DNA from: Candidatus Eiseniibacteriota bacterium
GTDB lineage: Bacteria > Eisenbacteria > RBG-16-71-46 > JABDJR01
Direction: 5' to 3'
NCBI GenBank assembly: GCA_963783375.1
Contig: CAWANH010000028.1
Location: 416,001 to 480,000, forward strand
Length of the DNA stretch: 64,000 bases
Both the position numbers and the translations under genes were made by a program. Every line of letters begins with the position of its first letter. Position 1 is the first letter of the stretch. A model generated the notes under the pieces. The model was not told the DNA's origin. It worked only from the letters and a program-made list of their open reading frames with translations, and made no database searches. This document shows, in pieces, positions 1 to 64,000 of the stretch.

Positions 1-141
1 GCGTGGTGCGCGCGAGCGCCGAGGGCCGGTTCCTGGAGCCGCCCGGGGAGAGCCCGGCCTGACCCGTCGCGCCGCGGACGCGCCCCGGATCCGGCCTGCC
101 CGTGGGTCGGACGCGACCGGATTCGGGGTCCGCCCGAACCT

Positions 142-1080
142 CTACCGGTTGAGCAGCACCTTCCGGGTGGTGCGGACATCGCCGGCCCGGAGCTCCACGA
201 AGTAGATCCCCGAAGGCGCGGCACCTCCTCCCGTGTCCCGCCCGTCCCAGCTCAGGGCGTGGGTCCCGGCGGAGAACTCCCGGTCGGCCAAGACGGCCAC
301 CCGGCGCCCGTCGATCCCGTACACCGTCACCGCGGCCGGACCGTCCGCGGCCAGGAAGAACTGGACCGAGGTGGCGCCGGCGAAGGGGTTCGGTTCGGGG
401 TTCATGAGGAAGGCGGGAACGTTCGCGGCGATCTGGGGATCTCCGACCCCGGTCTGTCCGCAGTCGGTCCTCCGGTAGATCACGTAGAAGATCCAGTCCC
501 CGCCCAGGCCCTGGGAGCAGATGTCCTGCCAGCCGCCGGGGATGGCCTTGATCACGTTCTTTCCGCCCCCGGTGCAGCCGTTTCCGTCGTGGACCACGCT
601 CCCCGCGTTCAGATCGTTGGCGTTGTCCGAGGCGAATTCCAGGGTCACGGTGAAGGGCCCCGAGTTCAGGATCACGTTTCCGACCTGGGATTCCAGGTTG
701 AACTCGTTGATGGCCCCGTCGGTGAGGACCGGGCCGAGGAGGTCGTAGAGCCTCGCTCCGGGATTGGGGAGCCCGGCGCCGTAGACGTTGATGGCCTGTT
801 CCAGGGTCTGGCCGGAGACGCCGAAATAGGATGCCCAGCCTACCCCGACCTTCAGGATCTCGATCGGATAGTCGCCGGCGGGGGCGTCCAGCACCACCCC
901 GGCCTCCTCCCCGGCCACGAAGCAGGGGCAGACGACCTGGCCCCCACCCGAGTACCACTGAAGCGGCGCTTCGGGGGGGCAGGTCTGGGCCGAAGCGCCG
1001 GAAGCGGCGCCCAGGAAACCCAGGAGGCAGGGAAGAAGGAGGGCGGACGAGAGCCGGAGACCCGAGCGCAAGGAAGTCAT
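142..1080 (-). CDS. Secreted protein with C-terminal FlgD Ig-like (T9SS-type) sorting domain
   Basis: ATG at 1080 (MTSLRSGLRL...) with signal peptide ending ASA-Q; C-terminus PEPNPF...VYGIDGRRVAVL...WDGRD...SGIYFVEL...RKVLL. Confidence 0.85.
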   Translation of the reverse strand: MTSLRSGLRLSSALLLPCLLGFLGAASGASAQTCPPEAPLQWYSGGGQVVCPCFVAGEEAGVVLDAPAGDYPIEILKVGVGWASYFGVSGQTLEQAINVYGAGLPNPGARLYDLLGPVLTDGAINEFNLESQVGNVILNSGPFTVTLEFASDNANDLNAGSVVHDGNGCTGGGKNVIKAIPGGWQDICSQGLGGDWIFYVIYRRTDCGQTGVGDPQIAANVPAFLMNPEPNPFAGATSVQFFLAADGPAAVTVYGIDGRRVAVLADREFSAGTHALSWDGRDTGGGAAPSGIYFVELRAGDVRTTRKVLLNR

Positions 1081-1282
1081 GGGGGGACCTCGCTTTCGGG
1101 ACGGGTTGGGTTGTCGATGGTCGCGACGAGGTTTGATTGTAGCGATTTCAGGACCCTCGAACAAGAATCCCGTGTCCAATTCCATCCCCGCGGGCCAAAT
1201 GCCCCATTCCGTCGACCCTGGCGCGCCGGGAAGCGGCCTCGTACACTGGAGGCGGTCCCCGAACCACAAGGAGCGGCCCGTC

Positions 1283-2422
1283 ATGACCCCATCCGTTCCC
1301 CCCTCCGAGCCGGATCCCGGCGTCCGGCCCGAAAACGGCGCCGGCGCCCAGGACGCGATGAGCCTCCTGGACGCGGCCTCGTCCCAGACCCCGATCATCG
1401 ACCCCCGACTCGACGCCCAGCGCCGGACCGCCGCCGATCCGAGCCTCCCCCTGGAGGACCGCCTGGAGGCCTACGAGGACATCATGGAGTCCGAGGTCGG
1501 GGACACCGTGCTCACCCGGGCCCGGAACATCGAGCGTGAGGTGGGCCTCCGCCAGATCTTCCTCAAGTTCGAGGGAGGAAACCCCACCGGGAGCCAGAAG
1601 GACCGCATCGCCTTCGCCCAGGTCCTCGACGCGATGCGCCGGGGCTTCGACGCCATCACCGTGGCCACCTGCGGAAACTTCGGCGCCGCGATGGCGGTGG
1701 CCGCCGCCTTCGCCAACCTGCGCTGCATCATCCACATTCCGGTGAGCTACCACTCCCGGCGGGTGAAGGAGATCACCGACCAGGGAGCGGAAATCGTGCG
1801 GGTGGAGGGCGACTACGAGGCGGCGGTGCAGAAATCCCAGCGCGAGGCCGAGGAACACGATTACTACGACGCCAACCCCGGCGGGCCGAACACGCCGCTC
1901 CAGCTTCGCGGCTACGGCGAGATCGCCTACGAGATCTACGACGACCTCCGCGACGCCCCCGCCGCGGTGGCCGTCCCGGTGTCCAACGGCACCACCCTGG
2001 CCGGAATCTACCGGGGCTTCGTGAGCCTCCATCGCCGCGGGAAGACCTCGCGCATTCCGCGCATGATCGCCGGGTCCTCCTACAACAAGAACCCCATCAT
2101 CCAGGCCTGGCTGAAGAACCTCCCCGCCTGTGAGGACCTGAAGCCGGAATCGGTGAAGGAAACCCCGGTGAACGAACCCCTCATCAACTGGCACTCCATC
2201 GACGGGGACTACGCCCTGGAAGCGGTGCGGGGGACCGGGGGGTGGGCATCCTACGGGAGCGACAAGGCCATGCTCGCCGAGGCCCGCCGGATCCGGGACA
2301 GCGAGGGGCTGAACGTGCTCCCCGCCTCCACCGCCGGGCTCCTGGGCCTCCTCGACCGTCACGCCCGCGAACCCCTGGCCCCCGACCGTTACGTGGTCGT
2401 CCTCACCGGGAGAAAACAATGA
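1283..2422 (+). CDS. Fold-type II PLP-dependent enzyme, threonine synthase-like
   Basis: RBS AAGGAG at 1268; LKFEGGNPTGSQKDR PLP-lysine motif, ATCGNFG, VPVSNGTT loop, PASTAG. Confidence 0.85.
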   Translation: MTPSVPPSEPDPGVRPENGAGAQDAMSLLDAASSQTPIIDPRLDAQRRTAADPSLPLEDRLEAYEDIMESEVGDTVLTRARNIEREVGLRQIFLKFEGGNPTGSQKDRIAFAQVLDAMRRGFDAITVATCGNFGAAMAVAAAFANLRCIIHIPVSYHSRRVKEITDQGAEIVRVEGDYEAAVQKSQREAEEHDYYDANPGGPNTPLQLRGYGEIAYEIYDDLRDAPAAVAVPVSNGTTLAGIYRGFVSLHRRGKTSRIPRMIAGSSYNKNPIIQAWLKNLPACEDLKPESVKETPVNEPLINWHSIDGDYALEAVRGTGGWASYGSDKAMLAEARRIRDSEGLNVLPASTAGLLGLLDRHAREPLAPDRYVVVLTGRKQ

Positions 2423-3513
2423 GCGGCTTCCCCGAGGGAAACGCGATCGTCTATTGCGAGGGGTCCTTCGGGACCCCCAACGGCAAGACCGCCCACGGGC
2501 TGGTCCGCCGCACCCGCCGCTACCGGGTGCTGTCGGTGGTGGACTCGGGGAACGCGGGGCGGGACGCCGGGGAGATCCTCGACGGTCGCCCGAACCGCGT
2601 CCCGGTCCTCGCATCGATCCCCGAGGCCGTCGCGCGCGCGGCGGAGGCCGGCCGGCCGGCCACCCACCTCGTGGTGGGCCTCGCTCCCGACGGGGGGCGC
2701 CTGAGCCCGGCCGCCCGGCGCGATGTCCTGGCCGCGCTGGAGCGGGGACTCCATGTGGACTGCGGCCTCCACGACTTCCTGTCCGAGGACCCCGAAGTCG
2801 AGTCGACGGCCATCGCGCACAACGCGCGGATCCGCGACGTCCGAAAGCCTCCGCCCCGGGACGAGCTCCACTTCTTCAGCGGCAGGATCGAGGAGGTGAC
2901 CGCGTTCAAGATCGCGGTCCTCGGCACGGATTCCGCGGTGGGGAAACGCACCACCGCCTGGATCCTGGCCGACGCCTTTCGCGAAGCCGGCCGCTCGGTG
3001 GAGATGGTGGGGACCGGCCAGACCGCCTGGATGCAGGGGGTCGGCTACGGCATCATCCTCGACTCCCTGGTGAACGATTTCGTGGCCGGAGAGATCGAGC
3101 ACGCGGTGTGGTCGGCGTGGAAGGAAACCGGGGCCGACGTGATCCTGATCGAGGGCCAGGGGAGCCTCATGAACCCGGCCTACCCCGGCGGGTACGAGAT
3201 CCTGGCCGCCGGACGCCCCGACGCGGTGGTCCTCCAGCACGCCCCCGCACGTAAGGAATACGACGGGTTCCCGGGGTACCCGCTCCACCCGGTGGACACC
3301 CAGATCCAGGCCATCGAGCTCATCTCCGGAAGGCCGGTGGCCGCGGTGACCGTGAACCACGAGGGGCTGGCCGGCGACGCGATCCCCGCCGCCTGCGCCG
3401 AGATCACCCGGATCACCCACCTCCCCGCGGTGGACGTCCTCATGGACGGGGCCGGCGCGGTGGCGGGGGCCATCATGAACCGGTTCCCGGTTCCTGGAAA
3501 GGAACGTCGATGA
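2419..3513 (+). CDS. DUF1611 family protein (DgcN-like, P-loop fold)
   Basis: ATGA overlap with upstream stop; GKTAHGL, GLHDFL, GTDSAVGKRTT, GTGQT, IEGQGSL motifs. Confidence 0.85.
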   Translation: MSGFPEGNAIVYCEGSFGTPNGKTAHGLVRRTRRYRVLSVVDSGNAGRDAGEILDGRPNRVPVLASIPEAVARAAEAGRPATHLVVGLAPDGGRLSPAARRDVLAALERGLHVDCGLHDFLSEDPEVESTAIAHNARIRDVRKPPPRDELHFFSGRIEEVTAFKIAVLGTDSAVGKRTTAWILADAFREAGRSVEMVGTGQTAWMQGVGYGIILDSLVNDFVAGEIEHAVWSAWKETGADVILIEGQGSLMNPAYPGGYEILAAGRPDAVVLQHAPARKEYDGFPGYPLHPVDTQIQAIELISGRPVAAVTVNHEGLAGDAIPAACAEITRITHLPAVDVLMDGAGAVAGAIMNRFPVPGKERR

Positions 3514-5939
3514 GCGAGGACCGCCGCCGCGGAACCGAACGCCGGAAGCTCTCCCGGTCCGCCTCCCCGGGGCGGCGGAACTACGATTCGCCCGGCGCCG
3601 AATCCGACCCGCTCAGGACCCTCGTCGTCCTCGATCGCCTCGAGGTAGGTCCCCCCAAGGTGGAGACGCGCCGGGTGGTCACGCCCTATACGGTGCGGGC
3701 GGGAAAGACCGTGGATACCTTCGAGTTCGTCTACCGGTACGAGGAGGACGTGTTCGACCCCTCCGAGGCCGGCTCGGTGAACCTGGCCGCCATGCTCACC
3801 GCCCAGCTCGCCCTCAACTACGGCCTCTTCGCCCGGGAGATCGCCTTCGCCGGCCCCTTCGACCGCCACGACCGGCGCTTCCTCACCGACATGGCCCGGA
3901 ACACCGCCCGCGAGATCTACGTGAAGAAGTTCCTGGAGCCGAACCCCTTCCTGACCGGGGCGGCGGCGGAGCTTCCGGCGGTGGAGCGGGAGAGCTACCT
4001 GGCCGCCGAACTCGAGTTCCCGGACGCCGAGGAGCCCGGGCGGAAAGGCGGCCCGCGAGCGGAGCCGTGGAGGAGCGACCCCGCGCGCCATGCCGTCCTC
4101 TCCAGCGGCGGGAAGGACAGCCTCCTCTCCTTCGGGCTCCTCCGGGAGATGGGGAAGGAACCGCACCCGATCTTCGTGAACGAATCGGGGAAGCACTGGT
4201 TCACCGCCTTGAACGCCTACCAGGCCCAGGCCGCGCGCTATTCGGAAACCGCGCGGGTCTGGACCAACTCCGACCGGCTCTTCGCCTGGATGGCCCGCCG
4301 GCTCCCCTTCATTCGCGAGGACTTCCAGAAGCTCCGCTCCGATGAGTACCCGGTGCGGCTCTGGACAGTGGCGGTGTTCCTGTTCGGTGCGCTCCCGCTG
4401 CTCCGCAAACGCGGGATCGGACGTATCGTTATCGGGGACGAGTACGATACCTCGCGGAAGGTCACCACCCGGGGGATTCCCCACTACGACGGCCTCTACG
4501 ACCAGAGCGCCTACTTCGATCATGCCCTCTCCCGCTACTACCGGCTGAAAGGCTGGGGGCTCTCCCAGTTCTCCATCCTCCGTCCCCTTTCGGAGATGCT
4601 GATCGAGAAGACCCTGGTCGAGCGCTATCCCGACCTGCAGAAGGACCAGGTCTCCTGTCACGCCGCCCACAAGGAGGAAGACCGGGTCCATCCCTGCGGA
4701 CAGTGCGAGAAGTGCCGGCGGATCGTGTCGATGCTCACCGCCTTCGAGGCCGACCCGGGGCGCTGCGGCTACTCCCCGGAACAGATCCAGCGGTGCCTCA
4801 AATGGGTGGCGGAGAAGGGCGTGCACCAGGTCAGCGGCGACGCCGAACACCTGGCCTTTCTCCTGGAATCCAGCGGGAAGATCGGCGGACCATCGCCCGG
4901 TCTCCCCCCGGCCCGCGAACACCCCGAGATCATGCAGCTCCGCTTCGACCCCGACCGCTCACCGGTGACGGCGATCCCGGTGGACCTGCGCGAGCCCCTG
5001 TACCGCATCCTGCTGGAGCATGCCCGGGGCGCGGTGCGAAAGAGCGGCCGGGTGTGGATCGACTACGATCTCCTCGCCGATCCCGCGCTCATGCGGCCCT
5101 ACCGGTTCGAGTCGCCGGGGAAGGGAACCGTGGAGATCTCGGGGAAGGACGCCGGGCCCCGCGCCTATCTCCTGGGCGAGCTCACCTGGCCCCAGGCCGA
5201 AACCCTGCTCAAGACGGTGGACGTGGCGCTCCTCCCGGTGGGCTCCATCGAACAGCACGGACCCCACCTGCCGCTCGACACCGACGCCTTCGACGCGGAC
5301 TACCTCTCGCGGGAGGTGGCCAAGGCCTGCAGCGACCCCAAGCCGCTGGTGCTTCCCCTCATCCCCTACGGGGTCTCCTACCATCACGATGATTTCAAGG
5401 GGACCCTGAGCATCAGTCCCGAGACCCTTTCCCGGCTGGTGTTCGAGATCGGAATGAACGCGGCCCGGAACGGCATCGCCAAGCTGGTGATCGTGAACGG
5501 CCACGGCGGGAACGCCCCCAGCCTCCACTTCGCCGCCCAGATGATCAACCGCGACGCCCACATCTTCACCTGTGTGGATACCGGCGAGTCGAGCGATCAG
5601 GAGCTGGAGGCGATGAGCGAGACCCAGAACGACGTCCATGCCGGGGAGATCGAGACCAGCACCACGCTGGCCGTGCGGCCGGGCCTGGTGGATCTCAAGC
5701 GGGTCAAGAAGTTCATCCCCCGCTTCTCCAACGACTACCTGGAGTTCAGCTCGGGCCGGAGCGTGGGATGGTACGCCCGCACGGCCAAGATCTCCTCCAG
5801 CGGGGTGATGGGCGACCCCACCAAGGCGAGCCGGGAGAAGGGGGAGAAGATGTGGGCGGTCATGATCAAGAACCTGGTCGAGTTGGTGGAGGACATCAAG
5901 GGGATGAGCCTCGACGAGATCTACCACTCCCGGTTGTGA
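3510..5939 (+). CDS. Fusion of PP-loop adenine nucleotide alpha-hydrolase domain (QueC/MurL-like, Zn cluster) and creatininase-family amidohydrolase
   Basis: SSGGKDS PP-loop; SCH...PCGQCEKC; C-terminal LPVGSIEQHGPHLPLDTD, NGHGGN, HAGEIETS. Confidence 0.85.
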   Translation: MSEDRRRGTERRKLSRSASPGRRNYDSPGAESDPLRTLVVLDRLEVGPPKVETRRVVTPYTVRAGKTVDTFEFVYRYEEDVFDPSEAGSVNLAAMLTAQLALNYGLFAREIAFAGPFDRHDRRFLTDMARNTAREIYVKKFLEPNPFLTGAAAELPAVERESYLAAELEFPDAEEPGRKGGPRAEPWRSDPARHAVLSSGGKDSLLSFGLLREMGKEPHPIFVNESGKHWFTALNAYQAQAARYSETARVWTNSDRLFAWMARRLPFIREDFQKLRSDEYPVRLWTVAVFLFGALPLLRKRGIGRIVIGDEYDTSRKVTTRGIPHYDGLYDQSAYFDHALSRYYRLKGWGLSQFSILRPLSEMLIEKTLVERYPDLQKDQVSCHAAHKEEDRVHPCGQCEKCRRIVSMLTAFEADPGRCGYSPEQIQRCLKWVAEKGVHQVSGDAEHLAFLLESSGKIGGPSPGLPPAREHPEIMQLRFDPDRSPVTAIPVDLREPLYRILLEHARGAVRKSGRVWIDYDLLADPALMRPYRFESPGKGTVEISGKDAGPRAYLLGELTWPQAETLLKTVDVALLPVGSIEQHGPHLPLDTDAFDADYLSREVAKACSDPKPLVLPLIPYGVSYHHDDFKGTLSISPETLSRLVFEIGMNAARNGIAKLVIVNGHGGNAPSLHFAAQMINRDAHIFTCVDTGESSDQELEAMSETQNDVHAGEIETSTTLAVRPGLVDLKRVKKFIPRFSNDYLEFSSGRSVGWYARTAKISSSGVMGDPTKASREKGEKMWAVMIKNLVELVEDIKGMSLDEIYHSRL

Positions 5940-5949
5940 GGAGGCGGCG

Positions 5950-7020
5950 GTGAAGATCATCCGGGTGGAGGCCGAGGCGGTCTCCATGCGTCTCTCCGAG
6001 CCCTACTCGATCGCCTACGAATCGGTGGATACCGCGGTCAACGTCATGCTCCGGGTCGAGACCGACACCGGCCTCGTCGGTCTCGGGTGTTCGGCCCCCG
6101 ACCAGCCGGTGACCGGCGAGACCCCGGAGTCGGTGCTCCGGGCGGTGGACGGGATCGCCGCTCCCGCGCTCCGGGGCGAGGATCCCCTGTGCTGGACCCG
6201 GCTCCTCGAGCGTCTGCGGGAACCGATGGCGATCCGGCCCGCGGCCCTGGCCGGGGTGGACATGGCCCTCTTCGACCTCCTGGGGAAGGCGGCGGGGATC
6301 GGGGTATGGAAGATCCTGGGAGGATACCGCGACCGCATCGAGACCTCGGTCACCATCGGGATCCTCCCCGAGGCGGAGACCGTGGCCCGGGCCCGGGCCC
6401 GCGCCGCCGAGGGTTTCCGCCGGATCAAGATGAAGGGAGGCCTCGACGTGGAGCTCGACATCGCCCGGGTGCGGCGGGTCCGCGAGGCCCTGGGGGACGG
6501 GGTGGAGCTCCGGTTCGACGCCAACCAGGGCTACTCGGTGGACCAGGCGCTCCGGTTCGTGGACGGAACCAAGGCGGCCCGGCTGGAGATCCTGGAACAA
6601 CCCACCCCCCGAGGCGAGCCCGACCTCATGGGACGGGTGACCCGCGAGGCCGCGGTCCCGGTCATGGCCGACGAGAGCCTGATGACCCTCCGCGACGTGT
6701 ACAACCTCGCCCGTCGCGAGCTCGCCGACATGGTGAACGTGAAGCTCATGAAGGTGGGGGGGATCGCCGAGGCGCTCCAGATCAACGGGGTGGCCCGTTC
6801 GGCCGGGCTCGAGGTCATGGTGGGCTGCATGGACGAGGCCGCCCTGGGCATCGCGGCGGGTCTTCACTTCGCCCTGTCCCGCCCCAACGTGGAGTACGCC
6901 GACCTGGACGGACACCTGGGGCTCATCGGGGATCCCAGCGAGGGAGCGGTGATCCTCCGTGACGGCACCCTCTACCCGAGCCAGGGTCCCGGGTTCGGCT
7001 GGGAGCCGGCCGGACCCTGA
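5950..7020 (+). CDS. Dipeptide epimerase / N-acyl amino acid racemase (enolase superfamily, MLE subgroup)
   Basis: RBS GAGGAGG then GTG; KMK, RFDANQGY, LEQP, MADES, NVKLMKVGG, DLD motifs. Confidence 0.9.
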   Translation: MKIIRVEAEAVSMRLSEPYSIAYESVDTAVNVMLRVETDTGLVGLGCSAPDQPVTGETPESVLRAVDGIAAPALRGEDPLCWTRLLERLREPMAIRPAALAGVDMALFDLLGKAAGIGVWKILGGYRDRIETSVTIGILPEAETVARARARAAEGFRRIKMKGGLDVELDIARVRRVREALGDGVELRFDANQGYSVDQALRFVDGTKAARLEILEQPTPRGEPDLMGRVTREAAVPVMADESLMTLRDVYNLARRELADMVNVKLMKVGGIAEALQINGVARSAGLEVMVGCMDEAALGIAAGLHFALSRPNVEYADLDGHLGLIGDPSEGAVILRDGTLYPSQGPGFGWEPAGP

Positions 7021-7081
7021 CGCCCTCCACGGGGGCGGTCCGCGCCGTGCCCGGGCGCCGGAGGCCTCGATCGGGCTTCGA

Positions 7082-8122
7082 TCAGGAAGGAACGGAGACC
7101 GTGGCCCCGCTCGGGGTCGCCGGCTGCCGGGCCGCCTTGAACCCCACCATCCGGCCGCTCTTGTCGTCGAAGAGACGCAGCCCCAGGGTGTGAAAGCTCG
7201 ACCGGAAGGTGATGGTCGGCGCCTTCTGAAACTCGGGGTTCTCCCGATGGCAGGCCTCGAGCCGGTAGTTGGGAATCCGGGCGTTCAGATGATGGATGTG
7301 GTGGAACCCGATGTTCCCGGAGAACCACTGCATGATCCGGGGGAGGTGGAAGTAGGAGCTTCCCTCCATGGCCGTCCGCGCGTAGTCCCAATCGTCATGA
7401 TGACGCCAGTAGACCCCGTCGAACTGGTGCTGGACGTAGAAGAGCCAGATCCCCGCGCTCCCGGACATCAGGAACACCGGCAGGTGCACGAGGACGTAGG
7501 CCTTCCATCCGATGGTGAGGCAGAGGGCGGTGACCGCGGCCGCGAGGGCCAGGTTCGTCCAGTGCACGCTCAGCTTCTCCCGCCGGCCGCCCTTGGGATG
7601 TGGAAAGCGGTTCACAATGACGAACATGAGGAACGGGCCTACGAAGAGCATGAAGAACGGGTTCCGGAAGAACCAGTAGGCCAGGCGGGTGAATCGTGGC
7701 GCCGCGCGGTACTCCTCCACGGTCATGGTCCAGACGTCGCCCACCCCCCTCCGGTCGAGATCGCCGGCGGTGGCGTGATGGATGGCGTGCTCGTGCCACC
7801 ACTGATAGTTCGGGGTCAGGGTGAAGACCCCGGCGACGAACCCCATCAGATCGTTGACGCGGCGGGAAGGGAAGAACGATCCGTGGCCGCAATCATGGAA
7901 GATGATGAAGATGCGAACCAGGAAGCCGGCCGCGACCACCGCCAACCCGAGGGTCAGCCAGTAGGAGACCGAGAGGCTCTTCACCATCAGGATCCAGAGG
8001 GCGATATAGGGGATGAAGGAGTTCGCCACCTGCCAGAGGCTCCGGCGGAGATCGGGGCCCTGGTATCGGGCCATGGAGCGGGCGGACAGGTTCTCGGAGA
8101 GCGATGAGCTGGATGATTTCAA
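7082..8122 (-). CDS. Membrane fatty acid desaturase (Des-like)
   Basis: Three His boxes HDCGH, HAIHH, HHIHH plus hydrophobic segments; TTG start uncertain. Confidence 0.92.
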   Translation of the reverse strand: MKSSSSSLSENLSARSMARYQGPDLRRSLWQVANSFIPYIALWILMVKSLSVSYWLTLGLAVVAAGFLVRIFIIFHDCGHGSFFPSRRVNDLMGFVAGVFTLTPNYQWWHEHAIHHATAGDLDRRGVGDVWTMTVEEYRAAPRFTRLAYWFFRNPFFMLFVGPFLMFVIVNRFPHPKGGRREKLSVHWTNLALAAAVTALCLTIGWKAYVLVHLPVFLMSGSAGIWLFYVQHQFDGVYWRHHDDWDYARTAMEGSSYFHLPRIMQWFSGNIGFHHIHHLNARIPNYRLEACHRENPEFQKAPTITFRSSFHTLGLRLFDDKSGRMVGFKAARQPATPSGATVSVPS

Positions 8123-8308
8123 AATGTGCTGTTCTTTCAGGTGCCCAACCGGGGGGCAAGGTCGAGGCTTTGGTGCTCGCCCTTACACGGAGATACCCGG
8201 AACTCGCACCCGAAGTTCCCTTGGAACGACGGTCGAGACCCGCGGCGCCCGCAGAGGCGACGCAACCCCTCTTCCCGGGGCCCTCCTGACACCCTGGAAC
8301 GGGACTAT

Positions 8309-8350
8309 AAAAAGAAAGGCCGGGGCCGGCGAAACCGCCGGGCCCCGGCC
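8309..8350 (-). terminator. Intrinsic terminator downstream of RRM gene
   Basis: GGCCGGGGCC/GGCCCCGGCC stem (8318-8350) followed on the minus strand by TTTCTTTTT. Confidence 0.75.
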
Positions 8351-8421
8351 CAAGGTTCCACCCAGATCCGCGCTCCGGTCAAACGCCAATCAGGCGCGAC
8401 CCGGCGCGGCTCGGGTTGGAT

Positions 8422-8709
8422 CTACCAGCGCGAGCGGCCACCGCCGCCGCCGCCACGGTTCGACTCGCGCGGACGAGCCTCGTTCACGGTCAGATTCCGA
8501 CCGCCGAACTCCTTCTGGTCGAGCGCACTGACGGCCGCGTCGGCCCCTTCCGCAGCCATCTCCACGAAACCGAAACCGCGCGGGCGGCCGGTGTCGCGGT
8601 CGGTGATGAGATTCACCGACTCGACGGTGCCGTACTGAGAGAACAGGTCGCGGATGTCTTCCTCGGTCGCATTGAAAGGAAGGTTACCGACGTAGAGCTT
8701 CTTGGACAT
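8422..8709 (-). CDS. RRM RNA-binding protein with Gly-rich tail (Rbp-like)
   Basis: RNP2 LYVGNL, RNP1 [15 protein letters not shown], Gly-rich C-terminus; RBS GAGG. Confidence 0.95.
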
Positions 8710-9134
8710 TTTTCCTCACTTCGCCCGCTCGAATCCGGGCTCACTGACAGCGGCCCCCACGGGGACCTAGCTAGCGTAAGCGCTCACCGTGCACGAGGCA
8801 TGGGTAACGCGCATGGACTTCAACCCAACGGGAACGAAGGGAATTCGGCGGAGACTCGGGAGGATCCGCGGAGACGATCCACGGTACTTCAGAGGAAACC
8901 AACCCAACTACCTCGGTCCACTCCACCCCACACTTCTCCACAAATTTACGGCCGAGAATTGGGAAACACAAGAAATTTCGTCCAGGATCCGGGATCGTGG
9001 GGGGATTCTTTCCCCCCTTGCCGGGCCGGACCGGCTCGGCGCCGGGGGTGCCTTGGAAAACTAACCTGCAACGTGCCAATAGCTTGAAGGCGCACCGGTG
9101 GACGGGAACCCCTGGGGGTGCCCGACATCCGGCC

Positions 9135-9797
9135 CTAGGGCGCGTCTTGCGCTTCGGGCTCCGCCGCCGGGGCCTCGAGCCCCAGGGTCTCCCGCACCCG
9201 GGCCAGGCGCTCCCGGGCGTCCCCGTCCCAGGAAGCGGGATCGGCCACCGGCGAAGGGAGGGTGGGGAGGCGCCCGGCGGGGCGGAAGCCTTCCAGCTCC
9301 AGGAGTGCCTTCACCCGGGTCTCGTTCCAGGTCCCGGTGCGGATCTCCAGGGTCCCGAAACGGTCCAGAAAGAGTTCCACCCCCTCGGTGGGCGAGAACA
9401 CGGCCAGGTCCACCACCCCCCGGCCCCAGAGATCGCGGAGCTGGAGGAGCGCGCCCAGCACGCGGCCTCGGTCCAGCCCCTGGGCGGACCACTCCCGGGA
9501 GGGACCGTGAACCTCGACCAGCACCACCCCGAAAACCCCGGTCAGGGCGCGCACCGTCTCCACCATCACCTGAACCGCCCCGGGCTGATCCCCCCGGGCG
9601 GTGAAGTAGAGCACGCCGTCGGGAGCGGGGCGCACCGAGTAGGAGGGAAACTCGGGGCCCGGCCGCCGGCGCCGCCGGGGCCAGAGCCGCCGGGGCCAGC
9701 TGCGCCAGGCCCCCAGCCGCTTCCGGAGCCGGAGCCGGAGCCCGGGGCAGGGCTCGGGCCGGGGTTCCGGACCGGCGGGCGGACGAACCAGCCTCAC
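9135..9797 (-). CDS. Hypothetical protein
   Basis: GTGA overlap with amylase stop; globular-looking C-terminal 170 aa; start uncertain. Confidence 0.6.
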   Translation of the reverse strand: MRLVRPPAGPEPRPEPCPGLRLRLRKRLGAWRSWPRRLWPRRRRRPGPEFPSYSVRPAPDGVLYFTARGDQPGAVQVMVETVRALTGVFGVVLVEVHGPSREWSAQGLDRGRVLGALLQLRDLWGRGVVDLAVFSPTEGVELFLDRFGTLEIRTGTWNETRVKALLELEGFRPAGRLPTLPSPVADPASWDGDARERLARVRETLGLEAPAAEPEAQDAP

Positions 9798-12700
9798 CGA
9801 AGCACCACCCGGGCCGCGGCCACCGGCCGCTCGTCGACGACCAGGCGCAGGAAGTAGACCCCGCGGGCGATCCCCACCCCGCGAAGATCGATGGAGACGG
9901 TGTCGGTTCCCGCCTCGAGCGGCCCGCTGAAGGGGACCGCGACTTCCCGCCCCTGGAGGTCGTACATCACGAGTCGCGCGGTTCCCCCGCGCTCCAGGTT
10001 CACCTCCACGCGACCGGCGCCGGTGAGCGGGTTGGGAAAGACCCGGAGCCGGACCGTCGGCGGGGGCGGCGTTCCTTCCGTTCCCACCTGGGTGTCGGAA
10101 GCGATGCGGATGATCCTCGCGGTGGCGTTTCCGCCGCTGGTGTCGGTGAAGGGCTCGCCGGAGCCGGTGTCCACCACGAAGAGCGCGCCGTCGGTCCCGA
10201 TCGCCAGGCAGTCGCTGGAGAAGAGGTTCCCGAAGCCCGAGGCAAGCACGCTGATCGCCCCCTGGGGGGTCACCCGGAGCACCCGCTCCAGGGCGATGTC
10301 GGCCACCAGGAGATCTCCCCCGAAGCCCCCGCCGGTGTCCACCAGGAGCGCGGACGCTCCTCCGAGAAGGGCGGCATCCTGGACGAAGGGGCTCAGGGTT
10401 CCGGCGGCGTCCACGGTCAGGATGGCCCCCGGTCCGTCGATGCTCGACGCGTAGGCGGTGAGATCGGGGTCGGCGACCAGGAGCTTCTCGCCCCCACCGA
10501 AGAGCCCCCATCCCGGGGTCACCCCTTCGAACCCGTTCACCGGGGAGGCGAAGGGGACGAAGCCCGTCCCCGGCTCGTAGCGCTCCACCCGGTTCGAGGC
10601 GCTGGTGCCGAGATACGGGTACCCCCCGAAGACCCCGGGGGGAAGCGAGGCCAGCGCCCCGGTGTTGGTGCTGCTCGTCCCGGGGGCGATCTGGCTCACC
10701 GCCCCGGCCGCGGTCACCCGGAGGAGTCCGTTCACGTCGGCCACCAGGAGATCGCCCCCCCACTGTCCGCCGTGGTCGAAGTCCAGCCCCTCGGGTTTCC
10801 CCAGCAGGGCATCGGTGGCGAGCGTCGTCACCCCGCCCACCGGGGTCACGCGAAGGATGCGGTGCCCGCCGGCGTCCCCCACGAAGAAGTCGCTCCCCCA
10901 GGCCCCGCCCTCGCCGAGGGCGATTCCCTCCGGGGTACCGAGGGCGCTCCCCGAGGCCAGAACCTCGGCATGATAGCCGGGGGCCACGGTGAGCCCGGGC
11001 GCTCCCCCCGCGATCACGAAGAACGTCTCGAAGGCGGCGGTGGGGTGGTCGCCGCCCGAAGCGGCGGTGGCGGACGGCGCCAGCCGCACGGTCAACCGGG
11101 TGCCGTCGGCGATGTCGGCGGAGGGGGTGAAGGTCACCGCGGAGTCCGCCTCCCAGGAGAAGCTCCCGGAGACCGGCGGGTCCAGGCCGAGCGCCGCCTC
11201 GACCGACGCGTGATCCATGCTCCGGTTGAAGCCCAGCCGGATGGGCGGGCGGGAGAGGCTCACGGTATCGCCGTGGGCGGGAGACTGGCTCCAGACCACC
11301 GGGGTCTCGGGCACGACCGCCGCGGACCGCACCAGAACCCGCGCCGAGCGGGCGGGCACGCTCACGTTCACCACCCCCGCCGCCTGCGCGTTCCGGCTGA
11401 AGGCCGGGTCGAGGAGATCGGCCAGCGCTTCCCCCGACGACCATCCGGTGGCCAGCGCCCCGCTCGACCGGACCGAGGTCTCGGTGTTGATCACCACCAC
11501 CACGTTCTCGCTCGCGCCGGACCGGCGGAAGGCGTAGATCCCGGGCGAGCCCTCGCTGGCCAGCTCGGTGAACCCCCCGGTCCGGAGCGCGTCGTAGTGG
11601 GCGCGGATGTCCAGCAACCGCCGGGTGGTGAGGTAGAGGGGGTGGGTCATGTTGAAGTTGTCGCCCACGCTGGGGCCGTAGTCCCACTCCCCGTCCCACA
11701 TGTCCTCGCGGTCGTAGGGATCGCCCCCGCCGTCGAACCCCTGCTCCGTCCCCTGGTAGACGCAGGGCACCCCGCGGGTGAGGAGGAGGAAGTCCAGCGC
11801 GGTCCGGAGCTTCGACCAGTCCTGGCTCGCCACCCCCGCACTCAGGAACCGCGACACGTCGTGGTTGTCGAGGAAGCCCACCAGCCGGTCGCGGGCCGCC
11901 GGGTCGTAGTCCCCCAGGTTCGCGTAGCGGTTGGTGATCTCATCGGTCGGCCCCCCCTGCCCGAAGACGTACCTCATGGTGTAGTGCATCGGGAAATAGA
12001 GGACGGAGTTGAGGGCGAAAGCGCCTCCGGCCTCGGTGCCGGTGTAGGAGCCGCACTTGGCGTCGCTCCCGTCGAACACCTCGCCGTAGAAGAAGAAGTT
12101 GCTCTTGCCGAGGCTGTCGGCGTGGGCCCGGACCGCCGGGGTCCAGGTCTGCCAGAACGCCATGTCCACGTGCTTCACGGTGTCGATCCGGAACCCGTCG
12201 CAGTCGGTGACGTCGATCAGCCACCGGGTGGCGTTCACCAGGGCGTTTCGCACCGTGGGGTCCTCGGTCTTCAGGTCGTCGAGGCCGGCCAGCTCCCCCA
12301 GCACCTGGTCGGGATCCACGTAGTTCTGGATCTCCCCGTTGTTGTGGAACCAGGCCAGGTTGTTGAAGGGGGCGGCGGGGCGGGTCGAGCTTCGCCACTT
12401 GAGGACGTAGGGGCTCGGGTTGTCGTGGAAGGTCGGATACCCCGAGGTCGTCGAGTAGATCATGTTCCCCATGTGATTGGTCACGATGTCGATGATGAGA
12501 TACATGCCGCGGGCGTGGAGGGCGTCGGCCAGGGCGCGGAGCTCGATCTGGGTCCCGAAGTGGGGGGCGATGGCCTCGAAGTCGCGGGCGGCGTAGCCGT
12601 GGTACTCCCCGTTGGCGTTCAGGACCACCGGGCTGATCCACACCGCCTTGAACCCCAGGGACTGGATGTAGTCGAGCTTCTGGAGGACCCCGGCGAAATC

Positions 12701-12928
12701 CCCGCCGTGGACGTTTCCCGGGCGCCAGGTGCCGGTGGTGGATCCGGGGTCGTAGCTCCCCTCGGCGTTGTTGTTGGAGGGATCCCCGTCCCAGAACCGG
12801 TCGGTGAAGATCTGGTAGATGGGGACGGCCCGCCAGTCGGCCGGCGACGGGGTGTACTGGGCCAGCGCGGGGCGGGCGACGCCGAGGGTCGCGGCCAGAA
12901 AGACGAGGGCGACGGTGCCGAGGCGCAT
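9794..12928 (-). CDS. Secreted GH13 alpha-amylase family protein with Ig-like (Big_5-like), beta-propeller and C-terminal sorting domains
   Basis: Signal peptide; IYQIFTDRF, GGDFAG, DGFRIDTVKH, GEVF, FLDNHD catalytic motifs; PEG/VAD propeller repeats; VFPNP...YDLQGR...GVYFLRL tail. Confidence 0.92.
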   Translation of the reverse strand: MRLGTVALVFLAATLGVARPALAQYTPSPADWRAVPIYQIFTDRFWDGDPSNNNAEGSYDPGSTTGTWRPGNVHGGDFAGVLQKLDYIQSLGFKAVWISPVVLNANGEYHGYAARDFEAIAPHFGTQIELRALADALHARGMYLIIDIVTNHMGNMIYSTTSGYPTFHDNPSPYVLKWRSSTRPAAPFNNLAWFHNNGEIQNYVDPDQVLGELAGLDDLKTEDPTVRNALVNATRWLIDVTDCDGFRIDTVKHVDMAFWQTWTPAVRAHADSLGKSNFFFYGEVFDGSDAKCGSYTGTEAGGAFALNSVLYFPMHYTMRYVFGQGGPTDEITNRYANLGDYDPAARDRLVGFLDNHDVSRFLSAGVASQDWSKLRTALDFLLLTRGVPCVYQGTEQGFDGGGDPYDREDMWDGEWDYGPSVGDNFNMTHPLYLTTRRLLDIRAHYDALRTGGFTELASEGSPGIYAFRRSGASENVVVVINTETSVRSSGALATGWSSGEALADLLDPAFSRNAQAAGVVNVSVPARSARVLVRSAAVVPETPVVWSQSPAHGDTVSLSRPPIRLGFNRSMDHASVEAALGLDPPVSGSFSWEADSAVTFTPSADIADGTRLTVRLAPSATAASGGDHPTAAFETFFVIAGGAPGLTVAPGYHAEVLASGSALGTPEGIALGEGGAWGSDFFVGDAGGHRILRVTPVGGVTTLATDALLGKPEGLDFDHGGQWGGDLLVADVNGLLRVTAAGAVSQIAPGTSSTNTGALASLPPGVFGGYPYLGTSASNRVERYEPGTGFVPFASPVNGFEGVTPGWGLFGGGEKLLVADPDLTAYASSIDGPGAILTVDAAGTLSPFVQDAALLGGASALLVDTGGGFGGDLLVADIALERVLRVTPQGAISVLASGFGNLFSSDCLAIGTDGALFVVDTGSGEPFTDTSGGNATARIIRIASDTQVGTEGTPPPPTVRLRVFPNPLTGAGRVEVNLERGGTARLVMYDLQGREVAVPFSGPLEAGTDTVSIDLRGVGIARGVYFLRLVVDERPVAAARVVLR

Positions 12929-13061
12929 GGAGTCTCCGGGGTGAATTTGGGGGATTCCGGGGCCGGGGAAACCCTGATTCTACCACGACGCCGCAGGCTT
13001 GGACCGGTCCAACCGGGGTCGCCGGGAGCGGCATCTCGCCGGTCGAACACCGCGATTCCGG

Positions 13062-14021
13062 TCAGTTCCCGCCCGCGGGGGGATCCACCAGAACCTCGTC
13101 CATGATCCGGCCCTCCGCCGGAATCCGCCCCAGCCCCAGGATGTAAGCCACGGTGACCGCGACATCCTCCTGGCAGTGCGGCCGGTCGCTGACCGTCCCC
13201 GCCCGGATGTCCGGCCCGATGGCCACGAAGGGGAGAGCCCGGCACCCCGGGCAATCGTCCCCATGGTTCGAGAACCCGCCGTGGGCATCGTCGTGCCGGC
13301 CATGATCGGCGGTCACGAAGAGATCGGTGTCTCCGGCCAGGATCGAATCGGATTGAATCGCGATCCATAGCGCGCCGACCAGGGAATCCGCCCCGGCCAG
13401 GGCGCGGAGGTACCGGGCCCAATCTCCGGAGTGGCCGGCCATGTCCACCGACGCGAAGTTGATGCAGGTGAAGACCGGGCGGGGCGTCCGGGTGAGGGCG
13501 CGGATCGCCGCCGCGTAGGTGAGCGTGTCGGCGCGCAGCGTATCGTCCGAGGCCGCCTGGTAGGCCTCCCCGAACCCGGGATCGGTGCTGAAGCAGAGGC
13601 TTCGGAGCTTGTCCTTCCCCCCCACCATCCAGACCGCTCCGCCTTGTAGGCCACGGGCCTTCCGCAGCCGCTCGAAGAGGGTGGGGCGGGTCGGATGCTC
13701 GGAGCCGTTGTTGGCGATGGGTTGGGGGTCGCCGGTCAAAAGCGCGCCGTGGCCGCACATGGTTACGGTTCGATCGCAATTCCGGAACGCGGTGGCGCGG
13801 GCCCCCCGGGGGGCGAGCACCGTGGCCAGGACGCGGGCGTTCGGGGTCCCCGGCTCGTCCAGGAACTCGGTGTGGCGGGGGCCGTCGATCACCACCAGGA
13901 CCACGTGGCCCGCGGCGAGGCCTCGCTGGGGCGATCCGAAGAGCCCGAGCAGGAGAATCAGCGCGGCGAGCCGCGCGCGGCCCCGGCCCCCGCGGAACCA
14001 GGGAGGTTGAAATTGGGTCAT
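13062..14021 (-). CDS. Alkaline phosphatase superfamily protein (phosphodiesterase/sulfatase-like), exported
   Basis: VVIDG, TMCGH, VDMAGH, TADHG metal-binding motifs; signal-like N-terminus. Confidence 0.8.
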   Translation of the reverse strand: MTQFQPPWFRGGRGRARLAALILLLGLFGSPQRGLAAGHVVLVVIDGPRHTEFLDEPGTPNARVLATVLAPRGARATAFRNCDRTVTMCGHGALLTGDPQPIANNGSEHPTRPTLFERLRKARGLQGGAVWMVGGKDKLRSLCFSTDPGFGEAYQAASDDTLRADTLTYAAAIRALTRTPRPVFTCINFASVDMAGHSGDWARYLRALAGADSLVGALWIAIQSDSILAGDTDLFVTADHGRHDDAHGGFSNHGDDCPGCRALPFVAIGPDIRAGTVSDRPHCQEDVAVTVAYILGLGRIPAEGRIMDEVLVDPPAGGN

Positions 14022-14237
14022 CCAGCCCTCCGACATTGCAAAAGCCGAAACTCAACCCTATAGTCGCCGGGATCACACGCCGATCCCAGGGTCGAGGACC
14101 CAGCCTGCGGGGGGGCAGGCGCGAAACGGGTCGGCGTCCCCTCCAAGAGCGACTTCAACATCCCAGACGGCCTCAACATACCCGGGCTCGAGCAGGAAAG
14201 CGAGAAGGTGGCGAGTACAACCCGCAGATCGACGTTC

Positions 14238-15212
14238 ATGACCCGAGGTGCAGGACGCTTCCGCATCTTCACGGGATTGTGCCTGGCCGCAGCCGCCTTC
14301 ACCCTCCTGCTTCCGGTTCCCCTCCGCGCCGACTTCGCGGTCTTCCGCGCCCCCTCTCACATCTTGAGCCTCTTCGCGCTACCGGGAGAGACGGTTCCCT
14401 TCGACCTGGCCACCTACGCGGGGGCCGCCCCCCAGCTCCTCCCCCGCTACCGGATCGAGGCTTCGCCAGGGATCCGCGTCGAGCTGGGGTCCGACATGAA
14501 GTTCCTCCTCACCTCCCCCGACGAGGCGGGAATCTATCCGGTGACGTTCCAGGAAGTGACCGAACCCGGTGTGCCCCAACCGCTTCCCTACCGGGTGCAG
14601 CTCGTGGTCATGCGCCCGGCGGCCGAGGCGACGAACGGGTTGCTCGACGGGTACCCGGTGGGCCGGTACCCCGCCGACGATTCCCACGAGCCCTGGGCGT
14701 TCCAGCGGCCCCGGGGATTCATCGAGGTGACCCCCGAGAACGAGAACACGCTCTTGAGCGACCACATCACCCTGGCCGACCTCCAGTGCCACCTGGCGGC
14801 GCCCTTCCCCCACTTCTTGGCCACCCAGACCTCGCTCCTGGTGAAGCTCGAAGGGATCGCCGACGAGCTGCTTCAGCGCGGGCTTCCCGGGGACCACATC
14901 AAGGTCATGAGCGGGTTCCGGACCCCCGAGTACAATCGGGAGATCGGGAACCGGACCACCTACAGCCGGCACATCGCCGGGGACGCCGCCGACATCTTCA
15001 TCGACAAGGATGGGGACGGGAGGATGGACGACCTCAACCACGACGGCCGCGTGAACAGCCGCGACGCCCGCTTGTTGCTGGCCCTCGTGGAGAGGATGGA
15101 CGAATCCGAGGCCTATGGTCCCCTGGTGGGTGGGGCTTCCGCCTACCGGGCCAACCGCGAGCACGGCCCCTTCGTCCACGTGGACACCCGGGGGTACCCC
15201 GCCCGCTGGTGA
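14238..15212 (+). CDS. Peptidase M15A-like (D-Ala-D-Ala carboxypeptidase family) exported metallopeptidase
   Basis: SGFRTPEYN, SRHIAGDAAD, FVHVD Zn ligands; DxDxDG Ca-binding-like insert; signal peptide. Confidence 0.85.
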   Translation: MTRGAGRFRIFTGLCLAAAAFTLLLPVPLRADFAVFRAPSHILSLFALPGETVPFDLATYAGAAPQLLPRYRIEASPGIRVELGSDMKFLLTSPDEAGIYPVTFQEVTEPGVPQPLPYRVQLVVMRPAAEATNGLLDGYPVGRYPADDSHEPWAFQRPRGFIEVTPENENTLLSDHITLADLQCHLAAPFPHFLATQTSLLVKLEGIADELLQRGLPGDHIKVMSGFRTPEYNREIGNRTTYSRHIAGDAADIFIDKDGDGRMDDLNHDGRVNSRDARLLLALVERMDESEAYGPLVGGASAYRANREHGPFVHVDTRGYPARW

Positions 15213-15394
15213 CCGCTCCGGCCGGGACCGGCCGGCCGACTCTCTGCGCTCCTAACCCACTCTGATCCAACGAGTTGATTCATCCCCGACGACGATCCGT
15301 CGTCCGGTACAACCCCCCGTTCCCCTCAAGGCCGAACGCGTTCCGTCCGATAAGCAAGATGAGGTCGGATTCTCTTGCCTTGGGACGCAGACCC

Positions 15395-16825
15395 GTGAAA
15401 CCCAAAGTCAAATTCATCGTCGGACTGGTCATCGCCGCGGCAATCCTGGTCGCGACGATCCCGGCATTGGCCATGCGTTCCCTGGACCCATGGCAGATCG
15501 TGCTTTGGATGACGGTCTGCATGTTGAGCGAGCTCTTCTGGGTGAAGACTCCGAGCGGGGACTCCGTTCAGAGCCTCTCGCCGACCGCCCAGCTCGCGGC
15601 GGTGATCATCCTCGACCCGCGACTTGCCCTGATCGTCATCCTTGCCAGCACGACGCTCGGGAATCTCCTGTTCAGACGCCCCAAGTGGTATCGCGCCCTC
15701 TACAACGGGTCCCAGTTGATGCTCGCCAGCGCGGGGGCGGCCCTCGTCTACCACTTGATCAGCGGCACCCACGCGCTCGATGCATTCCAACTCTCGGGTC
15801 AGGCACGGGCGTTGGCCGTGGCCGATACGCTGGCGGATCGGCGGTTCGTGCTCGGCTTTCTCGCGGGAGGCATCGCCTACACCGTCGTCAACAGCACGCT
15901 CATGGCCTGGCTCATGAACGCGATGACCGGCCGGAAGATGCTCGTCCTGTGGAAAGAGAACTGTCTCTACCCCGAGGAAATCCAGAGCACCCTGGCCCTC
16001 ATTCTCCTGACCCCGCTCCTGGTGCTTCTCTACGGCACCCTGGGGATCTCGGGTCTTGTGGTTCTCTTCGCCTGTCTGGCCCTGGTGCACCAGGCCAATC
16101 GGCGCTACCGCGCGGTGGTCCGGGCCCAGGACAATCTCATTCGCTCCGAACGGATGGCGGCCATGGGCGAGATGGCCGAGGAGATCGGGCGGAGCCTGGG
16201 CAACTATCTGAACGAGCTCAAGGTGAGCGCCCATCGCCTGTTCCAGAAGGCCCGTCATGCCGAGACCGAGCGCATACTCAAGAGCGCGGAGATCATCCAC
16301 GTCAACGTGGACAACATGTCGGCGCTGGTGGACGGCCTCGCCGCGTTCTCTCACCGGGAGACCAACCGGGTTCCCACCGACCTCAACGAGCTGATGCGCC
16401 GGACCATCGACTTCGTTCGCCCCCAGAACCGGTTCGATGCCATCCGGTTCAAGTTCACCCCGGATCCGATCCTTCCCACCGTGAACGTCGACCCCGCACA
16501 GCTGCAACAGGTGTTCATCAATCTCCTCAGCAACGCGGCCGATGCCCTGGCCGAAGTGGACCGGCGGGTCAAGAAGATCTTCGTGGAGACGATCTACGAT
16601 CCCAACTCCCAGCGGATCCTGATCACCCTGTGCGACAACGGGCCGGGGATCCCCGACGCCAATCTCGAGCGCATCTTCGAGCCGCACTTCACCACCAAGG
16701 TGACCGGCCACGGGTTCGGTCTTTCCACCGTCTTCCGTATCACCGCCAATCACAAGGGGCGCATCCAGGCCGAGAACGTCCCGGGAGGCGGCGCGCGCTT
16801 CGTCCTCGATCTTCCGAACGCCTGA
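15395..16825 (+). CDS. Multi-TM sensor histidine-kinase-like protein (HATPase_c intact, H-box degenerate)
   Basis: About 7-8 TM N-terminus (MASE9-like); QQVFINLLSNA, DNGPGI, IFEPHFTTK, GHGFGL; H-box reads MAEEIGRSLGNYL; start may be 15359. Confidence 0.85.
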   Translation: MKPKVKFIVGLVIAAAILVATIPALAMRSLDPWQIVLWMTVCMLSELFWVKTPSGDSVQSLSPTAQLAAVIILDPRLALIVILASTTLGNLLFRRPKWYRALYNGSQLMLASAGAALVYHLISGTHALDAFQLSGQARALAVADTLADRRFVLGFLAGGIAYTVVNSTLMAWLMNAMTGRKMLVLWKENCLYPEEIQSTLALILLTPLLVLLYGTLGISGLVVLFACLALVHQANRRYRAVVRAQDNLIRSERMAAMGEMAEEIGRSLGNYLNELKVSAHRLFQKARHAETERILKSAEIIHVNVDNMSALVDGLAAFSHRETNRVPTDLNELMRRTIDFVRPQNRFDAIRFKFTPDPILPTVNVDPAQLQQVFINLLSNAADALAEVDRRVKKIFVETIYDPNSQRILITLCDNGPGIPDANLERIFEPHFTTKVTGHGFGLSTVFRITANHKGRIQAENVPGGGARFVLDLPNA

Positions 16826-17049
16826 TCCCTCCACCGGTCCAGCTGTCGCCATTCATTGACTGGTATCGTCGTCAATAGATGACATAGAGCTATCTACTTG
16901 TTTCCCAGTTAATTAGGTCGGATCATCCAGGTCTGGTCAAAGATCGTTTACGCCTCGAGGCCTGAGCCCCCCTTCCCCCCAGCCCCGTAGCCAATCTGTA
17001 ACTTGTTGCGGATTCAAGCGTTGAGTCAATTCCCCCGGCCCCATTGCAT

Positions 17050-17066
17050 TCGGCACGATGGTTGCG
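17050..17066 (+). promoter_or_regulatory. Putative sigma54 (-24/-12) promoter
   Basis: TCGGCACGATGGTTGCG has exact GG-N10-GC spacing and is close to the TGGCACG-N4-TTGC consensus. Confidence 0.75.
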
Positions 17067-17133
17067 TATTAGGTGGGCGTGGTTGGCGCGAGTCTCTGAA
17101 AACCAACGAAGAACAAGGAAGGGGGAACGCAAC

Positions 17134-17226
17134 ATGTTCAGCATCATCAATCACGCCATGTCGCTCACCGGTGCGTGGGAGTGGCTCGGTGCCTGGGAAT
17201 GGCTTGGCGCCTGGGAGTGGATCTAG
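17134..17226 (+). CDS. 30-aa Trp-rich peptide MFSIINHAMSLT-GAWEWL-GAWEWL-GAWEWI
   Basis: Purine-rich RBS AAGGAAGGGGGA; the three 18-nt repeats differ almost only at synonymous third positions; hairpin 17234-17256 right after the stop. Confidence 0.75.
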   Translation: MFSIINHAMSLTGAWEWLGAWEWLGAWEWI

Positions 17227-17383
17227 CCAAGCGGGCGGGGGCTCCTAGCCCCCGCCAGGTTATCTGATCGCTTCGGCCGCTGGAGGGGGAGCTTCCGAGC
17301 CCAACGGAAGCATTGACCGGCGACCGGACCAGTTTGGAGCCTGGGTGGTGCAAGCTTCCGGGAACGCACTGCCCGCGGCTCGT

Positions 17384-17421
17384 CTACGGGGCCAATCCCC
17401 TGTGGCCCCGTAGTTTTTTTT
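17384..17421 (+). terminator. Intrinsic terminator
   Basis: CTACGGGGCCA/TGGCCCCGTAG stem followed by T8. Confidence 0.9.
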
Positions 17422-17598
17422 GTATCCCACCTCTTCCCACCCTGCTCCGGGCCGCCTGGAAGTTCAACCCCAGGGCGCCGCACTGGGGGCCAATTCCCAC
17501 GATCCCGCCTCCCGGCCCCTGGCCGCGCAAGCCACCCTGGATCCGGTCGATATAGAGGGTGATATCCGAGAACCCGAATCCCGACCCGAAGGACATTC

Positions 17599-19212
17599 AT
17601 GCCGACGCCGCCGACCCTGGTGGATGAGACCTCCCTCGTAGCCGTCGATCTCACCGCGCCCGCCCCTCTGGCCGCCGCGGCGAACCTGCTCCTGCGCTCG
17701 GCGATGGCCTCGACCCGGATTCGGGAGGTGGAGATACTGGCCGCGGAGGAGATCCCCCGCGAGCGGGCCCGGCGCCTGGCCGAGGTCTTTCGCAAGCTCA
17801 CCGCCGACGAGTCGGTCGAGATGCTGATGGCGGCGGGAAAACTGGCCCTGCGCCAGGAGCCGGCGGGTCTCAGAACCCTGCTGGGATTCCTGGAGGTGAA
17901 GCGGCCCGGGGTGGAAGTGCTCCGCCAGCTTCGCCTCCTCTCCAGCCTCGAGCGCGTCTCGCTCAGGATCGTGGCCGGCAGCTGGACCGAGCCGGACTCC
18001 TCCGGGCAGGTGGAATCGGTCTACCCGATTCTGGAGGCCATCCAGGAGGGAGCGCGCATCGGCGCCCTGGACCTGGGACTGGAACAGCTCCCGCGTTCGG
18101 TTCCGGCCGTGCGCTCGCTCTACGACCACGTCCGTCGCTGGTTCCGGTCCATGGAGACGGAGCTGGAGTCGGGACGGAGGCTCGCCCCCGACAGCCTCAA
18201 CTTCATCGCCCAGCTGGCCATGGTCGAGATCTCCCTCATGGAGAAGCGGGTATCGGGCCTGGCCGGCTCCATCGACCCCTACGACGTTCGCGGGATGGGG
18301 CGCTTGATGCCGATCCTGAGTCGCTACGACCAGGACATCGAGCACATGAAGAGCGTGGTCTCCCGGCTCACCACCTACCAGCCCTTCTTCGACCGCCTCC
18401 TGACCCTGGAACACGCGCTCTCGGGAAGCGAAATGGACAAGATCCAGAAGCTCCTTCTACGCGATCCGGTCGGCTCCCCCGTCGGGTTGATCCTCAAGGG
18501 GATGCGTGAGAACCCGATCCTGGACCGCGAGTTCACGTTCATGGTTTCCCTGGTCCATCAGATCGCGACGCTCCGGAGCCAGGTGATCGAGAACACGCCC
18601 CGCCTCGACCTGCTGTCCGTCCTGCTCCACGTGGTGCGCCACGGACGGGGGGGAACCGGCGTCCGGTTGATCATGGAGGAGGAGGTGACCGACCGGATCT
18701 GGCCCACGGTCCAGAACTGGGGGGTGCTACGCCGGTCCCCAAGCTCGCTCGAGGTGCGCTACCGCGAGGATCGGGCCCTGGACTTCATCCAGGCCGACGG
18801 GACCCCGAACCTCCCCGAGCGCCCCGAGGAACGGAAGGCGCCGGATCTCACCCTGAAGGAGCTGGTGCGGCTGCAGCTCGGGAACGAGCCCTTCATTCTG
18901 GGGGTCCTGGACAACCCCAAGGCCACCTCGGTCCCCGGCCTGGTCCCCATGATCGTGAACTCCACGCGGAGCCTTCGCATCCTGGACCGCATCATGAGAG
19001 ATCGCACGCTCTATACCGGATCCGCCAACAAGGAGGTGCCGAGACTCCTCCTGACCAGCCCGGCCCGCATTCCCCTCAACAGCCTGAAGCGGTTCATCCA
19101 CGTGCGATTCGTGACCAAGATGGATCTGTCCAGGCTCTCCCGGCATGGGGGAGATATCCGGTCCGAGGTGAGGCGGGAGATCGACAAGTACCTGGCCAGC
19201 CTGCGGAAATAG
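17599..19212 (+). CDS. Hypothetical helical protein, 537 aa
   Basis: Long ORF with host-like codon usage and RBS AAGGA; no recognised catalytic motif. Confidence 0.75.
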   Translation: MPTPPTLVDETSLVAVDLTAPAPLAAAANLLLRSAMASTRIREVEILAAEEIPRERARRLAEVFRKLTADESVEMLMAAGKLALRQEPAGLRTLLGFLEVKRPGVEVLRQLRLLSSLERVSLRIVAGSWTEPDSSGQVESVYPILEAIQEGARIGALDLGLEQLPRSVPAVRSLYDHVRRWFRSMETELESGRRLAPDSLNFIAQLAMVEISLMEKRVSGLAGSIDPYDVRGMGRLMPILSRYDQDIEHMKSVVSRLTTYQPFFDRLLTLEHALSGSEMDKIQKLLLRDPVGSPVGLILKGMRENPILDREFTFMVSLVHQIATLRSQVIENTPRLDLLSVLLHVVRHGRGGTGVRLIMEEEVTDRIWPTVQNWGVLRRSPSSLEVRYREDRALDFIQADGTPNLPERPEERKAPDLTLKELVRLQLGNEPFILGVLDNPKATSVPGLVPMIVNSTRSLRILDRIMRDRTLYTGSANKEVPRLLLTSPARIPLNSLKRFIHVRFVTKMDLSRLSRHGGDIRSEVRREIDKYLASLRK

Positions 19213-19227
19213 ACCCGGGGACCGGTC

Positions 19228-19428
19228 CTAGAGATCGAACCCCTTCGCCTCCTCCTCCTCTTCCTCCCCCATGTACTCGTCGTCGTACATGGCAACCCCG
19301 TATTCTCCGCAATCCGGACACTCGAAGTCTTCGGGGGACTCCACTTCCTCCAGACAAACCTCGCAGACCTCACGCCCGCAGGTCTGGCAGGTACCCACGC
19401 TGACCTCATCGTGGTCGGGGCACTGCAT
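19228..19428 (-). CDS. Small Zn-finger (B-box-like) protein with acidic tail
   Basis: RBS AGGAGGAGG; CxxH...CxxC...CxxC...CxxC followed by poly-Glu. Confidence 0.75.
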   Translation of the reverse strand: MQCPDHDEVSVGTCQTCGREVCEVCLEEVESPEDFECPDCGEYGVAMYDDEYMGEEEEEEAKGFDL

Positions 19429-19640
19429 GGTCGTGTCCTCCTCCTGGGTGGTCGGTCCCGGGAACGGGTCGAGGCGCCCTACCACCGCCGCCCCCGAAGA
19501 TCCTGGTCGAAACGGGCGCATTATCCGAATCAGGGCCGCCGGTGGCAAGGGGGTTAGCGAAAGGGCCGGAATTCCAGGGGAATCCCGACCCTCGGGTCGG
19601 CTCGGGGCGGGGACGGAAAACCCGCCCCCATCGCGGCGCT

Positions 19641-20999
19641 CTACCAGTTCAGCACGCCGCTCTTGGCCCCCTGGGTGAAGACCGCGACCTGCTTCTTGGC
19701 AAACCAGAACCAGACGTTGACCTGTTCGTCGCTCTTCTCCACCTGGTAGGTGTACACCTTGTCCGGGCGACCCATCTGGTCGTAGACGGCCTTCTCATCG
19801 GGCTTGGCGCTGGTGATCGCATCGTCCGCCGAGATCTCCTGACCCTGGAGGGACTTGGAGGTCATCAACGCGAGTACCGCGTCCTGCTCGTTTCCCGCCT
19901 TCTGGACCAGGACCTGGGCCATGAACTGCCAGGCCGCCGCATCCGTCGGCTCCAGGGACAGATAGTTCTTGATGCCGGCCAGGGCTTGGTCCCACTCCCG
20001 GGCGTACAGGAGCGACTGCATGCGGTCGAACATGGCGTTCACGTGGAAGTCGCGGTTCTCACCGTCGGCGGGCACCAGATCCGCCGCCTGTTTGAACTGA
20101 TCCGCCGCCTTCAGGAAACGAGCCTTGGCCGCAGAGGATACGGCCTCTCCGGTGTCGGCGCGGGCGACGGCCGAACCGGCCTCCAGATTGGCCAATCCGA
20201 GCTCGAAGTAGACGTTGGGATCCTCCCCGCCGGACTCGGTCTTGCCATGGACCTGGTTGAGGTAAGCGATCGCGCTGTCCGCTTTCGCCACCCCCGCCGC
20301 GGGGTCGACACTCGAGATCTCGCCGATCAGGCTCCGGGCCGCATCCTTGAAGATGCTCTCCTGAAGCGCGTTGAGTTCCTTGTTCTCGGGATCGACCTTG
20401 AGCCCCTCCTGAACCAGGGAGGCCGCATCGGACTTCCGGTCCGACTTGATCAGGACGACCGCGCCCTGAGTGTAGGCCTTGATATCCGAGGGGTCGATGT
20501 CCCGGGCGATGGCCAGCTGCTTGGCCGCCGCATCGTACTTCTCCTCCTTGGCCAGCTTCAGTCCCTGGTTGTAATGGTCCACCCAGTAGTGCTTCCGATT
20601 CTCCCGGACGAATTTCTGGTTCTTCTTGCTGTCGTCCCGGACCAATGAGCTGTCGAACTCGGCCCCGGACTTCTTGTACATGTCGAGGGCCTGGGCCATC
20701 ATGTCCGCCTCCTCCTCCGGGGTTGAGGCCATGGTCCGGGACTGATCCATGAGTTCGGAGGCCCGTTGGGACAGGGCCATCGCGTAGCGGGCGCGATATT
20801 CCCCCTTCTCCGGGCAAGCTTCCACGGAAAGCGCGAAGTGATCGACCGCCTTGTCGAAGACCCCTTGCGAGAAATAGAGCTTTCCGCTCCGGAACTCATT
20901 GGAGCAGTTGATCTTCTGTGCCACGGCGGGGTGAGAAAGGGAAGCCGAAGCCACCAGCGCTGCGACCGCGATCCCGTAGTTTCTGAACCGAGAGTTCAA
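19641..20999 (-). CDS. Exported TPR-repeat protein
   Basis: TTG start after GGAGG; signal peptide ending AVA-Q; multiple TPR-like helices (YNQGLKL, YFELGLA, AAWQFMAQ). Confidence 0.8.
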   Translation of the reverse strand: MNSRFRNYGIAVAALVASASLSHPAVAQKINCSNEFRSGKLYFSQGVFDKAVDHFALSVEACPEKGEYRARYAMALSQRASELMDQSRTMASTPEEEADMMAQALDMYKKSGAEFDSSLVRDDSKKNQKFVRENRKHYWVDHYNQGLKLAKEEKYDAAAKQLAIARDIDPSDIKAYTQGAVVLIKSDRKSDAASLVQEGLKVDPENKELNALQESIFKDAARSLIGEISSVDPAAGVAKADSAIAYLNQVHGKTESGGEDPNVYFELGLANLEAGSAVARADTGEAVSSAAKARFLKAADQFKQAADLVPADGENRDFHVNAMFDRMQSLLYAREWDQALAGIKNYLSLEPTDAAAWQFMAQVLVQKAGNEQDAVLALMTSKSLQGQEISADDAITSAKPDEKAVYDQMGRPDKVYTYQVEKSDEQVNVWFWFAKKQVAVFTQGAKSGVLNW

Positions 21000-21248
21000 T
21001 GTCCTTCCTCCTGTGTCCGTTGCCCCAGAGGGCCGTGTGATCCGCCGCCTTGCAAACGGGGTGGAGTGTATCCCACCCCTGTCGGCACACACAACGACCC
21101 TACCCCCGGCTCGCTTCCCATACCGGCGCGGTCGCCGTTTCCTTCCCGCGGAGCGAAATCAGGGAAGCTCCTCACGGGACCGGTCATCTTTTAACTCGTT
21201 TGGGTCCAATTGATTAAAGCCGCATCGACCGGTCCGGCGCGACACGCC

Positions 21249-22259
21249 TCAACCGACGAAGGAGGAGGTCCGGCCGGTCTCGATCAGGTGATCCACCTCT
21301 TCCTGGGTCAGACCGAAGTTCTCGATGGCCAGGAGGTATTCCGCGGTGAGGGTGGTCGCGGAGACGGTGGGATTGTCGGTGGCCAGGGTGACCGGAATCC
21401 CGGCTTCGAGAAACCGGCGGATGGGATGATGATCGATCCGCTCCACCGCTCCGGTCTGGAGGTTGGAGGAGATGCACACCTCCAGGGTCACGCGATCGGC
21501 GGCCAGGCGCCTCATGAGTTCCTTGTCCTCCACGGCGGAGGTGCCGTGGCCCACCCGCTCGACCCCCAGATCGTCCACCGCCGACCAGACGTTTCGGGGA
21601 CCGGAGTCCTCCCCGGCGTGAGCGGTGAGCCGGAGGCCCATCTGGGCAGCGAGGGCATAGGCCTCCTTGAAGAGCACGGGCGGAAAGGGGCGCTCGGCCC
21701 CCGCGATGTCGAACCCCACCACGCCGGGGCTCTGGTGGTACGCGGCCAACTCTCCCACGACCTCGCGGAGAAGGATCTTGGCCATGTTCCCGCCGTGGCC
21801 TCGGATGGCGATCACCGTGATCCCCAACTCGAGGTCGGGGTATTCGACCAGCGAGTCCTTCATCCCCGCCCGAACCGCGTTCAGGACCTGGCGCGAGGTG
21901 AGGCCGGCCCGGCGGTGGATGATGGGATTGATCCGGAGTTCGAGGGCCCGGACGCCGTCCCGGTAGGCGTCCTCGCAGATCTCGAAGGTGATGGTGCGGA
22001 TGTTGTCGTAGAACTGGGTGTACTGGAGGGGGATGTGGAACTTGTCGAGGTAGTCGAGGAGGCTGCGGTCGTGCGCCTTGTCCCACGAGAGCATCCGCTC
22101 GAAGCCCTCGAAGTCCATGCCCGGGATGGCCGAGTAGTACTTCTGGGAGAGGTTCCAGAGGGTGGTCGGGCGGACCGCGCCGTCGAAGTGGCGGTGGATC
22201 TCCGCCAGGCCTTTGGTCCTCAGGTACTCGATCTTCTCGTCGCGGGTCCAGTCCTTCAA
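21249..22259 (-). CDS. add: Adenosine deaminase
   Basis: EIHRHFDG, GFDIAGAE, TAHAGE, RVGHG, EVCISSN, ATDNP motifs. Confidence 0.9.
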   Translation of the reverse strand: MKDWTRDEKIEYLRTKGLAEIHRHFDGAVRPTTLWNLSQKYYSAIPGMDFEGFERMLSWDKAHDRSLLDYLDKFHIPLQYTQFYDNIRTITFEICEDAYRDGVRALELRINPIIHRRAGLTSRQVLNAVRAGMKDSLVEYPDLELGITVIAIRGHGGNMAKILLREVVGELAAYHQSPGVVGFDIAGAERPFPPVLFKEAYALAAQMGLRLTAHAGEDSGPRNVWSAVDDLGVERVGHGTSAVEDKELMRRLAADRVTLEVCISSNLQTGAVERIDHHPIRRFLEAGIPVTLATDNPTVSATTLTAEYLLAIENFGLTQEEVDHLIETGRTSSFVG

Positions 22260-22412
22260 GGGGTCCTCCTCCCGGCCCGGGGGTGGCGGGCGCCGCTTGC
22301 GCCCGGAAACCGATTCGGGGCCTTGGATTTGGGGAGGGAGTCTAGCACGGCCACGACCAGGCCGGTCAGCCGGCCTGGGGGGGCCGTCCCGCTACCCGGT
22401 GGACCCCGATCG

Positions 22413-23770
22413 CTACTCGACCTCGGAATTTCCCGGCGCCAGCGCAACCGCGCGCTTGGGCATGGCCCGCCAGATGCGGGTCATGATGAGCGCTCCCAGG
22501 ATAGAGAACGGGATGATCGAGAACACCCAGACCGGAGCGTTGGTGGCGACATGGCCCGCGGTCGCGGCCCCGCCGTCCCATCCGAAGCGGTCCAGGATCC
22601 ACCCCAAGCCGAACCCGGTGAGGCCGGCGGCGACGTACTGGACGCCGTCCAGCATCCCCGCCGCGGTGGCCGCCGCCTTCGTGCCCCCGAAGTCCATGGA
22701 GGCGGTTCCCGAGAGCATGCCGTGGACTCCGAAGATCCACATGCACGAGAAGCCGATCAGGAAGGTGGCCATGAGCCCCGAGTGGGTGAACCCGAGGGCG
22801 GTGAGCGAGAGGGCCTGGCCGATATAGAAGATGAAGGCCACCGGCGGCCGTCGTGACTGGAATAGCTTGTCGGACATCCATCCGCAGAGGAGACCCCCGA
22901 CGATTCCCCCGATCGTCACCCCCGTCCCCGTCCACCAGTACTGGGTGGATCCCGGGGCGATGTGGTGGACCTCCTTGAGGAACTCGGTGAAGTAGAGGAG
23001 GAGCCCCTGCCTCACGAACCCGGTGCAGAACTCCGCCGCGGCCAGGGTGAGGAGGATGGGGTTTCCGAACACCTTCTTCGCGATGTATCCCAGGTTGACC
23101 GGCGAATTGTCGCCGGCGGAGGCGTCTCCGGTGTCGAAGTCCGGGTGGCCGGCCTGCGAGGGCCGGTCCTTCACGATGAAGATGTCGATCACGAACATCG
23201 TGAAGATGGCGATCGACGGCACGATGAACACCATCTTCCAGCCCAGATGGGCCAGGATCCAGCCGCCGATGGCCAGGGCCAGGAAGTAGCCGCTGGAGAT
23301 CATGATCCCGAAGATGCCGCCGAAGACCCCCCGCTCCCGTACGTGGAACCAGGCGGAGTTCACTTTCACGATGGAGAGCGCGCCGAAGCTCTGGAAGAAC
23401 ATGTTGAGGGAGTAGAGGAGCGACATCGAGACGATGAGCTTGGTCATCATGTCGCCCAGGAACAGGAGTCCCATGGTGAGGTTGAGGAGCGCGGCCCCCG
23501 CCGCCCCGATGAGAATCGCCTTCCGCCCTCCGATCCGGTCGGCCAGGGGGCCGATGAAGATCACGCTGAGGGCGTAGGTCCAGAACCCGGCGGTGGCGAT
23601 GGCTCCCATCTGGGCCTTGTCCAGATGGTAGACATCGCCCATGGTGCCCTTGACCACGTTGAAGTTGTAGCGCCCCATGTAGAACGTGGCGTAGGTGATG
23701 CCCAGGGGAAACCAGTTGGCGATGCGGCGGACTCGGAAGGCACTCGAATGGGGGGAGTTTCGTCGGCCAA
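22413..23770 (-). CDS. MFS transporter, GlpT/UhpC (OPA) family; apparent single-base frameshift near the start
   Basis: FYMGRYNF, GPLADRIGGR, WFHVRERG, GWMSDKLF; RBS AGGAGG plus TTG at 23770 is out of frame with the body at a G-run near 23750-23755. Confidence 0.85.
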
Positions 23771-24009
23771 GCGGACCTCCTGTTCGTCGGTGCGGGCCGC
23801 AGTATACGCAAGGGGGCATCCCCGGACGAGTACGGAATGCCCTCCTCACGGGAAACTAACGAGACCCAGCCCACCGACTCCGCCGACCCCCGGACGGGAA
23901 CACCGGAACCGGTTCCGGGTCAACCCGTTAGCCCGGTCGTGCGCGGGCCGCGGGTCGGGTGGTGATTCGGCGGCGGCGCGCCGGGGACTCCCTCTCCGGC
24001 CCGGCGCCA

Positions 24010-25134
24010 TCATCGCCGGCCGCCGCTCACCACCATCAGGGTGAGGTCATCGTCAAGATCGCCCTTGGGGACGAACTTGCGAACCGCCCCGGTGATGCGA
24101 TCGGCGAGCCCGGGGCCGTCCAGGCGGCGGCCCGCCTCCACCAGCGAGAGGAGGCGTTCCCGACCGAACTCCTCATGCCCGCGGTGGGCCTCGAGCAGGC
24201 CGTCGGTGACCAGGACCAGGCGGTCCCCGGCCGCCCAGGGGAGCCTCGCGGAGGACCACGAAGCGTCGTCGAAGAGGGCGCTCACCATGGGCCCGGTGGA
24301 ATCGAGCGGCGCGGTCCTTCCGTCCGGGGTCTGGCGCACACCCTCCGGATGCCCGGCGTTCACGTACTCCAGCGTTCCTTCGCCCGGGGTCACCCGCGCG
24401 CAGAGCAGGGTGGCGAACAGCGCGGGGGGGAAGCCCTGGAACCCGGCCCGCACCCGACGGACCACGGCCAGCGGATCATATCCCTCGGCGTGGGAAGCGC
24501 CGAAAGCCGCCTTCACGATCCCGGTGAGGAGGGCGGCGGACACCCCGTGACCCACCACGTCGGCGACCAGGAACGAGGCCCCGCCTCCCGCGGCCGCGTA
24601 GTCGTAGAGATCCCCGGCCACCGGATCGTGGGGAAGGAGCCGCGCCGCCACCCGGAGCCCGGCCGCCCCCGCGTCTCCCGGCGGGAGGAGGCTCCGCTGG
24701 AACCGCGCCGCCTCCTCGAGTTCCCGGGTCAGGTCCCTGAGGCGCCGGCGCTTGTCCTCCTCCAGCACGCGGATCTCGTTGCACCGCTCGACCAGGGTCA
24801 GGAGCACCTCCCGGTCGAAGGGTTTCTGGATGAAGTAGAACGCCTTTTCCCGCACCGACCGCACCAGGTCCCGGTCCAGATCGTAGACGCTTCCCGTCAT
24901 CAGGATGACCTGGAGGTGCGGCATGCGTTCCTTCAACCGCTTGAGCAGGGTGAAGCCGTCCACTTCCGGCATGCGGAGATCCAGGATCGCCATGTGCGGG
25001 CGGAAGCTCGAGGCCTCGGATTCCGCGCGCGCGGAGTCGCGGAGCGCGCGCACCTCGTAGTCGGCGGCGAGGACCGACTCCACCGCGAGAAGCATTTCGG
25101 GATCGTCGTCCACGATCAGGATCCGGGGCTTCAT
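24010..25134 (-). CDS. Response regulator receiver + PP2C (SpoIIE/RsbU-type) phosphatase
   Basis: ILIVDDD, LDLRMPEVDG, KPF; GDLYD, ADVVGHG, NAGH, TDGLLE, DDLT. Confidence 0.92.
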   Translation of the reverse strand: MKPRILIVDDDPEMLLAVESVLAADYEVRALRDSARAESEASSFRPHMAILDLRMPEVDGFTLLKRLKERMPHLQVILMTGSVYDLDRDLVRSVREKAFYFIQKPFDREVLLTLVERCNEIRVLEEDKRRRLRDLTRELEEAARFQRSLLPPGDAGAAGLRVAARLLPHDPVAGDLYDYAAAGGGASFLVADVVGHGVSAALLTGIVKAAFGASHAEGYDPLAVVRRVRAGFQGFPPALFATLLCARVTPGEGTLEYVNAGHPEGVRQTPDGRTAPLDSTGPMVSALFDDASWSSARLPWAAGDRLVLVTDGLLEAHRGHEEFGRERLLSLVEAGRRLDGPGLADRITGAVRKFVPKGDLDDDLTLMVVSGGRR

Positions 25135-26808
25135 GACCCGTCCCCCGGCGCCGCCGAGACCACGGGAATCCACATCGCCACCCGGGTCCCCTCGCCCTCG
25201 CGGCTCCGGATGCGGAGGCGCCCCCCCACGTCGGCGAGAATGGCCTGGCAGATCGAGAGTCCTAGCCCGGTGCCCGAGGTCTTGGTGGTGAAGAAGGGCT
25301 CACCCACCCGGTTCAGGTTGTCCTCCGAGATCCCCGAACCGGTGTCGGTGACCTCCACCGTCACCTCGCCGTCCTTCAGGACCCCGGAGATCTCCATCCC
25401 GCCGCCGCTCGGCATGGCGTCCTTGGCGTTTCCGATCAGGTTCAGGAAGAGCGAGGCGAGATCGTTCTGGCCGCAGCGCACCGCGGGGAGATCGGCGGGA
25501 AGCCGGACCTCGATGACGATCTGCCGCTTCTGGAGGGCCTCGGAGTAGATCCCGAGCGCGCTTTCCACCGCCCGGCGGAGGTTTCCGTGGCCCACCGCCC
25601 GCCGGCCGGAGCCCCTGGCCACGGTGAGCATGCCGTCGAAGATCCGCGGCAGGTCTGCACCGCCTTCTCGCTGCTCCGAAGCCGCTCCGCCAGCGGCGCG
25701 GGCTCGGCGGTTCCCGCCTCGACGTCCGCCTGCATCTGCTGGATGGTCAGGAGCACCGCCCCCAACGCGTTGTTCACGTCGTGGGCGATCCCGCGGGCCA
25801 CGTTCACGATGGTCTGGCGGCGCTGGGCGTCCCGGATCCGCTCGTGATAGGTCTCGCGCTGCACCGAGTACTGGACGGCCAGGGAAACCTGGGGAACGAA
25901 GGCGTCCACCAACCGGGCCTCGTAGGTTCCGAAGGCGCCCGGAGCGAGGCCGGCCACGCGCAATACCGCCACCGTGTCCTCCGGGTGCGGAAGGGGGCGC
26001 AGATCAGGGACCCTTCGGGGGGGATACCTCCGGCGGGGTCGGGGCCGGGGTTCGTCTCGATGGTCTTCGGATCGAACCCCGAGGCCTCGGCGGAGGTCCA
26101 CACCCCGTTCCGGCGATCAAAGAGATGAACATCGCCGTTCCGCCCCGCGGGAATCAGGTTCGCGGGGAGGGGTCGCCGGGTGCCGATCCGGGTGCTCTTT
26201 CCCTTGGTCCACGCGATCTGCTCGGCCACCAGCTCCAGCTCCGTCGCCCCCGGCCGGGCCAGGAGCAACGACGAGGAGTGGTCGTAGCGGATGAGGGAAC
26301 GCAGCCCGTGGAGGATCGTGTACAGGAGGTCCTTGGGCTCGTATTGCTCCATGAGCTTCCGGTCGATCCGCTCCCGCACCTCGTGCACCCGGCGCTCGTC
26401 GGATTCGCCCACGATGTCGGAGACCGCGGAGGCGATGGCCCGCACCGCCTGCCGGCAGTGGCGGACCGGTGACAGCGTCGGGCTCCGAAGGCTCAGGAGG
26501 CCCCAGGGGCGCTCTTTCCGGGTGACGATCCCGATGAACACGTTGGAGGGGATTCCGCGGGGGCCGTGGCGGAGGCACTTCGCCAGCATCTCCACGTCCC
26601 ACGTTCCGGAGGACGGCGCGCGAAAGAGGATCTCGGGAAAGTCCCGTCCCGGCGCGAGCACCGCGAAGCAGCCGTCCTCGCTCCCGGTGAGCTCCATGGC
26701 GGTGCGGAGCGCGTACCGGCCGGCGGCGGGCGGGTCCCGGAGCCCGGAGAGGAGCTTCCGCAGGGAGTCGACGGTGCTCCAAAGGCCCAGCTTGAGATCG
26801 GATTTCAT
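25131..26808 (-). CDS. GAF-containing sensor histidine kinase, split by two apparent frameshifts
   Basis: IAHDVNNAL H-box, NLIGNAKDA, DTGSGI, FFTTK, GTGLGL spread across three frames with shifts near 25988 and 25646. Confidence 0.8.
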
Positions 26809-27077
26809 GGGTGTCGCTCGACTCCGGGGGTTTCGATCGCGGTCCGGGTCCGTCCTTCCGGACCGGCGGACGGCCGCCGCGGGGATCCGGCCGGCGGGAA
26901 CCGGGGGCCGGGACCGGGTCCCATCCTCTTGCCGGCGCCTACTCTAGCAGAGCCGGCCGGCCGGCGGAGCGAACCGCCGTGGGGGCGAAGCCGGTTTCCA
27001 TGATTGCGATTCACAAGCTCAACCCATAGAATTCCGTCCACCCCTTTGCCCCCATTTCATGCGGGGATCCTGACTCC

Positions 27078-28270
27078 ATGAGACGAATCGTCCTGATCCT
27101 GACCGTTTCGGTCTTCGTTCTCCTGTTGGGGTGGCGCCTGGTCGACCACCTCCGTTCCTCCGGGGGGGATTCCCAGGGGCGCTCGGGCCGGCCCGCGGTC
27201 GCGGTCACCGTGGCCGAGGTCTCGGTGGGGCCGATCCAGGACGTCCGGCTCTTCACCGGCACCGTGTTCCCCCAGTACCGATACCTCGTGGCCACCAAGG
27301 TGCCCGGCCGGGTGGTGGCGCTCGGAAAGCGGATCGGCGACCGCGTGCGGGCGGGCGAGGAGATCGCGCGGCTCGACGACGCCGAGTACCGCCAGGCCGA
27401 GGCCGAGGCCCAGGCCAACCTGGACATCGCCAAGGCCGGCCTGGAAGAGGCCCGGGCGTCCCTGGCCCTGGCCGGGAAGGAGATCGCCCGGACGCGGTCG
27501 CTCCGGGAACGCGATCTCATCTCCGACGCCGACGTGGACAACGCCAGCTCCCGCTTCGACGCCCAGAAGGCGCGCACCCAGCTCGCCGAGGCCCAGGTGA
27601 GCCAGCGCGAGGCCGCCCTGGAGGCCTCCCGGATCCGCTGGGCTACACCCGGCTCAAGGCCGCGGAACCGGGGTACGTGGGCGAACGCCTGGTGGACGAG
27701 GGGGCGCTCCTCCCGGTGAACGCGGCGGTGGTTTCCGTGGTCGGCCTGGACACGGTGTTCGTCCGGGTCTCGGTGATCGAGCGGGACTACGGTTCCATCC
27801 GGCCCGGCCAGACCGCCGAGGTGGAGGTGGACGCCTTCCCCGGCCGGCGCTTCTCCGGCCGCGTGACCCGGCTGGCGCCGGTCCTGAAGGAGGAGTCGCG
27901 GGTGGCCGAGATGGAGGTCGTGGTGCCGAACCTCGGCCACGAGCTCAAGCCCGGCATGTTCTCCCGGGTCCGGGTGGTGATCTCCTCGGAGACCGAGGCC
28001 CGGTCCGTGCCGGCGGCGGCGGTGGTCCGGCGGGACGACCACGACGCGGTGTACATGGCCGACGAGGCCGAGGGGGTGGCGCGTTACGTGCCGGTCACCC
28101 TGGGCATTCACGCCGGGTCCCGGGTGCAGATCCTGGAGCCGAACCTCGAGGGTCGGGTGATCACCCTGGGCCAGCACCTCCTGGAGGATGGGAGCCCCAT
28201 CCTCCTCACCGCGTCCCACGGGCCGGCCTCGGACACCACCCGGGCGCCCGGCGCCGGTGACGCGCCGTGA
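27078..28270 (+). CDS. RND efflux periplasmic adaptor (MFP), apparent frameshift near 27638
   Basis: N-terminal TM, GDRVRAGEEIARLDD, coiled coil; continues in another frame as LGYTRLKA...LKPGMF...VPAAAV. Confidence 0.85.
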
Positions 28271-31200
28271 GCCTCGCCCGGGGGCCCATCCAGCGCCCGA
28301 TCCTGACCACCATGATCTATCTCATCGTGATCACGGTGGGGTTGGTCTCGTTCTTCCGCCTCTCCATCGATCTCATGCCCGAGATCACCTTCCCCACCAT
28401 CAGCATCCGCGCCCAGTACGGGAACGTGGGGCCGGAGGAGATGGAGGACCTGGTCACCCGGCCCATCGAGGAGGCGGTGGCCGCGGTCCAGGGGGTCGAG
28501 GAGATCAACTCGGTCTCCACCGAGGGGAACAGCTCGGTCCGGGTCTCGTTCGATTGGGGAGCCGATCTGGACGTGGCCGCCAACGACATCCGCGACCGCA
28601 TCGACCGGATCACCGGCCGCCTCCCCGAGGACATGGACCGCCCCACCATCCGGAAGTTCGATCTCTCCGCCTTCCCGGTCATGATCCTCGGGGTGTCGAG
28701 CGACGTGAACCCCCTCGATCTCCGGCAGATCGTGGACGACCAGGTGAAGTACCGCCTGGAGCGGGTGGCCGGGGTGGCCGCGGTGGACATCTGGGGCGGT
28801 CTGACCCGGGAGATCCACGTCGACCTGGACGCCGACCAGGTGAAGTCCCTGGGGCTCTCCACCTCGGACGTCCTGGACGCCCTGAACCGGGAGAACCAGA
28901 ACATCCCCGCCGGCACCGTCCAGACCGGGAACCTCGACGTTCTCATCCGGACCCAGGGCGAGTACCTGAGCCTGGACGAGATCCGGAACACCGTGGTGGC
29001 CATCCGTGAAGGCTCGCCCATCCGCATCTCCGATTTCGCCCGGGTCGAGGATTCCTGGGAGGAGGTCACCCGCCGGGTGCGGGTCAACGGCAAGCCCAGC
29101 CTTCGGCTCTCCATCAACAAGCAGTCCGGCGCCAATACGGTGGAGGTGGCCCAGGCGGTGAAGGCGGAGATGGCCCGGATCAACCGGGACATTCCCCAGA
29201 TCCAGCTCCTCCCCCTGATCGACACCTCCACCTACATCGAGAACTCGATCCGGAACGTGGGGCGGGCCACCGCGGTGGGCGGCATCCTGGCCGTGGTGAT
29301 CCTCCTCCTGTTCCTTCGCAACGTCTCCAGCACGGTGATCATCGCGACCGCCATTCCGGTCTCGATCATCGCCACCTTCGGACTGATCTACTTCGGCGGG
29401 TTCACCCTGAACCTGATGACCTTCGGGGGCCTGGCCCTGGGGATCGGCATGCTCGTGGACAGCGCCATCGTGGTCCTGGAGAACATCTATCGATTGCGGG
29501 AGAGCGGGCTCTCCCCCCGGGACGCCGCGCTCCAGGGGACCGAGGAGGTGGGAAGCGCCATCGTGGCCAGCACGTTGACCACGGTGGTGGTGTTCCTCCG
29601 GTGGTGTTCATGCGGGGGATCTCGGGGATCTACTTCCAGCAGCTCGCCTTCGTGGTGGCGTTCTCTCTCCTCTGCAGCCTGGTGGTGGCGCTGACCCTGG
29701 TGCCGATGTTGAGCGCGCGGTTCCTCCGGTTCCGGGGAGCGGTGGCGGGCGGATCCCGCCGCGGCCCGGGCCGGGTCTACGACGCCAGCGAGGCCGCGTT
29801 CAAGGCGGTGGAGCAGGGTTACGGCCGGGTATTGCGGCGGGCCCTTCGTCACCGCCGCATGGTGATCCTCTCCGCGCTGGCGCTCTTCGTGGGGTCGGTG
29901 TTGCTGCTTCCCACCATCGGGGTGGACTTCATGCCCGCCTCCGACGAGGGCGAGGTGCGAGTGGATCTCGAGATGGCGGTGGGGACGCGCCTGGACGTGA
30001 TGGACCGGATGACCCGCTCGGTGGAGGAGATCGTCCGGGCCCAGGTGCCGGAACTCCAGTCCATCCTGGTGAGCGTGGGAGGCGGGGGATGGCGGGCCTC
30101 CGGCGGACACACCGCCAACATCCGGGCCACCCTGGTTCCCCAATCGGAGCGGCGCCGGAGCAGCGAGGAGATCGCCAACGCGCTCCGTCCCGCGCTCTCG
30201 TCGCTCCCCGGGGTCACCGTCCGCACCCGGGCGGGACAGGGCCTCTGGATCCTCCGGATGGGGCAGGGGGACGGCGACAACCTGAGCCTGGAGATCCGGG
30301 GATACGACCTGGACACCGCCCGGGAGCTGGCCCAGCAGGTACGGGCGGCGGTGGCCGAGGTCCCCGGGGTGAGCGACGCCCGGATCAGCCGGGAGGAGGG
30401 ACGGCCGGAGGAGGTGATCCGGATCGACCGCCAGAAGGCGGCGGACCTGGGGTTGAGCGTGTCGCGGATCGGCGAGGCCCTCCGCACCGCGGTGGGAGGA
30501 ACCTACGCTTCCAACTACCGCGAGGCCGGAAAAGAGTACCGGATCATGGTGCGGCTGAACGAGGACGACCGGCGCGACCTCTCGAACCTGCTCGACCTCA
30601 CCGTGACCAACGACCGGGGCCGTCCGGTGGTGCTCCGGAACGTGCTGGTGTCGGAGCCGCGGACGGGTCCGGTGCGCCTGGAGCGGAAGGACCAGGAGCG
30701 CACGGTGTTCGTCTCCGCCAACTTCACCGGCCGCGACATGGGGTCGGTGGTGGGCGACGTTCGCGAGGCGATCGGCCGGATCCCGGTGCCCAAGGACTTC
30801 TCGGTGATCATCGGCGGCGACTACGAGGAGCAGCAGAAGGCGTTCCGGGAGCTGTTGCTGGGACTGATCCTGGCCCTGGTCCTGGTCTACATGGTCATGG
30901 CCGGCCAGTTCGAGTCCCTGCGCGACCCGTTCGTGGTGCTCTTTTCGGTGCCGATGGCGGTGATCGGGGTCGCGCTGGCCCTGGTCCTGACCGGGATCCC
31001 GTTCAGCCTGAACGCCTACATCGGCTGCATCATGCTGGGCGGAATCATCGTGAACAACGCGATCCTCCTGGTGGACTACACCAACCTGCTCCGGCGCCGC
31101 GACAAGCTCCCCCTCCACGACGCCATCACCGTGGCCGGCTCCCGCCGGCTCCGCCCGATCCTCATGACCACCTTGACCACGGTTCTGGGGCTCCTGCCGT

Positions 31201-31382
31201 TGGCCTTCGGGGCCGGCGAGGGCGGCGAGGCCCAGGCCCCCCTGGCCCGGGTGGTGATCGGCGGCCTCACCACCTCCACCCTGGTCACCCTGGTGCTGAT
31301 CCCGGTGGTCTACTCGCTCTTCGAGGAGGGTTGGCGGGGACGGCGGAGGAAGGCCGCCGAGGACTCGTCCCAGGTGGCATGA
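28267..31382 (+). CDS. RND efflux permease (AcrB/AcrD/AcrF family), apparent frameshift near 29598
   Basis: [38 protein letters not shown](P), [24 protein letters not shown]. Confidence 0.9.
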
Positions 31383-31413
31383 CGGTCCCGGCGGCCCCGT
31401 TCCGAGAAACCCA

Positions 31414-31442
31414 TTGAAGAGGACCGGATCGGTCATTATACT
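31414..31442 (+). promoter_or_regulatory. sigma70-type promoter of the cys leader/operon
   Basis: TTGAAG-17 nt-TATACT. Confidence 0.7.
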
Positions 31443-31477
31443 TTGTGCATCAGCACCCAGACGGGAGAATCCGAACC

Positions 31478-31600
31478 GTGATCCGTCCGACCCACCACAT
31501 CAACTGCTGCTGTTGTTGCCCGCATTGCGGGTCGTGGGCCGGTGCGTCCGCCGGATCGAGTGATCGGACGTCTCGAACGGGAGACCGCTCCCGGACGTAG
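31478..31600 (+). CDS. Poly-cysteine leader peptide MIRPTHHINCCCCCPHCGSW... (40 aa)
   Basis: RBS GGGAGA at 31463, GTG start, five consecutive Cys codons 31505-31519 plus one more, TAG at 31598; directly upstream of cysK-cysE. Confidence 0.8.
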   Translation: MIRPTHHINCCCCCPHCGSWAGASAGSSDRTSRTGDRSRT

Positions 31601-31626
31601 ACGAAGCGAAACTCCCGAGGAAGCCA

Positions 31627-31657
31627 GGCCCGCGGCGAAAGCCGGCGGGCTTTCTTC
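31627..31657 (+). terminator. Attenuator terminator upstream of cysK
   Basis: GCCCGC-GGC-GAAA-GCC-G-GCGGGC stem-loop followed by TTTCTT. Confidence 0.8.
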
Positions 31658-31720
31658 GTACCCCCCGCCGGCCTCGCCCATCCCGACTGCCGTTGCGGCA
31701 GCCCCCAAGGAGAACCAGAC

Positions 31721-32726
31721 ATGGCGAACATCCGACGCAATATCACCGAAGCCGTGGGGCGAACGCCCCTGATCGAGCTCTCCCGTTTCGCCCCCGATGC
31801 CGGCGCGCGCATCCTGGGCAAGGCGGAGTTCATGAACCCCCTGTCCAGCGTGAAGGACCGGATCGGGGTGGCCATGGTCGAGGCGGCCGAGCGCGAGGGC
31901 CGCATCCAACCCGGAACGAACGTCCTGGTCGAACCCACCAGCGGCAACACCGGGATCGCCCTGGCCTTCGTGGCCGCGGCCCGGGGCTATCGCCTCGTCC
32001 TCACCATGCCCGACACCATGTCCGTGGAGCGGCGGAACCTTCTCCGCGCCCTGGGGGCGGAGCTGATCCTCACCCCGGGCGCGAACGGGCATGCCGGGGG
32101 CGATCGCGCGGGCGGAGGAGGTGGCGGCGGAGATCCCCGGCGCGATCATCCTCCAGCAGTTCGAGAACCCGGCCAACCCCGACGTCCACCGGCGGACCAC
32201 CGCCGAGGAGATCTGGGCGGATACCGACGGCGAGGTGGACCTGGTGGTGGCGGGGGTCGGGACCGGCGGCACCATCACCGGCATCGCCGAGGTGCTGAAG
32301 GGGCGCCGCCCCGGATTCCGCGCGATCGCCGTGGAGCCGACGGACTCGCCGATCCTCTCCGGAGGGAAGCCCGGCCCCCACAAGATCCAGGGGATCGGGG
32401 CCGGGTTCGTCCCGGGAAACCTGAACCGCGCCGTGGTGGACGAGGTTCTCACCGTGACCAACGACGATGCCTTTGCGGCCACTCGACGGCTCGCCCGGAC
32501 CGAAGGCATCCTGGCCGGGATCTCGGCCGGGGCCAACGTCCACGCCGCCTCGGAGGTGGCCCGCCGGCCGGAAAACGCCGGGAAGACCATCGTGACCATC
32601 CTCTGCGACACCGGCGAGCGCTACCTCTCCACCCCCCTGTTCCAGTTCGAGGACGCCGTGGCCGAGGCCGACACGAGCGCCACCGGCGCGTCGGCGCCGA
32701 CCGGGGCCCCGGGGAGGCGATCATGA
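31721..32726 (+). CDS. cysK: Cysteine synthase A, apparent frameshift near 32088
   Basis: RBS AAGGAG; [17 protein letters not shown], then [29 protein letters not shown] in a second frame. Confidence 0.92.
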
Positions 32727-33661
32727 GCACCGCGGAGTCGAACCTCGCCCATCATCGCCCCGCATCCGAGCCGCGCGGATCGGTACACGGGGTGAGACGG
32801 ATGCGCGAGGACCTGGCCACGGTCTTCGCCCGCGACCCCGCCGCCCGCACCACCGCCGAGGTGCTCATCTGCTACCCGGGTCTTCACGCCGTCTGGATGC
32901 ACCGGATGGCCCACGCCCTGTGGGGGCGGCGCCGGTTCCTGCTCGCGCGCTGGTTGAGCCACGTGGCGCGCGATGCGACCGGCATCGAGATCCATCCCGG
33001 CGCGACGATCGGGCGGCGGTTCTTCATCGATCACGGCATGGGGGTGGTGATCGGCGAGACCGCGGAGATCGGCGACGACGTGACCCTGTACCAGGGGGTG
33101 ACCCTGGGCGGGGTGAGCCTGGAGCGGGGAAAGCGCCACCCCACCCTCGAAGACGGGGTGGTGGTGGGCGCCGGGGCCAACGTGCTGGGCTCGCTCCGGG
33201 TGGGAGCCGGGGCGCGGATCGGCGCGGGCGCGGTGGTGGTCAAGGACGTTCCCCCGGGAGCCACGGTGGTGGGGCTTGCCGGACGCGTCCTGGACCGCGT
33301 TCATGATCGCGGCGAACGGCCGGGGATGGACCTGGCCGAGAGCAGCGGTGACCACGGTCGGTTCCGCGCCCTGGAGGCTGCACTCCGAGAAAGTCGCTCC
33401 GGGCGGGCGGTTCCACCCGGTCGGGTGACCGCGGACCCGTTGACGGCGGATGCTCATACCGCCTCACCTTACCCCTTCAGACTAGCACTTCCTTCACCGC
33501 AGTCCAGGGGAGCACCGGGGCGGGAGGGTTTCGGCCCGCGGCGCCTCAGCGGGGGCCGGAGTCGTCGAGCCGGAAGGAGAACATCACCGTGCCGGAGTGC
33601 GCTTCCACTCCGCCGCGGGACGCGTAGAGCGCGGTGGCCGGGCGGTTCCCCCGTTCGGTGA
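32723..33661 (+). CDS. cysE: Serine O-acetyltransferase (recognisable similarity ends near 33300; true 3' end probably earlier than the ORF stop)
   Basis: [35 protein letters not shown], hexapeptide repeats. Confidence 0.88.
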
Positions 33662-33992
33662 GGACCCAGGCTTCGGCACAGCCCAAGGCGCGGCCGATCT
33701 CGATCAGGGCGTCGAGGAGCGCGCGTCCCACGCCGCCCCGGCGGTGGGACGGAGCCACCGCAATCTCGTTCACCCAGAGCTCGGGCCGGGGCCTGTCGGG
33801 ATGGAGGTAGTGGACGCCCGAGGCGAAGCCGATCACCACTCCGCCTTCCAGCGCCACGACGAGGTGGTGACGGGGGTCGGCGAGGAACTGCCGGGCGGCG
33901 TCCGGATCCACCGCGTGGTCGAAGACGTCCGGGGCGACGCACTCCAGGACCGGCTCATCGCCGGAGCGGAGTCCGTGGATCTCGATCGGCAT
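33546..33992 (-). CDS. GNAT family acetyltransferase
   Basis: [13 protein letters not shown] motif A; [12 protein letters not shown]. Confidence 0.85.
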
Positions 33993-34004
33993 GGCCGGCG
34001 GAGG

Positions 34005-34235
34005 TCAGCGCGGGGTCTGCCGGCGAAGGTAGGTGAGGAGGGCGACCACGCCCCCCGCGACCACCGCGGCGCTCAGCACGCGGAAGAGGCTGATCACCCA
34101 CGCGATGCCGATCCCCAGCGCCGCCCACTGGACCCACCAGTGCCCGGGCGAGGTCATAAGGTTGATGACCACGAGCATCAGGAGAATGAAGGGGCCCATG
34201 ATCAGGAAACGGACGGCGCGCAGGGTTCTGAACAT
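34005..34235 (-). CDS. Small membrane protein (2TM-domain-like)
   Basis: RBS GGAGGAG; hydrophobic helices with INLMTSPGHWWVQW. Confidence 0.7.
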   Translation of the reverse strand: MFRTLRAVRFLIMGPFILLMLVVINLMTSPGHWWVQWAALGIGIAWVISLFRVLSAAVVAGGVVALLTYLRRQTPR

Positions 34236-34374
34236 CGGTGTCTCTCCTCCGAAGACCAGTACGCACGACCGGGTGGCGGGGTTGCGCGCCACGCCGCGCC
34301 CCATCCCCCGGCCGTCCTCCCGCCCCCCCCCCGGAGCCGGGGGGAGGACGGGACCAATAGTAGCCGGTTAACCT

Positions 34375-34989
34375 CTAACGATACAAGGACTTGACCATAC
34401 CCCAGCTCCCCTTCTCCACCGGAACCGCCGAGTCGCAGAAGGTACACCCGGTGAGGTGGATCGTGTAGTTGTAGGAGATGGGCGCGACGGCGGCGGGATT
34501 GAAGCCGAGGAGCGGGTTCCCGGCTCCCGGGCCGTCCGGCGCCCGCTCGGTCCCCTGCGCCGGCGGATCCCAGATGGTCCCGCTGGAGGAGTACGGCTCG
34601 GCGTCGCTGATCATGACGCCAAGGTAGTAGTAGCCCGGAGCCACGGCGGGGGCGGTCACGTCGGTATAGCCGCCCATACATCCGTCGTCGAGGCTCAGGC
34701 CGTTCCCCGCCGCGTCGAACAGGCAGATATCGGCGTCCGCGTAGGTCGCGCAAAGCATCCCGGCGAAGAAGGTCGGGGGATCGCTGATGTAGATGCAGTA
34801 GAGATCGGAGTCGGTGTCGGAGATGAACGCTCCGTCGATCTGGGTCAGGGCGCCGGCGCCGGTGGTGACCTGGGCGGTGCCGAGGGTCTCTCCGGCGTCG
34901 GGGGCTTCGATCCAGGTCTGGGCGGAGGCGGCGAGCGGAGCGAGAACGAGCGCGGCCACGGCGAGAGAGAGCGCGGTGCGGGGCAGCAT
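34375..34989 (-). CDS. Secreted protein with C-terminal PVEKGSWGMVKSLYR tail
   Basis: RBS AAGGAG; signal peptide ending ASA-Q; DAGE...DSDLY beta-sandwich-like body. Confidence 0.8.
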   Translation of the reverse strand: MLPRTALSLAVAALVLAPLAASAQTWIEAPDAGETLGTAQVTTGAGALTQIDGAFISDTDSDLYCIYISDPPTFFAGMLCATYADADICLFDAAGNGLSLDDGCMGGYTDVTAPAVAPGYYYLGVMISDAEPYSSSGTIWDPPAQGTERAPDGPGAGNPLLGFNPAAVAPISYNYTIHLTGCTFCDSAVPVEKGSWGMVKSLYR

Positions 34990-35180
34990 GGGGGAACTCC
35001 TTGTGAGGTAGCCATGGGTGCCCGCGTTGCGTTGGGAGGGGGGCACCCGGACGCAAGATGCGCGCAGTATAGCACTGGAACCCGACCGGTTTCCTATGGA
35101 ATCGAGATTCCCTCGAAACGCCCCGGGCCCCGGCAACGCGGCCCCGGCTTTCGAGTTGCCGGCCGCTCGCGGGACGACCG

Positions 35181-35996
35181 TCAGAACCCCAGATCCAGAT
35201 CGGTCTGGAGCCCCAGGAGCTTCTGGAGGATCCGGGCGCTCTTCACCGCCCGCCCCATGTAGCAGTTGTTGAAGAAGACGTAGGTGCGCTCGGTCTGGTT
35301 GGCGATGGTCCGGATCCGGTCCAGCCACTCCGAGAGTTCCTCCGCCGAGTAGTCCCAGTCGTAGCGCTCGTGGCCGCCCCCGAACCAGGTGGCGGCGTTC
35401 CGGCCGTGGAAGCGGATGTAGCCGGTGTCGGTGGTGGCGGCGGCCACGGGGGGCATGAGCCCGGGGAGCGCCGGCTCGTCCACCGCGCAGTACCCCACGC
35501 TCAGCCGTTTCAGGAATTCAAGCACCGGCGCCTGGTTCCAGCTGTCGTGGCGGAACTCGGCCCAGAGCCGCATCCCGGGAAGCGCCTCCCGGAGGAACGC
35601 CACGTGGCCCCGGCTCCGGGTCTCGTTCTTGAACCCGAAGGGGAACTGAAGGAGCACCCCGTCGAACTTTCCCGCCGCCCGCAGGGGTTCGATCGCGTCC
35701 AGAAAGGTGGTGTAGAGCCCCTTCTCCCGGCTTCCGTGATGGGTCATGTCCTGGTGGGCCTTGATCACGAAGAGGAAGTCGCGCGGGGATCTTCTGGCCA
35801 TGGCCTCGAAGCTCCGGGGCGGAGGGATCCGGTAGTAGGTGGCGTTCACCTCGGTGACCGGGAACTTGGTGGCGTAGTAGGGAAGGAAGTCGGACTTGGC
35901 CAGGCCCTTGGGATAGAACGGCCCCACCCAGTCGTCGTAGGAGTAGCCCGAGGCGCCGATCCAGAGTTTCGATTCGAGGTCCTGGGTTTCGATCAT
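35181..35996 (-). CDS. DUF72 domain protein
   Basis: IGASGYSYDDW, EVNATYY, LLQFP, AEFRH, YIRFHGRN, VFFNN. Confidence 0.9.
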   Translation of the reverse strand: MIETQDLESKLWIGASGYSYDDWVGPFYPKGLAKSDFLPYYATKFPVTEVNATYYRIPPPRSFEAMARRSPRDFLFVIKAHQDMTHHGSREKGLYTTFLDAIEPLRAAGKFDGVLLQFPFGFKNETRSRGHVAFLREALPGMRLWAEFRHDSWNQAPVLEFLKRLSVGYCAVDEPALPGLMPPVAAATTDTGYIRFHGRNAATWFGGGHERYDWDYSAEELSEWLDRIRTIANQTERTYVFFNNCYMGRAVKSARILQKLLGLQTDLDLGF

Positions 35997-37168
35997 CGCT
36001 GGTCCTTCCTCAGGAACACCCCGCCGGGGAGGATCGCGCCTTCGCCGAAGCGATCGCGGAGCCGGTCGGAGACCCGCACCCGTTCCCGCCGCCGGAGATC
36101 CTCGGGGAGGAGCGGTTCTTCTCCCCCGGCCGCCACCAACCCCATGCCGGCCACCCCGACCAGACGCAGGGGACGTCCGCCGCGAGCGCTCTCCAGGAGC
36201 CCCCAGGCGTGGTGCGCCAGCACCGAGGCCTCGGCGGTCGATTCCGCCAGGCCGCGTTGTCTACTGTAGCGTTTCATGCCCACCTTGAACCGCACCGCCG
36301 CCACCCGTGCGGTGAGCCCGTACAACCTGAGCCGCCGGGCCACCCGGTCGGCCAGGAGCCAGACCGTGGCGCGAAGGTGGACCGCGTCCGCGGTGTCCCT
36401 GGCGAAGGTGGTCTCGTGGCCCGCGCTCTTGGGGGGGGATTCCTCCCCGGCGGCGATCACCGCGTCGTCCCCTTCCCCCGAGGCCTGGGCGGGGAGCGCG
36501 GCCGACCAGCGGCCGAACACCGGGCGGAGCCGCTCCGGACGGGTTCGGGAGAGATCCCCGACGGTCACGATCCCCAGCTTGGCCAGTTCCGCGGTGGTTC
36601 GAGGACCGACCCCGGGGATCACCGACACCGGCTTCACCCCGAACACCTCCAGGAATTGATCCGGCGCCACCGCCCTGACCCCGCCCGGTTTGGCCAGGGC
36701 CGAGACCATCTTGGCCTGGAGCTTGGTCGCCGCGGCTCCCACGGTGCAGGCAAGGCCGCGCTCGTCGGAGACCGCCCGGCGGATGACCGCGCCCAGTTCC
36801 AGCGCCCGCGCTTCCCACGACGCCTCCGGGGCCGGAGCGAACTCCAGGTAGGCCTCGTCGATGCTGGCCGGCTCCACCCGGGGGGAAAACCGGTCCAGCA
36901 CCGCCAGCACCGCCAGGGATTCATGAATGTACTTGGGGGGATCGACGGGGAGGACCAGGAGGCCCGGACAGAGGCGGAGGGCCTCGGCCATGGACATCCC
37001 CGAGCGCACCCCGAACGCCCGGGCCGGGTAGTTGGCGGTGGTCACCACCCCGCGCGGACCTGGCCCGCCGCCCACCGCAAGAGGACGGGAGCCGAGCCGG
37101 GGGTCGGAGCGGGTCTCCACCGAGGCGAAGAAGGCGTCCATGTCCACGTGGAGGAGCAGGGGGCGCAC
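35993..37168 (-). CDS. dinB: DNA polymerase IV (Y family)
   Basis: HVDMDAFFASVE, ANYPARAFGV, ASIDEAY, AKPGG, IPGVG. Confidence 0.92.
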   Translation of the reverse strand: MRPLLLHVDMDAFFASVETRSDPRLGSRPLAVGGGPGPRGVVTTANYPARAFGVRSGMSMAEALRLCPGLLVLPVDPPKYIHESLAVLAVLDRFSPRVEPASIDEAYLEFAPAPEASWEARALELGAVIRRAVSDERGLACTVGAAATKLQAKMVSALAKPGGVRAVAPDQFLEVFGVKPVSVIPGVGPRTTAELAKLGIVTVGDLSRTRPERLRPVFGRWSAALPAQASGEGDDAVIAAGEESPPKSAGHETTFARDTADAVHLRATVWLLADRVARRLRLYGLTARVAAVRFKVGMKRYSRQRGLAESTAEASVLAHHAWGLLESARGGRPLRLVGVAGMGLVAAGGEEPLLPEDLRRRERVRVSDRLRDRFGEGAILPGGVFLRKDQR

Positions 37169-37359
37169 GGGAATTCCCTCTTTCAAGAGCGCACCGGAGG
37201 TTATAGGCTCCAAGCGGCAATTGCCTGGGGTTTCGCCTATCCTAGCATACCAATCATACGTTTGGTATCCGCATCCCCGCCGAACCCCTAATTCACTGAA
37301 AAAGAACGACTTCTGCCCGGCGCCGGGTGGCCGAACGCCCCCGGCTGCGAGGGAAAACC

Positions 37360-38871
37360 ATGAATACAGACACCCAACCCACCGTGCTGACCCGGGGCGT
37401 CGAGCTGGATCTCACCCCGGACCAGGTCTTCCAGAATCTCCACCGGATGCCCGGCTTCTTCTTCCTGGACAGCGCCATGGCCGGCCACGAGCTCTCGCGC
37501 TGGTCCTACATCGGGGTGAATCCGTTCCTCACCCTGCGCAGCCGTGGGGAAGGCATGGACCTGGTGGAGGGGAAGAAGATCACCCATCGGTTCGGGAACC
37601 CCCTGGAAATCCTGAACGCCGAGATGAACCGGATCCGGCTCACCGGCGGGAGCCCGCTGGTTCCCTTCTCCGGCGGCGGGGTCGGCTACTTCGGATACGA
37701 GCTGGGCCGATCCACGGTGGAAGTGGAGCTCCCGGTGGCCGACGATCTCGGCCTTCCCGAGATGGTGTTCTCCTTCTATCGCACCATCCTGGCCTACGAG
37801 CACAAGACCCGGCGGTGGTACGGCGCGGCCCTGGATATCGCCGGGGGCCGCGGCACCACCATCCGGAAGCGCCTGGGGTCGGACATCGAGAAGATGCGGG
37901 AGCTGGCCACCAAGATGCACCGGGGCTCTCCGGCCACCGCTTCCGCCGAGAGCGCGGAGGAGGGGGCCGAAGCCGTCGACGAAGTGGTGATCCCCACCGG
38001 CCACCGGATCGAAGTGGACGGGGTGAGCGCGCTCTCCACCATGAGTCGCGACCAGTACCTGGCCGCGGTGCGGAAGATCAAGGAACACATCGCCGCCGGC
38101 GAGATCTACCAGGCCAACCTCACCCAGCGCTGGAGCATCCCCTACGAGGACGAACCGGGGAAGATCTACACCGCGCTCCGGAAGGCGAGCCCGGCTCCGT
38201 TCGGGGTCTACATGAACACCGGCGAGGCGGTGATCGCGGGATCGTCCCCGGAATGCTTCCTGTCGGTGGCGGGGCGCTCCATCGAGACCCGGCCGATCAA
38301 GGGGACCCGCCCGCGCGGCGCCGATCCCGACGAGGACGCGAGGCTCCGTCGCGAGCTGGAGGACAGCCAGAAGGACAAGGCCGAGCTCACCATGATCGCC
38401 GACCTGGAGCGAAACGACCTCGGACGGGTCTCCACCCCGGGCTCGGTCCGGGTGGAAGAGCTGCACCGGCTCGAGACCTTCTCCAACGTGCACCACCTGG
38501 TGTCGATCGTGCGCGGGGAGCTTCGAGGCGACGCGAACCTGAAGGACATCCTCGACGCCACCTTCCCCAGCGGCTCCATCACCGGCGCCCCCAAGAAGCG
38601 GGCGATGGAGATCCTGGCCGAAATCGAGGGCACGGTGCGCGGCCCCTATACCGGGGCCATGGGGTTCATGGGGCTCGACGGGTCCATGGAGCTGAACGTG
38701 GCCATCCGCACCCTGGTGCTCTCCCAGGGAAAGGTTCATCTCGGGGTGGGCGGCGGCATCGTGGCCGACTCGGAGCCCGAGGCGGAGTACGAGGAGTGCC
38801 TGGCCAAGGCCCGGGCCATGCTGACCGCGATCCGCGAGGCTCGCTCCCCGGAGCCGACCCCGGCGTCCTGA
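37360..38871 (+). CDS. pabB: Aminodeoxychorismate synthase component I (chorismate-binding family)
   Basis: YQANLT, SSPECF, TRPIKGT, KDKAELTMIADLERNDL, SITGAPK, NVAIRT, GGGIVADS. Confidence 0.85.
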   Translation: MNTDTQPTVLTRGVELDLTPDQVFQNLHRMPGFFFLDSAMAGHELSRWSYIGVNPFLTLRSRGEGMDLVEGKKITHRFGNPLEILNAEMNRIRLTGGSPLVPFSGGGVGYFGYELGRSTVEVELPVADDLGLPEMVFSFYRTILAYEHKTRRWYGAALDIAGGRGTTIRKRLGSDIEKMRELATKMHRGSPATASAESAEEGAEAVDEVVIPTGHRIEVDGVSALSTMSRDQYLAAVRKIKEHIAAGEIYQANLTQRWSIPYEDEPGKIYTALRKASPAPFGVYMNTGEAVIAGSSPECFLSVAGRSIETRPIKGTRPRGADPDEDARLRRELEDSQKDKAELTMIADLERNDLGRVSTPGSVRVEELHRLETFSNVHHLVSIVRGELRGDANLKDILDATFPSGSITGAPKKRAMEILAEIEGTVRGPYTGAMGFMGLDGSMELNVAIRTLVLSQGKVHLGVGGGIVADSEPEAEYEECLAKARAMLTAIREARSPEPTPAS

Positions 38872-38872
38872 G

Positions 38873-39757
38873 ATGCCTCACGTCTACCTGAACGGCGAGA
38901 TCGTCCCGGAGGCGCGGGCTGTGCTCCCGGTCAACGACCGGGCGGTGCTGTTCGGGGACGGGGCCTACGAGACCATGCGGAGCTACGCGGGGACGTTCTT
39001 CCGGCTCCCCGGGCACCTCCGCCGGCTCCGCCACACCCTCCACGGGATGCAGCTCGATCTCCCGGTGACCGACGCCGAGATCTCCCGGGGAGCGCTGGCG
39101 CTGCTCCGGGCCGACGGGCTCGCCGACGCCCGGGTGCGGCTCACCGTGACCGGAGGCCTCTTCGACGGGGCCATCCGGCTCCGGCGGTCCCACCCTCCGA
39201 ACCTCTTCCTCACCGCGGTCCCCCTGGTCCCCCCTCCCGCCGACGGCTACCGGAACGGGGTGGACGTGGTGCTTTCCCGCTGGCCGGTCCACAGCGACTC
39301 GCCGCTCCCCCGGATCAAGACCGTGAACCGGCTCATGCACCTCATGGCCAAGGAGGAGGCGCTGGCCGCCGGGGCCTGGGAGGCGCTGTTCCTGGACGAG
39401 GCCAGAGGGTTGCTGGAGGGGACCGCCACCAACGCGTTCTTCGTGGTGGACGGGTCGCTCCGCACCGCCTCCCTGGAAGGGCCGTTGTTGGCGGGGGTGA
39501 CCCGCGACGCGGTCCTGGAGGTGGCGCGGGGGGAGGGCGTGCCGGTGATGGAAGGGCGAGTCGCCCCCGAGGACCTCACTGAGGCCACCGAGGCCTTCCT
39601 CACCAGCACCACCCTCGAGCTGCTCCCCATCCGCGCGGTGGACGGGCGGGCGGTGGGCGACGGCCGTCCGGGCCCGGTGTGGGAGCGGCTGATCCGGGCC
39701 TACCGGGCGCTGGTGAGCCGCGAGACCGGGGTGGCTTTGGATCCGATGCCGGTTTAG
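38873..39757 (+). CDS. Aminotransferase class IV (likely ADC lyase, PabC-like)
   Basis: FGDGAYETMR, HLRRL, IKTVNRL, EGTATNAF, LAGVTR; adjacent to pabB. Confidence 0.85.
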   Translation: MPHVYLNGEIVPEARAVLPVNDRAVLFGDGAYETMRSYAGTFFRLPGHLRRLRHTLHGMQLDLPVTDAEISRGALALLRADGLADARVRLTVTGGLFDGAIRLRRSHPPNLFLTAVPLVPPPADGYRNGVDVVLSRWPVHSDSPLPRIKTVNRLMHLMAKEEALAAGAWEALFLDEARGLLEGTATNAFFVVDGSLRTASLEGPLLAGVTRDAVLEVARGEGVPVMEGRVAPEDLTEATEAFLTSTTLELLPIRAVDGRAVGDGRPGPVWERLIRAYRALVSRETGVALDPMPV

Positions 39758-39819
39758 GAGGATTCGTCTAACCTCTTCACGAAGCCGGTGTTGCGAGACA
39801 CGCCACGCGTCGGCCCCGT

Positions 39820-39848
39820 TTGCAGGCCGCAGTCCTTGGGAGTACTAT
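39820..39848 (+). promoter_or_regulatory. sigma70-type promoter of the TA operon (probably leaderless mRNA)
   Basis: TTGCAG-17 nt-TACTAT, with ATG 7 nt after the -10 box and no RBS. Confidence 0.6.
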
Positions 39849-39855
39849 CCTGTCC

Positions 39856-40083
39856 ATGAGCTGGCAGCAGTGGATCGAACTCAAGTCCGACGTGCGAAGC
39901 GGAAAGCCCTGCATAAAGGGTACGCGCATAGCCGTTTACGATATTCTTGAGTACCTCGCCGGCGGCATGAGCGAGCAGGACATCCTCCACGACTTCCCCT
40001 CGCTACGCCTCGAACACATCCGTGCTGCGCTATCCTTTGCCGCAGACCGAGAGCGGCGACTTGCCGCCCCGCCGGCCGCGTGA
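39856..40083 (+). CDS. DUF433 antitoxin
   Basis: GKPCIKGTRIAV...GMSEQDILHDFPSL...IRAALSFA. Confidence 0.9.
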   Translation: MSWQQWIELKSDVRSGKPCIKGTRIAVYDILEYLAGGMSEQDILHDFPSLRLEHIRAALSFAADRERRLAAPPAA

Positions 40084-40415
40084 AGCTTCTCTTTGATGAG
40101 AACCTCAGCCCTCGCCTTGTCGAGTTGTTGGATGCCCTCTATCCCGGCAGCCGGCACGTCGCATCCATAGGCCTTGAGGGCAAGAGCGACCAAGAGATCT
40201 GGGACCACGCCGCTGCTAATGAATTCATCATTGTGTCCAAGGACAACGACTTCCGGCAGCGTTGCTTCGTCCTCGGCCCGCCACCCAAGGTGCTCTGGCT
40301 GTCCGTAGGAAACGCGGGCACCTCGGCCATACGGACGCTGCTCGAGAATGCGCGGCCGGCGGTCGTGGAGTTTGCCGAGAATGCTGAAGAAGCGCTCCTA
40401 GTCTTGGAAGTGTGA
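40080..40415 (+). CDS. DUF5615 PIN-like toxin
   Basis: KLLFDENLS, DQEIWDHA, IVSKDNDF, PPKVLWL; GTGA overlap with antitoxin. Confidence 0.9.
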   Translation: MKLLFDENLSPRLVELLDALYPGSRHVASIGLEGKSDQEIWDHAAANEFIIVSKDNDFRQRCFVLGPPPKVLWLSVGNAGTSAIRTLLENARPAVVEFAENAEEALLVLEV

Positions 40416-40448
40416 TGGGACCAACAGAGGTCGCTTAGTGGTTTTCTG

Positions 40449-40934
40449 TCACGAGAGGTCGAGCTCGAGTTGGCGCTCGCGGATGTGCTCCCGTGGCGGC
40501 GGAAGCGAACCGGTGCGACCGTTGGGCCGGAATCCGTGCCGCAGGTAGAGCGCGTTCGCCGGGGCGTTGGCCTCCCCCACGTCCAGGAGCATCCGCGCGA
40601 ATCCGGCCGACCGGGCCCAGCCGATGAGCGCTTCGACCAGGGCGTCGCCCACGCCGGTTCCACGCGCTTCCGGAGCCACCCACATCGACAGCAGCCAGAC
40701 GGTGTCGTTGTCTTCACGGTCCGGCGCCCCTCGCACGACCCCCACGTCCCGCCCGTCGTGCACCGCGACGAAGGTGGCCATGGCGGCGAGCTGCTCCGGC
40801 CAGGACGTGTCCGGCCGGGGGGCGGTTTCCTGGTAGGTGCTGCCGAAGGCGTCGGGGGCGTCCCGGAGCGAGCGGAGGCGGATCTCGCGGAAACGCGGAC
40901 CCTCCGCCGGATCGAGTCGCTGAATTTCCATCAT
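40449..40934 (-). CDS. GNAT family acetyltransferase
   Basis: LRDAPDAF, SMWVAPEARGTGVG, NAPANALYLRHGF. Confidence 0.85.
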   Translation of the reverse strand: MMEIQRLDPAEGPRFREIRLRSLRDAPDAFGSTYQETAPRPDTSWPEQLAAMATFVAVHDGRDVGVVRGAPDREDNDTVWLLSMWVAPEARGTGVGDALVEALIGWARSAGFARMLLDVGEANAPANALYLRHGFRPNGRTGSLPPPREHIRERQLELDLS

Positions 40935-40978
40935 GGGTTTTCGGGCGAGTTCATCCGGGTGAACACCCGGGGGCGCAT

Positions 40979-41422
40979 CTAGCCCCCGTCCCCCACTGCC
41001 CAGTACCCGTCCACCGCGCGCCCCTCCTCTGCCCACCCGTTCATCCCCCCCTGGAGCCGGTACACAAGGGGAAAACCGTAGCGCTCGGACGCCTCCCGGG
41101 CCGGATCCTCGCCCACCACCGGCGGCTCGCCGTCCTGGTTGTAGAAGACGATGGGCTCGCTGTGGTCCATGGGGAGGACGTCCCGGAGCTCGGGGATGGT
41201 GCGGCGGCCGGCCCAGATCGCGCCGGGGAGGTGGCCGGCGGTGTAGAGCGACTCCGGCCGGGTATCCAGAAGCACCATCGCGCGCCCGGTCTCCATCCAG
41301 GAGACCAGGGTGTCGGGCTCGAGGGACCGCACCTCGCTCTCCGATTCCTCGGAGCGCATGCTGCACGCGCCCAGGACCACCGCCAGCATCAAGAACCCCA
41401 ACCATCGGACCCGTTTTCCCAT
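40979..41422 (-). CDS. Rhodanese-like lipoprotein (no catalytic Cys)
   Basis: Lipobox LGAC; LLDTR, GHLPGA, LQGGMNGW; IVFYN at the usual Cys loop. Confidence 0.8.
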   Translation of the reverse strand: MGKRVRWLGFLMLAVVLGACSMRSEESESEVRSLEPDTLVSWMETGRAMVLLDTRPESLYTAGHLPGAIWAGRRTIPELRDVLPMDHSEPIVFYNQDGEPPVVGEDPAREASERYGFPLVYRLQGGMNGWAEEGRAVDGYWAVGDGG

Positions 41423-41426
41423 CGGA

Positions 41427-42098
41427 CTACTCCATGTGGCCGTGGCGGACGTCGCGGCCCTGGGTGGTGAAGATCACCTCTTCGGCCACGTTGGTGGCGT
41501 GGTCGGCCAGTCGTTCCAGGTACTTGGCGATGAAGATGAGCCGGGTGGCCCGGCTGATCGTCTTGTTGTCCTCGATCATGTAGGTGAGAAGCTCGCGGAA
41601 GATCTGGACGTTGAGATCGTCCACCTCCTGGTCCGCGGCCAGGACCTTCCGCGCGCGCTCCGCGTCTCCGGTCACGAAGCAATCGAGGGCGTCCCGGGTC
41701 ATCGCCCGCACCTGGTCCACCATGCGGGGGAGGTCGATGTAGGGCTTCAGCTGAGGCTCGGCGTTGAGCTCCACCACCCGCTCGGCGATGTTGACCGAGA
41801 GGTCGCCCATCCGCTCCAGGTCGGTGGAGATCTTGAGGGCGGCCACGATCAGCCGGAGATCCTTGGCCGCGGGCTGGCGGAGCGCGATGATCCGCATGGC
41901 CAGCTCGTCGGTCTCCATCTCCAGGCGGTCGACGTCCCGGTCCCGCCGTTGCACCTCCTCGGCGAGCTGGGAGTCGCGGGTCACCAGGGCGGTGAGGGAG
42001 TCGGCCACCATGGCCTCGACCATTCCCCCCATGGTGAGGAGCTTGTTCTTGAGTTCCTGGAGCTCGGAGTCGAACTCCTGGCGGACCGATCGGGCCAT
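41427..42098 (-). CDS. phoU: Phosphate signalling protein PhoU
   Basis: ALRQPAAKDLR, DLERMGD, YLERLADHATNVAE, GRDVRH. Confidence 0.95.
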   Translation of the reverse strand: MARSVRQEFDSELQELKNKLLTMGGMVEAMVADSLTALVTRDSQLAEEVQRRDRDVDRLEMETDELAMRIIALRQPAAKDLRLIVAALKISTDLERMGDLSVNIAERVVELNAEPQLKPYIDLPRMVDQVRAMTRDALDCFVTGDAERARKVLAADQEVDDLNVQIFRELLTYMIEDNKTISRATRLIFIAKYLERLADHATNVAEEVIFTTQGRDVRHGHME

Positions 42099-42204
42099 GA
42101 ACGGGTACTCCCGGCAACAGAGACGCCTTCGAGGCACTCGGGCTCGGGGGTGAGTCTACCGCGTTTGGGGCCGGAATGCCCCTGCCCGGCCGCGGCGACG
42201 ACGA

Positions 42205-42702
42205 CTACATCCGCACCGCCCACCGGCTCACCAGTTCGCTCAAGGCGTGCGTCCGGCTGTGCCGGTACTCGGTGTGCACCCAGCTCACCTGCCGCTCGAA
42301 GTTGGAGCTGAACGCGCGGGCGACCTGGCCGGTGAGAAGGGTTCGCCCATCCCCGCCGGAGGTCGGCGGTGGCCAGCACCCCGACCTCGTAGGAGGAGGC
42401 GTGGAGGGTCTTCTCCAGGAACGCGTTCAGGTACGGCCGGTCGATGAGCGGGAGGTTCGAGGTCGGGACCACGAACTCCTGGCAGCTGAACGGCTTCTTG
42501 AGCTGTCCCATGGTGACCGAGTAGGCGGGATATTTCTCGAACGGCGTCCAGCGGAACCAGAGGTCCAGCGCCCTCCACCTTGCCGGGGACCGCGTTCACC
42601 TGGAGGCGTCCGGTGATCCGCGGGGCGATTTCGGAGGTGAGAATGAAGCGCGCCCGCGGAGACGGCGGAGAGCATCAGGACCGCAAGCGTCAGCTTCATC
42701 AT
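42205..42702 (-). pseudogene. Remnant of phosphate-selective porin (OprO/OprP-like)
   Basis: RBS GGAGGAG + signal peptide MMKLTLAVL..., then out-of-frame pieces ARFILTSEIAPRITGRLQV, LDLWFRW...VTMGQLKKPFSCQE...LPLIDR and a beta-rich end; far shorter than a full porin. Confidence 0.55.
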
Positions 42703-42911
42703 CGGAGGCTCCTCCACTGGCGGGTTCACCACCACCGGGCTGAGCCGCCCCGGAGGTTTCCGGCGGTGTAGGTCGAAGCGCCCGGGACGACGAGATCCTC
42801 CCCGGACCCCGGACCCAGATCGCCCGGCCCAGGCGTCCCCTCCGGCCCCTGCCCGCCTCCCTCGATCCAATAAATCGATATGCCGGTTCGCCGGATGCCG
42901 ATCCTCAACTA

Positions 42912-42929
42912 TTTGGTAATTTGACCAAA
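42912..42929 (+). promoter_or_regulatory. Putative ArsR operator
   Basis: Inverted repeat TTTGGT-N6-ACCAAA in an AT-rich patch just upstream of arsR. Confidence 0.6.
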
Positions 42930-42962
42930 CAGACAATCACTTTGACCGAAGGAGCGAGCCCA

Positions 42963-43283
42963 ATGGACTCCAAGACCCAGGCCCGGCTCGAGGCGCGAGC
43001 CCGAATCATCAAGGCGATGGCCCACCCCACCCGCCTCTTCATCGTGGACGAGCTCTCCCGGGGCGAGCGATGCGTGTGCGAGCTCACCGGGATGATCGGC
43101 GCCGACACCTCGACCGTGTCCAAGCACCTGAGCCTGTTGCGCGCCGCCGGCATCGTGGGCGACGAGAAACGCGGGAACCAGGTTTTCTACTCGCTCAAGG
43201 TCCCCTGCGTGCTCCACTTCTTCTCCTGCGTGGAGAACGTGCTCGCCTCCACCGCGGCCGAGCAGATGGAGGTCGCGCGGTGA
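42963..43283 (+). CDS. arsR: ArsR/SmtB family regulator
   Basis: KAMAHPTRL, ERCVCEL, STVSKHLSLL; RBS AAGGAG. Confidence 0.9.
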   Translation: MDSKTQARLEARARIIKAMAHPTRLFIVDELSRGERCVCELTGMIGADTSTVSKHLSLLRAAGIVGDEKRGNQVFYSLKVPCVLHFFSCVENVLASTAAEQMEVAR

Positions 43284-44740
43284 TCGACCGCCGAGGCGCC
43301 CTCGCCCCATCCGCCGCGCCCGCGCCGGCCGGCGCATCCGCGGGCGTCCCCGCGTCCGCGTCCACGGGGGTCGCCGCTCACACCGCCGCGCCGGCCCATG
43401 AACCCGAGCCCGTCCCGGCCCGCTTCCTCGACACCGCCCGCCGGCTCTGGAAGTCCGACGGCTGGGCGCTGGCCGCGATCCTCGGCGTCTTCGCTCTGGT
43501 CTATTTCCTTCCGGAAAACACCGGCGCCCTTCCCGAGAGCGTGTCCGAGTCGCTGGCCCTCACCCGATGGTACGCGCGGGAGCACGTCCTCTTCTGCCTG
43601 GTTCCGGCGTTCTTCATCGCCGGGGCGATCGCGGTGTTCGTGAGCCGCGGCTCCGTCATGCGCTACCTGGGCGCGGGGGCCAACAAGGTCCTGGCCTACG
43701 GCGTGGCCGCGGTCTCCGGGAGCATCCTCGCGGTCTGCTCCTGCACGGTGCTGCCCCTCTTCTCCGGCATCTACAAGCGGGGGGCCGGGCTCGGGCCGGC
43801 CACCGCGTTCCTCTACTCCGGTCCCGCCATCAACGTCCTGGCGGTGATCCTCACCGCGCGGATCCTGGGCCTGGAGCTGGGGGTGGCGCGGGCGGTGGGG
43901 GCGGTGGTGTTCAGCGTGGTGGTGGGCCTCCTGATGCACCTCGTCTTCCGGGCCGAGGAGCGGCGGAAGACCGCGGCGTCCCTGGCCGTCCCCGACGACG
44001 AGCCGTCGCGGCCCCTCGGCCGGACCGCGATCACCTTCGCCGTCCTGACCGGAATCCTGATCTTCGCCAACTGGGGCCGGCCCGAAACCGCCACCGGCTT
44101 CTGGCACGGGGTCTACGCCGCCAAGTGGATCCTCACCGCGGCCCTCGCCCTGGGTCTCGCGGTCATCCTGTCCGCGTGGTTCGCGGTGTCCCGGCGTCGG
44201 ACCGTGATCGCCGTGCTCCCGGTGGCGGCTCTCGCCCTGGGCTTCCCCTCCCGGCCGGAGATCGCCTTCGCCGCCGGGGTGGTCGCCCTCCTGGCGATCG
44301 CCGCCGGCTCGTCCGAGCTTCGGGAATGGGTCGGAGCCTCGTGGGGCTTCGCCAAGCAGATCCTCCCCTTGCTCCTGATCGGCGTCCTGGTGGCCGGGTT
44401 CCTCCTCGGCCGGCCGGGCCACGGCGGGATGATCCCCTCGGGCTGGATCGCCGGCGCGGTGGGAGGAAACTCGATCGGCGCGAACCTCTTCGCCTCGGTG
44501 GCCGGAGCCTTCATGTACTTCGCCACCCTGACCGAGGTCCCGATCCTCCAGGGGCTCCTGGGCAACGGCATGGGGAAGGGGCCCGCCCTGGCCCTCCTCC
44601 TGGCCGGTCCGGCCTTGAGCCTTCCCAACATGCTGGTGATCCGCGGGGTGATGGGCACCCGGAAGACGGTGGTGTACGTGTCCCTGGTGGTGGTGATGGC
44701 GACGGTGACCGGGATCGGCTACGGCGCCCTGTTCGGATAG
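43280..44740 (+). CDS. DUF318 permease (ArsP-like)
   Basis: LAVCSCTVLP, FLYSGPAIN, MYFATLTEVP, LLAGPALSLP; GTGA overlap with arsR. Confidence 0.85.
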   Translation: MIDRRGALAPSAAPAPAGASAGVPASASTGVAAHTAAPAHEPEPVPARFLDTARRLWKSDGWALAAILGVFALVYFLPENTGALPESVSESLALTRWYAREHVLFCLVPAFFIAGAIAVFVSRGSVMRYLGAGANKVLAYGVAAVSGSILAVCSCTVLPLFSGIYKRGAGLGPATAFLYSGPAINVLAVILTARILGLELGVARAVGAVVFSVVVGLLMHLVFRAEERRKTAASLAVPDDEPSRPLGRTAITFAVLTGILIFANWGRPETATGFWHGVYAAKWILTAALALGLAVILSAWFAVSRRRTVIAVLPVAALALGFPSRPEIAFAAGVVALLAIAAGSSELREWVGASWGFAKQILPLLLIGVLVAGFLLGRPGHGGMIPSGWIAGAVGGNSIGANLFASVAGAFMYFATLTEVPILQGLLGNGMGKGPALALLLAGPALSLPNMLVIRGVMGTRKTVVYVSLVVVMATVTGIGYGALFG

Positions 44741-44782
44741 ACGACGCGCCTCCTCACGATGGAGCGCTCATAGGAGACGACG

Positions 44783-45016
44783 ATGAAGACGATCCAGATC
44801 CTGGGCACCGGGTGCCCGAACTGCAAGAAGCTCACCGAGAACGCCGAGACCGCGACCCGCGACCTGGGCGGCGAGTTCGAGATCGAGAAGATCACCGATC
44901 TCGACCGGATCACCGACTTCGGGGTCATGATGACCCCGGCCCTGGCGGTGGACGGCGAGGTGAAGTCCATGGGGAAGGTGCTCTCGCCCGAGGAGATCAA
45001 GCGGCTTCTGGCGTAG
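44783..45016 (+). CDS. Small redox-active disulfide thioredoxin (MTH895/ArsE-like)
   Basis: ILGTGCPNC, GVMMTPALAVDG. Confidence 0.9.
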   Translation: MKTIQILGTGCPNCKKLTENAETATRDLGGEFEIEKITDLDRITDFGVMMTPALAVDGEVKSMGKVLSPEEIKRLLA

Positions 45017-45032
45017 AGCAGGGGGAAACGAC

Positions 45033-45503
45033 ATGCGCGGAAAGACCATCCTGACCGCGGGGCTTCTCGTCTTCGTGGCGGCGAGCCTCGGATACCTCGG
45101 CATCGACACGGCCCGGTCACGCCGGGACGCGACCCCGGCCGTCGCGCCCGACCCGGGCGGCGACCGGGTGATCGCCTACTACTTCCACGGCGCCCAGCGC
45201 TGCCGCACCTGCCTGACCATCGAGGCCTACGCCGACGCCGCCATCCAGGACGGCTTCGCCGACGAGCTGGCCTCGGGCCGGCTGGAGTGGCGGGTGGTGA
45301 ACATCGACGAGCCCCGGAACGAGCACTTCGTCCAGGACTTCAACCTCACCACCCGATCGGTGGTGCTGGTGAAGATGAGGGACGGCCGGCCGGAGGCGTG
45401 GCGAAACCTCGACAAGGTCTGGGAGCTGGCGTCCTACGAACAGGAGTTCACCCTCTACATCCAGGCCGAGACCCGGAGCTTCATGGAACGCCCGAGTGCC
45501 TGA
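45033..45503 (+). CDS. ArsF-like thioredoxin-fold exported protein
   Basis: N-terminal TM; YYFHGAQRCRTCLTIE. Confidence 0.8.
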   Translation: MRGKTILTAGLLVFVAASLGYLGIDTARSRRDATPAVAPDPGGDRVIAYYFHGAQRCRTCLTIEAYADAAIQDGFADELASGRLEWRVVNIDEPRNEHFVQDFNLTTRSVVLVKMRDGRPEAWRNLDKVWELASYEQEFTLYIQAETRSFMERPSA

Positions 45504-46185
45504 GAGCCTCCTCGCCGTATCCACCGCGGTCTGGCTGGGGATTCTCACCTCGGTCAGCCCCTGCCCCCTGGCCACCAACATCGCGGCGATCTCCTACGTG
45601 GGGAGGCGGGTGGGTAGCCCCCGCCGCGTGCTCCTGGCCGGCCTCCTCTACACCCTCGGGCGGGCGGTCACCTACGCCGGGTTGGGGCTCCTGATCGTCC
45701 TGAGCCTGCTCTCCGCCCCCCAGACCTCGCACGTCCTCCAGAAGTACATGATCAAGGCGCTCGGGCCGCTGCTCATCCTGGTGGGGATGGTGCTCCTGGA
45801 CCTGGTCCGCTTCCGCCTGCCCGGGTTCGTAGCCGGCGAGGGCCTCCGCGCGCGAACCGATCGCATGGGGGAATGGGGCGCGGGGTTCCTGGGCATCACC
45901 TTCGCCCTCTCGTTCTGCCCGGTCTCCGCCGCGCTCTACTTCGGCAGCCTCCTCCCCCTGGCCGTCCAGACCCGCTCCCCGGTCCTGTTGCCGTCCCTCT
46001 ACGGGATCGGCACCGCGCTCCCGGTGGTGGCCTTCGCGATCGTGATCGCCGGCGGGGTGCGCTCGGTGGGAAAGCTCTTCGACCGGGTGGCTCGGGTGGA
46101 GATCTGGGTGCGGCGCGTCACCGGCGTGGTCTTCTTGGGGATCGGGGTCTACTTCTGCCTGGACCAGATCTTCCAGGTCTTCTGA
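45496..46185 (+). CDS. ArsG-like / DsbD-CcdA-type membrane protein
   Basis: LGILTSVSPCPLATNIAA, FALSFCPVSAALYFG. Confidence 0.85.
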   Translation: MPESLLAVSTAVWLGILTSVSPCPLATNIAAISYVGRRVGSPRRVLLAGLLYTLGRAVTYAGLGLLIVLSLLSAPQTSHVLQKYMIKALGPLLILVGMVLLDLVRFRLPGFVAGEGLRARTDRMGEWGAGFLGITFALSFCPVSAALYFGSLLPLAVQTRSPVLLPSLYGIGTALPVVAFAIVIAGGVRSVGKLFDRVARVEIWVRRVTGVVFLGIGVYFCLDQIFQVF

Positions 46186-46276
46186 GGGGCGCGCACCGCC
46201 CGCCGAGGCCTCGACACGGGCCCGCCGCCGCGCCAGGCCGTCCGCGTTCACCGCGCTACCCCGCCGCCCGCCCGCC

Positions 46277-48037
46277 TCAGGCGTCCGGCGCTTCCGGCAC
46301 GGTGAAGAAGAACACCGCCCCGCCGTCGGCCCGGTCCTCCACCCCCACCTCGCCGCCGTAGAGCTGCACCGCGTGCTTCACGATGGCCAGCCCCAGCCCC
46401 GAACCCCCCTCCTCCGCCGACCGGCCGGCGTCCAGGCGGTAGAACCGCTCGAACACCCGGTCCCGAAGCTCGCGGGGAACGCCGGGACCCCGGTCGGCGA
46501 TCTCGAAGCGCACCGTCCCCTCCCGCCGCAGGGCCCGCAGGGTGACCTTCTCTCCCGCCGGGCTCACCCGCACCGCGTTGTCGAGGAGGTTCAGGAGCAC
46601 GGTTTCCAAACCGTGGCGGTCGGCGAGCACCTTCGGCACCCCCGGCTCCACCGCCGATTCCAGCCCTACCTTCCTCCCGGCGGCGCGCGGGGCGAGGGTC
46701 TCCAGGACCCCCGAGACCAGCCCCGGAACCTCCACCGGCTCCAGGGGCACCCGGGCCCGGGCCGACTCCAGCTCCGAGAGCCGGGAGAGGTCGCGCACCA
46801 GGCGTTCCAGCCGCCGCGCGTTCCGGTCGATCACCCCCAGGAAGCGCGCGCGCTCGGCGGGGGGAAGATCGGGATCGTGCTCCAGGGTCTCCAGATAGCC
46901 GAGGATGGCGGTGAGCGGGGTGCGAAGCTCGTGGCCGATGTTGGCCACCATCTCCCGCCGTGCGGTTTCCAGGCGGCGAAGCCGGGTGACGTCGTGGATC
47001 AGGAGCACCACACCGCTCTCCAGGGGGACGAGGCTCACCGCGAGCATCCGCCCCTCGGGCTCGGTGAGCTTCAGCTCCACCGTCTCGGGTCTCCCCCCGG
47101 CCAGGGCCCGGTCCACCGCCTGCTGGAGGTCGGGACTCCGGACCGCCTCCACCGGGGTCCGCCCGATCACATCCGGCCCCAGGGAGCAGAACTCCGCCGC
47201 CGCCGGGTTGGCCAGGGTGATCCGGCCGTGATCGTCCAGGGCCAGGATGCCGTCGGGCATGCTCTGGAGGAGATGGTCCAGCCGCCGGCGCTGGGACTCC
47301 ACGGTATTGATCTCGGCCTGAACCGAGTCGGCGAGGTGGTTGATGGAGAGGGCCAGCTCGCGGACCTCGGAGCTTCCCGCCGGCTCCACCCGCCGGTCGA
47401 GGCTCCCGGCGGCGATCTCCCGCGCCGCTGCGCTCACTCGCGACACCGGCCCGGTGATCCGCCGCGCGGAGACGTAGCCGAGGAGGGTGGCCATCCCCAC
47501 CGCACCCAGAAGAACCAGGATCAGGCGTCCCTCCCCCCGATGCTCCTCGGCGATCACCCGGTTCATGGGTAGCGCCGAACGCACCACGCCGTAGGGAGCG
47601 TCCGCCGGTCCCCAGCGCACCGCGAGATAGGCCATGGGAACCTGCAGGGTCGGGCTGGGACGCTCGGAGAGACCGGTGCCGCCACGAAGCGCCTCCGCCA
47701 CCTCGGGGCGGTGGAGATGGTTCTCCATCGCCTCCACCTCGCTCCGGGGAAGGTTGGACTCGGAGAGCACCATCCCGTCGGCGCGGATCACGGTGAGACG
47801 GATGCCGGTTTCCTGATGGAGCACCCGGGTGAGGCGGTCCATCTCCACGACGGCGTCGATTCCCGGTTCCGGGGTGGGAAGGAGCGCGGCCAGGATCCTC
47901 GCCTGGTCCCCGAGCCGGTCGTCCAGCTCCCGCCGCCGCTCCCGCTGGAGCGACGCGTTCCAGAGGAGGGTGGCCCCCCCCAGGGCGATCAGGGTGACGG
48001 TGAAGCTCAGCCAGGCGAGCCGGGTGTGGATGCGCAT
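46277..48037 (-). CDS. phoR: Phosphate regulon sensor kinase (HAMP-PAS-HisKA-HATPase)
   Basis: MENHLHRPEV periplasmic motif, IGHELRTPLTAI, NLLDNA, RVFERFYRLD, GSGLGL; near phoU. Confidence 0.85.
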   Translation of the reverse strand: MRIHTRLAWLSFTVTLIALGGATLLWNASLQRERRRELDDRLGDQARILAALLPTPEPGIDAVVEMDRLTRVLHQETGIRLTVIRADGMVLSESNLPRSEVEAMENHLHRPEVAEALRGGTGLSERPSPTLQVPMAYLAVRWGPADAPYGVVRSALPMNRVIAEEHRGEGRLILVLLGAVGMATLLGYVSARRITGPVSRVSAAAREIAAGSLDRRVEPAGSSEVRELALSINHLADSVQAEINTVESQRRRLDHLLQSMPDGILALDDHGRITLANPAAAEFCSLGPDVIGRTPVEAVRSPDLQQAVDRALAGGRPETVELKLTEPEGRMLAVSLVPLESGVVLLIHDVTRLRRLETARREMVANIGHELRTPLTAILGYLETLEHDPDLPPAERARFLGVIDRNARRLERLVRDLSRLSELESARARVPLEPVEVPGLVSGVLETLAPRAAGRKVGLESAVEPGVPKVLADRHGLETVLLNLLDNAVRVSPAGEKVTLRALRREGTVRFEIADRGPGVPRELRDRVFERFYRLDAGRSAEEGGSGLGLAIVKHAVQLYGGEVGVEDRADGGAVFFFTVPEAPDA

Positions 48038-48108
48038 CAGCCCGGGAAGCGGTATCCCACGCCCCGCATGGTCCTGATCGCGTCCCGGCCGCAGTCGGTG
48101 GTGGTCAT
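48037..48108 (-). pseudogene. 3' stub of OmpR/PhoB-family response regulator
   Basis: Reads ...GRDAIRTMRGVGYRFPG*, the winged-helix terminal hairpin, with TGATG coupling to phoR; no receiver domain upstream. Confidence 0.65.
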
Positions 48109-48441
48109 GACGCCGCGATTCTAGGGGATGGCGGGGTTCGGGGGTAGCGCTTCCGCCCCCGCCGGCCTTTCCCTTGGCGGGGGATCGGACCGAGCCCTAT
48201 ACTGGGCATCCGCTTTCCCGAGCACCCGCTTCCCCGTCGCCTCGGCTCGACCTAGTCATGAAACCGGGTCGCGAGGTGGAGTAGATGGCCGACAGGTCGG
48301 GCACCGCAGCGATCCGACGACGCAGGCGTACCCGCTGTGGTACGTCGAGGAGGCGGATCGCGAGGACGCCCGAGCTGGCGGTCAGATGCCCACCGCAGCA
48401 GCGGGTTCGTGACTAGGCCGGGCTACGGAAGGAGATCCGCC

Positions 48442-50811
48442 ATGGATCCCGCGCCCGTTCCATCCGCTCGCCCGGTCGCGCCCGCCGGGGCCTCGGGACA
48501 CGATTTTCTGCGCTTCCTGGGCCGCCTGACCGCGGATCGCCGCTATGCCGACCAGATCGCCCACGTGGAGCACCTCCCCGAGCGCGAGGCGCGCCACGCC
48601 GAGCTGGACCCGCCGCTCTCCAGCACCCTGGCCGAGTCCCTGGACGGGCTGGGGATCCGCCGGCTCTACACCCACCAGGTCCAGGCGATCGCCGCCGCCC
48701 GCGGGGGGGAGCACGTGGTCACGGTGACCGGGACGGCCAGCGGAAAGACCGTGGCCTTCCTGGTCCCGATCCTCGAGGCGCTGGAGCGCGACCCCCGGGC
48801 CACCGCGCTCCTCCTCTACCCTACCAAGGCCCTGGCCCAGGATCAGCTCAAGGGGATCACCCGCCTCGCCGGGTCCCACCCGCGCCTCCGCGATCTCATC
48901 CGGGCCGGGACCTACGACGGCGACACCTCCCAGAGCGCGCGGCGGAAGATCCGGGACGAGGCCAACCTCATCCTCACCAACCCCGACATGCTCCACCGCG
49001 GCATCCTCCCCTATCACGCCAAGTGGCACCGGGTGTTCCGGAACCTGCGCCACGTGGTGGTGGACGAGGTGCACACCTATCGCGGCATCTTCGGTTCCAA
49101 CGTGGGGAACGTGATGCGGCGGCTCCGGCGGGTGGCCGCGCACTACGAATCCTCGCCGGTCTTCCTCTGCTCCTCCGCCACCATCCGGAACCCCCTGGAG
49201 CTGGCCGAGACCCTGACCGGGCTCCCCTTCACCCTCGTGGACGACGACGGCTCGCCGCGCGGACCCAAGACCTTCGTGCTCTGGAACCCACCCTACCTGG
49301 ACGCGGCCCGGATGGAGCGGCGGAGCGGCAACGTCGAGGCCAAGGAGCTGTTCGTGAAGCTGGTGGAGGACGGGGTGAACACCATCGTCTTCACCAAGGC
49401 CCGGGTGGTGACCGAGCTGGTCTACAAGTACGCGCGGGAGGACCTCCTCCACCGCCGGGGCGGCCTGGCCGAGCGGATCAAGCCCTACCGCGGCGGCTAC
49501 CTCCCCGCCGAGCGGCGGGAGATCGAGCGGCAGCTCTTCAGCGGGGACCTCCTGGGGGTGGTGGCCACCAATGCACTGGAACTCGGGATCGACATCGGCG
49601 GCCTGGACGCCGCGGTCCTGGTGGGGTTTCCGGGGACGGTGGCCTCGATCTGGCAGCAGGCGGGGCGGGCCGGGCGCTCCCGGGACGAGGCGGTGACGTT
49701 CTTCGTGGGGTACAACGACCCCATCGACCAGTACCTCCTCCGCCATCCCCGCTACTTCTTCGCCCAGAACCCCGAGTCCGCGGTGTGCGACCCCGAAAAC
49801 CCCTACGTCCTGGCCGGGCACCTGGGTTGCGCCGCCTTCGAGCTGCCGCTGACCGAGCGGGACCGGGACCTCTTCGGCGCAGGTCTGGGGCCGATCCGGG
49901 AGATCCTCCGCGACGAGGGCGAGCTTCACCCGGTGGAGGGCGAGGACTACTGGTCGAGCACGGAGTTCCCGTCCAAGCGGGTGAACCTGCGGACGATCTC
50001 CGACGACACCTTCACCATCGTGGACACCGACCGCGAGGACTCGGTGATCGGGACCGTGGACGCCATCTCGGCCCCGGAGCTGGTCTACCCCGAGGCGATC
50101 TACCTCCACGAGGGAGAGACCTTCTTCGTCCACGAACTGGACCTGGAGAAGCGGATCGCCCGGGTGAAGCGGGTCTCGGTGGACTACTACACCCAGCCGG
50201 TGCTCGACACCTCGATCCGGGTGACCGGGGAGCGGGAGCGCCGCGACGAGGGCCCCGAGATCCTGGTCCTGAACGAGGCCACCGTGACCTGGGCCACCAC
50301 CATGTTCAAGAAGATCAAGTTCGGGAACATGGACTCGATCGGCTACAAGAACCTGGATCTTCCCCCCCAGCACCTGGAGACGGTGGCCCTGGGATGGTCG
50401 CCGTCGGTGTCCATCGCCGCGGCGTTGAAGCAGCAAGGGTTGAAACCGGTGGAGGGCCTCCTGGGGGTGCGGAACCTGGCCATCACCGTGTTCCCGATCC
50501 TGGCCATGTGCGACCGGGCCGACGTGGGCGGGGTGATCGACTCGTCGAACACCGGCCGGCCGACGCTCTACCTCTACGACCGTTTCCCCGGGGGGCTGGG
50601 CTTCGCGGAACGAGCCTACGCCGAGTTCACCCGGCTGGTCACCGAGGCGTTGAGCGTCCTGGCCGCCTGCGACTGCGCCGAGGGCTGCCCCTCCTGCGTG
50701 GGGCTCCCGATCCTCCGTCCGGCCATCCACCAGGATCCCGACGTGGGAATGGGCTACCCGATCCCCGACAAGCGGGCGGCGCGCCTCCTCCTCGAAGCCC
50801 TGGCGCGGTGA
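48442..50811 (+). CDS. DEAD/DEAH helicase with DUF1998 (Hrq1/MrfA-YprA family)
   Basis: TGTASGKT, LTNPDML, DEVH, SAT, ALELGIDIG, QQAGRAGR, CDCAEGCPSC. Confidence 0.92.
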   Translation: MDPAPVPSARPVAPAGASGHDFLRFLGRLTADRRYADQIAHVEHLPEREARHAELDPPLSSTLAESLDGLGIRRLYTHQVQAIAAARGGEHVVTVTGTASGKTVAFLVPILEALERDPRATALLLYPTKALAQDQLKGITRLAGSHPRLRDLIRAGTYDGDTSQSARRKIRDEANLILTNPDMLHRGILPYHAKWHRVFRNLRHVVVDEVHTYRGIFGSNVGNVMRRLRRVAAHYESSPVFLCSSATIRNPLELAETLTGLPFTLVDDDGSPRGPKTFVLWNPPYLDAARMERRSGNVEAKELFVKLVEDGVNTIVFTKARVVTELVYKYAREDLLHRRGGLAERIKPYRGGYLPAERREIERQLFSGDLLGVVATNALELGIDIGGLDAAVLVGFPGTVASIWQQAGRAGRSRDEAVTFFVGYNDPIDQYLLRHPRYFFAQNPESAVCDPENPYVLAGHLGCAAFELPLTERDRDLFGAGLGPIREILRDEGELHPVEGEDYWSSTEFPSKRVNLRTISDDTFTIVDTDREDSVIGTVDAISAPELVYPEAIYLHEGETFFVHELDLEKRIARVKRVSVDYYTQPVLDTSIRVTGERERRDEGPEILVLNEATVTWATTMFKKIKFGNMDSIGYKNLDLPPQHLETVALGWSPSVSIAAALKQQGLKPVEGLLGVRNLAITVFPILAMCDRADVGGVIDSSNTGRPTLYLYDRFPGGLGFAERAYAEFTRLVTEALSVLAACDCAEGCPSCVGLPILRPAIHQDPDVGMGYPIPDKRAARLLLEALAR

Positions 50812-50816
50812 GCCCG

Positions 50817-51671
50817 ATGGCCGGGGAAGAGAAACGGAAGCGGCTTTCGGAGCTGGCCCGGCGGCGGCCTTCGGCGGGCGGGGAACGGGCAGCGGGGAGC
50901 CGGGGGGCGGCGCGGGCGCCGGGCCGGGGGCGGACCTCCGCGAAACGGGACGCGCGGCTGGAGGACCTGGTGCCGGGGGTGGAGGAGACGACCGCGCGCG
51001 GGGTTCACTGGCGCCACGAGCGCGCGCTGGCCGAGGCCTCGGACGTGGACGCCGCGGCCCGGGCGCTCCTCCCGGGCGCCCTCCCCCCGCCCGAAGCGGC
51101 CCTGGCCGAGTGCCTGGGAGCCCGGGGACTTTCCGGCGCGCTCTTTCTGGATCTCGAGACCTGCGGATTCTCGGGGAACCCGCTCTTCCTGAGCGGGCTC
51201 CTCCGGGTGGAGGACGGCCGGCCGGTCTTGACCCAGCTTCTCGCCCGGAACTACGCCGAGGAGGCGTCGGTGGTGGCGGCGACCCTGGAGATCCTCGCCC
51301 GGCACCCCCTGGTGGTGACCTTCAACGGAAAGTCCTACGATCTACCCTTCCTCCGCGACCGGGCGGTGCGGTACGGGTTCCGGTTCCGGGAGCCCGAGGG
51401 GCACCTGGACCTGTTGCACGCGGCGCGGCGCCGCTGGCGGGACATCCTCCCCGATTGCCGGCTCCAGACCCTGGAGGCGCGGTTCACCGGGCGCCGCCGG
51501 GCGGGGGACGTTCCGGGAGCCGAGGTGCCCGAGCGCTACCACGCCTTCGTGCGGGAGGGCGCGGTGGCCGGGCTCGTCCCGGTCCTGCGGCACAATCTCC
51601 TGGATCTCCTGACCCTGATCTCGATCCTGGGGGCGCTCCCCACGTCGCCGGTTTCGCCCCCGCGGGAATGA
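50817..51671 (+). CDS. RNase H-like exonuclease (MrfB/YprB family)
   Basis: FLDLETCG, TFNGKSYDLP, HLDLLH, HNLLD; follows the helicase. Confidence 0.85.
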   Translation: MAGEEKRKRLSELARRRPSAGGERAAGSRGAARAPGRGRTSAKRDARLEDLVPGVEETTARGVHWRHERALAEASDVDAAARALLPGALPPPEAALAECLGARGLSGALFLDLETCGFSGNPLFLSGLLRVEDGRPVLTQLLARNYAEEASVVAATLEILARHPLVVTFNGKSYDLPFLRDRAVRYGFRFREPEGHLDLLHAARRRWRDILPDCRLQTLEARFTGRRRAGDVPGAEVPERYHAFVREGAVAGLVPVLRHNLLDLLTLISILGALPTSPVSPPRE

Positions 51672-51771
51672 AACGGAACTTCAGACGGCCGGCGGGTCGC
51701 GCGCCCGCCGGAAACGACGGGTAGGCCGCGCGGAAACGCGGGACTTCCCCAGCTCAGAAAGGCGAGGCGCC

Positions 51772-52962
51772 ATGTCCGAGAAGCACGAAGCACGTTCGCC
51801 GGGGCCCGGCCCCTCCACCCGCTCCGTCCATGCCGGCCGCACCGGTCCGGCGCTGGGGGGAACCGCCCTCACCATCCAGCCCTCGGCAGTCTACGCGTTC
51901 GGTTCGATGGACGAGGGCGTGGACACCTTTACCGGCAAGCGCGCCGGGTACGTGTACGGCCGCTACGGCCACCCTACCGGCGAGGCGGTGGAGGCGCGGC
52001 TGGCCGCGCTCGAGGGCGCGGACGCGGCGCTCCTCTTCTCGAGCGGCATGGCCGCCATCACCCTCACCGCCCTCGCCTACTGCGGGGAGGGCGGGCACCT
52101 GATCGCCTCGGCCGAGCTCTACGGCGGGACCACCGAGCTCCTCACCGACGTGCTTCCCGCCTGCGGGATCGCGGTGGACCGGGTGCCCCTGGATGACCTC
52201 GGATCGCTTGCGGGGCGGGTGCGGGAGAACACGCGCATGGTCCTGGTGGAGTCGCCGACCAACCCGCTCCTCCGGCTGGTCGATTTCGAGGCGCTCATGG
52301 CCGGGCTTCCCGCCCCGCGGCCGCTCATGGTCCTGGACTCCACCTTCGCCACGCCCCTCGGGCAGAGCGGGCTCACCGCCGGGTTCGACCTGGTGGTTCA
52401 CTCCGCCACCAAGTACCTGGGCGGCCACGACGACCTGGTGGCGGGGATGGTGGCCGGTCCCCCCGAGCTCTTGAAGCCGATCCGCGAGCGCCGTCGCGTG
52501 GTGGGGGCCAACTGCGATCCCCAGACCGCGTGGCTGGTGGACCGGGGGATGAAGACCCTGGCCCTTCGCTGGGAGCGCCAGTGCGCGAACGCGCTGGCCC
52601 TGGCCGGGCGGCTGGAGGCGCACCCCGCGGTGGCGCGGGTCCACTACCCCGGTCTGGCGTCGCATCCCCATCACGAGATCGCCCGCCGCCAGATGCGGAC
52701 CTTCGGCGCGGTGCTGGCCTTCGACCTGGCCGGGGGGATGGAGGCGGCGCGGCGGGCGTTCGACCGGTTCGCGCTGATCGCCCGGGCCCCGAGCCTGGGC
52801 GGGGTGGAGAGCATGGCCCTCCACCCGGTGACCTCCTCCCATCGCGGCCTGAGCGCGGAGGAGCGCCGGGCGGTGGGGATCGGGGACGGGTTGCTGCGGC
52901 TGAGCGTGGGGATCGAGGACGAGCCGGATCTCTGGGCCGATCTGGAGCAGGCGCTTTGGTGA
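51772..52962 (+). CDS. Cys/Met metabolism PLP enzyme (cystathionine/methionine gamma-lyase family)
   Basis: YGRYGHPT, SSGMAAI, ESPTNP, DSTFATP, HSATKYLGGH, SLGGVES. Confidence 0.9.
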   Translation: MSEKHEARSPGPGPSTRSVHAGRTGPALGGTALTIQPSAVYAFGSMDEGVDTFTGKRAGYVYGRYGHPTGEAVEARLAALEGADAALLFSSGMAAITLTALAYCGEGGHLIASAELYGGTTELLTDVLPACGIAVDRVPLDDLGSLAGRVRENTRMVLVESPTNPLLRLVDFEALMAGLPAPRPLMVLDSTFATPLGQSGLTAGFDLVVHSATKYLGGHDDLVAGMVAGPPELLKPIRERRRVVGANCDPQTAWLVDRGMKTLALRWERQCANALALAGRLEAHPAVARVHYPGLASHPHHEIARRQMRTFGAVLAFDLAGGMEAARRAFDRFALIARAPSLGGVESMALHPVTSSHRGLSAEERRAVGIGDGLLRLSVGIEDEPDLWADLEQALW

Positions 52963-53005
52963 CCGCGGTCCCTGCCGACGACGGCCGGCTCGAGGGGGAC
53001 GTGCC

Positions 53006-53995
53006 GTGCGCATCCTGACCGGCGACGACGTCCGCGCGCTCCTTCCCATGACCGAGTGCATGGAGGTGGTGGAGGAATCGCTCCGGGTGCTGGCGCGGGG
53101 CGAGGCGATGAACCCTCTCCGGTCCGCCCTGTGGTTTCCCGACAAGACCGGGCTGCTCGGGGTCATGCCGGGCTGGCTGGCCTTCCCCCGCGGCGCGGGC
53201 ATCAAGGTCATCACCGTCATGCCGGGAAACCACGGGACACCCTACGACTCCCACCAGGGGGTGGTGCTCCTGTTCGAGCCGGAGCACGGGCGGCCGGCGG
53301 CGATGATCGACGCCAGCTCGGTGACCGCGATCCGGACCGCGGCGGCGAGCGGGGTGGCCACGCGGGCCCTGGCCCGGGAGGACGCCAGGATCCTGGCGCT
53401 GATCGGGACCGGGGTCGAGGCGACGACGCACCTGGAAGCCATGCTGGCGGTACGCGCGTTCACCGAGGTGCGGGCGTTCGGGCGGTCGGCGGACCGGGCG
53501 CGGGCGTTCGCGGAGCGGGCGCGCGGCGCGCACGGCGTCCCGGTGCGGGTGGCGGGCTCGGCGCGGGAGGCGGTGGAGGGGGCGGACGTGGTCTGCACGG
53601 TGACCTCGTCCGCGACCCCGGTGGTTTCCGGGGAGTGGCTGGCCGCGGGGTGTCACGTGAACGCGGTCGGCGCCTGCACCCCGAATGCCCGCGAGCTGGA
53701 CACCGAGGCGGTCCGGCGGGCCCGGTTGTTCGCGGACAGCCGGGAATCGGTATTGAACGAATCCGGGGATTTCCTGCTGGCGCGCTCGGAAGGGGCGTTC
53801 GGTGACGACCACATCGTGGCGGAACTGGGCGAGGTATTGTTGGGGCGCGATCCCGGCCGGCGTTCCCCCGACGAAATCACCGTCTTCGAATCGCTGGGAA
53901 TCGCTGTCGAGGACGTGGCGGTGGGGCAGCGGCTCCTGGAGAAGGCCCGCGCCGCGGGAGTCGGGGTGGAAGTGGACCTCGGCGGACGGCGCTGA
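53006..53995 (+). CDS. Ornithine cyclodeaminase / mu-crystallin family protein
   Basis: TAIRTAAAS, IGTGVEA, HVNAVGA, FESLGIAVEDV. Confidence 0.9.
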   Translation: MRILTGDDVRALLPMTECMEVVEESLRVLARGEAMNPLRSALWFPDKTGLLGVMPGWLAFPRGAGIKVITVMPGNHGTPYDSHQGVVLLFEPEHGRPAAMIDASSVTAIRTAAASGVATRALAREDARILALIGTGVEATTHLEAMLAVRAFTEVRAFGRSADRARAFAERARGAHGVPVRVAGSAREAVEGADVVCTVTSSATPVVSGEWLAAGCHVNAVGACTPNARELDTEAVRRARLFADSRESVLNESGDFLLARSEGAFGDDHIVAELGEVLLGRDPGRRSPDEITVFESLGIAVEDVAVGQRLLEKARAAGVGVEVDLGGRR

Positions 53996-54020
53996 AGCTA
54001 TTTCCCCGCGGCGGTAGCGA

Positions 54021-54434
54021 TCAGGCGGCCCGGGCGATCGGCGGGCGTTCCATCGTGGCCGAGTCCCCCAACGCCAGTCGGAGCAGGTGTGAGATCAGCT
54101 CGGGGTGGATCGGGCTCCGGCACACCCCCGAGGCTCCCAGACGCCGGGCCGCCTCGGCAAGTTCGGGGTTCAGCGACGCGGTGACCGCGAAGACCGGAAT
54201 CCTCGAGGTTTCCGCTCGCCGCTTGAGCGCCCGGAGCGCGGGAATCCCCACCCCGCCCAGATCATCCAGGTCGAGGACGATGGCGGCGGGAGCGTGCCGG
54301 ACGGCCGCCGCCTGAGCCTGCTCGCGCGTCACGCCCCACACCACGTCGTAACCCCTCTCCCGCAGATAGACGGCCAGAGGTTCCGCCCAGCTCTCGTTGT
54401 CGGCGGCGATCAAGACCCGGTGTGTGTCGAACAT
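54021..54434 (-). CDS. Single-domain response regulator (atypical receiver)
   Basis: VLIAADN, IVLDLD, IPVFAVTA; RSP in place of the usual KP. Confidence 0.7.
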   Translation of the reverse strand: MFDTHRVLIAADNESWAEPLAVYLRERGYDVVWGVTREQAQAAAVRHAPAAIVLDLDDLGGVGIPALRALKRRAETSRIPVFAVTASLNPELAEAARRLGASGVCRSPIHPELISHLLRLALGDSATMERPPIARAA

Positions 54435-54596
54435 GGTCACCTCGTTCCCGTCGGAGCGCGCCTGGGGGTTCCCTCGGGATGGATCGGCCGGCCGGAGGCC
54501 ACCGTTTCACGAGGGAAATCCGACTGTTTTGCTCCTTTGGGGGCGGTGACCCAAAACGGGCTCCTCGGCAAACCCGTCCGCACCCGTTCGCCTTCG

Positions 54597-55289
54597 CTAG
54601 TGGACCCCGCTCTTCAGCCACCCCCAGGTGACGTTCTCGACCGGGACCGGCGCGGCGGGGCCCCCCCAGCTCGTGCCGCTCGTGAAGCTGTATTGGTTGT
54701 CGTCGGTCGGGGTCACCCCCGCACTGGCACCGCTTACGACATGGTCCACGTCCCCCGTGGTGTAGGCGAAGAGAGGAGCCGGGGTGGTCGGCGGCGTGTT
54801 GGCGTTGGAGAAGAAGGCTTCGCACGCCAGGTACAGATTACCGCCGGTCAGCGCGATGGGGGCGCCGTCGAGCTCGACGAAGTCGTTCCCCACGGTGTGC
54901 TGGTTCCTGATGATCCAGGCGCCTGAGCTCATGACGTAGGTTCCGTCGTTCACGCCGCCCGCGGTCCCGGTGAGGGTGACCGTCGCGCTGGTGACGGCGT
55001 ACTGGGTGTAGTAGTAGCCGGAGAGCGCGGTGGCGAGGATGGGCGTCTGGTCCGCGGGCGCGAAGATCACGTCGATCTGCAGATGCGCTCCGTTCAGCCC
55101 CACGACATCGGTGCCGGAGGAGAGCGCGAGATCACCCTCGATCGTGTAGGGGATGTCGGCGGCGAGCGCCGGGTTCGCCGCCAAGCAGACACCCGCCAGA
55201 CACACCGCGGCGAGGACGACGATCGCAGGACGCCCGGCGCGGACGTTCGAAGGGGGCGACGAGGGGAAGGCACAATACCCGAACTTCAT
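54597..55289 (-). CDS. Secreted beta-rich protein with C-terminal PVENVTWGWLKSGVH tail
   Basis: RBS AAGGAG; signal peptide ending ALA-A; Thr/Gly-rich body. Confidence 0.75.
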   Translation of the reverse strand: MKFGYCAFPSSPPSNVRAGRPAIVVLAAVCLAGVCLAANPALAADIPYTIEGDLALSSGTDVVGLNGAHLQIDVIFAPADQTPILATALSGYYYTQYAVTSATVTLTGTAGGVNDGTYVMSSGAWIIRNQHTVGNDFVELDGAPIALTGGNLYLACEAFFSNANTPPTTPAPLFAYTTGDVDHVVSGASAGVTPTDDNQYSFTSGTSWGGPAAPVPVENVTWGWLKSGVH

Positions 55290-55639
55290 GATCCAGACTC
55301 CTTGAAGAGGGTAGAATGGGCGGCCGGCGTGGCCACGTGCTCCGCGGTCGGCTTACGGGTCACCGGTTGCGCCCCGATGCGGGCTCGCGGATTGCGGCGT
55401 ATGCAGGGTGTCTATCCCGGTGGCGTCGGCCCCGGTGTCCCTGGGGGCGCTCTCCCCGTGGGAACACGGAACGGTGCGTGGCACATTTCGCCGCCCAGGA
55501 CACGACATTATATCATACCGAGCGGCGATGGCGGCGACGGACGAGAACTCCGAGCCCAAGAACCCCGAGCATCCCGGGCAGAAGCTCCGCTACTCCCGTC
55601 CGCCCGGCGGTGGAGAGGAAATTGACCCCGGGGGGCACG

Positions 55640-55880
55640 AACGACGTCCATCGTCTGGACGGACCAGAAGGGCGAGCGGCGGGGGAAGAACTTCACCAGC
55701 CAGCCGCCCCCGTACTGGGTCAGCGACAGGTAGTCGTAGAACCGGCTCCAGTTGCTCGGGTCGCCGAGGTTGAGCACCGGATCCCCGACGGCGTGGGCGT
55801 AGCGGCTGGAATCCCACCAGGTGATCGAGGGGTGGGCGGTGACCGCGAACGCGATGAAGGCGACGAGAAAGACGGTCCAT
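55640..55880 (-). pseudogene. Internally deleted remnant of a DUF2723-like membrane protein
   Basis: TAHPSITWWDS (N-terminal motif) joined directly to PVLNLGDPSNWSRFYDYLSLTQYG (internal motif); boundaries approximate. Confidence 0.45.
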
Positions 55881-55923
55881 GAGAGGCCGGCCGCCTCGGG
55901 CCCCCGGCCCGGCGCCGGTCCGG

Positions 55924-56523
55924 TCAGGCCCCGCTCCCGTCGATCACGACGTGGGCCCCCTCCTCCGGCCGGTGCTCCCGGACGTACCGGTCTTCGCCCG
56001 GCATCCAGTCCCCCTCCCAGCGGTCCCGGGCGGCCTCGCCGTCGCGGGCAAGACCGCGGGCCAGGCGGAGCGCACGCGGGCAGGCGACCCACACCCGGAT
56101 GTCGTAGAGCTCCGCGAGCTCCCGGCGGGTGCAGGTGACGCCCTCGACGATCACGATGCCGTCCGGGGAGACCTCCTGTCGCTCCGCCAACACGTCCCGC
56201 TTCCAGTCGTACCTCGCGTAGCGGGCCAGGCGGTGGTTCCGGAGGGGGAGCAGCACCTCGTCCCGGAGGCGGCGCCAGTCGAAGTCCCCGCCGATGGGCT
56301 TCGTCTCCGGCGGGCCGGCCGGACGCTCGGCCGACGGGAGATAGAAGTCGTCCACGTGAACCACCGCCGCGACGCGACCCAGGTCCACGAGCGCCTCGGC
56401 CAGGGCGGCAGTGACGGTGGTCTTTCCCGCCGCTCCCGGGCCGTCGATCCCCACCAGAACCGTGGGTTGGGTCGATGCCGCGGCTTCGATCCGGTGGAGG
56501 AGTTCTTCCAGTCGGTCCGTCAT
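55924..56523 (-). CDS. Uridine kinase-like P-loop protein
   Basis: GIDGPGAAGKTT, HVDDFY, RYDW, IVEG, RGLARDG; RBS GGAGG. Confidence 0.85.
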   Translation of the reverse strand: MTDRLEELLHRIEAAASTQPTVLVGIDGPGAAGKTTVTAALAEALVDLGRVAAVVHVDDFYLPSAERPAGPPETKPIGGDFDWRRLRDEVLLPLRNHRLARYARYDWKRDVLAERQEVSPDGIVIVEGVTCTRRELAELYDIRVWVACPRALRLARGLARDGEAARDRWEGDWMPGEDRYVREHRPEEGAHVVIDGSGA

Positions 56524-56806
56524 GGTTCCTCCGTTCGATCCTGGGGGTGGCCGGGTCGGAGCCGCGGCTCCCGGTCTGCGCCAGGGTATCGCGCTACCCG
56601 GCCATGCGGTCGGGCCTGTGCCAGGGTATCGCGCAATTCGTTCTTGATGTCGGGCCTTCGCGGGTGTCCACACCGTCGAGGCCTCGTCGCCCGATGCGGG
56701 AGGCTCGTCGCTTTCCCGGAGCGGGTCGCGTTCCGCGGCCGCCGCGCGCCGCACTCAATCGCCCGTGCGGGTTGAACCTACGTGATATTCGGAGGCGTGA
56801 CCGCGT

Positions 56807-56823
56807 CCGGCACGATGCCTGCA
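56807..56823 (+). promoter_or_regulatory. Putative sigma54 (-24/-12) promoter
   Basis: CCGGCACGATGCCTGCA has GG-N10-GC spacing and shares CGGCACGATG with the 17050 element. Confidence 0.6.
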
Positions 56824-57273
56824 TATGTTAACCGCCGACGCGACGACCTCCCTGGTTCAGCAGGCAGGGAGCCATCGCCGGGCCGGAACGCCACCGGTTG
56901 CAAGGCACCTCCGGCCGAGAGTCCCGGAGCGACGACGACCCACCCAGCACGAACCGTCGTCCTCGCTCATGTGGACAAGGAGAACCGGCGCGGCGAACCC
57001 GCCGGCGTCACCGGCCCGAGGGGACAGGGTACCGACCCTGGAGCATCGCCGGCGAGGTCGGAGCAACCGCGTCAGCGTAGCGACACGGGGTCCGTCCCAC
57101 GGGACGGGGCGGGCCCCGATTTTCACCCGATTTTGGGGGTGAAATCCTATGGTCGAGAGGGCCCTTAATGGACGGGGGGGGCCTTCTCGAGTGGGCACAA
57201 ACGTTGCCGGTGGGAGCCATGGGATTTCACCCCCGGTTCTTTTCCCCTCGGCCTTGGGTGGTCTGGCGTCCGG

Positions 57274-57624
57274 TCACGCCGGGATGTGCTTCTGCCAGAG
57301 TTCCATACGCTTCGGGACTTCCTCGCCCGTCACTCCCCTGACCACCCCGAATCCCTGAAGGTGCAAGGTTGCGCGGGTCACGTGCGCCAACCACTCGTCG
57401 TCGCCCTGGAGTGCGTCGAACTTGGAAGCTTCGCCGCGGAGGATGAAGAACCCATTCAGATCCCCACCGTGGGGGTCCAGGAACACCGTGTCGAAGGACC
57501 CGATGGTTCCCTTCTGCTGGAGGCGCGCGAGGTACTTGGAAAACTCCTGGAAGTGCTCGGCGCTCACGGGTTCCCGTCCGGGAATGGGTCGGTTCCACGC
57601 AAAGAACAGGGTGTTCGAAGCCAT
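57274..57624 (-). CDS. Hypothetical protein, 116 aa
   Basis: RBS AGAGGAGG; compact globular-looking sequence with LDPHGGDLNGFFILRG. Confidence 0.75.
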   Translation of the reverse strand: MASNTLFFAWNRPIPGREPVSAEHFQEFSKYLARLQQKGTIGSFDTVFLDPHGGDLNGFFILRGEASKFDALQGDDEWLAHVTRATLHLQGFGVVRGVTGEEVPKRMELWQKHIPA

Positions 57625-57919
57625 GCTGATTCCTCCTCTGAGTTGTGCGGCTCACGGAATGACCGGGGCGTGAAGGGACCGTTCTTTCTCTCCTCTCCGT
57701 CCGGCGCGTCCTCCCCCCCCAGGCGTGGGAACGGATGCCATGCAGGAGGCGACCCGGATCGCCCGTCGTGGAGGTGTACCCGGGTACGCCATTTATCAAT
57801 CTCAGCACACCCAAGTACTGTCTGATTTTACTGCCTGATCCCGCCGGCCCGCCGACAATGTTCTAATCTATTGCACCACAAATGGTTCCGCGGACAGATC
57901 CGTCCTCGACTCTTTTCCG

Positions 57920-57961
57920 TTGACTTACCTATTCTACCTAGGTATAGTCTCCCTAGGTATA
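57920..57961 (+). promoter_or_regulatory. sigma70-type promoter with overlapping palindromic operator(s)
   Basis: TTGACT-17 nt-TATAGT; palindrome TACCTAGGTA (57935-57944); CCTAGGTATA repeated at 57937 and 57952. Confidence 0.7.
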
Positions 57962-57979
57962 CCCTCACCGAGGCCCAAC

Positions 57980-58384
57980 ATGAACGACCCGAAGTACTGG
58001 AACGACCTCATCGCCCGGAGCGCCTCGCGCTTCTTCTTCCTGGCCAGCCTGGCCCGGAAGCCGATGCACGGGTATGAGCTGGCCCGGACGATCGCTTCTG
58101 ATTGCAACAACTGCTGCACCCCGACCGACGCCATGATCTACCCGGCCATCCGGGACATGACCCGGGCCGGGCTCATCGCGTGCGAGGAGGAGGTGCACGA
58201 GGGGCGCACACGAAACGTCTGTCGGCTCACCGACCAAGGGTGGGCGGCCTACCGCGCCGCCGCCCTCGCCTGGCGTGAGGCCCTTCCATCACTCGAGCGG
58301 GCCGTGGCCGCGGGATTGGAGCCCGCCCAAGGAGATCGCCATGAAGGAATCGAATCCCCGGAAGATCCAGGATGCTGTCGCTGA
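57980..58384 (+). CDS. PadR family regulator, Cys-rich
   Basis: PMHGYEL, MIYPAI, LTDQG; CNNCC and terminal CC. Confidence 0.85.
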   Translation: MNDPKYWNDLIARSASRFFFLASLARKPMHGYELARTIASDCNNCCTPTDAMIYPAIRDMTRAGLIACEEEVHEGRTRNVCRLTDQGWAAYRAAALAWREALPSLERAVAAGLEPAQGDRHEGIESPEDPGCCR

Positions 58385-59240
58385 CCGGTACGGGGCCCTG
58401 GCCCGGGAACATCTCCAGGGGAACGCGTCTGAAACCGGATCCGGTTGCTGCGCTCCCGCGGCCGGGGAACCCGGAGCCGCCGAGGCGCCGACCGAAAACA
58501 CCGGGAACACCACCGCCGGCGCGTGCTGCGGTGGACCGGCAACCGACTCCGCCGAGGCCGCCGGGTGCGGGTGCGGCCCGGTTCATTCCCTGACCGAAAC
58601 CGGATGGGTGGCTTCGGACGACATCTACTCGGGCCCGGAGCTGGCCGAGGTGGACCCGTCGGTGGCCGCCATGAGCCTGGGGAGCGGAAACCCCATCGCC
58701 CTGGCCGATATCCAGCCCGGGGAGACGGTGCTGGACCTCGGTTCCGGGGCCGGGCTCGACTGCCTCCTCGCCTCCCGGCGCGCCGGGCCCCGAGGCAAGG
58801 TCATCGGCGTCGACATGACGCCGGAGATGATCGAGCTGGCCCGGCGAAACATCGAACGGGCGGGGGCCCGGAACATCGAGGTGCGCCAGGGGCGTCTGGA
58901 GGAGATGCCGGTGGATTCGGAGTCGATCGACGTGGTGATCTCCAACTGCGTCCTCAACCTCTCCCCGGACAAATCGACCGTACTCGCCGAGGCCTACCGG
59001 GTGCTCCGGCCCGGCGGCCGCTTCCGGGTGGCCGACATCGTCTGGACCAAGGCCCCCGATCCCGGGGAGCGCCGGGGGGCCGGATCGTGGCCGGGGTGTG
59101 TCTCCGGCGCGCTGACGGTCGGGGAGTTCGAAGCGCTCCTTCACTCCGCGGGGTTCGTCGAGGCGCGGGTCGAGGTGCCGTCGACCGGCCATGAAGGTCC
59201 GTGGGTCAACGCCGAGGTCTCGGCCCGGAAACCGCGCTAG
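58341..59240 (+). CDS. arsM: Arsenite methyltransferase-like protein
   Basis: RBS AAGGAG; GETVLDLGSGAGLD, GVDMTPEM, ISNCVLNLSPDK, WPGCVSGAL; N-terminal CC pairs. Confidence 0.8.
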   Translation: MKESNPRKIQDAVADRYGALAREHLQGNASETGSGCCAPAAGEPGAAEAPTENTGNTTAGACCGGPATDSAEAAGCGCGPVHSLTETGWVASDDIYSGPELAEVDPSVAAMSLGSGNPIALADIQPGETVLDLGSGAGLDCLLASRRAGPRGKVIGVDMTPEMIELARRNIERAGARNIEVRQGRLEEMPVDSESIDVVISNCVLNLSPDKSTVLAEAYRVLRPGGRFRVADIVWTKAPDPGERRGAGSWPGCVSGALTVGEFEALLHSAGFVEARVEVPSTGHEGPWVNAEVSARKPR

Positions 59241-59709
59241 ACCGATCGGTCCGGAAGACCGTCGCCCGGACCCCCCGATCCGGGAAGCCCTGGGAGGCCG
59301 GCGGAGGACCCAGACTCTGCCGGACCTCCGGACCCTCATCGCGTTCGCGAACTCCCCAACCCGCTAATTCGGCCCCGCGCCTTGAGTTGAGAATATAGCC
59401 AGTCAAATCCTTTCAAATCATAATTATCTTGATCAAATTAGTCCGTTGGTGTTGAATGGGACCATCGGGTCGGACAGGGAATTCCCCCGCCCCCGATCTC
59501 TCCACCCCCGGAAAACTACAGGGATGGACGCGCCTTGTGCTGAAACGTGATTCACTCGATCACATATGTCCTTTAACGTCGCCCTCCGGAGCAAGTTCTC
59601 CGCGCCCGACTCGCCAGGCGCTCTCCCTCTCGTTCCCCCGTTCCCCAGGATCTTCAGCCGCCCCGGTTTCGCGACCGCCTTCGCTCCGATCCGGGTCGAG
59701 GAGGTGCCC

Positions 59710-62700
59710 ATGATCCGCAAACTCGCTGCCAGCATCTTGACCGTATCGACCTTGGTACTCCTCTCCATCCTCATCCTCCCCTCCCCGGCGGCGGCGCAAA
59801 CCGATCCGGTGCCGGAGATCATGGACTGGGTCACCGACCCGGCCGCGGGGACGGTCCACTTCCAGGTGCGCTGGCGAAACACCGATCAGGTCGATTCGAG
59901 CCCGGTATCCGGCTCGATGTCGTCCCAGCCGTTCGGCGTGTACCAGCAGAACTACGGCGCCATCGGGGACTTCAGCGTTCCGTCGCTGGCCCCGGACAGC
60001 TTCTTCGACGTCTTCTTCGACGTGGCCCTCGCCGACCTTCCTCCCGCACCGGAGAAGCGACTCCCCGGCGGCGGTCCGGCGGCGGCTCCAGGGGTGATGG
60101 CGGCGGCCGATACCCTCCCCTGCCCGCCCGATGACCACTGGGACGGGAATGTGGACGTGAGCTGGACCGGCCAGGGAACCGCCGGCCAGGTCGGGGTTCA
60201 CTACGGCTCGATCCTCCTCTGCCCCGGAGCCGGCGCGTCCTATATCCACGTACGGCCCCTGATCTGCGGGGCCGCGGGTGGAGTGAGTTGGCAAATCACC
60301 GATCTCTGCCCGGGATTCAGCGCCACCCTGGTGAACGAGGACTACACTCCGGCCCCGGCCGCCCTGCCCTCGGGATGGTCCGGCTGGATCTGCGTGACCG
60401 CCAGCGCCGCGGTGCCCGTGGGGCAGGAGTGCTGCCCCCGGGTCAAGTTCGACTGCGGCGGCGAACCCGCCGAGATCACGCTCTGCGCCCACACCTGTGA
60501 CTGGGCGCCTCCGGGCCCCGACCCGGTGGTCACGGTCTCCGACTGGACCACCGACCTCTCGACGGGAACGGTTCACTTCCAGCTTCACTGGTCCAACCCG
60601 GACCCGACCTCCTCGTCGCACCCGATCGCCGGGACCATGTCTTCCCAGCAGTTCGGGGTCTTCCAGTCGAACTACAAGGAAATCGGCACCTTCGACGTTC
60701 CGTCCCTCGCTCCGGACAGCTTCTTCGACGTCTTCTACGACGTGGCGCTCGCCGACCTCCCGCCTTCGGCGGAAGAAGTCCTCCCCGGAGGCGGACCGTC
60801 CACCGCGCCGGGGGTGACCGGCGCCGCCAGCTCTCTCTGTCCTCCCGACGACCACTGGGACGGAAACGTGGACGTCGAGTGGACCAACGGCAGCGACTCC
60901 GCCCAGGTGAACGTCCACTACGGCACCCTCCTGGTGTGTCCGGGGGCGGGAGCCTCCTACATCCACGTTCCCTTCCTGGGTTGCTTCGACGACGCCGGCA
61001 ACCCCAGCGGCGTGAGCTGGCAGGTCTCGAACCTCTGCCCGGGTTTCGGCGGGGTCCTGGTCAACGAGGACTACTCCCCCGCCCCGGCCATCCTGCCTCC
61101 GAACTGGTCGGGCTGGATCTGCGTGACCGCCGACCCCTCGGTGGCCATAGGAACCCAATGTTGCCCGAAGGTCACCTTCATCTGTAACAACCAGCCGGCG
61201 GAGGTCACCCTCTGCGCCACCGCCTGCGATTGGAGCCAGGAAGAGCCGACCCCGGTCCCGCAGGTTCTGGACTGGACCACCGATCCGGCCACCGGGCTGG
61301 TGCGCTTCCAGGTGCGGTGGCACAACCCGGACCAGACGGCCAGCAGCCAGCCGGTCTCGGGTTCGATGTCCTCGCAGCCTTTCGGCGTCTTCCAGTCGAA
61401 CTTCGGCGCCATCGGCACGTTCAGCGTGCCTCCGCTGGCGCCGGACAGCTTCTTCGACGTCTTCTTCGACGTGGCGTTGGGCGATCTCCCGCCCCAGCCG
61501 GCCACGATCCTTCCCGGCGGCGGCCCCGCCGCGCCGGGGGTGACCGGCGCGGCCCGGGACGGAGATTGCCCGCCCGACGACCACTGGGACGGAAACGTCG
61601 ACGTGGAGTGGGCCGGCACCGGCGCCCCGGCCCAGGTCAACGTCCACTACGGCACCCTCATGGTGTGTCCGGGGGCGGGGGCTTCCTACATCCACGTCCC
61701 CTTCCTGGGTTGCGTGGATCCGAACGGGGTGGCCTGGCAGATCACCAACCTCTGCCCGGGGTGGAGCGCCACCCTGGTCAACGAGGACACCACCACCGCC
61801 GCGCCGGCCGCCCTGCCGCCGGAGTGGTCCGGCTGGATCTGCGTGACCGCCGACGCCAGCGTGGCGGTGGGCACGGAGTGCTGTCCCATCGTGACCTTCA
61901 CCTGCGGCGGCGTTCCGGCGGAGATCCGGCTTTGCGCGACCGCCTGCGACTGGAATCCCCAGGCCCCGCCGCCGGTGGTCACCGTGCCGGACTGGACGAC
62001 CGATCCCGCCACGGGGACGGTGCACTTCACCCTGCACTGGGAGAACCCGGATCCGGTTTCGTCCTCCCACCCGATCTCGGGCACGATGTCGTCCCAGCCG
62101 TTCGGCGCGTTCCAGCCGGACTTCGGACCCATCGGCACCTTCAACGTACCCTCGCTCGCGCCGGACAGCTTCTTCGACATCGAATACGACGTGGCCCGGG
62201 CCGATCTCCCGCCCCCACCGGCCACGATTCTCCCCGGCGGCGGACCGGCCGCGCCCGGGGTGACCGGTCTGGCCGACAACCCGAACTGCCCGCCGGACGA
62301 CCACTGGGACGGAAACGTGGACGTCGAATGGACGCAAGGCGGGGTGCCGGCCCAGGTCAACGTCCACTACGGCACGCTCATGGCCTGCCCGGGTGCGGGA
62401 GCTTCCTACATCCACGTTCCCCTCCTCGGATGCACCGACGACAACGGCCTGCCTGCCGGGGTGACCTGGCAAATCGGGAACCTCTGCCCGGGCTGGAGCG
62501 CCACCCTGGTGAACGAGGACACCACCACCGCCGCTCCGGCCACCCTGCCGCCGGGCTGGACCGGTTGGATCTGCGTGACCGCCGACGCCAGCGTGGCGGT
62601 GGGCACCGAGTGCTGTCCCACCGTGACCTTCGACTGCAACGGCGAGCCCGCGGTGGTCACCCTCTGCGCGACCGCCTGCGACTGGGACCCCCAGGCCCCG

Positions 62701-63717
62701 ACCCCGGTGGTCACTATCCCGGACTGGACGACCGATCCCGCGACGGGGACGGTGCACTTCACCCTGCACTTCGAGAACCGGGACCCGGCTTCGTCCTCGC
62801 ACCCGGTCACGGGTTCGATCTCGTCCCAGCAGTTCGGCGTCTTCCAGCCGGACTTCGGACTCATCGGAAGCTTCAACGTGCCCTCGCTGGCGCCGGACAG
62901 CTTCTTCGACATCGAGTACGACGTGGCCCGGGCCGACCTCCCGCCCCAACCGCAGACCATTCTCCCCGGTGGCGGTCCCGCGGCCCCGGGGGTGGGGAAT
63001 GCGGCCGGCGCCAACCAGGACTGCACTCCGGACGATCACTGGGACGGCAACGTCGACGTGGTCTGGGGGATTCCTGGCACGGCGGGGGCCCAGGTCAACG
63101 TCCACTACGGCACGCTCCTGGCCTGCCCGGGAGGCGGGGCGTCCTACATCCACATCCCCGCACTCCAGTGCAACAGCCAGCTTCCGATCACCTGGCAGGT
63201 CGGCAATCTTTGCCAGGGTTTCACGGGCACGCTGGTGAACGAGGATCTGTCCCCGGCCCCGGCGAACCTGCCTGCGAACTGGACCGGGTACATCTGCATC
63301 ACCGCCGACGCGACCGTGCCCTCCGGTATCCAGTGCTGCCCCACGGTGACCTTCACCTGCGACAACCAGCCGGCGGAGATCACCCTGTGCACCAGCACCT
63401 GCCTCTGGGCCACAACGGGCACGCCCCCCGGAGACTTCAACTCGAACTTCGCCGTCCGGGCGAGGACAAACCCGATCCTCGGATCGACCACCTTCGGGTA
63501 CGTCGTCCCCGAGGCGGGCACCGCCGAGATGGACGTCTTCGACATGACCGGGAGGCTGGTCCGCACGCTGTACTCGGGACCGGTCGAGCCCGGCACGGGG
63601 ACGATCGCCTGGGACGGGCGCGGCGCATCGGGTCGGTCTCTCCCCGCGGGCGTCTACCTGGTGAGGCTCCGGCTCAACGGGAAGTCCGTCACCCAGAAGG
63701 TCCAGCTGCTGAAGTAG
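59710..63717 (+). CDS. Large secreted protein: five Cys-rich ~240-aa repeats + FlgD Ig-like C-terminal domain
   Basis: RBS GAGGAGG; signal peptide ending AAA-Q; tail VFDMTGRLVRTL...WDGR...AGVYLVRL...QKVQLLK. Confidence 0.9.
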   Translation: MIRKLAASILTVSTLVLLSILILPSPAAAQTDPVPEIMDWVTDPAAGTVHFQVRWRNTDQVDSSPVSGSMSSQPFGVYQQNYGAIGDFSVPSLAPDSFFDVFFDVALADLPPAPEKRLPGGGPAAAPGVMAAADTLPCPPDDHWDGNVDVSWTGQGTAGQVGVHYGSILLCPGAGASYIHVRPLICGAAGGVSWQITDLCPGFSATLVNEDYTPAPAALPSGWSGWICVTASAAVPVGQECCPRVKFDCGGEPAEITLCAHTCDWAPPGPDPVVTVSDWTTDLSTGTVHFQLHWSNPDPTSSSHPIAGTMSSQQFGVFQSNYKEIGTFDVPSLAPDSFFDVFYDVALADLPPSAEEVLPGGGPSTAPGVTGAASSLCPPDDHWDGNVDVEWTNGSDSAQVNVHYGTLLVCPGAGASYIHVPFLGCFDDAGNPSGVSWQVSNLCPGFGGVLVNEDYSPAPAILPPNWSGWICVTADPSVAIGTQCCPKVTFICNNQPAEVTLCATACDWSQEEPTPVPQVLDWTTDPATGLVRFQVRWHNPDQTASSQPVSGSMSSQPFGVFQSNFGAIGTFSVPPLAPDSFFDVFFDVALGDLPPQPATILPGGGPAAPGVTGAARDGDCPPDDHWDGNVDVEWAGTGAPAQVNVHYGTLMVCPGAGASYIHVPFLGCVDPNGVAWQITNLCPGWSATLVNEDTTTAAPAALPPEWSGWICVTADASVAVGTECCPIVTFTCGGVPAEIRLCATACDWNPQAPPPVVTVPDWTTDPATGTVHFTLHWENPDPVSSSHPISGTMSSQPFGAFQPDFGPIGTFNVPSLAPDSFFDIEYDVARADLPPPPATILPGGGPAAPGVTGLADNPNCPPDDHWDGNVDVEWTQGGVPAQVNVHYGTLMACPGAGASYIHVPLLGCTDDNGLPAGVTWQIGNLCPGWSATLVNEDTTTAAPATLPPGWTGWICVTADASVAVGTECCPTVTFDCNGEPAVVTLCATACDWDPQAPTPVVTIPDWTTDPATGTVHFTLHFENRDPASSSHPVTGSISSQQFGVFQPDFGLIGSFNVPSLAPDSFFDIEYDVARADLPPQPQTILPGGGPAAPGVGNAAGANQDCTPDDHWDGNVDVVWGIPGTAGAQVNVHYGTLLACPGGGASYIHIPALQCNSQLPITWQVGNLCQGFTGTLVNEDLSPAPANLPANWTGYICITADATVPSGIQCCPTVTFTCDNQPAEITLCTSTCLWATTGTPPGDFNSNFAVRARTNPILGSTTFGYVVPEAGTAEMDVFDMTGRLVRTLYSGPVEPGTGTIAWDGRGASGRSLPAGVYLVRLRLNGKSVTQKVQLLK
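59803..63410 (+). repeat. Five tandem intragenic repeats of about 720-730 nt
   Basis: Units begin near 59803, 60520, 61249, 61969 and 62701; each encodes DSFFD, DDHWDGNVDV, GASYIH and LVNED. Confidence 0.9.
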
Positions 63718-63748
63718 CCGGGTCGGACCGGCGCTGACCCCATGACAA

Positions 63749-63784
63749 GGCGGCCGCCCTCGAGAGAGGGCGGCCGCTCCTTTT
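63749..63784 (+). terminator. Intrinsic terminator
   Basis: GCGGCCGCCCTC-GAGA-GAGGGCGGCCGC stem followed by a pyrimidine/T run. Confidence 0.75.
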
Positions 63785-63801
63785 CCCGCCTCGATACCGG
63801 G

Positions 63802-63999
63802 TCAATCCATCATGAGGGCCCGAAACCCCGGCGATCTCTCCATTGCGGTCACCGCCGCCGCCATCTCCGGGCTCAGCCACCAGGCCCCTGCCTTTCCGGA
63901 GGTTTGCAGGCGGCGGAAGTCCACCCCCAGGATGCCGCTCGCGTCCACCGGCGGGATCGAGGCGCCGTAGCCCCGATTGATCGTCTCGATGAACGCGTC
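63802..63999 (-). CDS. 3' end of a gene running off the window (possibly SGNH/GDSL hydrolase-like)
   Basis: Open frame DAFIETINRGYGASIPPVD...MD*; family guess rests on one short motif. Confidence 0.5.
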   Translation of the reverse strand, partial: DAFIETINRGYGASIPPVDASGILGVDFRRLQTSGKAGAWWLSPEMAAAVTAMERSPGFRALMMD

Positions 64000-64000
64000 G

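Follow-up and report, generated by a model that had tools for sequence, protein, structure and literature searches.

A conserved tryptophan-repeat peptide gene beside a histidine-less membrane sensor in uncultured soil bacteria of Candidatus Eisenbacteria

Introduction

Genome annotation routinely overlooks small peptide genes, and outside model bacteria only a few have been described. The window analysed here, a stretch of 64,000 nucleotides from a Candidatus Eisenbacteria genome (G000), contains an open reading frame (ORF) of only 30 codons and a stop, whose product ends in three near-identical tryptophan-rich units. A sequence-only reading of the window had described this frame as a self-contained sigma54-type unit encoding a candidate signalling peptide or RiPP precursor. 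The locus raises the question of whether so short a frame is a gene at all and, if so, what its product might act upon.

Conservation of the peptide gene

The ORF lies on the forward strand at positions 17134-17226 (ATG at 17134, TAG at 17224-17226) and encodes MFSIINHAMSLT(GAWEWL)2GAWEWI, so the three GAWEW(L/I) repeats are present where they had been reported. We identified about 25 relatives, which occur in all 8 genomes of one Eisenbacteria family, at 5 distinct metagenome loci, and as 13 additional proteins of identical build in a profile search of 1.84 billion representative proteins; the hosts are uncultured soil bacteria of Candidatus Eisenbacteria. All relatives share a hydrophobic head of 12 residues (of the form M-x-G-I-I-x-K) and two to three (G/D)-x-W-x-W units. 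The peptide is small and lacks a signal peptide, its W-x-W units are acidic, and its overall charge is negative. It comprises 30 codons in 10 of the 12 aligned loci and 24 in the other two, where one 18-nt unit has been lost in frame, and 31 codons in a further genome, G053; the position of the stop codon is constant across the aligned loci. Residue 6 of the unit is variable, the spacers between units span 1 to 6 residues, and in one relative Ile replaces the first Trp of every unit.

No match to the peptide was found in Pfam, NCBIfam, or the PDB, and neither the peptide nor the 537-aa protein encoded downstream matched the ESM Atlas. Paralogues of the peptide were not found in the source genome, and a literature search for its motifs returned nothing beyond chance strings. 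Other GxWxW matches in the phylum, checked at 17 loci, were all chance hits or tandem DNA repeats. AlphaFold2, run on 12 sequences, gave a weak model (pLDDT 70.3, pTM 0.26) of a single helix over residues 2-29. We also considered a Trp-zipper, a three-stranded sheet of W-x-W strands joined by turns, to which this helix gives no support, the model being too weak to decide the matter.

Substitutions among the peptide genes are mostly synonymous. Across loci the core shows a pS of 0.58 against a pN of 0.165, and when the repeats within a single peptide are compared, 11 of 12 loci give a pS of 0.43-1.0 and a pN of 0-0.08; the head is fast-evolving, with a pN of 0.37. The claim that variation almost confined to synonymous positions of the repeats reflects selection on the peptide is thereby borne out. 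The roughly 25 members differ at synonymous sites while sharing frame, length, stop, and residues, so that conservation acts at the amino-acid rather than the nucleotide level. This comparative evidence indicates that the ORF at 17134-17226 is a real gene.

Residue 2 of the unit (A, T, Q, or E) has changed in all three repeats together. Between G000 and M110, for example, Ala has become Thr (GCx to ACx) in every repeat, and the synonymous pattern is repeat-specific: by a by-eye reading of the printed codons, 9 of 12 third bases are equal between the same repeat positions, compared with 7 of 24 at other positions. Because each repeat retains its own synonymous pattern while the residues stay alike, the likeness of the units is, on this evidence, maintained by selection and not by DNA homogenisation. 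Such parallel change of residue 2, with the synonymous pattern of each repeat preserved, is seldom seen so clearly; it signals a requirement for the units to remain alike and thereby suggests a single binding partner common to all of them.

The adjoining sensor

Upstream of the peptide gene, on the same strand, lies a gene for a membrane sensor of 476 aa (15395-16825) with a MASE9-like membrane domain, a degenerate DHp region without the phospho-acceptor histidine, and an intact HATPase_c domain. The MASE9 match (Pfam PF20972) is modest, at 28.2 bits against a cut-off of 24.3 over residues 106-272 of the long ORF. The Pfam HATPase_c match reaches 78.6 bits, and the N, G1, F, and G2 boxes of ATP binding are conserved (NAADA, DNGPGI, FEPHFTTK, and GHGFGL). 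An arginine of the sensor aligns with the phospho-acceptor histidine of ZraS (9jfj) and FixL; this column holds R, Q, V, E, or L in 12 of 12 peptide-linked orthologues, and no invariant histidine was found anywhere in the DHp region of these 12 sensors. Homologues without a linked peptide keep the histidine in 16 of 16 cases, as does a paralogue in G000, located at C29:664377-665801 (17/17 examined). The receptor named in the sequence-only reading is therefore real and tightly linked to the peptide, with the amendment that it lacks the phospho-acceptor histidine. Since this residue is missing, the predicted protein cannot signal as an ordinary histidine kinase. Its loss from the peptide-linked sensors is new here and absent from the earlier description.

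A sensor gene lies approximately 290-320 nt upstream of the peptide gene in 13 of 13 loci, a pairing that the sequence-only reading had proposed to look for in related genomes. Taken alone this adjacency is weak evidence, because within the family synteny extends to most of the genes around the pair. The sole exception to this broader gene order is G053: its sensor domain, at 43% identity, is still peptide-linked, and the other upstream neighbour, encoding an M15 peptidase, is absent. The tree of the 12 sensor domains is unresolved at depth. Loss of the histidine and gain of the peptide fall in one clade, and they should be counted as one evolutionary event, not 12.

Promoter and upstream sites

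A sigma54-type -24/-12 element, CGGCACGATGGTTGC, is located on the forward strand at 17051-17065, with its GG at 17052-17053 and its GC at 17064-17065; promoters of this class have GG at -24 and GC at -12 at a fixed distance, close to TGGCACG-N4-TTGCW. The previously noted GG-N10-GC element is contained within it. All 13 loci preserve the GG and the spacing, and 12 of them preserve the GC, the exception being GT in G047; the 4-nt spacer between the -24 and -12 blocks varies among loci. Single promoter motifs are, by count, not beyond chance. The consensus TGGCACG-N4-TTGC, with 1 mismatch allowed, is expected 0.78 times per window, and GGCAC[GA]-N4-TTGC occurs 20 times in the genome, compared with approximately 30 occurrences expected from base composition. 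The conservation does exceed chance, judging by the recurrence of ORF, promoter, upstream sites, and hairpins in 13 orthologous loci. No sigma70-like site was detected between 16700 and 17700. The genome encodes one rpoN (one Sigma54_DBD match) and yields about 25 full Sigma54_activat matches, representing sigma54 activators.

Further upstream we found three forward-strand copies of a motif, YGTC-N9-TTGAC, which we predict to be an activator site. A matrix built from 12 loci was scanned over the whole 4.7-Mb genome, and its best match was site 1 (16844-16861), followed by site 2 (16867-16884). Site 2, which lies about 265 nt ahead of the ATG in G000, is the principal conserved one; it is found at -257 to -271 in 12 of 12 loci, and G053 has a similar site. 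Site 3 (16934-16951) is weaker in G000 (TTTAC for TTGAC); it aligns with a second conserved GTC..TTGAC block, which is over threshold at -186 to -203 from the ATG in 7 of 12 loci. The three predicted sites stand approximately 135, 200, and 225 nt before the predicted transcription start, and sigma54 activator sites usually lie about 100-250 bp upstream. The inverted repeat ATTGAC-N10-GTCAAT, which the sequence-only reading had noted, is present at 16855-16876; it is, however, specific to G000, its ATTGAC arm being the 3' end of site 1, and the conserved elements are instead the tandem 18-bp YGTC-N9-TTGAC sites. No activator gene was found near the peptide unit. Two candidates for a wider regulon were rejected: the third-best matrix match (C28:1782640) has no -24/-12 element nearby, and a weak match in an exopolysaccharide-type locus is AT-rich and only 47 nt upstream of a TGGCAT-N5-TTGCA sequence. 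Downstream of the promoter, the strong ribosome-binding site that had been reported is GGAAGGGGGA (17117-17126, forward strand), 7 nt before the ATG, and an AAGGGGG-type block is conserved there in the 12 aligned loci.

Contigs from two metatranscriptome runs of two studies cover 17087-17327: one (X11) spans 17087-17246 plus 50 further nt, and the other (X5) spans 17097-17327. These contigs come from relatives and cannot show ends, strand, or level; they begin 10-20 nt past the predicted start, and contigs cannot fix 5' ends. They cover only the peptide unit, one DNA contig bridging the place, and within 16600-17900 neither run yielded RNA cover from the host organism on the 3' end of the sensor gene or the 5' end of the downstream gene, although expression cannot be gauged from missing contig cover. 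With its own -24/-12 promoter and upstream sites, its own terminator or terminators, and RNA contigs confined to it, the unit does appear self-contained, as had been claimed.

A candidate sensor ligand

The reading that we favour, and put forward tentatively, is that the tryptophan-repeat peptide is a ligand or modulator of the adjoining histidine-less MASE9 sensor. The sensor is a likely partner because the peptide is always found beside one that lacks the phospho-acceptor histidine. We hypothesize that an enhancer-binding protein binds the YGTC-N9-TTGAC sites, whereby sigma54 RNA polymerase would start near 17077, about 12 nt past the GC, and produce an mRNA of about 345 nt, on which the strong ribosome-binding site would direct translation. 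The peptide, with its hydrophobic head and two to three acidic W-x-W units, might then settle at the membrane interface, where it would bind the MASE9 domain, while the sensor, with an ATP-binding domain and no histidine, could relay the signal through protein contact, in a NifL-like or decoy-like manner. The outcome would be a feedback or autoinduction loop. The membrane behaviour of the peptide is a guess, because the modelled helix is not amphipathic. The authors who described MASE9 suggest that it binds its ligand inside the membrane.

A bolder form of this proposal is a peptide autoinduction circuit of new design, in which the W-x-W units would be the first known MASE9 ligand, sensed in the membrane by a kinase-dead receptor that would control a sigma54 activator through direct contact, and in which peptide and receptor would co-diversify into A, T, Q, and E lineage variants resembling pherotypes. 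We regard this fuller scheme as speculative and rather unlikely.

Kinase-like sensors that act without phosphotransfer are exemplified by NifL-NifA. The present sensor resembles NifL in that its GHKL ATP-binding domain is not accompanied by a functional phospho-acceptor and in that its host encodes many sigma54 activators. Here, however, no activator gene is adjacent and the input domain is MASE9 rather than PAS; the NCBIfam nifL model scores 79 bits, far under its cut-off of 242, and the likeness is that of the shared kinase core only. Some genes for peptide pheromones adjoin that of their own sensor kinase, as in ComC/ComD, AgrD/AgrC, and PlnA, and the locus shares with these a short peptide gene coupled to a membrane sensor and lineage variants reminiscent of pherotypes. 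Unlike them, it lacks a Gly-Gly leader and has neither an AgrB-like or C39-ABC processing gene nor a response regulator gene; moreover, the sensor lacks its histidine, and the host is not one of the Firmicutes but a member of a candidate phylum. The feedback of MgrB on the sensor kinase PhoQ in Escherichia coli is similar in that a very small protein from a signal-dependent gene acts on a membrane sensor, as is proposed here. There is no sequence likeness between the peptides: MgrB possesses a periplasmic part in addition to its transmembrane helix, whereas the present peptide is an acidic Trp-repeat peptide whose gene adjoins the sensor gene and has a sigma54-type promoter, the sensor itself being without a phospho-acceptor histidine.

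Alternatives at the peptide level

The strongest competitor, which we nonetheless consider unlikely, is that the head is a leader and that the W-x-W units are excised or cross-linked by enzymes encoded elsewhere and then exported, as a secreted signal or RiPP. The layout of a leader followed by repeated C-terminal units is in keeping with this, each peptide carries two to three copies of the W-x-W core motif that characterises radical-SAM RiPP precursors of the triceptide or darobactin type, and parallel change of all units would be expected of identical released units or of reading by a single enzyme. Double-glycine leaders are cleaved after a GG, GA, or GS consensus with the help of a C39-ABC exporter. 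Here the two residues preceding the first Trp are G-E, G-Q, G-T, or G-A, which is no cleavage site of the Gly-Gly type, and no C39-ABC exporter of this leader class was found in the genome. Since residue 6 and the spacers (1 to 6 residues) vary, the units are not exact hexapeptide copies, and the fast-evolving head is unlike typical recognition leaders.

The absence of any maturase or exporter from the window had already been remarked upon, and it extends to the related loci: no maturase, protease, or exporter gene is linked in any of the 13. A genome-wide search, suggested as a check, offered no help to the processing account. It returned two rSAM-SPASM genes, both in exopolysaccharide-type loci, and a single C39 domain, which stands apart from any ABC transporter; P450 is absent from the genome. 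Precursors with Trp repeats and radical-SAM enzymes are known (WprB, darobactin), and triceptides (WprA/WprB) and darobactin (W-N-W-S-K-S-F) share with our peptide the W-x-W or aromatic-x-x motifs, C-terminal repeats, and a short precursor. In those systems the radical-SAM gene adjoins the precursor gene, whereas here there is none in 13 loci. Because the peptide gene is not accompanied by any gene for a radical-SAM enzyme, a peptidase, or an exporter, the RiPP and processed-hexapeptide reading is unsupported.

Alternatively, the peptide could be a stand-alone effector (e.g. surfactant-like, biofilm-related, or antimicrobial, comparable to the phenol-soluble modulins), the sensor being unrelated or only regulatory. 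Its small size, its lack of a signal peptide, and its hydrophobic head would suit such a role, as would a strongly regulated promoter of its own and RNA contigs at a place where the genes on either side show none. An effector role would, however, leave the perfect tie with loss of the sensor histidine unexplained; the peptide is anionic and no exporter is linked to it. We therefore judge this account to be distinctly unlikely, below that of a processed product.

Alternatives at the RNA level

Three hairpins follow the coding region on the forward strand. Hairpin 1 (17234-17256) starts 8 nt after the stop codon, and a hairpin occupies this position in every one of the 12 loci; G053 also has one there, of unrelated sequence. 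A T-rich run follows it in G048, G049, G051, and G052. Hairpin 3 (17336-17381) has a covarying stem in which 5 of 8 inner pairs have changed on both sides, and a conserved apical GCTTCCGGGAA (17353-17363). Hairpin 2 (17384-17413) has a 10-bp stem and a CCCC-containing loop and forms, with the T8 that follows, a predicted intrinsic terminator at 17384-17421, the only terminator-like site between 16700 and 17700. None of its 10 pairs is broken in 11 sequences, and 3 show compensatory changes; a run of at least 6 T comes directly after the hairpin in 6 of 11 loci, whereas in G048 6 nt intervene. The hairpin and the T8 terminator of the sequence-only reading thus hold. Over the 3' structure as a whole, 93.6% of cells are paired, compared with 33-47% with slid partners, and 9 pairs have changed on both sides, compared with 1-3.

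This structure suggests a dual-function RNA in which hairpins 3 and 2 at the 3' end, whose loops are conserved, would act as the regulatory part and the ORF would provide a second function, as in RNAIII/delta-haemolysin or SR1/SR1P. In addition to the covariation, conservation is stronger in the loops than in the stems, and each of the 7 genomes (of 151) that have the element carries a single copy, always within the peptide unit; these are the same 7 from which the search was built. C-rich loops that bind ribosome-binding sites are described for dual-function sRNAs (PMC4152353), and RNAIII and other dual-function sRNAs are alike in having a short regulated transcript, an ORF of about 26-39 codons, conserved hairpins, and one C-rich loop. 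The promoter type and the peptide differ, and complementarity between the loop and the ribosome-binding site is not above chance: the duplex energy of pairing with the unit's own site was no better than that of shuffles in 12 loci (z -1.2 to +2.1). No Rfam match to the peptide unit was found, and the 3' hairpins may simply terminate transcription and stabilise the RNA. We consider a regulatory RNA improbable, and it would not exclude a function of the peptide.

Short ORFs rich in Trp codons and followed by hairpins are also known from the trp leader peptide and TnaC. An attenuator controlling the downstream gene, which encodes 537 aa on the same strand, would accord with the presence of six Trp codons among 18 and of hairpins and a T-run after them. 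This alternative is very improbable, given that the peptide is under selection at its non-Trp residues as well (G, E/Q, and the head), which are conserved and change in parallel, and that one relative has Ile for the first Trp in all units. Hairpins 1 and 2 both persist in the minimum-energy and centroid folds, with no alternative, antiterminator-like pairing that would undo either of them, and transcription of the unit would start from a separate, enhancer-dependent promoter. The downstream gene matches no Pfam family and is unconnected with Trp metabolism, and its 537-aa product was modelled at pLDDT 87.3; the gene occurs in 4 genomes of two other families (G036, G037, G054, and G055) in a different gene context, and no peptide was found upstream of it there. 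Finally, a chance ORF or non-coding repeat is scarcely credible, since tandem 18-nt DNA repeats that read GxWxW do occur elsewhere in the phylum (G014, G034) but lack the start, the stop, and the synonymous divergence that the peptide genes retain.

Significance

The peptide family is unmatched in Pfam, NCBIfam, the PDB, and Rfam, and its unusually complete set of conserved control elements makes it directly testable in a surrogate host. Its tie to the sensor provides a concrete candidate ligand for MASE9 domains. More generally, the locus offers a naturally occurring example of the way in which sigma54 control might be coupled to a kinase-dead sensor.

A small gene defining a tryptophan-repeat peptide family

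The small gene is conserved, under selection and present in RNA libraries, with an enhancer-type promoter and terminators of its own. All features listed by the sequence-only reading were found in place, namely an inverted repeat ATTGAC-N10-GTCAAT (16855-16876), a -24/-12 element (GG at 17052-53 and GC at 17064-65, inside CGGCACGATGGTTGC), the ribosome-binding site GGAAGGGGGA (17117-17126), a small ORF (17134-17226) with the product MFSIINHAMSLT-GAWEWL-GAWEWL-GAWEWI, a GC-rich hairpin (hairpin 1, 17234-17256) and a terminator hairpin (hairpin 2, 17384-17413) directly followed by T8. Consensus scanning of 16700-17700 returned one terminator, hairpin 2 with its T8, and no sigma70-like promoter. 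The gene is single-copy in the genome (G000; 4.73 Mb, 97% complete, 29 contigs, 69% GC).

Three of the phylum's 206 genomes contain the exact pattern WEWxGAWEW. Searching downstream of sensor homologues and upstream of homologues of the adjoining 537-aa gene recovered the small ORF, with its frame kept, in all eight genomes of the window's family, as expected if the proposed GAWxW-type ORF is genuine. A broader pattern (I-I, 7 codons, then GxWxWxGxWxW) matched 15 stretches in 185,579 species genomes, of which six were true members, all among the same family Eisenbacteria genomes, and 28 stretches in a metagenome collection, of which six were true and two of these identical. Two near-perfect 18-nt tandem arrays, reading GVWAWV five times (G014:C35:42249-42335) or GPWPWS four times (G034:C348:63-113) in one frame, have neither start nor stop and probably represent simple repeat DNA with no relation to the family. 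A profile of the 12 aligned peptides matched 13 of 1.84 billion representative proteins at E <= 0.001, and all 13 share the same build: a hydrophobic head of 12 residues, roughly M-(F/L/I)-(G/S)-I-I-x-K-Φ-Φ-x-L-x, followed by two or three (G/D)-x-W-x-W-Φ units with variable spacers of 1 to 6 residues. Every unit has a single acidic residue (A/T/Q-W-E-W, E-W-Q-W or D-W-V-W), and the stop directly follows the last unit in 12 of 13 genomic and metagenomic loci. Comparison with NCBIfam, Pfam, PDB and Rfam gave no match for the family, and a literature search on its motifs returned chance strings only and no paper containing them. The ORF is a real gene and defines a peptide family. An AlphaFold2 model from the 12-sequence alignment gave a single helix (residues 2-29, pLDDT 70.3, pTM 0.26), which lends no support to a Trp-zipper fold and is itself too weak to settle the fold.

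Promoter, upstream sites and transcript

A -24/-12-type match with one mismatch is expected 0.78 times per window, and GGCAC[GA]-N4-TTGC sites number 20 in G000 against about 30 predicted by base composition. Taken alone, the match is not beyond chance, and the case for a promoter therefore rests on conservation. The GG and its spacing to the -12 block are invariant in 12 aligned loci and in G053, the most distant relative; the -12 GC is present in all but one of the 13 loci (GT in the related genome G047), while the four bases between the blocks vary. Farther upstream are 18-bp sites with the pattern YGTC-N9-TTGAC, and the two best matches in all of G000 to a matrix built from 12 loci are 16844-16861 and 16867-16884. 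In 12/12 loci the main site is 257-271 nt upstream of the ATG; a second, 186-203 nt upstream, passes the chosen threshold in 7/12. Comparable sites occur in G053. The inverted repeat, though present, is specific to G000, where it combines the end of site 1 with the middle of site 2. G000 encodes a single rpoN and some 25 sigma54 activators, all of the latter outside the window. The unit is presumably sigma54-dependent, and an activator would bind at the predicted YGTC-N9-TTGAC sites.

Short contigs of close relatives from two metatranscriptome runs in two studies cover the unit alone, in keeping with the earlier proposal that it is self-contained. One run holds a 210-nt contig corresponding to 17087-17246 plus 50 nt running on through hairpin 1, and the other a 231-nt contig corresponding to 17097-17327; they differ from the window in the head (N6K, M9V, I5L) and the variable 3' part, with no difference in the core. 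Neither run has other cover from this organism within 16600-17900, and 16964-17379 is spanned by a DNA contig. By the -24/-12 promoter rule the start would lie at about 17077, and both RNA contigs open 10-20 nt downstream of it. Because such contigs fix neither ends, strand nor level, they are a hint, not proof, of a short and relatively abundant transcript.

Selection on the repeats

Nei-Gojobori counts over 10 full-length genes (45 pairs) gave pS 0.58 and pN 0.165 for the core against pS 0.475 and pN 0.37 for the head, so the W-x-W part is more constrained than the head. Compared within one peptide, repeats differ synonymously (pS 0.43-1.0) while residues are kept (pN 0-0.08) in 11 of 12 loci, the exception being G047, whose third unit has decayed. 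Both results uphold the original claim of selection on the peptide, with conservation at the amino-acid rather than the nucleotide level, and the second indicates that the repeats are old as DNA, with no homogenisation in progress. Within one peptide all units share their residue 2, which differs among lineages (A, T, Q, E or G), and in one relative Ile replaces the first Trp in all three units. When codons of G000 and the metagenome locus L110 were read by eye, repeats 2 and 3 were identical at every synonymous site, and third bases agreed in 9/12 cases at the same repeat position versus 7/24 at other positions. Codon 2 is GCx in G000 and ACx in L110 in every repeat, which implies three parallel replacements. 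The related genome G048 matches G000 in its codon-4 pattern (GAG/GAA/GAG) and has CAG at codon 2 of all three units, and relative to the G051 arrangement G052 has lost just the first repeat. Selection on the product keeps the units alike.

A linked sensor without the phospho-acceptor histidine

The unit has a covarying 3' structure and is strictly linked to a MASE9 sensor without the phospho-acceptor His. The sensor gene (15395-16825) encodes MASE9 (28.2 bits) and HATPase_c domains by Pfam, with a kinase core most like AtoS, ZraS and FixL. On alignment to ZraS (PDB 9jfj) and FixL, the His of GVAHEIRNPL faces Arg in the sensor's EEIGRSLGNYL. Across the 12 peptide-linked orthologues this column holds R, Q, V, E or L and the DHp region has no invariant His, while the N, G1, F and G2 boxes are intact. 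All 16 homologues from other families (30-37% identity) keep the His in the motif GEMAAEIGHELNN, and none has the peptide gene downstream; G000 itself has a His-bearing paralogue with a HisKA match (contig C29, about 664377-665801). His loss and peptide presence thus coincide perfectly, and count as one event because all cases belong to one clade. Judged from its residues, the sensor is not an ordinary kinase. Within the phylum, 176 of 206 genomes have a homologue of the sensor domain, a tally that takes in one genome flagged unpublished (G072), used in no other result. Those who defined MASE9 suggest that a ligand is bound within the membrane, and the available part of their account names none. 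The peptide may act on the sensor.

Alternative roles for the peptide

An exported or modified multi-unit signal, close to the processed product first proposed, is unlikely. In a typical RiPP precursor the constraint is reversed, the core not being the more constrained part. Genome-wide searches for rSAM-SPASM, C39 and P450 gave this reading no support in maturation or export: both rSAM-SPASM genes lie in duplicated exopolysaccharide-type loci, the one C39 domain is outside any ABC transporter, and P450 is absent. Enzymes from genes elsewhere could still process the peptide. An MFS transporter and an RND pump lie 5-14 kb from the unit but are not conserved with it. The RND set (27131-31379, +) comprises an HlyD-type adaptor followed by AcrB; the latter appears as a pair of overlapping ORFs (28267-29691 and 29601-31379), which suggests a frameshift or assembly error. 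The exopolysaccharide-type copies (G000:C9:1-11095 and G000:C28:1785000-1802000) hold a subtilase with an FlgD_ig tail, YjbH-like genes, rSAM-SPASM, NTP-transferase and sugar transferase genes, a 123-aa ORF without family and a TGGCAT-N5-TTGCA element. Two divergent -24/-12-like elements lie just upstream of a stand-alone C39-peptidase-like gene (G000:C28:1429142-1430516), which adjoins OmpA/DUF4398 genes and an AbiEi/AbiEii pair.

An effector peptide unrelated to the sensor is somewhat more doubtful. Adjacency alone is weak evidence for a link with the sensor, because members of the family share one gene order (amylase, phosphodiesterase, M15 peptidase, sensor, peptide, 537-aa gene, zinc-finger protein, TPR protein, adenosine deaminase). 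Two observations sharpen the evidence: G053 (sensor domain 43% identical) lacks the M15 gene upstream, yet has sensor, promoter and peptide together, and the 537-aa gene of 4 genomes from two other families (47-50% identity) has different surroundings, with neither sensor nor peptide. The 537-aa protein (17599-19212) has 61 relatives, all "hypothetical" and without a Pfam domain, in an orphan family seemingly confined to Eisenbacteria. AlphaFold2 predicts for it, with confidence (pLDDT 87.3), a mostly helical structure. Context in other families, Pfam and predicted structure gave no evidence of a tie to the peptide. Elsewhere in the window, a response regulator with SpoIIE/PP2C phosphatase output and then a HATPase_c fragment, whose kinase gene may be split or miscalled, form a second signalling pair (24013-25631, -) about 7 kb from the unit. 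A chorismate-binding enzyme and a class IV aminotransferase (37327-39754, +) look like a PabB/PabC pair and have no connection with the Trp-rich peptide.

A function mainly at the RNA level is less probable again. Every locus has a hairpin after the stop, unrelated in sequence in G053, and hairpin 3 and then hairpin 2 lie farther 3' (17336-17421). In 11 sequences of hairpins 3 and 2, 93.6% of cells pair versus 33-47% with partners slid, and 9 of 20 pairs change on both sides versus 1-3 in slid controls, values reached by 0 of 500 shuffles. Conservation is higher in the loops than in the stems, at the apex of hairpin 3 (GCUUCCGGGA) and at the CCCC in the loop of hairpin 2 (UCCCCU). These loops resemble anti-Shine-Dalgarno seeds; complementarity to the unit's own ribosome-binding site exists, but no more than in shuffled sequence. 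A covariance model of the two hairpins gave a single match in each of the 7 family genomes used to build it and no match in the remaining 144 genomes of the class sample. A T-run directly follows hairpin 2 in G000, G050, L110, L103, L106 and L121, both hairpins in G048, and hairpin 1 instead in G049, G051 and G052; every genome therefore has at least one terminator, not always the same, and its position seems to have shifted with both hairpins retained. An attenuator is very improbable, and an artefact hardly credible.

Implications for signalling

We tentatively favour the peptide as a ligand or modulator of the His-less MASE9 sensor in a feedback loop. By analogy, the Trp-repeat peptide would work as known small-protein and peptide partners of sensor kinases do, while belonging to none of these families.
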